DNA of 64,000 nucleotides from Mytilus californianus. Its lineage: Eukaryota. Of the stretch, positions 1 to 64,000 are shown one piece after another. The stretch spans positions 43,276,001 to 43,340,000 of the forward strand of contig NW_026262679.1 in the NCBI RefSeq assembly GCF_021869535.1. The letters are read 5' to 3'. The number at the start of each line of letters is the position of its first letter. Position 1 is the first letter of the stretch. Position numbers and translations under genes: made by a program. Under the pieces are notes generated by a model, which worked only from the letters and a program-made list of their open reading frames with translations, ran no database searches and was not told the DNA's origin.

Positions 1-139
1 CTGTTTGACTTTATGCATGAAGTAACAAGTAAGGATGTACTGTAAAAAAGAAATGAAAAGATTAAGAATTTAGAAATGATTTGGTTAAAAAGTTGAACTA
101 AAAACTGTGTATAACAAATCTTATAGAATTATTTGATAA

Positions 140-1853
140 TAGAATGAATTTCATAACAGTGTGGACATGGACACCTGATATTTAAATGATATCTTGTCGG
201 TCACTGGCTGTCGACAACAAAGACTTCACGCAATTACAGTATGTCAAGGGCCTCTCAATGGGGATATACATAATTACTATTTTACACATGTCCATTCATA
301 AAATAAATTTTTTGCATGAAAGTTTATAGGAATTTCTTTTAAATATATTTATATACTAACAGCAAAAAGTTTCTTTTGACAGAATGAGTACATTCAGAGG
401 TGATATCACCAAGTAATCGTGAGAAAAAAGATGAAAATTCTTTTCTGGCAATAAGTGAAAAATTAAGTAGTGTGTCAGTTATAGACAAGTAGTCCATCAT
501 GATCCATCATGCATTGCAAATCATTCAGTGGAGTGGTCAATCGCCAAAATTAAAAAAAGTGCTTAAATTGTAAACAACCACTATTACATGCATTGACGGG
601 GGCATAAGGATGCTAAATAATACATGTCCGTATAAGGTATAAGGAAATGTGTCCGACCTGTTAAATGCAGCTGTTCTGTTGATTTGGAAAAAAAACGAAT
701 GGACGGATCACAGCGATTTAATTTAGAATTGTACTTAATTTTTTTAATTTGTGTTTCAGTATCTAAGATAATCCATGAATTCAATATGTTAACAATACCT
801 TTTATACTAAAATAATTAAACGAGTGCACCCTGTTTAAAGGTTATTATTACACTGTTACTGTTATTTTGACATAATAACCTGTACATTATCTCGTGTTAC
901 AGTTGACCAGTTTAGTCTTGTGCACATGATTTATTATTCCAAAACAGATGTATTGTGAACATATCATTAAATTCATGAATATATATTGAAACACAGCAAC
1001 CGAAAAAGAAGCGAGTACAATTTTAGATTGTAAGGGGCGACCATTCCTGATTCAGTTAAAATAAGAGAGGGTGTGGCTATGCAAGAGGAATGAATAAAAT
1101 TACAAATAAACGTTTATGCAGAACTGTCTCAAATATGCGTCCTCAAATAACAAAAATAATAGTGGAGTATGACCAAATTCATTGAAATTACCTGCTTAAT
1201 TTGTAGTAAAAGAATATAGATCCCGTAACTTTTGTTATATCAACGTAAGTTTTGCACACACGACCGGATTCATATTCTTTATATTTTCACGAGTTATTTT
1301 TTGTTAGAATGATATTTAAATGTTCACGAACATCTGATCGTTGGAGTCTTCGATGGGAATTCAATTTTGTTCCGTGCAAACTACAACTTATGCAGCCCAG
1401 AGGACTAAAATTATTTTTTATGAAGGTCCGGGGTTCTCATTACCAACAAAAATAATCTTAGTATGAAAGTTGATAGTAGGTTACTCTACATCAACTCGTA
1501 CGAATAAATTTTTTCTTATTTTTTTAAGGAGCCACAGAACGTTTGTGCAAGAAAAACATAACGTTTTTTTCTCGATTACTTGGTGATATCACCTCTGAAT
1601 ATACTCATTCTGTCAAAAGAAACTTTTTGTTGTGAGTATATAAATATATTCATCAAAACAAATTCATATAAACTTTCATGCAAAAACTTTTATTTTATGA
1701 ATGGACATGTGTAAAGATAGTAATTGTATATCTCCATTGAGAGGCCCCTGACATACTGTAATTGCGTGAAGTCTGTTGTCGACAGCCAGTGATACACAAG
1801 ATAACATTTAATTACCATGTGTCCATGTCCACGCTGTTATGAAACTCATTCTA
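140..1853. mobile_element. Non-autonomous TIR/foldback element with ~290-bp inverted arms (140-430 and 1563-1853), probable TA target duplication
   Basis: 362-427 is the reverse complement of ~1568-1630, and the match continues outward to TAGAATGA...TCATTCTA. No coding capacity recognised inside. Confidence 0.7.
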
Positions 1854-3039
1854 AATAAAAAATATAAAGGATGTTTAAAACGACCTTATTTACGTTTTGT
1901 ATTAATTATCACTGAGAAGCATATATCTACTTTCATCAGGACTTTGATTGGGGTTTACAGAATAGAGAACAGTGGGTAAATGCTACAGAATAATGGAACA
2001 ACAAAAATAAGAATTGAGAAAAATATGCGAAAAAAATAAAAAATAGATAATAATGGGGTGTAAAGATATAAAGAATAGAGAACAATGGGCAAAATTTATA
2101 AAGAATAAAGAAAAATGGTTTAAAAAATACAGAATTGGAGGACCCCCAATCCAGACCCTCTTTTATGTTACAGCCTTGCTGTTATGTTCTGTTTTGTGGA
2201 CTAATGTTTGTCTTCGTGTCTCCTTCTTTTGATTTTATCTTTTGGTCACTGTTATGTAATATGATACAGCTCCACATTAGGGTGCAACCTATGTCATAGT
2301 CGTTTTTAGATTTCAAGATTGACTCATTATTTGTATAAAACTATTTACAGCAGATCTCAGTTTAAAATTTTTGTCACGTGTTATCGCATACAACAGATCT
2401 CGGTTTAAGATTTTTGTCACGTGTTATCGCATACAAAGTTGCAGACAGCCAAAAATATTTTGTGCAAACTTTGTATATATCTTTCTAAAGAATGTTACAT
2501 AACATTTATAAGAAAACGTGAATGAATTGCACAATGACCGCCTACTTCAGAGACACTGTAGTCCAATATCCTTTGCTATTGATTGCCTTTTATTTAGTAC
2601 TGACTGTTAGTCCCCGATGGTATTAACTTTTAAGTTGGCATGCAGATCAGTCCTTGTGCACTGGTATAATATATTACATGTACAAATGTATTCATTATCC
2701 CTTTTTTGTTCGTCTCAGTTTTGGAAATTTCAGTTGATAAATGGCTTCAATGTTGTATAATGTTACCAATTTTACTGCAGTCCGTTTTTTGCTCCTTTTG
2801 AATCCTTTTATTTGTTTTTGAAATTCTGGTTTTTCCGATATTTCGCCTATAGAATTCTGCTGTAAGTTATCCTTAAAAAAACCCTCTTCGAATGCAAAGA
2901 ACTTTATTATATTATTAAATTCAAAAACATATTTATATAGCATTCATATCTTTGAGGAAATTCCAAGTAGAAAATAGTTTTTTTGGTTTAAAAGTCATTA
3001 AAATTCATGTAATTAAAAGCTTTAAGCTGGGAGTGATTG

Positions 3040-3310
3040 AAACTTTTCATTACCGAATGAGACTCATCACCGAATATGTATTTTCCATAAGTAACACGAC
3101 GAGCGCTATAGTGGCGCAGCATATTATTACCCTTTCGGAGCACATGAGATTTTTGTGGGGTTCGTGTTGCTCAGTCTTTAGTTTTTTATGTAGCGTTTTG
3201 TGAACTTTGTTTGGCAGTTCGTTGTCTTTCATATTTCACACTACGTTGTCAGTTTCTCTCGACCCATTAGTTTTTGAATGTTCACTTTGTATTTTCCACC
3301 TCTTTTTAAG
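3040..3310 (+). repeat. Dispersed bivalve repeat fragment (retroelement 3' tail type); related fragment at ~36470-36650
   Basis: Motif ACCCTTTCGGAGCAC...GGGGTTCGTGTTGCTCAGTCTTTAGTTTT is shared with 36470-36650. Family assignment is from recall only. Confidence 0.45.
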
Positions 3311-4932
3311 AGCGATTGGTGTTTTTTTTTTCTTTTCTTTTAATTATGAATTTAAACTGTGTAAAATAAATATAGATGATAACACGAAGCTGTTACAATG
3401 CTGATACTCATGTAGGCCTCTTTTTACTCTATGGAGGAAGTTGATGATGTGAAGCCTCATAGTGACAATTGAATAATAGTTTGGCGACTGAGATGCAAGG
3501 ACATTGTCTTAATATAATTTCCATAGAAAGATGTTTTCATAACGCCTGTTAAGGTAGGAAAGCTGAATAATTGTTTGATTAGTATGCATGTGTTAACTAC
3601 AATTGAACAAACGTATTTCTTGAAAGAATTATAAAAAATTCCTCTTCGCTGTACATTTGAATTTTTTTTTAAAAAGAATATCGCATCTGCTTATTCTGTT
3701 AAAGTAAAAAGAGATTTTTTTTTCTAAACTTTACAATAATACGACCCCTAACATGCATGAATGAAGGGGAAGCAATAGAATTTTTGGAAGCTCGGCTCAC
3801 AGTAACTCTTGATCTATGATTGTTTATTATGCATTTCTAATTTATATATCTAGATGCATGCTACATGTATAATACCAAACCCACTGGGAATATTTTAAAA
3901 TATTTCTTATATCTTTTACAGATTACTTGTGTTACATTTTTATGCTATAGTCATTTTCTTTTATCACGGATGCTTAAAGGCCTGGTAATATGACACTTCC
4001 CGTGGCAGCATACATTTGATACATTCCAAAATGGTGATAACAGATGACAGTTTGTCTGTAATGCGTTCAATCTAATATTAAACCACTATTTACAGTATAT
4101 GTGTACTTGTGTTTTATACGCCGTTAATGGTATTTATAACTGGCGCCGTTAGCCTTCTATTCATCATGCATTCCCTTCAGAATACAATTAAAGCAGCAGA
4201 ACCTTTATTTGCACCATTGCTTACAGGTATCAATTTAATATATCTGGTTTGATTGCTCAATTTAATAAACCTTGAACATTTATCAACATTGTTTGCTCGG
4301 CTTCATAACTTTATAAAAAAAATACCACTGAAATAGCTGTAAGTGCGCAATCTCGGGCAAAGATATAATATATCAATTCTTTGAAGTCTCGCGAGAGGTT
4401 CATAATATTGGTAATTCAAAGGATTATATCTCAGAGAATATACATTACAGTTTACCAGAAGGTCTAAAATTTAATATTGTTTTCATAAACAGGTTTTTAT
4501 TAATACTATAATCAACCATTGTAAAAAAAATGAAGGCCAAGTTTTGTTATTGAGCGTTGTTGATGAAGATTATTCCAGGAAATAAATTCGGCCAAATCCT
4601 TCCTTTATACAATGGTTGACGACTTAGAATTAACAAATACCATGCCATCCCCATATTTATTCTCATATTTGTGCTGATGAAGATCCCAAATTAGGAACAA
4701 CTCAATTGTACGTAATGATTATAGCAAAATTACTTAATGATGCAACTTTACGTTTTTATTTGAAGGAACAACTTTACCTTTACATTTAAAAAACAAACAA
4801 CCTTTGTATTTAAAACAACAACGTAATTTCTGTATTTGACCTTTGTGTTTGAAAGAACAACTTAACCTTTGTATTTGAAAAAAACTGTAGTACTGTAGAA
4901 TTAAAGTCAAGCGCTGAATATTTAAAGTCCTG

Positions 4933-5604
4933 GGGTGGTGTTCTCGAAGCTATCTTAGGATTAGGACGTGTCCTAAGACCATTTTACGACAAGTCTTTGT
5001 CCTAAGTCGTGTTCTCGAAGCTCTCTTAACTTAGGATATATCACATTTTTCGTCCTAACTTTAGGACACCTAATTAGGTGTCTTAAGATCATCATATCTT
5101 CATCCTAACTTTGTGCATGCTTTTTTCTCATTTTTTTACGTGAAGATGAACATGAAATGAAACGCACCATCGGTTATTAACTCGTTTAAAGAATTTGTGC
5201 ATGATTTTAAACTTTGAACTTCGTGTTTTACGATACGATGACACTACGAATTAAATATTTTCATTTCAAAACAAATTGTTTTCCGGTTTAAATCACATTC
5301 CTTTTTGATATTATTTTATAATTACATTTGAAATCATGCATTTAATTAAATACATGTAATTTTAAAATTTCGTAAACAATTTTATTAATTGGTTTGGCCT
5401 TTGATAAATGTTTTATCAAACAATTACTTTAACTATTTAAAATTTCGCATATAGGATATGTTTAGGACGTCCTAACATAAGATGCGTCTGAGATAGCTTC
5501 GAGACACAACTTAAGAGTGTCCTAAGATGATCCTAAGTCCATCCTAAAATTGGTCTTATCTATGACTTAGGACGAATCTTAGGATACTTTCGAGAACACC
5601 ACCA
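4933..5604. mobile_element. PIF/Harbinger-type MITE (672 bp) with CTG target duplication
   Basis: TIR GGGTGGTGTTCTCGAA / TTCGAGAACACCACCA; CTG at 4930-4932 and 5605-5607; dense subterminal TCCTAAG/CTTAGGA motifs shared with the adjacent Harbinger. Confidence 0.85.
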
Positions 5605-6095
5605 CTGGGGCCGTGTCAATGAAAGTATCCTAAGATATGTCTTAGGACATTATTTAGGATGGTCTTAGGACGTATCTGAGACATGTCCTAGGATGTAAAA
5701 CAAAGCTATCTTAGGACAGTCCTAACTACGATGATCCTAAGACCATCCTAACATATTCATTTAATTAATAAAATATGTAGCGAATGAAATGAAATAGATT
5801 TTAATGTATTTCATTATATATATAAAGGTTTTTTGTTCGGTTTTTTGTTGTTGTTTTTTTTTGGGGGGGGGGGGGATTTCATCTGTTATGAAAATAAAAT
5901 ACACAAAAAAAGGTTTTTACATATACTAATAGATAAATTATTATATACTGTTAAAATGAAAAAAAATAGATTTCTTTCAACAATTAAATTAATTGTCACA
6001 AAACTTTTTAGAGGCTATTGTCGTGCTGCAATTTAACTATATAAACTAGTTTTGTACTTAGGTCCACTCGATTTCATTACGTATATTGAATCAAC

Positions 6096-6849
6096 ATGAA
6101 CAAGAAGAGATCTCCAAATTTTTCCGAAATCGAAATTCATATTATGCTGGCCGAAGTTAAAAAACATAAGGGAATATTATTCAGCAAGTTGTCAAATGTT
6201 GCGACAAATAATATTCAGAAGAAGACATGGGATGGCATTTGTACAAAGATGAATTCTTCAAATACCCACCACCAAAGAACATTTCGGGCCGAGTGGTCTA
6301 AGTAGTTACTACTGTAATCACTAGCCAGTCAACACTGAGGTTGTGAGTTCGAACCCCGCTCGTGCGGGTGCACTCGACTCCAATCTTAATTGACTAGGAT
6401 TGTCAGTTTTCCTATCGAAGGTCGGTGGTTTTCTCCGGGCATTCCGGCTTCCTCCACCAATAAAAACTGGCGGCCACGAATTAGCCCAAAAGCGGTGCTT
6501 AAAAGTGGCGTTAAAACACCAAAAATCAAAAAAATCAAACCAAAGAACAGTTGAAGAAATTCGGAAGAAATGGACAACGTATACGAGCAACGCAAAAAAG
6601 AAAGTGGCACACAATAGACGTGAGGCAAGAAAGACAGGCGGAGGTCCTCCCCCAGAAGACATTTCCTCGATGGAAGATCAGGTGGTAGGGATTATTGGAG
6701 ACACACCTATAGATGGAATAGACGGAGGTATGGATACAGCCTCTTTTACAGAAACATCAATGGATTTGACAATGCCTTCATGTTCATCTTCAAGAAGGAG
6801 TTCCTACTCTTCAGCAGACGAAACAAGTAATTTGTTTATTTTCTTATAG
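6096..6849 (+). pseudogene. Harbinger Myb/SANT-like DNA-binding protein, interrupted by a SINE
   Basis: KKRSPNFSEIEIHIMLAEV...KKTWDGICTKMN...RTVEEIRKKWTTY...TGGGPPP. Removing the SINE plus one TSD copy restores the frame (HHQRTVEEIRKKW). Confidence 0.9.
6282..6538 (+). mobile_element. tRNA-derived SINE with V-domain-like core, 11-bp TSD ACCAAAGAACA
   Basis: A-box-like GGCCGAGTGGTCTAAG, B box GTTCGAACCCC, core GGTTTTCTCCGGGCATTCCGGCTTCCTCCACC, AAATC-type tail; TSD at 6271-6281 and 6539-6549. Confidence 0.9.
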
Positions 6850-7275
6850 TTCTTGACAGAGCGAAAAGGGGGGGGGGATGACGACATGATTGGTTCGACA
6901 TTATTCTTTTGAATTGTACTTTCCATAAACTTTAAGTATTATCTAATGAACTATCATGTTAAAAATCCGGCTCATCGTGCCTGTCTTTGCACTTTCTCCG
7001 GTCGTGATATGCTTGTAATGTTTTCCACTGGAGGTTTTTTTTTTTGCCATGTCTTTGTCAGTTTGTTTTCTACTTGTGAGTTTGGGTGTCCCTTAAGATT
7101 CTTTCTGAGTCCTTTCTTTTACACCTATAAATTGGTAAATTCCTTTGTACCACCAAATGAAATTTTATTGGTTACATGTCAGTGAGACAGTCATCCATGT
7201 ATCAGAATACAAGAATAAATGCAATGAACGACCCATAAGTGATTAAAAAAAGAAGGATAAGAATATGTTTTTTTA

Positions 7276-8326
7276 TTAATTGTAGAATCTATTATTAACC
7301 AATCTTGTACGAATAACTGCACCGTCATTTTGAATACCAATATATTGCTGCCCACCAATATTTCCATGATCTGTTGGATTATCGTTTCCTGGAGGCAATG
7401 GAATTCTATTGTCAATGCACATGTTGTGCAGAACAACAACATCTACTACAATGTCACAACATCTATCTGGGCTGTACAACAATGTTCCTGCAGTGGTATC
7501 GATACATCGGAACCGAGATTTCATCACTCCAAAACTCCTCTCAACAGCACATCTTGTTCTCATATGGGAACTGTTGTAACGTTGGTCCCGTCTTGTTGTT
7601 GGGTTCATGACTGGTGTTAGGAGCCAAGGTCGAAGGGGATATCCACTGTCCCCAAGAAGCCATCCATCGCTTATGTCTCCGTCTTCAAACATTTCACATA
7701 GCCTTGAATTGCGCAACGCAAATGAGTCATTTGTACTACCAGGCCACTTAGCCACTATGTTTAAAAACTTCAAGTTCAAGTCACAAACTCCCATTACATT
7801 AAGCGAGTGGTAATTCTTTCTGTTTACGTTTAAGTGTTCATCAACAGCTGAGCTTTCGATACGCACATGAGTACCATCAACAGCACCAATAACATTTGGA
7901 AAATTTGAAATGTCATAAAAACCTTGCCTTAAGAGATGCTTGATCTGTGGGCATCGAAATGTATTGATTGCAAACATTTTTTAAACATTGTGTGACGTCA
8001 CGTGTAATATTCGAAACACTTGCTCTTGAAATACGATGGACATCAGCATTAACCAGTTGAAAGCTCCCAGTTGTATAAAATCTTAAGGCTACCATTATTT
8101 GTAATGGCACAGGAATTGCATGGGACCTTTTAGTCGGCCTAGCGAGCTCATTTTGAAACATTCCACAAAGTTCTAGAATCTTTGGTCTAGAAAGTCAGTT
8201 TAGTCTATATTTACGAACAATATCAGCATCGTCCAAATAATCTAATGGATTGTCTCTGTCCCTTAACACTCTGTTTCGGCGAATGTTATTCGCTCGTCGT
8301 CTTACATGAACATACACAGCGGCCAT
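7276..8326 (-). pseudogene. Harbinger (HARBI1-like) DDE transposase, two frameshifts
   Basis: ATG at 8326 (MAAVYVHVRRR...RDRDNPLDY), then IMVALRFYTTGSFQ, GAVDGTH, WLLGDSGYPL and RCAVERSFGVMKSRF. Frame breaks near 8195 and near 7930-7950. Confidence 0.93.
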
Positions 8327-9400
8327 ATATGTTGTTTTTATTTCAACTAAAGACATCGTAACTTTTAGGACTATCCTAAGACCATCCTAAGACACCTATT
8401 TATATATCCTAATTTTAGGACCAAATCTAGGACATATTTTAACTTAGGAGACTTTCGTTAACCTGGCTTAGGACTAAGACGTACCCTAAGACCATCCTAA
8501 GACACGTCCTAGTCCTAAGACCGTTCGTTGACACGGCCCCTGTGTTCTTGCCAACCTAGCTAACATATGTTGGCTGGTAAACTAGTCATATAATTTGATT
8601 TTTTTAAAACAAAAATGAACTACTCACTTTATTCCTCCTATTAAAGGTTTATCTCAGGCTAGAAATTAAGATATCAATCTTAATTTTTATTTTTGTATTT
8701 TTTTTTCTTCTTTGTCTGACGGTTGTTAAAATGATCGATATTGTGTGCATATTTTTTTCTTATTTCGCCATTCTTTTGTTGTTTTTTTGTTGTTTTTTTT
8801 TGTGACAATTTACGATAAATGTGTAAGCATGTGTTCTGTTATTATGAATCTAGTTGGTGCACATTCGAAAGCGAAAAAGTAACGTCAAAATAAGTTCTGT
8901 AATTTCAGCAGATTCGCAAGGACACTGTGACTGTACTTGTCAGCCTGGCTGACATATGTTCCAATGTCAAATAACAAAGACAAGTAATAAATCTGTTGAT
9001 CCAAAAATGTCTGAAGGACATTGTATTTGTGGTAACATATGGTATTATTTTTCCTGTTATATTGAAAAAGAATTATTGTTTTTTTTATCTGTACGTGGGT
9101 TTGACTTATTGGAAATGTCGAAATGATTTCTGCGGCTATTCATTTTAAAATAACAATTCAGAACTATGAAAGAAAAACATATTCGGACTTTCTTGTTCTA
9201 ATAGTTATAATCTAGGGGAGACGGAACCGTTACTTAAAATAAACTGATGTAATGATTTTTTTTATTATCATCAACCGTACAGTGATATAAAATATAATAA
9301 CATGTGAATACATAAACAGATGTTAATTCAGCAAATGAGCGCTATGACCTTTGTCTGCTTGTTTTTTCAAATGTCATTTGATTGTAATACATGTAATCTA

Positions 9401-9943
9401 TGTTTGTTTGTTGGTATTAAACGACACTTTTAGCTACATTTATCATGGTGGTCGTGCAGACTGAGTTATAATGTTCGTGACGGAAGTCGGAGAACCCGGA
9501 CGGGTCCACCGACCTTCGGCAGAAACACTAGCAAAATTAATAGTTGAGTCGAACACACTGTGTCATGCACGACCTGGGTTCGAACACACTTCGTCACAAT
9601 CGGGGTTCGAACTTACATCCTCTGAGTTGACAGGCTATGATCACTGTAGATAAACTACGTACATCAGGGTTCGAACTTACAACCTCTGAGTTGACAGGCT
9701 AAGGATCTCTGTAGATAAACTACCTACATCAGGGTTCGAACTTACAACCTCTGAGTTGACAGGCTAGTGATCTCTGTAGATAAACTACGTACATCAGGGT
9801 TCGAACTTACAACCTCTGAGTTTACAGGCTAGTGATCAATGTAGATAAACTACGTACATCAGGGTTCGAACTTACATCCTCTGAGTTTACAGGCTAGTGA
9901 TCACTGTAGATAAACTACGTACTATACAAGGCCACCGAGGCCC
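9401..9943 (-). mobile_element. tRNA-derived SINE (same superfamily as 6282) with a tandemly amplified head
   Basis: Minus strand starts GGGCCTCGGTGGCC; body matches the 6282 SINE (CCACCGACCTTCG, ACGACACTTTTAG); tail TGTTTGTTTG on the plus strand. Confidence 0.8.
9603..9922. repeat. 65-bp minisatellite x5, each unit carrying a B-box GGGTTCGAAC
   Basis: GGGTTCGAAC at 9603, 9667, 9732, 9797 and 9862, plus one more at 9576. Confidence 0.95.
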
Positions 9944-12900
9944 ACAGAAATAATAATTGGAAAAAAAAGAAGAGAAAAAATGAAGAATAAAATCAATTCC
10001 CGTGTTTTTAAGTTCATGCAGTTCTTTGAGTATTGTTTTAATTTGTCGTGCTAGTATTCTCGATCGATAACCAATAGTGAAAGCAACCCATGGCATATTT
10101 TTGGGAATCTTTATTCTGACACAAAATTTAAAAAATTGGAATCAAAATAAACAACTCTAACAGCCAAACACTGAATACAAAAAAGGCCATTAATTTTGTC
10201 TTGTTTGTAAGAACTGTAAAAAAAGTCAATTATATTTTGTTGGAAAAATATGAAGATGCTATTAATAACGGATCCCTGTGATAAAAAGTGAACATTCTTT
10301 AGTTTGACGATTAATGTAACAACCTGATAATTTGTTACCTTAAGATATTACCCGAGAGATGCAACATTTTAACAAGATTGACAATAATCTGAATATTATT
10401 AAACAATTTCAGAGATAAATACTAATATTCTATTTTACGATTTATCTTTTCGATAAAGAAAACTTCAATTCTCTCCTCCACATTCAAATGAAATTTAATA
10501 CAAGTATACATCATAAGTGTGTGTGTGTGTGCGCGTCACCATAATGTGTGAGTGGATATTTGTTTGGGCCTCAAATGAGATCAATGGACATATCATTTTG
10601 TTTACAAGTATTTCCAAAAGTTAATGATACCTTTAAAGGTTGGTATAAAGCACCCCCGCTTTGTAACCTATTTGTGTCTATATTGTTACTGATCTCATTT
10701 TCGTCGGTAATTGTCTTAAATTCACTGCTTTTATTCTTTAGGGAATATGATGTTAATGTCAGTTTATTGATAGTTCCGACGGAGGACATTTTAGAGAGAA
10801 AACAAATAAAACATCTTCAATTTGATAATATTTATTATACGCCATTTGATTTAAATAATGCCTCATGTTCTCGTCATAGCTGTTCTAATGGAACCAGTTA
10901 ATACGTAAAGAAAGACGAGGAGGTTTTTAAAATATTTTAACATGCATTTTTTCCTTTTCGTTTGAAATAAAAACAAAATACGAGTATCAAATCTTTGATG
11001 CTTAACATTTGCGGCTAGCAATCATTTGGAATTATATATATTTTCAATTTTAATTATTGAAATTATCCTGTTGAAAGCCGATAGAATTTCTCTTTAAAGA
11101 TTACTTCTCCAGTGAACAAATTGCTTATTTAGCCGAATAATGGACGGTTATTTATCCTACATGTAAAATAATGTCAGCAGACCACAGTCTCGACTGACAA
11201 AAGTGCTGTAGAACTGTTACACTATATCAGTGCCTTTTTACAAAGAGTGAACAATGCAGACTGTAGAAACTCAATAATTATTTCAAACTATTTCAGGAAA
11301 GAAATATAATTAGAGATGCTATGTGTAGTGATATCAAATCTACTAGGCAAATCAAGATTTATAGGCATCAATTGTATATGCTTTTAAAATTCTACATCCA
11401 ATTTAAAGTACTTGTGCATTAACTCATTTCAGTGTTGCTTTGTATTTGAATTATACAAAAACATCTGTTTGTGATCGGTGAATAAGATTTGTTCATAATA
11501 ATCTTAAAAACAACGTCCTTGAGTATCTATCTTAAATGCCTTCCACATCCTTATAAGGATCTAACATGGATATCCAACATACGTTTTTCGTTTTTTTTAT
11601 ATTCCCAAGCTTGAATTAAACTTTGAAATGTAAACAAAAATAGTTGAAAAGGAAGGAAAATATATTAGCTTGTCTAGATAGAATCTCTTGAAGAAGAAAA
11701 CTGATAATCTATTAATATATATGTTTAAAACTACAGCTGTATTGTAAAATTTTCACACATGCTACTCGTCTCTTCTGACTTAATCATTTGAATCTTATGC
11801 ATTGAACCACAATTTTGAAAATAAGATATAGAGGTCAGGGGAGAAAGATGAATAACAACGACTTGTGCGAGTTTGATAAATAACTTAAGAAACTTCAAAC
11901 TCATCTCGTTATAGCATCGCGACCATGTGAATCTCGCGATATTTCAAATATCATTTTGTGTGCCAGAAGTGATCAAAATTGTTACACAATTCCACATGTC
12001 AGTAGGAAGAACTACTAATCAGACACTCAAACTTATTTCCAGTTATTTGGTTTGATAAACATTTTTTAAAATAAAAGTCTTTGAATTGATTATATCGTAT
12101 AGATAAACATTCTTATTTCTGAAGCTGTTTTTGTTCTGTTTTATTTGATTTTAATTATTTGTTGGAGGGGGGGGATTATATTCTCATTCTGAGTTATGTA
12201 CTTAACCCTCTGAATTCTTTGTTTCGAGCATAACTGTTGATGATTATATTACCAAAAACAAGTTTGATACACAGCAACTTTTATGTCTAAACTCGTGGAT
12301 GTGTTATTCCCATATGGTACAGTTCGATCTTAATAGAATTCATTGTTGTTTGCCATCAAGTTACTTACAACTAATAAATGCAAATTGGCCAAATGAATGC
12401 AAATTGAGATAGACGATCAGTTTGTTTGTGTTGTTCTGTAGATTTTCAATAAGACTGTATGGTTTTGTAGTCAATGAATCCATTTCAATAATGACCTGTT
12501 TGCTTTAACAGCTTACATTAATGGCCGGAGATAACTCCAAGATTACTTTTGGTGCGTAACTTTCATCTGATTCAATTAAGCTAATGCCTGATGGCGATAA
12601 AGAAGCTATTTATCTACAATAAAAGCTAGTATGCTCAGTCAGATTCATTATATTTGATACCTAATGTTATAAAATATTATGGAATCTGTTAGCTACAAAC
12701 AGAACTTGCTAAGGTTAGCTTAAGTGTATGTTCATTTTTGCACAATTCATCCGTCTGCCGTTAAGATGCAGATGTATAATAATTTCAAATTTCTTTTTAT
12801 CTGTACTTATGACACGCACTTCATGGCATGAAGGAAAGATCACTGTACCACGTGTCAGTTGGCTTTTTAAGAGAAAAATAAAGAATTCACATAATATCGT

Positions 12901-14339
12901 AGAAGTCAGTGTCTCGTCTTCATAGTGGGAATTTTTTAAATGGAGATTAGACCCCGGATATACTAAAATAGAAGTTGTTATGACATTTTTTTTGTAAAAA
13001 TTATTTGTCCAATGCAGTATTAAAGGGGAAGACATTACATGTACACACAAATATTAAATACAGGTCTTTATTCACACAAATTAGATTTTGTCTTTGCAAT
13101 TCCTCGAATAAAATCAATCAAAGTGATAAATAAATATTCATAGTTTTAAGATTTTAATATACCGTATTTTCAAACAAAAGAAATTTCCGAATAAAGATTC
13201 CTCCTACAAAGCGTAGATTGAATATACATGTTTGCTTTTAGTTCCTGTTAAAAACATCTAACTAAAAGTACTTTCTTTCACGCTTCCAAGTTGCGGAATA
13301 TACATTATGATAACCAAATTATCAAATAAATTGATAAACCTAATGGCAATCAAATTTCCGCTTAACAGCTCTAGAGAAATTGAAACAGTTTCATTCAGAC
13401 ATGGGAAATATATTGAGAGCTCTATTTTTTAGTTGCAAAAGTGGCTTAGCTTAGTATTAGAGATCATAGGAAATAAATTAATTGAAACAAGCTTAATTCA
13501 ATCTTTCCAAGAACCCGCCTTATGTCTCCTTTTTTCCAATTATCAAAAAATGAAACAAAAGCAAGTTGACTATCATACACTTACCAAAAGCATTTCAATC
13601 AAATGATATCATCTAATATGCACAAAATGATTTGTTGTTAAACCATAATTGACACAAACCGCAAAGTTAAGTTGCGTAAGAACAGATTGGTTATGACAGT
13701 AATTTTATTTTGCCAGATTCAGCAATTTTAAGAACATGGTTCATGTAATGATATATGTAATGTTTCGACTGTTTGAACACAAGACATAAATAAGTAGTCA
13801 TGTCACTGTAATATAATATCATTGGCATTCCCTTTAAGTATCGTTCGTTATTGCCCTATCTAATCAAATTTCTCTCTTTATTGGCTTATCTCATCTAATA
13901 TTGCACTTTCCCAGTGACATGATTTGTAGAAAGTTTTTTTTCGGAAAATGCACTTTTTCATTCATAGAGTAATTTCGTTCAACCTGCAACTGTGGTGATA
14001 AGGTTGCATGTAGATGAACATTTAAATGTCATTGTGGCGAACCGCATTGCGTAAGAGCGTTTTTTACAATTAGTCGTGTTTTTTCTTCTTCGAATTAAAT
14101 ACTTGGATCAAGTAATTGATAGTGAATAATTGTTTGCTTTGTTTTACGCAGAAGGTGAAAATTCAATTAATTATAAAGCAAATGATAGACAAATATAACT
14201 TGAATACAACAATGTGGACTAGAATAGAATTCATGACAAAATTTATTGTATTGCTGATATTTTTTTTCGGTTTTCGGTTTATTTTCTTTAGTTTCTGCCC
14301 AAAACAAAAAAAAAAAAAACAGTAAAACAATATCAATTC

Positions 14340-15330
14340 AGGCAATCACTCCTATAGAGTAAACCAACAATTTCAGCAAAATTTGATTAATTTGTAGATA
14401 TCGTCTTGCTGACCATTTTTGCTATTTAAAGTGTCTATCTATCTTTAATAGTTTTCAAGATAGTAGACAAACACGTAAAATAATGGTAAAAATCGTCACT
14501 AAAGAGCAAGTACTCCTATAAGGAGTCGACTGATGATTTCGGCTATTTGACTTACTTGTAGATCAAGTCTTGGTGATAATTTTTGCTTATTTAAGTTTCT
14601 ATCTATCTATTATAGTTTTTTTCAGATATTAGGCAAAAATGCAAAAAAATGGTAAAAGTAATTATCAAAGGGCAATAACTCCAATAAGGGGTCGTCAGAC
14701 GATTTCAAGATTGTAAACTTATTCATAGATCTTGTCTTGCTGATCACTTTTGCTTCTTTAAGTTTCTATCTATCTATAATAGTTTTCAGATATTAGTCAA
14801 AAACGCAAAAAATTGATAAAAATCGTCATTAAAGGGCAATTACTCCATTAAGGAGTCGTCTGACGATTTCGACCATGTAGACTTATTTGTAGATCTTATT
14901 GATCATTTTTGGTATATAAAGTTTCTCTCTATCTATCATAGTTTTTCAGATACATGTATTAGGCAAACATGAAAAAAAATCAGTAAAATTCGTCATTCTA
15001 GGGCAATACGGTAACACCTATATGAAGTTGCCTGACAGTTTTGAAGTAAATAGACAATATGTATATCTCATCATTCTGAAAATTTTTGCCCATTCATAGT
15101 GGTTTTCAAGACAATTATACACCAAACTTGCATTTTACCCCAATGTTCTATTTTTAGCCATGTTGGCCATGTTGGTTTGGCAGGCAGGATCATCGAACCT
15201 ATTTTTTAAACTAGATCCCTAATGGTGATTGTGGTCAAGTTTGGTTAAATTTGGCCTAGTAGTTTCATCAAAGAAGATTTTTGTAAAAGTTAACGACGGA
15301 CGCAAAGTGATGGCCAGGTGAGCTAAAAAA
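14340..15330 (-). mobile_element. Helentron/HINE-type non-autonomous element carrying ~165-bp satellite units x4
   Basis: GGCAAT anchors at 14340, 14504, 14670, 14834 and 15001; terminal GACGGACGCAAAGTGATGGCCAGGTGAGCTAAAAA box typical of bivalve HINEs (recall). Confidence 0.75.
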
Positions 15331-16205
15331 TAAAAGCTATAGATATAAGAAGATGTGGTATGAGTGCCAATGAGACAACTCTCCATCCAAGTCACAGTTT
15401 GTAAAAGTAAACCATTATAAGTCAAAGTACGGTCTTCAACACGGAGCCTTGTCTCACACCGAACAGCAAGCTATAAAGGGCCCCAAAAATGACTGGTGCA
15501 AAACCGTTCAAACAGGAAAACCAACGGTCTAATCTATATAAAAAACGAGAAACGAGAAACACTTATGAACCACATCAACAAACGACAACCACTGAACATC
15601 AAGTTCCTGACTTAGGACAGGTGCAAACAAATGCGGTTGGTTTAAACGTTTTAATAGGCGCCAACCTTCACCCTACCTGAAACAATAGTGTAACATCACA
15701 ACATAGAAAGACACACTATAAAATATCAATTGAAATGGCTTAATAACTCAATCAAAAGACATATTAACAAAAACAAGTGAACATACACTGAACGAAAAAA
15801 TTTGATCTATGACACAATGTAAATACAAAATTAATAAAACAAGGGGGTTAGATGTATAACAAATGCCGCCAAATAAAATAACGTACACAGGTAAATGAAA
15901 ATACTTTTGTTGTAAAATATACATGGAGTACGGAAATAATGTTTACAAAATAAATAATTTTGTTGTTCCTACTACGAGAACAAAAGTGAAAATTTATCGT
16001 CATACTAAAGACTTATCAAAGGTGGTATATATTAAAAATAGTGGGACTAGATATAACACTGAATAAGTAAACATTAAATAACAAAAATACATTACAAATT
16101 GTATCAACAGGTCAAACTAACACGAAAGTGCGATTTGAGAGTACTCGCAGTTACTGAAAGCTAGTTAAAGCCAAAAACAATTAATAATAAAAATCATGCA
16201 TCAGA

Positions 16206-16263
16206 GACTAAAATCAACTAAAACACATCGCAGGGATTTAGTGTTTTAACGTCATGGACAGTC
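16206..16263 (-). ncRNA. SECIS element, form 2 (cis-acting RNA in the PLE 3' UTR)
   Basis: GACT-gtcc-ATGAC-GTTAAAACAC-TAA-ATC-cctgc-GAT-GTGTTTTAGT-TGAT-ttt-AGTC. 10-bp helix II, 12 nt from ATGA to the apical AA, mini-stem present. Folded by eye. Confidence 0.8.
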
Positions 16264-16449
16264 AAAGAAGACATGACTAGTGCAATGCTAAAATAAAAGT
16301 ATCGACAGGCAGTAGGATAGTTAGGAGTTAACCTGTTAATAAATATGTATAATGTAATATATATATAGAGTAATCTCTTATACTATATATAAAATGAACG
16401 TGGATGTGTATTTATACATCCCAAGAAACCGTTTGAAAAGAATACAAAT

Positions 16450-18020
16450 TTAGTTATGTTTTAATCTGCTGATGACAAAATCGATATTTGTGCCAATGTA
16501 AACTATATTCAAAGATCTAATTACAACATTGGTAAGATAACCTTTACTTATAAGTTTGTTTAAAGGTTCGATGAGTTTACACGGATTACATAGTGATTTA
16601 CGCGCTTTTTGTACAATATTATCGTAAAATTTAGGATGTGAAATACCGTTTTTAATAAGTTTTCTACAGGTACAGCCAAATTTACTAATCAAATATTTGT
16701 ATATATGAAAGAATTTAGTAAAAGTTTTAAGCAATTTGTGGTAACGAAATCCCTGACTTAATAATTTACCAGTGATGCATTGATTACGTTCGTTAAAATC
16801 TATGACATCACTACACACACGGGCATAACGAACGAGTTGGGATATATAAACACCGTATGATGGAGCCAAAGGAACATCGCCGTCTAAAAAGGGAAAATTA
16901 ACAATAGGGAATGAAAAATCGTCTCTTTTGTCGTAAATTTTAGTATGGAGTTTCCCTTTAAAAATTGAAATGTCTAAATCTAGAAAAGGACAACTACTGC
17001 TGTTTATGTTAGATTTATTTAAATTAAGTTCCTTTGGGTAAATTTCGGTCGTATATTTAGAGAACTCTGGATTATTTAACGAAAAAATATCATCAAGATA
17101 ACGGTAGGTATTGTTGAATGTATGATCAACCAAATGTAACAATGACGTGTCTTTACTGGGTTTGGTCATACACTGAGATTCATAGCAATAAAGGAATAAA
17201 TCTGCTATTAAAGGGGCGCAGTTAGTGCCCATAGGATTACCTACTACCTGTCGAAACATTTTATCGCCGAAACGTACATATATGTTGTCCAGGAGAAAAT
17301 TTAAAGCTTCAATCATATCTTCACATTTCCAGTAAGTGTATCTAGCATACTTTCTTTTTGTCGTTACAGAAAAAGCTTTAAACGAGTTACAGCAAATAAA
17401 TTTGCAATGAGATTTTTCAAAAGACCATTTATTTAAATATGAAAACCTTTTCTTGATAAGATTGTGTGAAAGTGTAGTGTAGAGAGTAGAAAAATCATAA
17501 CTGTCAACAGAATTAAAAGGACCATCAAAAGCACGTTTTTTATCTAAAACCTCTAATGATTTTTAAACACTCCAAAAATAGTTAATACCTTTATTTTCAT
17601 AAGCTTTATTACAAAAGTTAATAACAAGTTCTTTGATAGTAGCAAGGGAGGTAGTTAGAAGCGCTGACAGATTAATAGTAGCACACTTACTAGATGCGGA
17701 GATGAAACGGAATTTAAATGGTTGTTTGTGTAATTTAGGTAACCAGTACATAGTCGGGACTTTCAAATGTTCGGAAGAGGCTTTAAGCTGGGTAGTGGCA
17801 GTGATATGCTTGTTTACAATTTGACTCTCTGTGGAGCGTACGGACCTGAATGTAGAAGAACGGATAATTTCGTTTTGGAGAACTTCCGTGTAGTATATGC
17901 GTCACACCACCACTACATTATTGGCGGCTTTGTCTGCCGATACGAACACAAACCGCTTTGCGAGTACTTGGAGTTTATTTTTTTATTCTAGAAATGGGTA
18001 TATCATGGACCCTATTATTA
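16450..18020 (-). pseudogene. PLE reverse transcriptase with in-frame TGA (17902-17904, candidate Sec), one TAA (17563-17565) and a frameshift (~17983)
   Basis: FVFVSADKAANNVVVV[TGA]RIYY, MYWLPKLHK, DFSTLYTT, GNPMGTNCAPLIADLFL, RYLDDI, FLDLDI, YDKRDDFSFPIVNFPFL; a single frame runs from 17982 to 16450. Confidence 0.9.
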
Positions 18021-21000
18021 ATTTCAGAATTGTTTATGTTAACATATAATAGCTATTACCAAAGATGGTTTTGATGGGAGCCACAAAAATCTTTTTCGTC
18101 AAAAGAGTTATAGGCACACTTAATTGTCATTGCTGCGAATTTTTTTGCGTTAAAGTGTGCGATTGAATGTGGCTTTTGATCGATTCAATATTTTGTTTGA
18201 TATTGTTAACATGAGTGTTTTTATTTTACACAAAATACGAAAAACCTGTTGATATCATGGCTAACATAAGAAGATATCTTGTGTCCTCAAATGTGACAAC
18301 CACCCAACAATACAATAAAACCAGAAAAAGAGGTCAACATACAACAGTGGCGATCAGAAAAGTTTTTGAGGGGACAAGAAAAGATAAGAACCTTCTGAAA
18401 ATTTTTTGACGAACAAAATTTAAAAAAAAAAAATTAAATCAAACTCTTCGAGATTTGGAAATGGGGTTGTAATTAATTACCGCCAATGATTAACGGTCTC
18501 AGCCTACCAACGTTGCTCAAGTAACTGTTATTTTTTTGTGCGTTCATGTAAGGTGTATTGGCTTATTGTATTATATGTAACTTAAATTTAACAAACAAGG
18601 TCATAAGTAGGACAGATGGTAAAGCCTAGTAAAATTTGAATATCAAAGTGAATAAATAACTCTTATAAAAATAAGAAGCATTTTTTTTCAAATGTTCATG
18701 AATTTCCACGTTTTTTCTTTCATATATGAAACTATTGCAAATTTAATATTTTGCATAGTAGTTGGGACATAATATATTAGTATAATAGTCCGAGATGGAA
18801 GGCACTGGTACCTCGATTGATTGATTGTTGTTTTCTTTTCGTAGAGTGGCAGATAGTTCATACTTATGAGGGACGAGAACTAATCAAGAATAGTACAATA
18901 GGCTCTGGAAATGGTCAACCGATATGATTGAAGAATATTTAGAGTGGTACTGAAAATGGTTCTATCTCGGACATGCAGAAATTTTATCTTGAAGCATGCC
19001 ACCTCCAAAACTCTAAATAGTTGTTTCAAGGTTTGTTAGACATTCAGAGCATGATTACCTCCCTGCTGGATTTGTCGTCCCAATTCCGACCCGATGTGGC
19101 TGCGTATTTATAAATTCCACACATGTACAGCCAAAAGCATGCGTTAAATGTCGGAATCCAAGATGAATTAATTTGTATCTGAAACCCCAATATATATCTT
19201 TACTTAAGGTAGCTTAAAATGATGAAATAGTTTTGCACTTCTTAATTGGTGAATATTAACGTGACAAATGGAACTTTGCCGTAAAGGTCCATCAAGTAAG
19301 TTTTAAAACTTTTCGAGAAACAATAAAGACGTAGTTAGATATGTCTTGAAAATGATATCTTATATTTTGATACTCCATATCTCTTTCTCTGCTGCATTGA
19401 CATTGTTCTCTCATATACTGTTTTATGGTGTATGCTCTTATGTTTCTAAGCTATGAATTGGAATATCTCATGATTATGCTACATCTTCAAGCTATTTAAA
19501 GCAGTTTATGTTTTAAAATTATTCAAACAGTCCGATGTTGACACTTAATTTCCATTTACAAGTCTTCCTATATGAATATATATGGTGCCTTGCGATTGTT
19601 TAATAATATAGATTTACACTGTGTTGTCAGGAAACGAATGACAGTATTTGCTGGAAGGCTTCGACAATTAATTATATAAATTATGTATGCCTCTTGCTCA
19701 TGTTTCTTTCAGAAACATTTGTACATGAGTGTAATCTATCAAGGCTGTTAGTGGGTCTTCATCTTGCTGTAAATTGACCATTGAAAAAACATCAAGTATT
19801 GTATTAATAAAAAAAAGCAATATAACTCTATTCCTGTGAAGTTTGGTTATTTACCAATATAATTTTGGAATTGTTATATACTATATATATTGTATGATCA
19901 TGTATTATAACTCCTTTTCCAATATATCCAATTAGTCTGTTCTGCAAAGTTAATCGACCGTGGTGAAGGACACGAAATTTGGACTGCCACTAGAAAACAG
20001 GATGTGTTGTATTGCATTGGCGCAGACAAACGGACCCTTAAGGTTGTTGCAAAGGAATTCTGCGACGTTCTCTATTCGGTGCATATTTAGTGTTCCTATT
20101 TCAATCGAGAACGTGCATTTTGATTTGTACATCCCGCACAACAAACGTGTGTTTTACTTCTGGATGAAAAAATCCAAGTTACCCTAATAGTTCAATAAAC
20201 CAGTCCACTCTCGCGGTGTGAATACAATAAAATATTTGAGTTTGGTGCTACATTTATTGTACAACAATGTTTGGGTTAGTTTGACCAGATCATCCATATA
20301 AATGGAATCAACTGAATTAAGTTCGGGTTACTTGAAACTAGTGTGCATTGTATCAGAATATTTCTTGTTGCTTTTATACAAAAGCTTGCTACTTTCTGCA
20401 CTATCTATGTAATAACGAACGCGTTCAATCATTTCAGGGTAAATTACAAGAACTCGTGCAGCGACAGAATTCATTGAATGTAGAATCAAAGCATCTCTCT
20501 AATTATAATTGTATTGTAAGTGAATACTCCTTGGATTACTACTCTGAAAATGATGTTTTTTACGTCAAAATTGAATTAAAATGCACTATTGTAATAGGTT
20601 AAGATCAATCAAGCACAGCTATCTATACATGTAAGTTATAATGCTAATGACGTTTTATTGCTGCTCTTGACAACAATCAATTTTGACGAGGTAATATTAA
20701 TTCCATACATTTTTTTCAAATTATTAAATTACATTGTAGTAATATGTAAGACAAAGTTCGTTGATATCATTTTCTTGATTAAATCCATAATATCATCTTG
20801 ATTTGTGACATAATTAAACTAGACTGACTCCATTAGGTGAAAATCTATCCATCTAATGTTATTCCTTAACAATGTTGATGTTATTTGTACCAGTCGAAGC
20901 TTGCAAAGCAAAAATAATAAAGAAACATCATTTAGAAAATAATGTCTGTTCAGATACATATCATGAGTAATCTTGTCTTCTTTGTTACACCGCGATAGTT

Positions 21001-21026
21001 GTAATAATTAATTGACAGGAAACATT

Positions 21027-22800
21027 TATAACCGGGCGTTTTCCGTGTTATAGTAATTCAAAGACGGAATACCAATACTTTAAACTTTATTAGCAAGGTC
21101 CGGACAGTACCAGACCTAAGACCTAAACTGACTACAAAATAACATACAAAAGCATATATAGAAAACAGTTACTATAGCAAAGGATTAGTGTCCAAAGGAT
21201 TAACTTGTCATCGTCAGAGTTATTTCCATTACGACAAACATATATTTAACAATAGAATTAATTAAACACAAAGAAATGTAAAAGGTTTGATGAACGGATT
21301 AATAAATTGTCACTATAGCACTTAAAATATATTGTCGGAATTAGCTTTATTTCTATTTCACATTTGTCCAAATCTTCCTGGTTATATTCGCCACTACTCC
21401 ACCTAAACTCGGTCTCCGAGTTTGCCGAATGAATTTTGTTATCGTCGTGGGTATCCTCCTCCTCGCCGATGACGTTGCTGCGAATTGCCACGCGAGCAAA
21501 TTGCAAGGGTCGAACGCACATCTCGGTTTGAATGTTTTATATCTAGATGTTGAATCTCGTGTCTACTGTTTACGTTCCAGTCTTCCTTTAGTCTCTGAAT
21601 TTCGTCTTCCATATCATTTAAGATGCGATTGTACTGCATGTCAGAATTTTTGAACTCCATTGTTAAGCGTTGTCTGGTGTTCGTTAAATTTAGGTTTTCC
21701 TCTTTCAGTTGAACTATTACTCTTTCCAAATGTTCATTTCTATCTGTATAACCACTTAATTTCTTTTTCAAACTTTTTAGTTCGACTTGTATGTTCGGCT
21801 AATTCATGTTCGATCTTTTGAATTATCCGGCCATGTTCTAAACGTTCCAAATTTAATTTGTCCAAACTGTCACTCAACATTACATTATCTTTCACTACAG
21901 TATCCAATTTAGAATTTTCACACTTCAGCACAGCGATTTCTTTGATGAAGTTTCGGTTAGACACTTTCAACTTGTTAATGTGTAGTTTCGCGGATTCGTC
22001 CTGTATGGAGCACGTAAAAGCGGAGAGTTCCTTGTCCTCGAGTTCTTGAAACGGAAATTGAGACATTTGTTTCTTCTCAATAAACGTTCTCATTCGGTCG
22101 CTGTCTCTTTGAATTTTTGACTTTGATTTCTTCTTCGGTTTTGGGTTTTCACACGACTTAACGTGAAAACTACACATACGGGCAAAATGTCCATGATGTC
22201 TGCACTTGTAACAATAAGCGTTAGCTGCATAACACCGATGGTAGGTGAAAACGTTCAATGTCTTACCACAATATTTGCACAGAAAGTCCAAATAGGTATC
22301 TGCTTTTCTCATCGGAAACGGATGTCCATTTCTGCAAGGCTGGTAATTCCAGGTTCCTTCCATATAGTTGCTTCTAGAGGTATGCATTACTAGTTTGGGG
22401 GAACTAGCTCAAATTCGTGCCGCGGGTACCTCAACCAATATATAACCGGGCGTTTTCCGTGTTATAGTAATTCAAAGACGGAATACCAATACTTTAAACT
22501 TTATTAGCAAGGTCCGGACAGTACCAGACCTAAGACCTAAACTGACTACAAAATAACATACAAAAGCATATATAGAAAACAGTTACTATAGCAAAGGATT
22601 AGTGTCCAAAGGATTAACTTGTCATCGTCAGAGTTATTTCCATTACGACAAACATATATTTAACAATAGAATTAATTAAACACAAAGAAATGTAAAAGGT
22701 TTGATGAACGGATTAATAAATTGTCACTATAGCACTTAAAATATATTGTCGGAATTAGCTTTATTTCTATTTCACATTTGTCCAAATCTTCCTGGTTATA
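21027..22800 (-). mobile_element. Small non-autonomous LTR retroelement (1774 bp), two identical 360-bp LTRs, 4-bp TSD CATT
   Basis: 21027-21386 equals 22441-22800 on base-by-base reading; LTR termini TATAACC...GGTTATA; CATT at 21023-21026 and 22801-22804; PBS-like TGGTTGAGGTACC from 22437 and AATAAA in the LTR, both on the minus strand. Confidence 0.9.
21439..22387 (-). pseudogene. CCHC zinc-knuckle plus long coiled-coil protein (~315 aa if a 1-nt frameshift near 21800 is repaired)
   Basis: CKYCGKTLNVFTYHRC and CYKCRHHGHFARMC (CX2CX4HX4C). ORFs 21740..22387 and 21439..21771 join as ELA/NIQVELKSLKKKL heptads. Confidence 0.7.
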
Positions 22801-23091
22801 CATTCGTGACTTATTTCTTCATTTGAAATTATAATAAATATGCTTACAAAACTGTATAAGGATACAAAAAATGACCAACAATTATTAAATCAATTTTCCT
22901 ATAAAACAGTCTTATTTTACGAACCTGCCATTTAAAAAAAATGCACGCAATGTAGAAACTAAACCGATCTGAGGCCTACTTATAGTTTTAATTTGATATG
23001 TATGTAGATTTCAAAGAGAATGCTAGCATATTTCAGATGGTTATGAATTTTCAACTTTAATTCGAACTAAATCAGCTATATATTTGATCAA

Positions 23092-23510
23092 TAACAAGAA
23101 TGTGTCCATAGTACACGGATGACCCACTCGCACTATCATTTTCTATGTTCAGTGGACCGTGAAATTGGGATCAAAACTCTAATTTGGCATTAAAATTAGA
23201 AAGATCATATCATAGGGAACATGTGTACTAAGTTTCAAGTTGATTGGACTTCAACTTCATTAAAAATTGCCTTGACCAAAAACTTTAACCTGCCCACTCG
23301 CACTATCATTTTCTATGTTCAGTGGACCGTGAAATTGGGGGTCAAAACTCTAACTTTGCATTAAAATTAGAAAAATCATATCATAGGGAACAGGTGTACT
23401 AAGTTTCAAGTTGATTGGACCCCAACTTCATCAAAAACTACCTGACCAAAAACTTTAACCTGAAGCGGGACAGACGGACGGACATAATGCCACTAGGTGG
23501 GGCATACAAA
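23092..23510 (+). mobile_element. Helentron/HINE-type element with two 170-bp units, GACG microsatellite and 3' palindrome
   Basis: AACAAGAATGTGTCC start; CCCACTCGCACTATC at 23123 and 23293; GACAGACGGACGGAC; ATGCC-ACTAGGTGG-GGCAT end. Confidence 0.8.
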
Positions 23511-23789
23511 TCAAATTCATCTGGTGGGTTCGAATAGTGACTTAAATAAACGAAACTCTCTTTAGAATAATGTGTAGAAACAGATTTTTTACATGTGCAA
23601 TCTAATTGTAGCATTTTGAAAATAGTACACAAGTAAGAGATGAAACTATATTTAGGCATTACAAACAAATGCAAATGAAAAAAAAACCTTTATAAATTTG
23701 GTGCTTACGAAGCGCATTTGGAATTACCTTCACCAGGACGCCCAAAGCCATAAAATAGGAAAGCCAATTATGTATAATACCCGAGAAGC

Positions 23790-23945
23790 TTTTTAACCAA
23801 AAGGTACCGTAAAAGAGAGGCGAAGGATACCAAAAGGGACATTCAAACTCATAAGTCGAAAATAAACTGATAACGCCATGGCTAAAAAAGAGAAACAGAC
23901 AAACATACAAACAACAGTACACAAAACAACATAGAAAACCAAAGA
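23790..23945 (+). repeat. Dispersed repeat fragment; an inverted relative lies inside the Harbinger at ~7030-7135
   Basis: AGGGACATTCAAACTCATAAGTCGAAAATAAACTGATAACGCCATGGC matches the reverse complement of ~7040-7100. Confidence 0.6.
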
Positions 23946-26089
23946 CTTTGGTAAAAGCGCAATTATCATAGGTCTTCTTTGTAGGAGTTGGATTCTCAGT
24001 TTCCTAATAATTTCTCAAAGGTCAACGTATAATTTACGAAAATTTTGTTATATAAATCATGTCCGTACCAAAGCACTGACTACTAAGCCGATGATACCCT
24101 CGGGGTCCAAAAGTTCACCAGCAGTGGTACGTTGTAAAATGGTGATCAATGACATTTTGCATATCATATATCCAGAACACTGCATCTGAATACAGATCAA
24201 GGTTGCATTTAAACTTGTACAGGTTAAGGGAAAATATACTCTATTAAAATCTAGAAAAAAATGTATAGAATTCTCAAAAATACATTGACATTATCAACAT
24301 AAAGTAATTAGAAATTGCCAAGCTAATCGACATCCATATATATTAAATGTTTCCAACCGGAGACTGGGTATTCGAATGGGAAGGAATCCGACCTACAAAT
24401 TTCATTAAAATGATTCGTTGTTGCTACTTGAATAATCCATTTTAATGATTACAAATTTTCAAGGAGTCGCCAAATCTCACTGTCTGTCTGTCTCTCCCTA
24501 TCTCTCTCGTATGTATTATGAATAAAACAGCGGTAGCAATAACGTATCGTTTACTATAGTCAAATGCATATACCTGACAGATATTTCAAAAATTTTGTTT
24601 ACAGTAGTTTGTTTACTCTTTTTCTTATTATTTTTATGAGCAATCTTAACATTTGCACCTATTTTATTCATATCCGATGGTACATCATAGCAGGTATAAT
24701 CGTACATAGTCGTAAATACAAAAGTCATGTCATTTTTATGATATTCACCTCTACAAACGAAATTGTTTAATAATACGAGAGAAGAACCTTAAACCTAACC
24801 AAGTTTACAAGTATAGGAAATGTTTAACTGATATACAATGTGTGTTTTTATTTTGAAGTTAATTCATTTCTTTAATCTCGGAACCATATATAAACCAGTT
24901 TTGACTTTATTCTGGAAGGAGGCGTTACGGTATATGGTATATTATAATAACTACTCATTTCATTATACCAAAAGTCAAAATAAAAAAGAAGTGTTCTCAA
25001 ACGTCGATCCCCTGAGAAATCGGTCAAGTACCAATTTAATGAAAATGTGAAAACTAGCATGATCTACAAAATTGTTTACAAGAGTTCGATGACCTTGGGA
25101 TATCAATACGTTATGTTGTTCGTAATCTATTTTTATAAATCTTTTAAAAAATATTGTCTGGGAAAAAAGGAAAAGTGTTCTCTTCGTATACTAAATTTAT
25201 GATCATTATCAAATGACAAGTAATCATTTTCAAGGAACGTATTTGCGAATTTTTTTCTGACTATAGACACTTAAAGAAAATAAACATCGTATTCTGTCAA
25301 GATATAAAAAGATCCAACCCTGACGTGGAATTAATTTCTGTGATTTGCAAATGGCTTATTGTAATAATCAACGCCGAATGGAACCATAGTCAATAATTTA
25401 ATCAAATATCAGTAAGCGATTTCTTAAGGGGTTCCATTTTGTATTCTTATTTTCTGACTTTCATGGATGGTTTAGAATGAAAACAGTATTATGTTTCAGT
25501 AAATATTTATGGATTTGATTGAAATCTTGTCAATAAAACAATATCACTTTAATATTGTTTACGTTCAAACAAGGATTCAAATAACAAGAAGTTATATACT
25601 AACTATGGATACTAGTCCAAAACATTCAACATTTTGTTTGTTACTTCATCGATATTTTATTTTGATACTTGTTTTTTTTTAATATATCACGAGAATAAAT
25701 ACCCAACATAATACAATATCCTTCAATATACGTGCACAACAACTGTGTTCATGTTTAAAATGAAGCAAGTCATCAGTGTTAGCAGAGACATATAAACAAA
25801 TATTGTATTATATGTCTGTGCGATCGGATCATGTAACAATTCTTCTAGAAGATATTGTATTGAACATTTGTAAAAAAAAAAAAGAAAGAGAAAAAAAAAG
25901 TCAAAACAGATGATTCATAGAAAAGAGTAAATGTAACCTTATTTCCAATTCTCATCCAGTAGACACGAGTTATCTCCCATTCTTTGAATATTGTGCAGCG
26001 AAACAATAGTTTTGCATTTTTAATGATACATTATTATAAATTGCTCAATTCTGCCATCTACCTAAGCAAAATAGTTCATAATAAACTTT

Positions 26090-26315
26090 TTGCCAATTCA
26101 GGAGCCTGTTTTCCAGTGGTTGTCGTTTGTTGCTGTATGTGATATTTGTTTTTCGTTTATTATTATTTAGTACAGAAGTCAGTTAGTTTTCTCGTTTAAA
26201 TTGTTTTGCATATGTCATTTCGGGACCTTACTATGGTAACTGTGCGGTATTGGTTTTGCTCATTGTTAAAGGCCTTACTGTGACGTATTGGCAATCATAC
26301 CACACTTTCTTATCT
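26090..26315 (+). repeat. Fragment of the Naiad-type PLE 3' UTR repeat
   Basis: CAGGAGCCTG...CAGTGGTTGTCGTTTGTTG...GGCAATCATACCAC, as in 41395-41640. Confidence 0.75.
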
Positions 26316-27439
26316 TAGTATTATTTTTACAACAGATTGCACTTCACATGCAAATTTCGCTTTATATGCAATCTAAAATTTAGTATCATTCACTTAATCA
26401 TGGTAGACAATTGACCGTTGCACAATCTATTTGGTCTTTCATTACACTAAGAGACATAAACCAAACATTTCAATTTGGTCCAACAGTTAGGTAATTAATT
26501 TATCAAATTATCTCAAATTGGTTATATTTTACAATTGCAAATTTGGTATTTTTTTTATCTGAATGCCACACTTACAGTTTCAACAGAGAAAAATAATAAT
26601 GTTACAGATAAATAGCTAGGATAGACGAATGGTATTCTATATTTTAATTAATATTTTTCTGCAGCTATTTTCTGCCTAATACATGTAGCTTGTCATTCAT
26701 CTGGGTGCTGTCAAGCTACAAATGATACAACGAGTTCGTAAACTTTCATTTTTTTTTGTGTTTCAAAGCATACCTCGTGAGATGTTGGCTGTTCGTTATG
26801 ACTGTTTTGGTTTGAACATCCTCTGAAGTATTGTATGCTTATTTGTTCGGCTTCCCGAACCTTGGATTTGTCTCAAGCTTTATACGGCAAGTTATTCCAG
26901 TAACACTCGTCATGAAATCGCATTTATATTACTTTCATTATAGTAACCAATAGAATAATTCCGTTACACAATATAATATCAAGCTAAGAAACTTTTACTG
27001 CATAATAATTCTAAATGGATTGATGTTGATAAGCTAGGGAACAACATTATAAGGTACATTTAACAAATAAGTTCATTGCGAGGCTTACTTTGCCAAGGCA
27101 AAACAATCAAACGCCACATATAAAACGAAGGCCATACTTTCAAGATAATTAATTGGTCGGTTATTTGATATGTTGCTTTTCAAGAATAAATACAATACTT
27201 TACAAACAGTTTATTTGACTTGGAGTGGAAACCCAGGGAAAATACCGAAGTGAATGTTACAAGAACAATAAAACGTCGGATATATTATAAAGACCTATAC
27301 CCATATGCATCCTACACACACACACACACACAAACTTTAATTAATTACATAGAAATAAACAACATACAACACAGACACACATTGGCATGGCTACAAATAG
27401 AGTAAACTAGAGGTTCCAAAGAGCATAGATCGACTTTAA

Positions 27440-27895
27440 AACTAAAAAATAATATTGAGAATGAAAACGGGGAATGTGTCAGAGACAACAACCCGACCAA
27501 AGAGCAGAAAACAGGCCAAGGCCACCAATGGGTCTTCAACACAGCGAGAAAACCCCGCACCCGGAGGCGGGCTTCAACTAGCCCCTAAACAATAATGATA
27601 CTTGTTTAGTGAAAATGGACGTTACACTAAACAAACTCCGAAACATATAAATGAGCCAGTATTACAAAAAAGACATACAAGACTAATAAAGGTCAGAGGT
27701 TCCTGACTTGGGACAGGCGCAAAAATGCGGCGGGGTTAAACATGTTTTGTGAGATCTAAACCCTCCCCCTATACCTCTAGCCAATGTGGAATAAACAAAC
27801 AAACAGCAATACGCACAGTAAAACTCAGTTTAAAAGAAGTCCGAGTCCGATGTTAGAATAGGTAACAGAAGAAACTTAGCAAAATGACAATGATC
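27440..27895 (+). repeat. Second dispersed repeat family; inverted copies at ~42015-42170 and ~49415-49715
   Basis: GGGGAATGTGTC...AGAGACAACAACCCGACC...CCCGCACCCGGAGGCG...CCTGACTTGGGACAGGCG shared among the three sites. Confidence 0.8.
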
Positions 27896-27918
27896 AACAT
27901 TATATTTATTGATTAACA

Positions 27919-28927
27919 TTAATACACTCTTCGTCTTATCTTGTTCCGTCTCCTTAATGCTCTACCTATACGTGCTCTACGTAACATTTGAGGACCTACT
28001 CGATAAGTGCCTCTGTGATTCCTTGGTAAAATCGTGTACGTGTCCATCATACCAGCAGACATATGTAATCCTAAATGACAATGAACAAACCACGTTCCTG
28101 GATTATCTGCAAACATTTCTACAGTTTCATATGATCCTGGAACAACACCAATTACATCATCCCGGAAAGATGACGCGGAAGTTTTGATAAAAGTTTGTCC
28201 ATGAAAATGATTTGAATGTACACCATTGGAGTTACCAAATGAGTACGTGTACCATGCTATTGTATCTCCTTCTGTCATTTCTAGGTTCGGTATGTTAGAA
28301 AAAATAAATCCATTAATACTAAACTTATTATTAGATTGTTGGAAAATTGAGTCATCCAGATAAGTCCTGTTCGGTGCTCTTTCTCGTACATTCTCGTCAA
28401 AGTAATGGCTGTTAGCTTCAATGAATATAACAAACGCTAACGCAAATTCTTTGTTTGTTTTGTCCATTCTATTGCCATAAACATCCAAAACACCTCTTTT
28501 ACAAATAAGTAGCGGTCCAATCAAACCCGTGGCAATACCCTTATGAGGATAAACAGGCGAATTATATGGATATCCAACACAGTTAGGCTCATTTCTACGA
28601 GGACCGGATCGTTCTGGAACTAGCCATCTGTAAATTTTCACATCTCCTGGTTTTACACCATTTCTTAAATGTTTAGACATTTCATTATCCAGTGGTAGAT
28701 TCTTCAAGTATATAGAATTATCAAAAGACGCCATATTTTTGAAAACTACTTCAATGACGTCTCCAACTGCTGCCTTAATGAATGGTCCAAGTATTCCAAG
28801 ATGGTTATCTTTTTCTGTACGCTGTACCTGTTTTGAAAATGATGCATCAAAGAATTCCCTGTACACAGTCTTTTTATACTGTGTGCCAATAAACGTGTCC
28901 GTATTACGAACATAAAGATTCCCCGGC
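27919..28927 (-). CDS. Multicopper oxidase (hephaestin/ceruloplasmin-like), terminal exon: domains 5-6 plus basic tail
   Basis: Acceptor TTTAG at 28928; HLGILGPFIKAAVGD, GLIGPLLIC, HSNHFHG, WFVHCHLGLHMSAGM; stop at 27919; 1+1008 nt fits the phase-2 junction. Confidence 0.95.
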
Positions 28928-29297
28928 CTAAAATAAAAACGTCATGTTAAAGTACAATTGGCATTCTTTATAAATAATCAAATTTACAATATAATCGGTG
29001 ACTGAATAGACAAAAAAATTATTAAAGCACTGCTGTGTCTATTTATGATTGTTTCTTTGTAAAACGTCATTATATTATCTAATTAACATTGTTTTTTTTT
29101 CAAATAAATTGGGATCTAAGATATCAATATTTGTAACCAAAACCAATCAGTCATCATATTCTAAATTATTTTTCCCTAGCAGGTATAGTTTTTGGACATC
29201 TTCAAATCTAAATAGGTTGCCTACTTTAATGCACATGCACAGGTTTTTTTAAATCCATTTATCAATCTCAGTAGTCCGATAATATCACCCTACTTAC

Positions 29298-29517
29298 GTA
29301 TTTGGATCTCTAAGATCCCCCATTGTCACAATATTTATTTTTCTCGGTGCATAATCCCAGATTACATCTACAGCTGCTATATAAATCCTGCGAATTACAG
29401 TCTTCTCAAAGACAGGAACAGACACGAGCAGAGGGCGATTACACGTGTCTACATTAAATCTAGTTACCATGCCGTCTGTCTGAGTTTCTAACTGACCAGC
29501 ATGGAGAAGCCACTTTC
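29298..29517 (-). CDS. Multicopper oxidase exon (end of domain 4 / start of domain 5)
   Basis: AG|GAAAGTGG...AATAC|GTAAGT; GKWLLHAGQLETQTDGM...RRIYIAAVDVIWDYAP; 220 nt, phase 1 to 2. Confidence 0.93.
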
Positions 29518-30750
29518 CTATAAATACAAAGAAATGAAAAATATAACCAGTCTTAAAACTAATTAAAAGCCATGATACCCGACTAATCATTTGGTAAGCA
29601 GGACTAACAATTATCATTGCCGCTCGGATCAAACACATTTGGAAGACGAAATGACTTAAAGTCGTTGTAAGCGTAAATTATAATCCCTTGCCTCCATCAT
29701 TCGTATGGCTGCCTGATTCAGATTTTTATTGCTTAGTCTCGGAAATATGGAAACGCAAATATTCATTACTTATTAAGATGTGGGTAGAGATTCAACAAAA
29801 TGTTTCACGCTGAAAAGAAAAGAAAAAAAACCATGCATAGGTTTTAATTCTAGCATCAAGAAATTCGTGCGACTTCAACAATGCGGTATGTCGTCCAACT
29901 GTCACAGGTAAGTCAGGTATTGATTATTTGTAAGCAGAATAAAGGTATGGTAAGCATGAATAGTTATTAACAGAAGATTGATAATGATTTGATAAAAAAT
30001 CAACAAAATGTGTGTTGCGTTTTTAAAGCCTGTGAGTATAAGATAAGATATTTTATTTTTTTAAGATAAGATATTTTATTTCCAATTATGGGCCCCAAAG
30101 GGCATAAACATTACAACATCAATAATTTTTTCATAATACAATACAAACAATGAGATAAAAAAAAAAAAAAAAGTTAAACGAGAACTATTTAAGTTCTTAA
30201 AGAATACGTAGATAAAGAATCTATAGTATGTTTTTTTTTTTAATACTAATGCATTTTATTGCAAGTGTGGTTGATATAGATAACAAACAAGCAGCCCAAA
30301 AAGAAAAAGAAAAATAGATATCCACATATGTATAGTACACAAAAAGTTGGATCAATTAAATATATAATAATTAGCCAAAAAGAAAGTAGAAATTAAACAT
30401 GTCCATGACTCATCCTGTGTCAGCAGCAAATAGGAAAGCATTATGGTTTCCTAAAGGCAGCTGACACCAGGGGGCGATACCTTATGGGCCATAGGCATGT
30501 AAAATGTGTGTAAATGTCTCTTTCCTACCTGTATCAAAAGCAAACAAGGAAGCATCATAGGTAACTTGAATGCAGTTGATACCAGGGGACGATGCCTCAA
30601 GGATATAAGAGAACATTTGAATAAATAATATATCTTAACAATTATTTTTTTTTTTAATCGGCTAGTATGTTTGTGATATTCAGATGAATATAATTTTCTA
30701 TGTCCAATCAAATGTATATACACATATAGATTTCCTTTAACTAATCTTCA

Positions 30751-33700
30751 CTAAGGAAGATGTTTGTATATAAAATTACATATTATTTTAAGTAACTCAA
30801 CATTTTCTACACTAAATAACCAGATAATTTTGCTTTGACTGTTCATATGATTAAAATAAGAATTATATTGTGCAATACTAGCTAACATACAATTTCTATC
30901 ATCCTCAAATTTGTTACAATCAAATAGAAAATGAGCCTCATCTTCGACAGTATTGGAAGAACATTTATTACATATTCTGTTAATTGGGGGAATACCCTGA
31001 TATCTACCTAATTCTATTTGTAATCTATGAGAAGATACACGTAATTTAGTAAAACTTCTTCAAGTTCAAAATTCTTGATCAATGTTAGATATTTTTCAAA
31101 ACCAAAATTTGTTTTATATAAAAGGTAGGTTTTCAGTTTACTGTCTGAAAATTTATCTATTTGATTTTTCCAACAGCTAATAAACAATATTGATAGCTTG
31201 GTTTGTATATATTTCTTAAATTTGTATAAGGATTCACAAAATGGAGCATTTATGGCATTTGTATAGTCAATACCAAGTATTTTAAAAACAACATTTATTG
31301 AACCATACCATGATGTTATATTCATGTGATGTAGTGTCTTTGATTGTGTATATGCCTCTTTTAATAGAGGAAAATTATTACCTAAATTCTCTAATCTATA
31401 CCAGTACAATAACATTCCTTTTATAATATTAAAATATATTGGAAATCTTCCAAGTTCAGATAACACTGCAGCATTTGTTGTTTTCTTGTGTACCCCAAGT
31501 ATAAATTTACAAAATTTTATATGAAGTTTCTCACAGGGTAAACCTGAATATAATTTTTCAAAAGATATATCTTCCTTCTTACATTTAGAGGAAAGAGAAT
31601 TAAACATCCCCCATATTTCGCTACCATATAATAAAATAGGTTTTACAGTGTGGTCAAAAACATGAATACTTGTTTTTACATCAGGATTAAGTGATAAAAG
31701 ATCTTTCCTTAATTTGAAATGAGCTTTCAGGGATTTTTTGTATAGTTCATTTTGAGCATAACTGAATGAACCAGATGAGCTTAAATATAAACCTAGGTAT
31801 TTGTATTTTGAAACACATTCCAGATTTATATTCTGAAATGTGAATATCTGTTTTACATGTCTGCCTGCCTTGTTGAAAATCAGCACCTTTGTCTTATTAG
31901 TATTCACATTGAGACACCAATCTTTGCAAAATTTATCAAGCATTCCCAGCTTTTCTCGTAGTCCTTCAGCTGATGTAGATAATAAAACAATATCATCAGC
32001 ATACATTAAACAATGTAGATCTTTGTCATTGACATTAACTGGGTCTCTAGTATCTGACAAATATCTGGGCAAATCATTTATGAATATCTTGAATAAATTC
32101 GGACTGAGGTTGTCACCTTGTTTGACTCCAATATCTAATGGGAAAAAATCACTTACTTGATTTTGAATTTTGACACATGATTTGCTAATTTCATGCATAC
32201 TTTTAATAATGTTATCAAAATAAGACCCAGCCCCAATATCTAGTAGTTTAATCTTGATCCCTGTATGTATAACAGTATCAAAAGCCTTCTGAAAATCAAC
32301 AAAACAGGCAAACAGTCTACCTTCTTTTGAATTACAGTATTTGTTAATAAGACAGTTTAAAATAAACATATGATCTGCAGTTCTGGCTTTCCTTGTGAAT
32401 CCAATTTGACTATCATGTATAATATTATGTTCCTGAAGAAATTTGTCCAGTCTTAGACTTAATATTCTATTAAAAAGCTTTCCAATTGCACTTGTTATTG
32501 TTATTCCTCTATAATTGTTAGGGTCACTTGTATCGTTGCTTTTAAAAATTGGTGTAATATAACCTTCAGCCCAAGATGTTGGGTATATACCTGAAGACAG
32601 ACAAGTATTAAACATCTGTTGAAAACTTTTTAAAAGGAAAGTCTGTCCATTCTTTATCATATTATTACTAATGTTATCCAAGCCTGATGATTTATTGCAT
32701 TTTAAGTGTGAAATGGCTTTGGATATTTCAGACTCAGTGATAACGGAGTCCAACTCGTTGAAACATTTTGAGTTTTCTAACTGTTTCAGTTTTTCACATA
32801 GCTCTGTATATCTACTTTGAAATTCACCTTTCAGTTGTGACAACTTTTGGAAATGTGATATCAAAGTTGATGGTTGTACTCCACATTTTTTTTTAGTTTC
32901 ATTTTTTTCCTGTAGTTCATTAATTAAGTTCCAATACAGTTTTGGATTCTCTTCGTGCAAGGAGTCCAGCTGACTAATCAATGATTGTTTGTATTGTTTG
33001 TATTTATATTTCCTTAGTTTGGAGTATTCACGATTCAGTTTATAAAAGTGATTTTTGATAATTGGATCATATGGAAATCTTGAATAAATTTTTCCATAAT
33101 TAAGCAAGTTAGTTCGAGCTTGTTGTAAACTTGCGTCAAACCACTTTTTGTTTTTTTGTTTGTTTGTGTGTTTTTTTAAAGGTCGTTTAAGTGATAGATT
33201 TGCTGCTGATAAAAAGATGTTTGAAAGTTTTGATTATGCTTCATCTACTGATGTCTGAGTAAATTGAATTGTGCTGTTGTTGAATTCTAGTATGTAGTTT
33301 TGTAGTGTATCTGAAGAAAGTGTTTCTTGAAATTTTATTGCTGAACAGTCAGTCCAGATATAATTAGGTGTCATATTTTTCAACTGGATTGGAATATCAT
33401 TTTCTCCAGGAACACAATATTTTGCAGATAATTCCCACTCAAGTTTACAATGACAATCAGATAATGTGGGAATAAATCTGGATACTTTAAAATACAGTAC
33501 ATTTTCAAGAATTTCTTCCGACACAGCAACATAATCAACCACACTTGCACCATTGGGGGTATAGCAAGTAAAATTACCAAATGTATCACCAAGAACTCTG
33601 CCATTTAAAATTCTTATTTGTTTACTAATGCAAAAATCCAAAACTTCTTTGCCTCTTTGATAAATTTTTTGGTCTCGACTTTTTCTTGTCATAATGTTTT

Positions 33701-34274
33701 TGTCAGTAGGGTATGTATCAAAAATTGGAGTAAATTTTGAATCATCGTTTACTATAAAGTCATTTTCAGAGCCTATTCTGGCATTAAAATCTCCACATAA
33801 CAAAATTTCACCCATTTTTTTATACTGAAAGATATCTTTTTCTGTGCATTCAAAAACATCAGAAGAGAGTTCTTGGGTATATTTAGACGTAACAGGGGGG
33901 TTGTACAGTACACAAATAAATAGGTCACTTTTAAATCCAAAAAAGGATTTTTCTAATTTAATCCATTGATAATCTGGATTACTGTTAATCAATATTTTGA
34001 CATGAGGTTTAACGTGACTTTTCTGTAGAATTGCTATACCCCCAAAATGACGGTTATTATTTGATAATTTTCTACATATTGGATGATAATGAAATTTACC
34101 AATATTGTGTATTTGGGAATTATATCCCACATGAGTTTCGACTAAAAAAACAATGTCGTAATTCTCTATATGTTTCAGAAAAAGGGGATCCTCTGCTTTA
34201 TTCATGCCCTTTGAAAATAAGCCACCTATATTCCAATAACCAAATTTTACAGATGATTGGTTTGATTTTGGCAT
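30751..34274 (-). pseudogene. LINE ORF2: APE endonuclease + reverse transcriptase + C-terminal Cys/His finger; one in-frame TAA (33234) and a 1-nt deletion (~31057)
   Basis: YWNIGGL, LVETH, GDFNARIG, VVDY, SDCH; NYRGITITSAIGKLF, VDFQKAFDTV, GVKQGDNLSP, MYADD. The frame stays open across the TAA. Confidence 0.95.
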
Positions 34275-34873
34275 TTTGGTTGATACAATTAAATCTGGTA
34301 TAAATAATAGAATAGATTTTCTATCTATAAAAAAAAAAATAATAAAAATTTGTCTCTAAATAAAAGGAAGAGACAACAAGGAAAATATTCAGAAATGTAA
34401 ATATTTGAAATAAGTAGATTTATTTAGAGGAAAGTTTTTACAATGGTTTTCTAAATACAAATAGTCTATGATATAATGACAGATAATTTCTTTTCTATGT
34501 ATCCTCTTTTAACTGAATAACTATTAAACTGATTTGGGTTGAATAACCTGATATCCTGGGTTAATTCAAGATCAAAAGTATGATTCAAATGTGAAAACTA
34601 AAAATAAAAATGAATAAAATAAAATAAAAAAGGCGAACTTTTATACCTAGCAGAGGTTACATATATATGACCATGTAATAGTGTGACTTCTTCACATAAT
34701 GGCTGTTTCATTTGAAAAATCTATTCAAATGAGAATATGAATTTATCAGCCCAAAAAAAAGAAGAAATATATAAAGTTGTACATGTATATATAAATTATA
34801 TGTAAATGACTTTAAACATGTTAAAGGAAGTCAACATAATGATATGGTAATATGTATAATATTAAAAAGCAAG

Positions 34874-36040
34874 TTATTCATGATGACCTCTGCCACGTCC
34901 ACGTCCACGTCCTCTTGTGTTGTGCGATTTGGATCTACCTCTTGAATTTGGCATGGGAATGTTTAAGGCAGTGTGTATTCCACGCTTTAAGTTTGCCGAT
35001 AGCTGAGACACGCCAGAGTCAGAGAGATGAAATTTATCTTCACTTAGTAGCTCTGCAATTGGGTTTCCATTTCGCAACATATTGCCATGATCAACAAGTA
35101 GAACATCTTTATTGTCATCATATATTTGTTTCAACAAGGCATTTATGATTTGTCCATTTGTGTTGAAAATTACACTGTCGAGTCGAGGAGTAGTAAGAGA
35201 GATGATGCAACCACTATTTTGCCATTTTTGAAGTGCAAGCTTGACAATATCTTGTATTTCTTCTACACATTGCTGTGGTGATTTTATTTTCAAATCATTC
35301 GTCAGGGAATGAAACACTACTAGATTTGGAATTATATCCGATATCTCCAAAATAGCTTGTTTAGTTTCTTCTAAATTTAAAGCAGTAACCTTATTGGTTG
35401 TAAATGATGGCGATAGCTTCTCTGCATTGATACGTTTGGTATTGGATGTACCAATTAAAATAATTGTTGGTTTGTTATCAATGTCAAGTTTAGATTTGTC
35501 AGTATATTTCGTGTCTGCATTAACAAGATGAAAATCTTCAAATCGAGAAATCATTTGGGAGCGGAGAGAGATATTTTCTTCTTGTAATTTCTCCAAGTGT
35601 TGAGTATGTCGTTTTAGAGTATCAGTTAGTTTGTCAATTTCTTCATTTTTGGTTTGTAGGCTTACCGATAGAAAGTCGATCTCAGAGTTTGAAGTAGTTA
35701 ATACCTTTTTCATTTCTGCTCTAGTCTCCTCCAGTATTTGATTGTGACATTTCATTTGATCTTCATGTTGAGCTTTAATTAACATAATATTGCTTTGCTC
35801 GTGTTTTAATTTAACTTCCAAAGTCTGTTTTTCTGTTTGTACGGTTTTATATTTTAATTGTAATGTTGATATCTCATTGTCGTCTTTTCTACCTTTTCCC
35901 AAGACTAGAACATCATCATTGCATTGTTTAACAGCAGTTAATACTTTGCTGAAGTTTTCATTGTGACTGTGTTCTATTTTAGCCAGCGTGTCAACTAAAT
36001 TTAATTCAAGCCTTTGAAAATCATCTTTTTGAGGTTGATC
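34874..36040 (-). pseudogene. LINE ORF1: coiled coil + SGNH/esterase-like domain + RG-rich tail (5' end damaged)
   Basis: IILIGTSN, VVFHSLTNDL, IISLTTPR, DKFHLSDSG, RGRGRGRGRG. The frame is open upstream of 35902 to a TAA near 36043. Confidence 0.8.
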
Positions 36041-36711
36041 TTATATAGAATTACTATATATAAGGGGATATAACTGAATAGATAGGGCAACAAAATGTCA
36101 GAAATCGATAGATGTAGATAAGTTAAAGAAATAAATAACACTTCTATGGTTTAACCTTCACAGAGAACGACAAAACCGAATACTTGAAATTAATGAAAAT
36201 ATTCTTAAATATTTGAATACTTGTTGGAAAGATATAAAAAATTAATCGATTTAAAAGTGTAATAATATAAAAATAGAACATACAAATCCCATGATAAACC
36301 AAAGCGTCAACAAAATTTTGTATTGTTATACAACTTTTCACTAAAAAGTATCATAAAATATACTTTATAGGCAACACGGTAAAAGTATCCAATGGAAAAC
36401 AGTCATTTGCAAACTAAATGCATATGAATTAGAATAATCTAACGAGTAAAATTGCGGCTGTCACTGTAGGAGCAGGACATGCTGATCATTCCGGGGCACC
36501 TGGTTGTACCGGGGTTAGTTTTGCTTAATTCTTAACTTTCTGTGTAGTGGTTTCTTGACTGTTATATGTCTTTTTTTGTAATTTTCCTTTTGAGAAAGGG
36601 TCTGTCTTATTGTCTTCAACTAATGGTTTGTGATTTCATTTTGAAAATTATAGTTTAACATTTAGTAATGGCAATTTAGTTAAAACATTTAAGATCATTT
36701 AAGCAAATTAC

Positions 36712-36924
36712 CTGGATTATCTGGAGTCATATAAGCAGTCTGACTAGTTCCTGGTAATACAGACACGTGGTCAAGCATTCGGCCATCATACTGGACATTG
36801 TTTCCTTCAAACACTGGATTCTGATAATCAAATCTTTCACCAAAACCAAGAACATGCCAAGATACTTGGTCTCCAACACACATGTCAAAACCGCCAATGT
36901 TGCCGAAAACTCGACCGTTTATTG
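36712..36924 (-). CDS. Multicopper oxidase exon (domain 4)
   Basis: CACAG|CAATAAAC...CCAG|GTAATT; AINGRVFGNIGGFDMCVGDQVSWHVLGFG; 213 nt, phase 1 to 1. Confidence 0.95.
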
Positions 36925-37516
36925 CTGTGACAAAATATATGCATGTTAAAAGTGTGCATTGTTAGAGAGACATACAAACGTACAATGTTAAGTGTAAAGA
37001 TATTTGTAGATTAAGCTTGATGGATAGCGAGTAGACACGATATTTGGAATTTAGGTGCAAAATAAGTTTAGACAGTAACATGAAACTGAAGAAGTATAAA
37101 GTAACACAGTTAATTCTCATTATAGGGAATGTTTTAAAATGTGACGTCCTCATGTACGCTGTCTCATTACTGTTATCATATAATATCGTATATGTCATAG
37201 GATCAGTTAGACAGTTTTTGAAACTAGATTTTCATTTGCTTTTACCGTTTACGACACATTGATGGCATCAGATATTTGATGAAATGGCAAACTGAAATTA
37301 AGTCATCACACATGTTTAGATACCACAAATAATGAAATATTTCTTCTGTCTTGTTGTATTATTATGTATTTTCAAGGCTATAGAATATTTCGATTCAAAG
37401 TGGTGCCATATATGTTCATAAGCAGGATACATGCCTCTGAAAACGTTTACATCTCTAAAGATATCAGTTTCTTGGTCAACCATTTTTCATTTGACGTTTG
37501 TTGTCAGGATACATAC

Positions 37517-37667
37517 CTCTTAAAGTGTTTACATCTCTCAACATATCGTTTTCTTGGTCAACCATTTTACCATTCATCATGGCCAAGGATATACTTTGAT
37601 TGAAGTACCAGCTATCTTGTTCAAACCAATTCATCAACATTAGGAAAAATTCTTTGTTGACACCACG
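37517..37667 (-). CDS. Multicopper oxidase exon (start of domain 4; not in the ORF track)
   Basis: TAAAG|CGTGGT...AGAG|GTATGT; RGVNKEFFLMLMNWFEQDSWYFNQSI; 151 nt, phase 0 to 1, bridges both neighbouring exons exactly. Confidence 0.9.
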
Positions 37668-37744
37668 CTTTAAATCAAAGAAGAAAATTGAATTGACAAA
37701 TCATATTTATTTGACATGGGGCGGTTTGATTTATTATTTTATAA

Positions 37745-38290
37745 ACACACTTGCCAAAAACCATTACCATTAGACATGGGGCTTTCTATTTGTTGATGAA
37801 TTATATAGACATTTTTCGATACACCATTACCATTAGACATGGGGCTTTCTATTTGTTGATGAATTATATAGACACTTTTGCCATACACCATTACCATTAG
37901 ACATGGGGCTTTCTATTTGTTGATGAATTATATAGACACTTTTGCCATACACCATTACCATTAGACATGGGGCTTTCTATTTGTTGAGGAATTATATAGA
38001 CATTTTGCCATACACCATTACCATTAGACATGGGGCTTTCTATTTGTTGATGAATTATATAGACACTTTTGCCATACACCATTACCATTAAACATGGGGC
38101 TTTCTATTTGTTGATGAATTATATAGACACTATTGCCATACACAATAACTATTTGACATGGGGGCCTTCTATTTGTTGATGTATTGTAAAACACCATTAC
38201 TATTAGACATGTGCCTTTCTATTTCTTGATGTAATATATAAACACTATTGCCAAACAAAATTACCATAAGACATGGGGCTTTCTTTTTGT
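37745..38290. repeat. ~64-bp minisatellite x~8
   Basis: CCATTACCATTAGACATGGGGCTTTCTATTTGTTGATG at 37761, 37824, 37888, 37952, 38015 and 38079, then degenerate. Confidence 0.95.
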
Positions 38291-38789
38291 TGTAGTTTAT
38301 TACGGAAAAAACCCCAATTATAAACCTAGTAGACAGCAACCAACGACGCCCTATGAATTGGTTCCTGACTTTCGACAGGCACATTCAGAATATGGAGATG
38401 TTCCATGTAAAGGTGAGCGCACAACCCTCAAATAACCTGGGAAAATGATGGAACAGCACAGCTTGGGCAAACTATACAAATCAGTTGCAAATGGCTTGAC
38501 TCATCAGATTGACAAAATACAAAAGCAACTAACAAAAAAACTTAATACACAAAGTAATCATCTAAGAGTACTAAAAGATACTGACAAATAATTAATAAAT
38601 CATGTTTCCGTGGCTCAAAACGATCAGTACACATCCAATGGGTTCAGTGAAAATATGTCATTAATAGTCTGACAAAAACATAACCTCATGCAATACCAAA
38701 ATATAAATATTGGCAAGATGTTGGACCAGAAGTGTTCATAACTGTATTAAAACAATATTTTAAGCAATGTTTAAGTATAGCTGTATTAT

Positions 38790-40120
38790 CATTGCTGTAT
38801 TATCATTGCTGCATTATGTATAAGACGTTGGTAGATACTGTCTTGTCATTCCTGATTATGTTAAAGACGTTGGTAGATGTTGTCTTGTTATTCCTGATTA
38901 TGTTAAAGACGTTGGTAGATGTTGTCTTGTTATTGCTGCATTATGCATTAGACGCTTCTAGATGTTGTCTTGTTATTGCTTGTTAAATATGATACGTTGG
39001 TAGATGTTGTCTTGTTATTGCTCATTATGTATAAGACATTGGAAGATGGTGTCTTGTTATTGCTGCATTATATATAAGACGTTGGTAGATGTTGTCTTGT
39101 TATTGCTCATTATGTATAAGACGTTGGTAGATGATGTCTTGTTATTGCTGCATTATGTATAAGACATTGGTAGATGTTGTCTTGTTATTGTCTATTATAT
39201 TAAGGACGTTGATAGATGATGTCTTGTTATTGCTAATTCAGTATAAGACATATGTAGATGCTGTCTTGTTTTTGCTTATTAAGTATAAAACGTTGGTTAA
39301 TGTTGTCTTATTATCGCTCATTAGGTATAAGACGCTGTTAAATGCTGTCTTTATATTGCTCATTATTACCAGGACGTAGATAGATGTAGTCTTGTTATTG
39401 CTGCATTATGTATAAGACGCTTCCAGATGTTGTCTTGTTTATGCTCATTAAGTATAAGTCGTCGATAGATGGTGTCGTGTTATTGCCCATTATGTTTAAG
39501 ACGTTGGTCGATGGTTTCTTGTTATTGTGTCTAGTTATTGCTCAGCATGTATAAGACGTAGGTAGATGGCGTCTTTTTATTTTTCACTATTTATAAGGCG
39601 TTGGTTAATGCTGTCTTATTGCTCATTAAGTATAAGACGTTGTTAGATGCTGTCTTTGTATTGCTCATTATTGAAAAGACGTTGATAGATGTAGTCTTGT
39701 TATTCCCGCTATATGTATAAGACGCTCCTAGATACTGTCTTATTATTGCTCAATAGTATAAGACGTTGATAGATGGTGTTTTGTTATTACCGATTATGTA
39801 TAAGACATTGATAGATGGTGTCTTGTTATTGCTCATTATGTATAAGACATTGATAGATGGTGTCCTGTTAGTGGACATTATGTTTAAGACGTCGGCAAAT
39901 GCTGTCTTGTTATTGCTTTATATATATAAGACGATGGTAGATGTTGTCTTGTTATTTTTATTATTTATAAAACGTTGGTAGATGTCTTGTCATTGCTCAT
40001 TAAGTATAAGACGTTGGTAGATGCTGTTTTGTTATTGCTCATTATGTATAAGACGTTGGTAGATTTTTTCTTGTTTTTGCTCATTATGTATAAAACGTTA
40101 GTAGATGCTGTATTGTTATT
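38790..40120. repeat. ~42-44-bp minisatellite, roughly 30 units
   Basis: Consensus TATAAGACGTTGGTAGATGTTGTCTTGTTATTGCTCATTATG. Confidence 0.95.
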
Positions 40121-40619
40121 ATAGGATTAAACGACTTTTTAAAGGAATGTATTGGTGTATAAACTGGACCAATTCACTCACAAACATGGAAAAGTCGGAA
40201 GGAAAGATTTGTGAGCGACTTCCCGCACTGAAGTCAACCATAGATACAATAGATGAAACGCGACGTCGTTACTCCCGCGGTATTCTCAATATCCTCAAAT
40301 CCCGTAGCTGCAGTTGAAATTCTGCGTAATATAATGACGCTTGTGGTCATATAGTTTCATCGAATGCAAATAGTTGGAAACATTCACTGGTTAAATAGTT
40401 CAACGCTTGCAATTTAAAATAACAGTGAAAATATTGTGTATTCGTTTTATATAGAAAATGATAACTGAGGTATAATAAAGGTCCATATCCCATGTGAAAG
40501 GTGGACCAAGAGATATAAAACACTGACAACGAATTGTGAGCCCGTATCCCTTTTGAAGGGTGATCCAGGAGATATGAAACACTGATGAGCCCAGTATCTC
40601 ATGTGAAGATCCCGAATGG

Positions 40620-41655
40620 TACATGATATGACCACAAATTACTTAAAACCTTTACTAAATTCTTCCATAGATATAAAGATTTGGTTTTGAAGTTTGGTTG
40701 TACCTGTAGAAAACTTATTTCAAACGGGATAGCACATCCTCATTTTTACGGAGATGTTGTTTACCGTGCCCGGAAATTTAGAAACGATCCTGTTAAACTT
40801 ATGGATCCTTTAAATAAACTTTTTCTTAAAGGTTACCAATTCAACACTGTATTTAGATCTTTAAATATTGTTTTTATTGGTATTAATATTGATTTTGTTA
40901 TCAGTAAATTAAAAGCAAACTAAATATTATTGTTATATACATATGCAAATTCATGGATCTACAATCTGTCGATAGCTGTATCTTGGCATTGCACAAGGTC
41001 ATGTTTTTCTCTGACTGTTTATGACGTCTTTACATTAAATCCATTGGATGTTGGATGTGTATTGATTGATAATTTAGTCTTAGATGCATGATGTTTTTTA
41101 TTAGTTGTTATTGGCTTTGAACTAGCTGTCAGTAACTGCGAGTACTCTCGGATCTGTACTTAGAGTCTTTCTGTTGTTGGGATGTACGAGTACCCGGCCA
41201 CGTCCACTCTGTGTTTTTGTTAGATGTATTTCTAGTCGTATTCATCTGATGAGTTAAGACTTTTCCAACTGATTTTTATAGTTCGTTTTTATGTTGTACC
41301 GTTACACCACTGTCCCAGGTTAGGGGGAGGGTTGAGATCCCGCTAACATGTTTAACCCCGTCACATTCTGTATGTATGTGCCTGTCCCAAGTCAGGAGCC
41401 TGTAATTCAGTGGTTGTCGATTGTTGATGTGTTACATACTTGTTTTTCGTTCATTGTTTTTGTACATAAACTAAGCCATTAGTTTTCTCGTTTGAATTGT
41501 TTTACATTTGTCTTTTCGGGGTCTTTTATAGCTGACTATGCGGTATGGGCTTTGCTCATTGCCGTACGGTGACCTATAGGTGTTCATTTCTTTGTCATTT
41601 GGTCTCTTGTGAAGAGTTGTCTCATTGGCAATCATACCGCATCTTCTGTTTTATA
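40620..41655 (+). mobile_element. Naiad-type PLE, 3' end of RT ORF (stop 40923) plus complete 3' UTR
   Basis: YDHKLLKTFTKFFHRYKDLVLKFGCTCRKLISNGIAHPHFYG...VISKLKAN is homologous to the C-terminus of the 16450 RT. Confidence 0.9.
41013..41079 (+). ncRNA. SECIS element, form 2, in the second PLE copy
   Basis: GACT-gttt-ATGAC-GTCTTTACAT-TAA-ATCCA-ttggatgt-TGGAT-GTGTATTGAT-TGAT-aattt-AGTC; 8/10 pairs in helix II. Folded by eye. Confidence 0.7.
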
Positions 41656-41690
41656 TATACATACATATAACGCTATACAAAGTTTCTTAC

Positions 41691-41902
41691 TTGCCTGCCG
41701 CGGGCGTTTAAAGTGCCTGGTTTACAAATAAGAAGTGGGCCGACCAAACCGGAGTACTGATTCCGAGCATAATCAACAAATGATTGGTACGTTTCTGTTA
41801 CACATTGTGGATCTTCTTTTGTAGGTCCATAATCCAATGGTACAGTAAAAATATAGCGACGTTGTTTTCCAGGCATTGCAGCAGCACCGGAAACTTCACT
41901 GC
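41691..41902 (-). CDS. Multicopper oxidase exon (domain 3, second half)
   Basis: TTTCAG|GCAGT...CAA|GTAAGA; YIFTVPLDYGPTKEDPQC...YSGLVGPLLICKPGTL; 212 nt, phase 1 to 0. Confidence 0.95.
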
Positions 41903-43044
41903 CTGAAAGATAAACAGTCAATAAAGAGATACATGTCATCTGTACGTCATTATAGTTAATAAAGAGATCATACCTTTCGTCTGTATGTCATTACGTTTAA
42001 TTCATTATCACTGAACTAGTATATATATTTGTTTAGGGGCCAGCTGAAGGACGCCTCCTGGTGCGGGAATTTCTCGCTGCATTGAAGACCTGTTGGTGAC
42101 CTTCTGCTGTTGTCTGTTCTATGGTCGGGTTGTTGTCTCTTTGACACATTCCCCATTTCCATTCTCAATTTTATACCTGTCGTCTGTATGTCATTGCGGT
42201 AAATGCAGATACACATGTAGTATGTATGTCTGTTTTTTAAAACAAAGCAAATACTGAAATTGAAATGACCGAATTTCAAAATGCATATAAAATATTATTG
42301 AACTACCATTTGTTGTTCCAATTAAACTGATCTAATCATAGGATACCAGCTGTTTTCAATTTGCAAAATAAAGAAAAATTCATGACGACTTACTAATCCA
42401 CAAAGTACCAATGCTGATACTGCAGAATACATACTATCATTGACTTAATCATACTTAAGACTAATTTTATAGAACATATTGAAAAGTGTTGCTGCTCCCG
42501 AAGGTTATTAAACATTTAAGTTTTAACAGATACCAGATAATAATTTAAACATTTACAAGATATCTGATCATAATTTAAGAGTTACCTGATGAGCTCTTGA
42601 AGGTTATTGGTCAGGTTTGTTTTATTAGTTATCACATTTTTCGGCAATCAAATGCTCAAATTTGCGTGGAATTGTATGCCTCTTTAGTTTAACAAAAAAT
42701 TCCGAAAATAAACATAAACCAGAAAGGATATATTCGTGACGTTGCTTAAGTGTTTTTTTGTGTGTTTTTTTTGTGTGTGTAACATGATAGAAATACCCAC
42801 TACAGACCAACATCGATCCTTCTAAAATATTTCAGATTAAAATTTAACAGATATAACGATTTAATTTCACAGATAATCATATAACATTTGAACAGATGTC
42901 AGGGTTTGATTGAACATAAATCAGGATTTGATTCAGCAATATCTTTATAACTAACAACTATCAGCGTTTGAATTAACAGATATCAAATATTAATTTTTCA
43001 GTAAACCTTCAATAGTTTGTTTTCTAAGTGTATACTAGTAACTT

Positions 43045-44070
43045 GTCAGTCTAGTATAGATATTAAGAAGACTACCAATTCCTAAGGGTAAATTTAGTCC
43101 GGCATTAAGTCTAGCATAGACATTAAGAAGACTCTAATTTATCAAGGGTATAATTTTATAATTTATGAGTCAGTTAGTCAAGTATATATATTCAAAAGAT
43201 CCCAATTTCTAAAGATATATTTCGTCAGGCAGTTATTCAGACGATTCTCAACTCGTCAGGGTATAATTCGACAGGCAGTTAGTCTGCCATGGACATTAAT
43301 AATACTCTCAATTCCTCAGGGTTTAATTCGACAAGTAGCTATTCTATCATACATATTAAGAGAACTTTCAATTCCTAAGGGTATCATTTGTCAGGCAGTT
43401 AGTCTAACATGTATATGCAGAAGACTCTCAATTCGTAAGGGTATAATTCATTAGGTAGTTAGTCTAGCATTGATAACAAGAAGACTGAATTCCTAATGAC
43501 ATAATTCGTTCAGTAGCTAGTCTATCATAAATATTCAGAAGACTCTTAATTCCTACGGCTTTAATTCGTCAGGTAGTTAGTCTAGCATATATACTCAGTA
43601 AACTCTCGATTCCTAAGTGTATAATTCGTCAGGCAGTAAGTCAATCATGGATATTTAGACGACTCTCAATTCTAAATGGTATAATCGCATGCAGTTAGTC
43701 TAGCATAGATATTAAAAGAAGACTCTCAATATCTAAGGGTATATTTGTCAGGCAGTTAGTCTAGCATAGATATTCAGAAGACTCCTAATTTATACGGATA
43801 TATTTCGTCAGGCAGTTAGTCTAGCATGCATAATCAAAAGACTCTCATCTCTTAATGATATGTCAGACAGTATTCTGGCATCGACATTCATAAACTATCA
43901 ATTCCGACGTGTATTATTCGTCCAGTAGCTAGGGGACTTTCAATTCCTAAGAATATAATTCGCCAGGCATTTAGTATAGCACGAATATTCACAAGACTCT
44001 CAATTCCTAAGGGTATAATTCGTACAATAGTAAGTCCAGCATGGATATTCAGTGGACTCTCCAAAGGGTA
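43045..44070. repeat. ~61-bp minisatellite x~16
   Basis: Consensus AGGCAGTTAGTCTAGCATAGATATTCAGAAGACTCTCAATTCCTAAGGGTATAATTCGTC. Confidence 0.9.
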
Positions 44071-44689
44071 TGAAAAATCAACAGAAGTGAAGCAAGATAT
44101 TTATTTTTTATTTTGACATTCCATGAAAAAGTTCTGAGCCAACACGTAGAACTTGAGCATTGTAATTAATTATTTGTTGTAAATTCAATTCATTATCCTT
44201 TAAATTATCTATTTTTGATTGGTCTACACTAGAGGGTGACATTCAAAAAATTGTCTCCCGTTCAGTCATGAGCTAGAGTAAATTGTCTCCCTCGTATTAG
44301 CCAATCAAATCTGGCATTTTAATGTGGAGTATAATAAATCCTAATGACTATCAAAGGTGCTTGTAGGTCATCTACTATTCGTCTCTGCCATATCCTGTTC
44401 CAAGTCACGAATAATGCAGTTGTTACCACATAGTCCGTTTCTATGTATGTTGACGTTTATTTTTGGTGCACTTCGGTGTTTCTGTTGTTCCGTTGTTTTC
44501 CTCTTATAGTTGATGTGTTTCCCTCGGTTTTAGTTTGTAATCAGGATTTGTTTTCTCTCTATCGATTTATGACTTTTGAACAGAGCTATACTGCTGTTGC
44601 CTTTATCTATCGTAGCTGCTAGCTGCTGAAGGTTATATTGTATGTCATACTGCTTTTGATCTTTAGAAATCATTTGAACGGCTCTGTTG

Positions 44690-45166
44690 TTAACCATGTC
44701 ATATTATAGATGCACGTAGGTCACCTTGTTATTTTCAATATCACATTATAGGTGCCTGTAGGTCACCATGTTATTTACCAAACCCTATCATAGGTGCCTG
44801 TAGGTCGTCCTGCTATTTATCCGTACCATATGTGCCTGCAGGTCACAATGTTTCACTAACTAGGTGACTGCAATTGTCATTACCATATATTATCCTACGT
44901 AATTATCAATAGTGACTGTTGATCACCCTGCTATTGATTTATACCATATCATATCCTATGTGCCTGTATGCAACACTGCTTCTTATCTTTACCATATCAT
45001 TTCAACGGTGCCTGTACGTCACCCTGTTGTTTACCATATCATATATAGATGCCCATAGGTCACCTTGTTATTTTCCATATCATATATAGAAGCCCGTAGA
45101 TCACCTTGTAATTTTCCATATCATATATAGATGCCCGTAGGTCACTTTGTTATTTTCCATATCATA
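44690..45166. repeat. ~40-45-bp minisatellite, orientation A
   Basis: Recurrent TAGGTGCCTGTAGGTCACC...TTACCATATCATA. Confidence 0.85.
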
Positions 45167-45700
45167 CTAGAACACACCCGCGAAATCGCGGGCATTTAGA
45201 GTGTGGTTGAAAGTATGTAAACTGTATTAGGATGAATTTTTGTAAAAGATTTTATGACTGGAGAATTTCAGGAAAGGTATCAAAAGTCATAGGTACTGCG
45301 ACAGGACAATATTTTCTAGCCCGCTCCCTTTTTTTCAAAGTCCGTTATTTTTTTGTTTTCTGTTAATTTCCATTATTTTCGCGTTTTCTGTATACTAAGA
45401 ACATGCATAATTGTTTATCATAAATAAAGTGTATTTTCTATTTACTATCAATTCCAACTTTATCATCCACGGCGGTCACTGATATATTATCTCTATATTT
45501 TATAGTAGTATGATCATAGTATACATGCAGATAAACGCGACAATAATTGTCCTGTCCCCGAGTACTTATGAAAATTATGTGTAATTTTAAAACAGTCCTA
45601 AACGGAAGTCTTGTCTATGACTTAAAAGTCCGTCCGATGACGGAAACAATATCCGGACGCCTTTATTTTCGTTTTTCTCCCAAAATAACCCAAAACTATA
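45167..45700 (-). mobile_element. Non-autonomous Helitron 3' end
   Basis: Minus strand: hairpin CCCGCGA-TT-TCGCGGG, then TGTGTT and CTAG (45170-45167) followed by T, the canonical Helitron terminus. 5' end uncertain. Confidence 0.75.
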
Positions 45701-45719
45701 GACTATAGAACAGATATAT

Positions 45720-46220
45720 ACCAGGTGACTTGTAGGCACCTATGATAGTATATGGTGCACATAAAAAGTTGTATGACCTGCAGTCACCTATAGACTATGG
45801 TACAGATAAAACGCTCTGGGACCTGCAGGCACCTATGATAGGCTTTGTTGCAGATGTATGGTGATGTGACTAGCAGGCACCTAAAATAGGCTATGGTACA
45901 GATAAATAGCAGTGTGACCTACAGGCATCCATGATAGGCTATGGTGCAGATAAAAAGTTGCATGACCTACAGGCACCTATGATAGGATATAGTGCAGATC
46001 TATAGTGAAGTGACCGACAGGCTCCTATCATAGACTATAGTGCAGATATATGGTGATGTGAGACCAACAGGCACCCATGATAGGCTTTGATCTATGGTGA
46101 TGTGCTGTGCATGCATCTATGATAGGTTATGGTGCAGATAAATAGCAGTGTGACCTGCAGGCTCCCATGATAGGCTATGGTGCAGATCATAAGTGAAATG
46201 ACATACAGGCACCTATGATA
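45720..46220. repeat. Same minisatellite in inverted orientation B; resumes at 47335-47630
   Basis: Recurrent GACCTGCAGGCACCTATGATAGGCTATGGTGCAGAT, the reverse complement of the orientation A unit. Confidence 0.85.
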
Positions 46221-46221
46221 A

Positions 46222-47325
46222 CTGGGAGTACTCTCAGATCTGTACTGATTGTTTTTTTGGTTTTGTTATTTGCATGTAGAACTACCCATCCACGTCCACT
46301 TTGTATTATTGTTAGATCATGATGTATTTCTATTTGTATCCATCTGATGAGTTAAGGGCATACGATACAGTGCAGGGGAGGTAATGACGTTGCTAACGAA
46401 AAATGTTATTTTCGCGACGTCATCGGGAAAAGATGCATTTGTCTACTGTATTTTGTGATTTAAACTGATTTAACCTGAAAACGAGTACATGGACGCCTCT
46501 TTTTTAAAATGGCATTAGGTTTGATTACGTATGAAGATAATTTGTACCAATTTTAATGAAAAAGTCAACATTGACATTTTTTTTTAATTTAAATTTGATT
46601 AATAAACCGCAAACATGCCTTTTTTTTTTACTAAAATCCTGAAACTTGTTAACAATTAATTATTTCCAAAGAACTGTTGAACATATTAAGACCATATTTA
46701 TGTAAAGAAGATTTTCATAATATTTCTATAAAAATCCGCTTGTGTTTATCTGTTGAAATAAGAGGTTAGGTGTGTCTATCCAAAGAATAGAAATGTCCAA
46801 AAAACCGAAATTTTGAGTAAAAGTCTAAGATTTCTACCTCTGTTATCTCTTAAAGTAGCACATGAAGGTATATTTGAATTTCTAAGATGAAAAATAGCTT
46901 GTATGCAAATTTTCGTAAAAAATCTTCTTTGGTGTAAAACTGTATCGTATGCCTTTAAGCCTTTTTCAACTAATTTGTATAGTCTGTTCTTATGTTGTAT
47001 TGTAACACCACTGTCCAAGGTTAGGGGAGAGTTGGCGGCTTCAAACTAATTCTGTATGTGCCTTTCCCAATCAGGAACTGGTAATTCAGTGGTTGTCATT
47101 TGTTGCTGTGTTGCTGTGTTACATGTTTGATTTTTGTTCATTTTCTCGTTTGAATTGCTTTACATTTGTCATTTTGGAGCCTTTTATAGCTGACTATGCG
47201 GTATGGGCTTTGCTCATTGTTAAGGGTCGTAAGGGGACCTATAGTTGTTAATTTCTGTGGCATTGGGTCTCTTGTGGAGAGGTGTCTCATTGGCAATCAT
47301 ACCACATCTTCCTTTTATATATATG
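46222..47325 (+). repeat. Naiad-type PLE 3' UTR copy split by a MITE
   Basis: GAGTACTCTCAGATCTGTACT...CATCTGATGAG|TTAA|GCCTTTTTCAAC...GGCAATCATACCACATCTTC is collinear with 41140-41650. Confidence 0.8.
46356..46954. mobile_element. Kolobok-like MITE (599 bp), TTAA TSD
   Basis: TIR GGGCATACGATACAGT / ACTGTATCGTATGCCT (15/16); TTAA at 46352-46355 and 46955-46958; purine-purine termini fit Kolobok rather than piggyBac. Confidence 0.8.
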
Positions 47326-47664
47326 GTTCAAATCTATAGTGATGTGCCCTGCATGCACCTACCATACATATGTGTAAATGAAACGTGTGACCTGCAGGCA
47401 CCTTTAATATCATATGGTGCAGATCTATGGAAATGTGACATGCAGGCACATATTATAGGCTATGGTACAGATAATTAGCATTGTGACCTGCTATGTTACA
47501 GATCTTAAGTGATGTGATTTGCAGGCATCTATGATACAGATATATTTTGGTGTGACCTGCAAGCACATTTAATACAGATAATTTAGCAATAGGTGTGACC
47601 TACAGGCACCTTTAGTATTGTTTATGATTATACGCGTAGGTATATGCAGTACTACTTTTTAATA

Positions 47665-48940
47665 AGTGGTGACTGGCAGTAACCCTTCACATAAGCTTTT
47701 ATCCTCGTGCTGTTCGCACACAGGAACTGTAAATGATAGACCAAGGTCCGGAAGACCTTGTTTAACTACCCGTTGTGATGACAGACTGGTTATTCGTCGT
47801 GCTAAAGCCAACCAATTTACTCCTGCCCCCAGCTTAGACACCACTGGCCTCCAGGAGGTCGTGTTAGTGTTCGAATATTGGTCCGTCGACTTCATAGAGG
47901 CAACCTAAGAGCACGTCGTGTTGTCAAGAGACCGGCTCTAACAGCGAGGCACTGTATAATCAGGTTTCAATGGGCTAATGACCATCGATGCTGGAACATG
48001 AGAAGCTGGACAAAAATTCATTGGTCAGATGAGAGGTTTCTGTTACGACCAGTAGACCCCAGAATACGAGTTTGGCGGGAAAATAAAACTGCCTATGACC
48101 AAAACAACATCTGCCTAACGACTGCATTCGGTGCTGGCAGTGTTACAGTATGGGGTTGCTTCTCATATCGTTGTAAGCTGGGTATGCATATTCTGCAGGT
48201 TAACATGAACGGACCGACATACAGGGATTTGGTGCTTAGAAACATTGTAGTCCCTCATTTTGATAATCACCCACGTGTGTCAAGACCCTTGTACATGGAC
48301 GACAACGCTAGACCACACAGGGCAAGGATTGTAACCGAGTACAAAGAGCAAGAAGCCATTGACACTATCTTTCGGCCTTCCATGTCTCCAGACATGAACC
48401 CTATCGAACATGTGTGGGATGCCATTGGCAAAAATCCCAATCGCAGAGATCCACCATTGCAAAATCTTGGCGATTGAAGAGTGGCAATAATTATTGTTGA
48501 TGCATGGAATAGATTTCCTCAATTAAAATTCAGAAGGCTTGTACAGCGTATGAGACGCCGTGTTATGGAACTATACCGGAAGAGAGGTGGTTACACATCC
48601 TATTGACTCAAATATTGACATTAAATTTGCCGAACATACCAAAGATTATTTGTAGAGAGTTTTATTGATATTGGGTGATTAATTGGTGTAAATAAAAATA
48701 AAATCACAGTGATACTTAAATTCCGTTTCTGATTTGTGTAATTTGCACTATTTCTATGAACGCAAAATACATAGAACCTGCATAAGTGACCAAACTTAAG
48801 TTTATGGTTTATTTATGGTGTATGCTAACAAAATTGCGACATGAATGTTTTCTCTTTTTTGAGGAATAACTGATTTTTTTAAATGAAAATAAAAATCGAT
48901 GCAATAAAAATAGGTAGTGCTTAACTTTTGGCGGACTGTA
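47665..48940 (+). mobile_element. Tc1/mariner (DD34E) transposon remnant; transposase pseudogene 47666-48606; right TIR plus TA
   Basis: DRPRSGRP, WSDE, VWGCFS, DDNARPH, SPDMNPIEHVWD (34 residues between D and E); frameshift near 47850; premature TGA at 48475; ends ...TTTTGGCGGACTG|TA. Confidence 0.9.
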
Positions 48941-48949
48941 TTTATTCAT

Positions 48950-49315
48950 AAGACTTTCAAGTCCTGGGTGTATACTAGTAACTCGTCAGACAGTTAGTGT
49001 AGCATAGATATTCACAAGTCAAGACTCTCAGTTTCGAGGGGTATAAATAGTCAGACAGTTAGTCTAATATGGATATTCAGAATTGAAAAGGGTATAGTTC
49101 TTCAAGTAGTAAGTTTTGCCCGGACATTCAGTGGGCCATCTATCTATTTCTAATGATATATCCGTCCAGTAGTTAGTTTAGGATGGATATTCAGTTGACT
49201 CTCTATTTCTAATGATATAATCCGTCCAGTAGTTAGTTTAGCATAGAGATCAATGGACTCTCAATTTCAAAGGGTATAAATCGTCCAATAGTTAGTCTAT
49301 CATAGATATTCATTA
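48950..49315. repeat. Second array of the ~61-bp minisatellite (~6 units)
   Basis: CAGTTAGT.TAGCATAGATATTCA units in the same orientation as 43045-44070. Confidence 0.8.
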
Positions 49316-50615
49316 AAAAAATTAGTGTTTATAACTGTACATTAATATGATTTTAGTGGTACATTGATACACATAGATTTTGAATTACCTTCTCCCTGTT
49401 CAAAAAACATGTTTAACCCCCCCCCCCCCCCCCCCCCCGCATTTTTGCGCATGTCCCAAGTCAGGAGCCTCTGGCCTTTGTTAGTCTTGTATCATTTTTA
49501 ATTTTAGTTTCCTGTGTATAATTTGGAGTGTAGTATGACGTCCATTATCACTGAACTAGTATACATATTTGTTTAGGGCCAGCTGAAGGACGCCTCCGGG
49601 TGCGGGAATTTCTCGTTGCATTGAAGACCTATTGGTGGCCTTCAGCTGTTGTCTGCTCTATGGTCGGGTTGTTGTCTCTTTGACACATTCCCCATTTCCA
49701 TTCTCAATTTTATTAATAAGTATATGATTATAAAAAGAGCGACATGTCTGTATTGACCTTTTCGTTAATTATGACATCATCTGCTGATGAGGACGGGAAT
49801 TAATAAGGCATGCATATACCTTTAATAGCTTCGACCTAACTTATCATACATATTTTGTAAGCCTGTTTTTTAAATTGGCCTATAATTATCGAATGATAAA
49901 TGATCCCCCTTCTGAAACAATTTTATGATTGTGTCTTACAAAATATTTGGTTTCGAACTTAAGGATGTTTTAAAAAAAGACCTTAATTTACACATTGAGT
50001 ATGTATACATAATGTAACAAAAAAGCAGATAAAACGCAAGGTAAGTCTGTCTGTTTTGAGATATAAGCAATTCAAATATTGGCGGGAATTGATTATCTCT
50101 AGATTTTTTATACACTGACACCTTTTTTTTCTAAAACTATGAAAACATAATAAGGATTATAAAAGATTTTCAAAATTAGCTTTTAAAACTGTATGTAATA
50201 AAATAATGAAAAGAAAACTTGTGGTTAACGGCTATTTTTAATGGCACCACATGCATAACACCAGAGTATTCCGAATATCTGACAAAAAAAGCATGTATAG
50301 CGAACATCATTATATGATGAAGAGGTTATTCCAAAGTCATGAATCATACGTTTTTTTTTTTTCATTTTATTTTAAAAAAATCATTTAATGTATTTGTTAT
50401 TGTTCATATTTACATTAATGACAAACCAACAAGCAATTATAATAAATTAGTGTCAACAGATAAAATGAATTTCCAACAGAAACATTGTCACAACTTTGTT
50501 TCACATGAATTATTATTAATTTCTCACATACTTATATATCATGATGTGTAATGTACTTATTAAATATTTGTTTTTATAAGTTATAATTATCATTGTTTAT
50601 TGTAATGATACTTAC

Positions 50616-50893
50616 TGAGTCTATTGTTTTTATAAAATGCTCCTTCGTTATCTTTAGTGAATGCAACACCAAATGGATTAAAGGAATAAGGCCGGCTTGC
50701 TTTGTTTAAAAGTGTAATTTCTAACATTTCTCCTACTTCAACTCTAACTGGAGGTCCAAGTATCCCCAAATGTTTCTCGTCCTTAAAGCGTTTTTTTCGT
50801 CTTTGAAATGATCCGTCTGTATACTCAATAAAAACTGCTTTAACAAAACGGCCTCCAACAGCTCCATCGCTTGTGAAGAATCGTTCTTCTATC
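50616..50893 (-). CDS. Multicopper oxidase exon (domain 3, first half)
   Basis: TTTAG|GATAGAAG...CTCA|GTAAGT; VGGRFVKAVFIEYTDGSF...KHLGILGPPVRVEVGE; 278 nt, phase 2 to 1. Confidence 0.95.
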
Positions 50894-51729
50894 CTAAATA
50901 TATGTAATACTTTCGACATTTAATAAACTGTTACTGAACAGCGGTATACTAATGTTGCTTTTATTTCCTGTCCAGACGACATATACACATGGATAACTGT
51001 TAAACTAATACTAAGAGTGGATCGACTTGATTGATATCATATTCGATTAAGAATTGCTTCAGAAGTTTTGGCAAAAAAAATGCTTTGGTCAATGTTTTAA
51101 ATAAGAGTAATGCAAAATGAAGTTTATCGCACTCACAATTCCCAAATATTTGTACTTTATTGTTTAAGAAGGGGGATCATTTATTATTCGATAATTATAG
51201 GCCAATTTAAAAAAATATTGTCTATTGTTCTAGCACAACCCTTAAAGAAGATGATACCAAAATTTATTGATGACAATAAAAAAAAAGTAAAATAACAAAA
51301 CAAAAAAGAGCTGCAAGGAAAATTCAAATCGGTAAGTCCCGGCAAAATCAAAAGCTCAAACGAATGGAAAACAACTGTCATATTTCTGACTTGGTACAGG
51401 CATTTCGTTATGTAGAAAATGGCGGATACAACCTGGTTTTATAGCTAGCTAACCCTCTCAATAAATTAAAGTCGCATAAAATTCCATTTTATTGACAACA
51501 ATGTGTGAACAAAACAAACAAACATAATAGATAAAAATGTGAAAAATAGGGGTACAACAGTCAACATTGTGTTATAATCTTAACCACAATAAAAAAAAAC
51601 AAATATGTCAATAAAGAAAAATAAAAAGGCATATAGACAGAGCAAATAAGCAGAAAAGAAAGACAAGAATAAAAAAGTTGACCATAGCACAACAAAACAT
51701 TGACGGGATGCATAAGTACACAGCCAAAC

Positions 51730-52050
51730 AGATGTATTGGTCTTACTTTGAGACAGATTTAAGACCTTATTGATTATGTGGACGCATATACAATGGATGG
51801 GGCAATAGTTTTTGTATATTTTACCAAAGGTTCTTGATTCATTAGAATGGGATTTTATGTTAAACAATTTAAAACATTTTGGATTTAACAAATCATTTAT
51901 AAACTGGGTAAAAACATTATATACTGGGTAACAAACTTGTGTAATTAATAATAAATGGATTTCAGAATTTTTTAAAAACATAAAAGAATAAGACAAGGGT
52001 GTATTTTATCAGCTCTTCTTTTCGTTTTATATGTGGAGATCATGGCTGCA
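51730..52050 (+). pseudogene. L1/Tx1-type reverse transcriptase fragment
   Basis: Frameshifted DLIDY...GAIVF...DSLEWDFMLNNLKHFGFNKSFINWVKTLY...IRQGCILSALLFVLYVEIMA. Confidence 0.75.
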
Positions 52051-52066
52051 CGGTGTCTAAACTACC

Positions 52067-53258
52067 CCGGCAAAAAATGTTTGGACTCAATAGTATCTAA
52101 TATCCGGTACGGTGACGAACCATCAACCGACAGAGAAATGGTGGGATTTCTGTTTTTTAATTTGTTATTTTTATGGTCTTGAAGAATATACATACACATC
52201 CTCCTATTTTCGATTGCGAGCTGTAATATTTTCTACAACCCGTTCTAGATCAATATAGAAATAATTACAAAGGAATATCAAAATGGTGAATTTAGTGAAC
52301 CTTGTGTCGAATCTGTTTGATTTCTCGTTAAATTGTGCACATTGTACGGAAAGAAATGTACGGAAAGAAAGATATTAACATGGAGTTGGCAAGACTAATC
52401 ACTCTGAGCATCTCTATAGTTGTATTAATGCGCATGGAACGAATGAATAGGGTCATGTCAAAATCGGAGGACCCGGGTTTGTCAATGTGTACGACCTGTT
52501 GTCGTCCTAAAAGTTCACAAAGCAGGACCCGGTTTCGTCATGGAAAATTGCATAACGCTATTTAAAGCCGGATCTCATCATGAGTTTTATGGCTCGTTGA
52601 AAAACAATTTCTTTCAGAGAATAACCTATTATTCATTTAAATCCGGAAACACTTGAATTCTTGCTTTATTGGAACAAAAATTATTTTTGATTTTCCTTTG
52701 TATAAAAACGAAATCATTAATTTAATCAATGCAAGAAATGAAGTTTGTTATTAAATTTGAGTTTTTTTGTTATATGAATTATGTAATTCACGCATAAAAT
52801 ATTTAATTCGTGATGAATAGTATAGACAAAAGTCTTGTTCTGAATGTCTGTCATTGAATGAATGAATGGGTAAAAAGGATGAATGATAGTAAATATATTG
52901 TAAACACAGCGTATAGTATAGTAAACCATACTTTTGATAAATTGATATGGTAACACAATCATACTTTCAGTCCGTAACTTTCTTTCCGTACAATGTGCAC
53001 AAGTTGTTAGGCAAATTCGAGACAAGGTTTACTGAATTCATCATTGGAGAGCATTTATACTTATTTCGCCATTAATCTAGAACGGTTGTAGAAAATATTA
53101 CATCTAACAATCAAAAATAGTTATCTGTATATGAATATTCTTCTATATCATCAAAACTAACAAATAAATAAACAGAAATCTTACCTTTTCTCTGCCTGTT
53201 GATGGTCCGTCACCGTACCGGATATTACATACTTTTGCGTCCAAACATTTTTTGACGG
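52067..53258. mobile_element. Non-autonomous TIR element with ~90-bp imperfect inverted arms
   Basis: CAAAAAATGTTTGGAC...TAATATCCGGTACGGTGACG.ACCATCAAC at 52071-52156 and inverted at 53168-53254. Confidence 0.7.
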
Positions 53259-53269
53259 AAAATAAAAAA

Positions 53270-54310
53270 GAAGATGTAGTACATGTATCATTGCCAATCA
53301 GACAACTCTTCACAAGAGACCAAATGACACAGAAATTAACAACTGTTGGTCACAGTACGGCCTTCAACAATGAGCAAAGCCCATACCACATAGTCAGCTA
53401 TAAAAGGCCCCGAAATGACAAATGTAAAACAATTCAAACGAGAACACTTACGGCCTAATTAATGCACAAAAAATGAACGAAAAACAAATATGTAACACAG
53501 CAACAAACGACAACCACTGAATTACAGGCTCCTGACTTGGGACAGGCACATACATAACGAATGTGGCGGGGATAAACATGTTAGCGGGATCTCCCCCTAA
53601 ACCTGGGACAGTGGTGCAACAGTACAACATAAGAACGAATTATAAAAATCAGTTGAAAAAGGCTTAACACATCAGATGGATACAAATAGAAATACATATA
53701 ACAAAAACACAGAGTGGACGTGGCCGGATACTCGTACATCTCAACAACAAAAAGACATTTAGTACATATCTGAGAATACTCGCAGTTACTGACAGCAAGT
53801 TCAAAGCCAATAACAACTAATAAAAACATCATGCATCTAAAACAAAATTATCAATTAGTATACATCCAACATCCAATGGATTTAGTGTAAAGACGCCATA
53901 AACAGTCAGAGAAAAACATGACCTTGTGCAATGCCAAGATACAGCTATCGACAAATTGTAGATCCATGAATGTGCATATGTATATAACAATAATATTTAG
54001 TTTGCTGTTAGTTTACTGATAACAAAATCAATATTAATACCAATAAAAACAACATTTAAAGATCTAATTACAGTGTTGAATTGGTAACCTTTTAGAATAA
54101 GTTTATTTAAAGGATTGATAAGTTAACCAGGGTCGTTTCTAAATTTCTGGGCACGGTAAACAACATCTCCGTAAAAATGAGGATGTGCTTTCCCGTTTGA
54201 AATAAGTCTTTTACAGGTACAACCAAACTTTATAAGCAAATCTTTATATCTATAGAAGAATTTAGTAAAACAAGCATATTTGGTGAATGAATATATAATG
54301 TCGTAAAACA
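53270..54310 (-). mobile_element. Naiad-type PLE 3' end (third copy) with degenerate SECIS at ~53845-53907
   Basis: FTKFFYRYKDLLIKFGCTCKRLISNGKAHPHFYG plus the 3' UTR; SECIS core reads ATGG instead of ATGA. Confidence 0.9.
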
Positions 54311-54793
54311 AAGAATTATCTTTATCTTGTAATGTTATTGAGAATGTTAAAGAGATGACCGTGTCACTTCATACGAAAATGATCAACGCTTTTACATTCC
54401 ATAAAATTACAAAACCATCATTCGATTCTTATAATAACATGTATATGTTAGCGGCAATAAGTGAAATTAGGCATTAAGCTTAAATCCTAGGCAATAAGCT
54501 AACGCCTAGACAGTAAGTCTATTGCCTAAATGATGTTAGGCATTAGTCTTAAATCCTAGAATTTAAGCTTAAAATCCTGAAAAATGTGTGCAACGCCTTA
54601 GATATAAATGCGAGTAAATAAAAGACATTTATTCATTTAAATAGAAAATACATTTGTTACATAATAACATTATGAGAACTGAAGTTTAATATCTACCGGA
54701 AATAAAATCAATAATAAAATATGTTATTTATATTAAAACTCATCAAATAATACCTTAAAAACATGAAAACTTGATAAAAAATTTGTGTTAAAA

Positions 54794-54966
54794 TCAAGTG
54801 TTACATGTATCACAAGTTGTGGAACTGTGGCACCGACTATTGCACTGTCTTCCGTTTTTCTTGCATTTGCGCACCGGTTACTTAAACATTTGGATTTACA
54901 TGCACATTTGAAAAATCCTTGACCTCCGGATACTGACTGATGGGTTGCTGCCTCACGAACACTTAT
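54794..54966 (-). pseudogene. Cys-rich C-terminus of a Ginger2/KRBA2-like transposase
   Basis: ISVREAATHQSVSGGQGFFKCACKSKCLSNRC/KCKKNGRQCNSRCHSSTTC with one frameshift. Confidence 0.75.
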
Positions 54967-55434
54967 GGTGTCAGACCACCAATTACTCCCCCCAATTTAG
55001 AATGTATGTAAAAGTAGCCCTACTCTGACACAAAATAGTGCTTTTGATGTCATTGTTTACTTAAACTAACCAACAAATTTGCAGAAATGAAACTTTTGGT
55101 GAAAGAGAAATATATTTAGACCATTTTGAGCCAAAATTCACTTGTCTATGAGTTTGCATCAACAATTCAGGATTAATGCGCTCCATAGTATACTAATTAA
55201 CGATTTCCAGAAAAAAGGGGTTATTTTTGGAGTACCTCTGTTCGAAGGTCAGTTTTTTTTCTTAGAAGGCTACAAAGGTATGTTGAAAATTGGCATGTAG
55301 AAAGCTGATACGTGTACAATTCAGGATATACCTGGTTTCTATGAAGTTAAACTTAAGGTAAAATATTTAGAAAGCTGTGAAAATTGCAAAATTTGGTTGA
55401 ACAGATAGGGCTTTTTAATTGGTAGTCTGACACC
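54967..55434. mobile_element. Second Kolobok-like MITE nested in the Ginger element
   Basis: TIR GGTGTCAGACCACCAATT / AATTGGTAGTCTGACACC; TTAA at 55436-55439; left site degenerate (TTAT). Confidence 0.6.
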
Positions 55435-56252
55435 TTTAAAGTGAAAATCAGAAAACAATTGATTTTTTTGTCTTAACTGATCATTTGAAATGATAGTAGC
55501 CAAATTTCAACCTTTTTTTGGCAAAAGGTCACTTTAGTTATCAACCTCTTTTGTTGCCTTCTTTTCTGATGATTCCAAAAGTTTAATCCAGATAAAGAAG
55601 TGAAAAAGACAAGATGGCCTGGGAGTATTTAACAAAAAATTTAACAAAGAAAATTTACTGATCCAATAAAAAAAAATTGGAAAATGGTGTGAGCAAAAAA
55701 TCATATCTTAATTTTGTCTACTTTTGACCAGTTCAAACCAGTTCGACTAGTGAAGTGTAAAAATTTTCAAATAATTATTATAGTTAATATATAGAATCTC
55801 CCCCATATTTTTATTGGATACAATCACTTTTTTTAAATCTTTTTTATTTTTTGTAATACCACAAATAAGTACGAGTTAATTCTGTTTTGAATATGAAAAA
55901 TACTAAAACTTGAAGATCTGCCAAATGAATGAATATTAATATTAGGAATATAATTAAGAAACTACTTTATATCAAGAATAACTCACCGAATATACATAAA
56001 TTCCAAAGTTCACTTATTGCCTTAAATTATGTTCGGCAATAGGTTGAATAATCATCATCAGATTTCAGGAAATAAGCTTGATGCCTGAAAATTTCAGGCA
56101 ATAACTTAATGCCTAGGCGTTATCTTATTGCCTAGGATTTAAGCTTAATGCCTAATTTCACTTATTGCCGCTAACATATATATGCAAAAACAATGAAATT
56201 ACGAGTTATATGAATCTTTTTGGTGTGTTTGCCTTTGCATTGTCGTGACATT

Positions 56253-56315
56253 GTCATGGCAGTCATGTGCAGTCATGTGCAGTCATGGCAGTCATGTGCA
56301 GTCATGTGCAGTCAT
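56253..56315. repeat. 9-10-bp tandem repeat (GTCATGTGCA / GTCATGGCA) x~6.5
   Basis: Directly visible. Confidence 0.9.
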
Positions 56316-57089
56316 GAATGTTGCATTTTATTGAGAAATACAATTTGATATTGGAACGACTCCCGACTTTTTTTTAAATTTGAAGTATCAATGGAATATA
56401 AAACATATTATTATTATACATTACTTATATAGGCATATAAATGAAATATACATTTCTAAAATACGAATGAAAACTGGCCCACTAGTATTGGTTTATTAAG
56501 TTGGTCTTCTACATAAACCGTTTAAAGATATTGACTTGTTATTAAGCAGCAGTCTAGATTTTTAATGAATAGGATAATACATATAAATTGTGTCTGTATC
56601 ATAATAACGGCTACTTTTTCAACTTTTTGACTTGACATGATTCGGCACGAAGTCAATAATATATTTTATCATATACTTATAGAAAATAATGGTATAATTG
56701 TACCCCATGATAAAACTTATTAGTACATATATTTATTCATTAAATTTGAAGAATTGCCTTAGCCGTGTGATATGACTTTTGTTATCAACTGCTTCCGGTT
56801 TATATCAACTGCTTCTGTTTCATATCAACTGCTTCCGGTTATTATCGCATGCTTTTCTGTAACGTTATCGCATGACAGTTCTGCGTCATTCGGCAAATTC
56901 TGGAAAATGTACCTCAATGGTACTTTTTTTTTGAAAAACATAACAAAGTTGGAGAAAAGAAAATATTAATAATCAGGAAAATATATTATTAAAAAATACA
57001 AAACAAATATTACAACAAACACATTGTTTCAAAGTTTTAAAAATAGTTTTGTCTGTATGTCTTCTCCTGGAGTATATGATAAAAAGAAC

Positions 57090-57221
57090 ATAACATGTCG
57101 TTTTTCATATCAGACCCCTTATCAGCCCATTGTCAAAATCATCCCTCGAGCCTGTCGGCTCTCGGGCTGATAACATGACCTAGGGCTGATAAGGGGTCTG
57201 ATATGAAAAAGGCCATGTTAT
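57090..57221. repeat. Palindromic hairpin element with perfect 28-bp arms
   Basis: TTTTTCATATCAGACCCCTTATCAGCCC (57101-57128) / GGGCTGATAAGGGGTCTGATATGAAAAA (57183-57210), plus outer ATAACATG/CATGTTAT. Confidence 0.9.
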
Positions 57222-57410
57222 AATCTATATATTATATACATTTACAGTAGGAGTTCAATTCTTTCAGATACTATGATATCCAATGTTTGTATAAGCAACA
57301 CAAGATAAGAATCCATTGGGGTCACATCCGTTATTCCAACATCCAAATGGTCCGACGCCTCGTTAGTCCGTCACCCAAATAGCCCGACACCCCATTTGTC
57401 CGACTTAAAA

Positions 57411-58480
57411 CTAGTGATGGTAGGGACTCATTCTATGTTTTTTCATTAATGGGGAAACTGTCCTTAACTTCTTTATCCAAAAACTATTTCGCTTCGCCTT
57501 TTCTGTGTGTACTGTAATAGGTCATTGCGGCTGTTATTGATAGCACGCGTAAACCCTTTATCTATGTCCCATTAATTATAACCTCGTTTGGTAAAAAATC
57601 CGCGAAATAGTTCGGTTTGTTTTAACATACCATACCGTCTTTACTAACCTCTCCCGTTTAATCCGTGCCAATTGGCAGATTATTGCCAAACATCTAAAAT
57701 TATTCAAGATATTTCCCAAACCATCTGTATTAGCTTTTCGGAGACCAGCAAGTCTTATTTGTGAGAGCTAATGTCTCCTCTAATAAAAGCTCTTCAACTG
57801 CAGGATGGTGCAAGTCGTGTTGTAACAGACGATGTCTGACTTGCCAACAAATACTGAACACTCAAACATTTACTTGCCACTCCACTGGGTCCGTATACAC
57901 TATATATTGCAATGTAATCTGCAAAACCCAGAATGTGGTATACCTTCTTAAGTGTCGATGTGGCATTCAGTATGTTGGCGAGACAGACCAGCCATTCAAC
58001 AAACGCATGAATGGTCATCGAAGTGACTACACCTGCAAGCCTGACCTCCCCGTAAGTCGTCATTTGAGATCATCTGGGCACGCCCAAGTTGATCTCCAAA
58101 ACCTTTCTATCACTATTATAGACCACAACGAGGGTTGGTCAAGGGCCGACAGACTTGCTCGGAAAAGTTTTTGGATAAGGAAGTTAAGGACAGTTTCCCC
58201 AGAGGGCATTCATGAAATAAAATAGTAGAATAAGTCCCTACCATCACTTGTTTCCAGTAACTTTGTCTTCAGTACAGGACTCTTACAGTTTTACCTCCTC
58301 CCAAACATCAATATTGAAAAAAAATTACCAACGTATTGATTCTTGATAATTTGTATAACGATCAAGATTACTATTACAGTGTGAATACCACATGTCAAGA
58401 TAAGAACCATTTGACATCTTACTGATGAAGGATATTAGTTATCCGAAATATTTAATATTTGTTCATGTCAGATTGTATTT
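57411..58480 (+). mobile_element. Neptune-type Penelope-like element, 5'-truncated and 5'-inverted, with C-terminal GIY-YIG (to 58225) and pLTR
   Basis: RRCLTCQQI...NVVYLLKCRCGIQYVGET...KRMNGH...PVSRH...FWIRKLRTVSPEGI; inverted copy of the ORF end at 57411-57492. Confidence 0.85.
58411..58472 (+). ncRNA. Type I hammerhead ribozyme (PLE-associated, minimal stem III)
   Basis: TTGACAT-ctta-CTGATGA-a-GGATA-ttagt-TATCC-GAA-ATAT-tta-ATAT-T-tgttc-ATGTCAG. Core boxes intact; folded by eye. Confidence 0.75.
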
Positions 58481-58784
58481 TTTTTTGTGATGTTGTACCC
58501 TTTTAGACTTGCCTATTATATATTATATTAAGTAGTGTAGTGTATCATAATTATATGATCCATCGCCCCGTAAGATTTACCGTTGGCTATTATTCAGACA
58601 AATAAGTGTATAATTTGGATTCTGATAAAATTTTTATACTGTGTTTCATTGTATATTTAATCGAAGATTAACTCATTATATAACAAAAATATGGCAATGC
58701 TTAAATTTGATTTCAAGATTACATACTAGTACTTTCAATAAGAAATAAGATTTTATAACGACAGTCCTGATGTATATCTAATTG

Positions 58785-59285
58785 CTACATGTGATCAATA
58801 CTCACATTCCCGAGGTTACCTTCGACACGTTTCCAGTGATTCGATACTTATATACCCGAGGTTACCTTCCACCCGATACCAGTGATTCGTACTCACATCC
58901 CATAGATTACCTTCGACTCGTTACAAGTGATTCGATACTCACATTTCCGAGGTTACCTTCCACCCGTTTTCAGTGATTTGATACTCACATTCCCGAGGTT
59001 ATTTTCAACCTGTTACCAGTGATTCGATACTCACATTCCCAAAGTTACATTCCAGCCGTTACCAGTGATTCGATGCTCACAATTCCGAGGTTACCTTCCA
59101 CTCGTTACCAATGATTCGATAACAACATTCCTGAGGTTACTTTCAACATGTTCAACTCGTTACCAATCATTTGATACCCACATTCCTGAGATTACCTTCC
59201 ACCTGTTACATGTATCAGTGATTCGATACTCACATTTTCGAGCTTACCTCTCACCAGTTACCAATTATTCGATACTCACAGTCCC
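58785..59285. repeat. ~46-bp minisatellite x~11
   Basis: CCAGTGATTCGATACTCACATTCCCGAGGTTACCTTCCACCCGTTA; anchors at 58836, 58882, 58927 and 58973. Confidence 0.95.
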
Positions 59286-60127
59286 GATTTTTATAGCGGT
59301 TTAGAATATGATTATCTCAAGAACATGTAACGGACGCTTTATCCTATTCAATGTTTTACTGTTTTTGTTCAAATCGGTGTTCTCTATAGCTTATCATCGG
59401 TAGATTACTCCTTTGAATGACACAAAAATATTTCTTGAAGAAATTCCGACGACGGTTAAGATCGTAAACACTATTCCTCTTTCATATATATGAATAGAAG
59501 GAAATGATAGATATACATGTTGTACGTCAACCAAAAAAAAAAATACACTCTTCCTTTACTACAGATTCGAATAGAAGTAAACGTACGGTATACGTCACTA
59601 TAAAACACTATCGTTGGTCCGTGCGTCTTAGCGTCCGTCAGTCACAAATTGTGTTTGCTGTAAACTAGCGCAACGTAATTCAACTTTACAATTCCTGTAC
59701 ATATCTACAAAAATCGTTTCTCCCCCTGTATCTTTAAAACCCCTTGGAGTTTATGTATAATTATTCACCACTAAAAGAAGCGTACGTTGGTGAAATTTAG
59801 ATTAACTCTGACACCTTTGTCCATATACGTGGAATAATCATTGCATTTCAATTTATTTATTCAAACGAAGTGGGCTCTCTGTGATTGCTCCAATCATTAT
59901 ACTTTAGTTTTAATTACAGGTGTTAGATCTCTATGTGAAAATGATGAATATACATGGAATTGTTCAAAGTAAGTTGATCCTCTACTATAATGTCTTGATA
60001 AATTAACCAGGTAACTACAATATCAAAAGACACTAATTCTCAATCGAATGCAGCTATACTAGATTCGTTTGTCAAATATATACCATTAAACACCAAACAT
60101 GCAACAACCTTCACCAGGTACGCTTAC

Positions 60128-60296
60128 CTTGATCTTTCAGTTGAACCTTTACCAACTCTCGCCAATACTCTACCAGATGGTCTGTAATTCCATACAATTT
60201 CCTCTACAGCTATGAAATAACGACGTGTTCTCCTTATTATAGCTGGTGGTAGTACTCCTGGTCTGGGCATCACATTTACAAAAGCTGCCATCCCAT
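60128..60296 (-). CDS. Multicopper oxidase exon (end of domain 2 / start of domain 3; not in the ORF track)
   Basis: ATAG|ATGGG...TCAAG|GTAAGC; (H)GMAAFVNV...RRYFIAVEEIVWNYRP; 169 nt, phase 1 to 2. Confidence 0.92.
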
Positions 60297-60606
60297 CTAT
60301 TATTTCAAATAATGTATAACTACTTCATTATTTCTATTATTAAATATCGTGATACTAAAATAGTATCTTATTAATGCAGTTAGAAAATACCCTGTAACCG
60401 TATGTCTGCTTTTTAATTTGACGTATAAATACGCAAATCGATGTATCTCTATCATTTTACTTAAAACTATCGTATAACTGGTTTTGTTATACGGAAGAAG
60501 AATTGAAATAATGACTTGACAAACTTTTAGATAGCCAAAATTAAAACTCTAAAACTTTGCAATTATCTAAAATATGGTACGCACATTATTATCCAGCTCG
60601 AATTTA

Positions 60607-62192
60607 AGATAAGATAAGATAAGATAAGATATTTTATTTCCAATTATGGGCCCCAAAGGGCATAAACATTACAACATAATACAATACAAACAATGAGATA
60701 AAAAAAAAGTTTAACGAGAACTATTTAAGTTCTTAAAGAATACGTAGATAAAGAATCTATAGTATGTTTTTTTTAATACTAATGCATTTTATTGCAAGTG
60801 TGGTTGACATAGATAACAAACAAGCAGCCCAAAAAGAAAAAAGAAAAATAGATATCCCTATATTTATAGTACACAAAAAGTTGGATCAATTAAACATATA
60901 ATAATTAGCCAAAAAGAAAGTAGAAATTAAGCATGTCCATGACTCATCCTGTGTCAGCAGCAAATAGGAAAGTATTATGGTTTCCTAAAGGCAGCTGACA
61001 CCAGGGGGCGATACCTTATGGGCCATAGGCATGTAAAATGTGTGTAAATGTCTCTTTCCTACCTGTATCAAAAGCAAACAAGGAAGCATCATAGGTAACT
61101 TGAATGCAGTTGATACCAGGGGACGATGCCTCAAGGATATAAGAGAACATTTGAATAAATAATATATTCTAACAATTATTTTTTTTTAATCGGCTAGTAT
61201 GTTTGTGATATTCAGATGGATATAATTTTCTATGTCCAATCAAATGTATATACACACATAGATTTCCTTTAACTAATCTTCACTAAGGAAGATGTTTGTA
61301 TATAAAATTACATATTATTTTTAGTAACTCAACATTTTCTACACTAAATAACCAGATAATTTTGCTTTGACTGCTCATATGATTAAAATAAGAATTATAT
61401 TTTGCAATACTAGCTAACATACAATTTCTAGCACCACAAATTTGTTACAATCAAATAGAAAATGAGCCTCATCTTCGACAGTATTGGAAGAACATATATT
61501 ACATATTCTGTTAATTCGGGGAATACCCTGATATCTACCTAATTCTATTTGTAGTCTATGAGAAGATACACGTAATTTAGTCAAACTTCTTCTAAGTTCA
61601 AAATTCTTGATCAATGTTAGACATTTTTCAAAACCAAAATTTGTTTTATATAAATGGTAGGTTTTCAGTTTACTGTCTGAAAATTTATCTATTTGTTTTT
61701 TTCCAACAGCCAATAAACAATATTGATAGCTTGGTTTGTATATATTTCTTAAATTTGTATAAGGATTCACAAAATGGAGCATTTATGGCATTTGTATAGT
61801 CAATACCAAGTATTTTAAAAATAACATTTATTGAACCATACCATGATGTTATATTCATGTGATGTAGTGTCTTTGATTGTGTATATGCCTTTTTTAATAG
61901 AGGAAAATTATTACCTAAATTCTCTAATCTATACCAGTACAATAACATTCCTTTTATAATATTAAAATATATTGGAAATCTTCCAAGTTCAGATAACACT
62001 GCAGTATTTGTTGTTTTCTTGTGTACCCCAAGTATAAATTCAAAAAAAAATTATATGAAGTTTCTCACAGGGTAAACCTGAATATAATTTTTCAAAAGAT
62101 ATATCTTCCTCCTTACATTTAGAGGAAAGAGAATTAAACATCCCCCATATTTCGCTACCATATAATAAAATAGGTTTTACAATGTGGTTAAA
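60607..62192 (-). mobile_element. 5'-truncated sister copy of the RTE-X-like LINE
   Basis: Nearly identical to ~30060-31660; (TAAGA)n tail on the plus strand; possible TSD GAATTTA at 60600-60606 and 62193-62199. Confidence 0.95.
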
Positions 62193-62614
62193 GAATTTAT
62201 AAACCTAACTATATTTACCATGTTTACAGATGGTTATAGGTTAGCTAAATGAATCCATATGAATTCAGTACTAAATTGTGCACTTCAAGAACATTTGGAA
62301 TATGTGGTTTTAAACTGTTTTTAATCATAACTCTTTATTTTAATCCTCCAATCGACCTTTCTACTATACTATTACATGTGCACAGATAACACGAAGCGAT
62401 ATACGTATACTAGACGTATATTGTCTCCTGGTATCCTGCTTCTGTTGCGAGCGAACGGTTATGTCAAATTACTGCTTATGTCATAGTTCAACTTGGGGTC
62501 CTTATTGCGGTCCGCGTTTAAGTCATGTCGATTTCTTTCAAAAACAAATTCAACGATTGGGATGGGAAAAAACGTACAAATTTAATTGCAGGATAAAGAC
62601 AATAACTTTTTAGG

Positions 62615-62736
62615 GTCTTTAAATACCAGCTGACAGCCTGTATTTATACTCGGCTCGAAACAGGAGTAATAGCTCGCTGAAGCTCGCATTACACCTGTTT
62701 CGTAGCCTCGTACAAATACAGATGATATTTAAAGAC
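62615..62736. repeat. Imperfect long hairpin (palindromic MITE-like element)
   Basis: GTCTTTAAATA...CTGTATTT...GGCTCGAAACAGG.GTAAT / ATTAC.CCTGTTTCG.AGCC...AAATACAG...TATTTAAAGAC. Confidence 0.65.
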
Positions 62737-62868
62737 ACTAAACAGTCATTGTCCTTGTATTCATTATTTTGTATTTAACTTTGTAATATATTAGATTTTG
62801 ATATTTTATTACTGTAACAGAAACTGATGCGTTCTGTGTACATTCCGGAAAACGTAAGTATGACTCAC

Positions 62869-62975
62869 GATTAAAATGGTAGTTGACTTTACAAAATATC
62901 ATCCATCTACCAGGATTTCTGACTGTCATGTAAAACCCTTCAAACCATGCTATACCAAATACAACAGCATGCGTT
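62869..62975 (-). CDS. Multicopper oxidase exon (domain 2 T1 site; most 5' exon found in the window)
   Basis: TTTTCAG|AACGCAT...AATC|GTGAGT; THAVVFGIAWFEGFYMTVRNPGRWMIFCKVNYHFN; splices to give CKVNYHFNHGM (C-x4-H-x4-M); 107 nt. Confidence 0.9.
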
Positions 62976-64000
62976 CTGAAAAAGTAAGAAGATATAAGAT
63001 AACAAAGCAAGCATAAGCCAATGATGGACAGACACCACAATGACTCTAGGAAAAGAATCGAAGAAAGGAAGTTAGAACATTTCAAAGACGTAAAATAGTC
63101 AATAACGAACAATACCCCAGGGAACATTTAAGCGATGCCAACACATTGGAATTAGATAAGGTACCAAAGAAAGTCAAATGATCCCTAAGAGAACGTCCAG
63201 TAGTAATTACAACATATTGAAGTTAAGTACCACAAGCAGTCAAATGATACCTAAGGGATCGTCCATTGGAGATTCCAAAATATTAGAAGTAAATAAAATT
63301 CCACATAAAGTCAAAATGTAGCGTTATTGAACGTCTTGTAACATTTCTGGCACAGTGGAAGTTAATAAAACTACAAAAAGCCAATTGATACACTTAGCGA
63401 ACGTCTTGTTACAGGAATATGACAGTTGTTATATGCAGTCCGTTTCTGTGTATGTTGGCGTTTGCTTTTGTTGTAGTTAAGTGTTTCTGTTGTTCCGTTG
63501 TTTTCCTCTTATAGTTGATGTGCTTACCTCAGTTTTAGTTTGTTATCCAGATTTGTTTTTTTTTAATCGAATTATGACTATTGGCCAGCGGTAAACTAAT
63601 TTTGCCTTTACTTAACACACAATAAGTTTTCTTAATATATACATGTACTGACTCACAACTGCACCAAACAAGTATCAACATTAATTTCAGAATATCCACT
63701 ATTTCATAAAAAGCATGAAACCGAAATGAAAATATTAAATTATTAAAAGGTTTTAAAACCATTTTTCCTCTCGGTTGAGACATTTAACACTATAAAAGTC
63801 AAATGATACCCAAAAGGAACGTCCAGTAGATGAACAGTATTTGTTATTGAAATATAAACAAGTGTCTTCAAAATATGTCACGTTCTGAATCGTCCGAAAC
63901 TTGTGAACCAATTAACATAATATGAAAAAGAAATATTCTCCATTTTGGAGCGGTATTTGTTCGCCTATCATTATATTAAAACTATATATAAAAGTAACAT

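Follow-up and report, generated by a model that had tools for sequence, protein, structure and literature searches.

Small LTR elements encoding a zinc-knuckle/coiled-coil protein in Mytilus californianus and their candidate Gypsy partners

TR-GAG and other non-autonomous LTR elements that retain gag are known from plants (PMC13570524). As described, TR-GAG comprises long terminal repeats (LTRs), a primer-binding site (PBS), a polypurine tract (PPT), and one gag-related ORF, without reverse transcriptase (RT) or integrase. In wheat, RLG_Quinta and RLG_Cereba form a pair in which the PBS and the ends of the LTRs are common to a chromodomain-type helper and a non-autonomous Gypsy partner proposed to contribute protein (PMC11302176). 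Small LTR elements that form tandem arrays are described from bivalves (TRIMs, biv-TRIM, and Helenus; PMC6934838; PMC10886601), and animal Helenus combines a 4-bp target-site duplication (TSD) with Gypsy dependence (PMC10886601). In addition, gag-pol-env elements have been described for a Ty3/gypsy clade with chromodomains from Cnidaria, Mollusca, and Annelida; the term 'non-autonomous' is absent from the main text on this clade (PMC13524379).

Here we describe a small LTR element (mini element) in a window of 64,000 nucleotides of Mytilus californianus DNA, together with its relatives. With LTRs, a PBS, a PPT, and one gag-related ORF kept intact in a class without RT or integrase, the mini elements resemble TR-GAG and Quinta, but no capsid domain was found. 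Whereas TR-GAG keeps a GAG domain, the mini elements have only knuckles, placed first and followed by a new helix motif and a long coil; their length of 1.4-1.9 kb and animal host also set them apart from plant TR-GAG (PMC13570524). As in Quinta/Cereba, PBS and LTR termini are shared with a putative chromodomain-type helper. Quinta, however, has clear GAG homology and half of its LTR in common with Cereba, while the mini elements show neither capsid nor long LTR homology, and unlike in the wheat pair a pol-only Gypsy clade exists beside them (PMC11302176).

Like TRIMs, biv-TRIM, and Helenus, the mini elements are small bivalve elements with tandem arrays, and they share the 4-bp TSD and probable Gypsy dependence of Helenus. 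TRIM and biv-TRIM are shorter than 1 kb and non-coding (PMC6934838), whereas the window element measures 1774 bp and its family has an ORF under selection. Helenus has a tRNA-derived LTR; in contrast, ARAGORN found no tRNA in L001, where the tRNA complement lies in the leader, and the primers reported for bivalve Helenus do not include tRNA-Ala (PMC10886601). Neither the mini class nor the pol-only clade was found described in the literature covered, most subscription journals being outside its scope; the families may be in Repbase.

The window element and its family

The element occupies positions 21027-22800 of the window on the minus strand. It is flanked by the TSD CATT at 21023-21026 and 22801-22804, a duplication that the original prediction had claimed. 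Exact repeat comparison of the 3′ LTR (21027-21386) and the 5′ LTR (22441-22800), both TATA...TATA, gave 0 differences over 360 bp, bearing out the claim of identical repeats with TATAACC...GGTTATA ends. The same holds for the claimed 1054-bp interior without protease, RT, or integrase, none of which was matched by the domain search of the two ORF frames. A PBS-like TGG had been placed inside the 5′ LTR; it actually lies 3 nt downstream of it. The PBS (22418-22437, minus strand), recognized by its complementarity to tRNA-Ala(AGC), is degenerate in this copy (4 contiguous nt paired). It is followed by a leader motif (22390-22409, minus strand) that is a partial complement of the tRNA-Ala 5′ end, and a PPT-like stretch (21387-21403, minus strand) adjoins the 3′ LTR.

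The ORF of the window copy is split over two frames (222 + 119 aa) by a frameshift in an A-run near 21,760. The first frame (21740-22387, minus strand) runs from the ATG through the knuckles, the helix motif, and the proximal coil; the second (21439-21798, minus strand) holds the distal coiled coil and a basic Arg/Gly tail. The window copy is a recently inserted, frameshifted element whose LTRs, PBS, and PPT remain.

A DNA search of the 1.65-Gb genome with this family (family A) returned at least 54 matches, a lower bound given that 40 of 125 candidates were scored. Thirty loci were fetched, of which 16 are single full-length two-LTR elements. TSDs of 4 bp flank 15 of these 16, so other copies do have the LTR/TSD structure, and the LTR pairs are identical in seven. 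An intact ORF of 300-316 aa, from first ATG to basic tail, is present in 10 of the 16 copies; it is broken in five, including the window copy, and its start is altered in one. Tandem LTR-interior arrays occur at three loci. The family has spread in repeated waves, as shown by subfamilies at 97-99%, 86-87%, and 82-83% identity.

An assembly duplication is ruled out by the genome matches and because every insertion has its own TSD, and a one-off deletion of a gag-pol element by the multi-copy family and by selection on the ORF (see below). LTRs, TSD, PBS, PPT, multiple insertions, and the lack of RT and integrase were all found, as in non-autonomous Gypsy-dependent LTR elements. The view of a young, non-autonomous element mobilized by Gypsy-type enzymes is supported by the copies with TSDs and by the likeness of their cis signals to those of a Gypsy family, H2. 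Evidence for transcription is weak: a portion of about 6% of a single RNA run covered the 3′ half of this ORF to a depth of at most 2.5, with reads that are oriented as sense RNA would be and include variants of other copies.

Elsewhere in the window, a 340-aa open frame without obvious introns (27919-28941, minus strand) resembles a multicopper oxidase segment (hephaestin/ceruloplasmin-like), and remnants lie at 6394-7980, 16450-17562, 31014-36040, 47806-48477, and 57734-58225 (Harbinger-like, Penelope-like, LINE with ORF1 and ORF2, and Tc1-like); all were named by eye. Two copies of a 171-bp repeat at 23123-23462 showed an RNA depth of about 1,900-fold, mostly on one strand and from related copies.

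A conserved protein in a multi-family class

Searches by PBS pattern and protein identified at least 11 divergent mini families in the genome (A, B, B2, and C-J), with LTRs of 360-900 bp, an interior of about 1 kb, and a single ORF of about 270-325 aa. TSDs of 4 bp were present in 8 of the 11 family representatives. Their ends are TA...TA in three, TG...TA in two, and TG...CA in six. At one site (L069:4500-4570; G000 C1:14.985 Mb), families C and B are fused head-to-head inside their primer-binding sites, and a copy of mini J sits within the env-like ORF of a Gypsy relative in L131.

The class extends beyond this genome. A profile of the N-terminal core matched 2570 proteins at E ≤ 0.001, many via knuckles alone. 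Among the 150 matches listed, 73 clusters at 50% identity covered the whole core and carry the mini design, all of them 376 aa or shorter. The closest named homologues (Mytilus edulis, M. galloprovincialis, and M. coruscus) reach at most 84% identity. Eight of the 30 clusters looked up could be named (three Mytilus species, Pinctada imbricata, and Tegillarca granosa), and the homologues span three bivalve orders. The best score in an Atlas search, 0.83, was uninformative. Longer fused forms of the protein were not found, in a weak search that also missed known members above 308 aa. The protein tree is mostly open, with 21 of 35 forks lacking resolution. The window element is one copy of a large, multi-family bivalve class, which had been missed at first reading.

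The mini protein consists of a Gag-type knuckle pair, a conserved helix motif, a coil of about 170 aa, and a basic tail. The knuckle pair (aa 37-72; 22172-22279, minus strand) aligns to the nucleocapsid part of the Gag of Gypsy family H1 (HHalign 97.9%), to which it is homologous; outside the pair, the protein does not align to a Gag. Only one of the two knuckle-type Cys/His clusters scores in Pfam, and weakly (E = 0.074). The class-defining motif (aa 87-113; 22049-22129, minus strand), a basic linker followed by an RD..R helix and PF, has no Pfam match and is absent from all six frames of seven long elements. In an alignment of 59 sequences, the second knuckle, two arginines, and one proline were invariant. 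Residues 1-110 have a net charge of +15.

For a naturally open copy, AlphaFold predicted a helix at 89-108 and a continuous helix at 120-291, with pLDDT mostly above 90 (pTM 0.31) and low confidence for the knuckle region. The model contains no capsid fold, Foldseek returned no match to it at E ≤ 0.001, and Retrotrans_gag did not match any of four mini proteins. Thus, the lack of a capsid domain that had been claimed is borne out by Pfam, the AlphaFold model, and Foldseek. The claimed order of an N-terminal CCHC knuckle followed by a coil of about 200 aa also stands, although there are two clusters and the predicted helix is the shorter one given above. RNA binding and oligomerization, proposed for this protein, are supported as a predicted architecture.

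In nine within-family pairs (non-independent), dN/dS was 0.20-0.42, with an upper bootstrap bound below 1 in eight; the exception was the closest pair. For the coil alone, values in those eight pairs were 0.24-0.43. Four between-family pairs were saturated and left out. The mini ORF, coil included, is under purifying selection. Between A1 and A2, dS was 0.59 in the coil and 0.05 in the N-terminus, which suggests coil exchange between these lineages.

Primer and candidate helpers

A match between the PBS and the tRNA set of the species, as sought in the original prediction, was found: tRNA-Ala(AGC) pairs with 18 of 18 contiguous nt of the PBS in the sister copy L005. Exact tRNA-Ala PBSs of 18-19 nt also occur in families B2 and E, in L031 and L078, and in pol163, a pol-only element (see below); recopying of the PBS from the primer would lead to such recurrence in separate elements. 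The PBS pattern search gave 95 matches compared with 9 in the control. These do not amount to a count of elements because many of the 40 fetched regions lack a 3′ LTR and belong to another repeat. The tRNA-Ala genes themselves lie in tandem arrays (about 1.37 kb) at G000 C120:1.45 Mb and C129:1.07-1.14 Mb, the former of which also contains tRNA-Asp.

The same genome contains three complete Gypsy families (H1, H2, and H3) that carry chromodomains and have TA...TA ends. TA...TA ends, considered odd in the original prediction, are shared by these and by pol-only Gypsy families, which rules them out as a unique trait; most mini families, moreover, end in TG...CA, as listed above. TATA LTR ends have been described in plant Copia elements as well (PMC9804982). 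H1 Gag carries a knuckle, and H3 Gag two. H2 has a 1659-aa Gag-Pol ORF with a chromodomain (L145), and one of its copies (L142) shows identical LTRs and a TSD. H3, the sister of H2 in the RT tree, matches mini F. Like the Ty3/gypsy clade mentioned above, to which they are likened by features, these families have C-terminal chromodomains and env-bearing relatives (PMC13524379). At eight loci (L169-L172, L174, L175, L180, and L181), Gypsy relatives carry a third ORF that is long and env-like, and several of them have a tRNA-Ala-type PBS. L031:1070-1940 is an H2-type LTR remnant in which an exact 18-nt tRNA-Ala PBS is joined directly to the PPT, with a 41-bp interior.

In its ends, primer, and TSD length, a Gypsy element of this genome agrees with family A. 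The PPT-LTR junction of H2 is identical to that of family A, including the window copy, at 29 of 34 nt, and H2 achieved the best end/PPT score (63-66; next candidate 43-45), a simple alignment score without a null for which 8 of many candidate families were compared. Long LTR homology of family A with any helper was not found, the likeness being confined to termini, PPT, PBS, and a weak 47-nt patch. The autonomous partner with the same LTR ends and PBS, sought in the original prediction, is partly recovered: H2 fits by its ends, PPT, and tRNA-Ala primer, and long LTR homology is absent. By these cis signals, H2 would be the likeliest helper of family A; the choice is ambiguous because pol167, a further pol-only element, has a 31-nt motif and nine terminal bases in common with this family.

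We give about an even chance to the reading that family A is a non-autonomous, capsid-less, cis-acting RNA adaptor element using a Gypsy helper, with H2 the likeliest. The element would probably be primed by tRNA-Ala. Its knuckle/coiled-coil protein would bind its own RNA in cis, oligomerize, and deliver this RNA into the replication particle of the helper; a TA-ended chromodomain Gypsy, most probably H2, would then integrate it. A selected ORF in an element without enzymes most simply points to a benefit for the RNA that made the protein. A coiled coil and RNA-binding parts are likewise combined in a structural retroelement protein, LINE-1 ORF1p, which shows cis preference; given that no sequence or fold match was found, the parallel is one of function only. 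Against the adaptor reading count the ambiguous choice of helper, the lack of a null for the cis score and its restriction to eight candidate families, the thin expression (depth ≤ 2.5 over part of the ORF), and the absence, unlike in Cereba/Quinta, of long LTR homology with helpers.

Pol-only elements and alternative readings

An RT search gave 151 matches; among the 20 loci fetched, four proved to be pol-only, and a fifth such family was found besides. These loci (L162, L163, L164, L167, and L203; G000 C154, C132, C1, C88, and C154, respectively) form a young clade with its own start codon. At four loci the ORF begins 191-673 nt past the LTR, with 41-65 aa ahead of the protease; there, no other interior frame of at least 150 aa was present, and no gag family, knuckle in any frame, or mini core was matched. 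Among 23 RT-RNase H sequences, these four pol-only elements are a single clade (support 99/98). LTR pairs were identical in all three elements checked, and a TSD was found in three of four. Open frames of pol-only lengths recur at other loci among the RT matches. Of 16 homologues outside this genome, 11 begin 52-54 aa before the protease and five are cut short; none has a knuckle. Splice-like donors occur in two of four pol-only leaders.

The mini and pol-only elements have complementary gene content, are both young, and share cis signals, and they may perhaps be halves of a split retrotransposon. The minis would supply an RNA-condensing knuckle/coil protein and the pol-only elements protease, RT, and integrase, so that neither would need a capsid element. 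We regard this as possible but doubtful; slightly less probable still is its full form, in which the mini protein replaces Gag in bivalves and reverse transcription takes place in an ORF1p-like RNP instead of a capsid. A split would account for the minis and the gag-less clade together, and the knuckle-less outside homologues agree with it. The C-terminal extension of the pol-only proteins is predicted to form three chromo-like domains, not a capsid, which also favors it; Foldseek found no match to the extension at E ≤ 0.001, and its weaker hits were chromodomains throughout.

Shared cis signals point the same way. The pol-only elements belong to the same tRNA-Ala group as the minis. The pol167 LTR shares its first nine bases with family A and holds the 31-nt match to the leader and start codon of older family A subfamilies. 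The 20-nt core of this motif occurred 65 times versus 0 in the control. Family-A type accounted for 37 occurrences and pol167 type for 28, and each of the 17 loci of the latter type that were fetched was a pol167 LTR. The TG-ended minis B, B2, C, D, E, and H scored best against pol163 in ends and PPT, in a comparison with only one complete TG-ended element.

Several observations speak against a split. The complete families H1, H2, and H3 are active in the genome with the same primer and similar ends and could give Gag to both partners, and the ends of family A are closer to H2 than to pol167. Few complete TG-ended families entered the comparison, tRNA complementarity explains part of the shared motif, and extended LTR homology was not found. 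In a DNA comparison at E ≤ 0.003, twelve further pol-only-type loci did not match any mini. A complex prediction for mini aa 1-150 with the pol167 extension, made without alignments, scored 0.01 and speaks neither for nor against a split. We know of no precedent for capsid-free LTR retrotransposition.

Alternatively, H2 could provide capsid and Pol while the mini protein opens tRNA-Ala as a chaperone, making the pair mutualistic. No zf-CCHC was found in H2 Gag (L145, L142, and L177), and H2 is the best cis match of family A. About 66 nt of the H2 leader after the 5′ LTR (L145 and L142) can pair with most of tRNA-Ala, which makes for an unusually extended primer site. The duplex of this leader beyond the PBS reaches −51 kcal/mol and was matched by 0 of 150 shuffles, as was also the case for the F and I leaders; pairing beyond the PBS was not significant for family A (74 and 51 of 150 shuffles) or for pol162/pol164. 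We nevertheless consider this mutualism unlikely. The sister family H3 has two knuckles yet matches mini F, the coil and the other mini families are left unexplained, and many Gypsy Gags function without knuckles.

A still smaller probability attaches to a restriction factor, i.e. a mini protein that acts as a poison of Gypsy particles and is maintained by selection on the host. A dominant-negative effect is conceivable for a truncated, Gag-like protein, and conservation over three bivalve orders would fit; however, the copies are dispersed, young, and often broken, and a poison would impede the spread of the element itself. Selection is visible between replicating subfamilies; because it runs along replicating lineages, it argues for a benefit in cis and leaves the restriction option of the original prediction unsupported. 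Finally, a neutral remnant of a deleted gag-pol element, although consistent with the Gag-derived knuckle pair, is highly improbable given dN/dS well below 1, a design common to 11 families and 73 clusters, and a helix motif missing from the long elements.

The mini class is old and still spreading, and in bivalves its members are annotated as 'CCHC-type domain-containing' or hypothetical host genes. Neither the minis nor the pol-only clade conforms to the usual gag-pol package. Should the mini protein prove to be a cis-acting packaging adaptor, it would illustrate how retrotransposon parasites gain entry to particles. Should it stand in for the Gag that the pol-only clade lacks, LTR retrotransposition could proceed without a capsid, and the boundary between LTR and LINE-type replication would be blurred.
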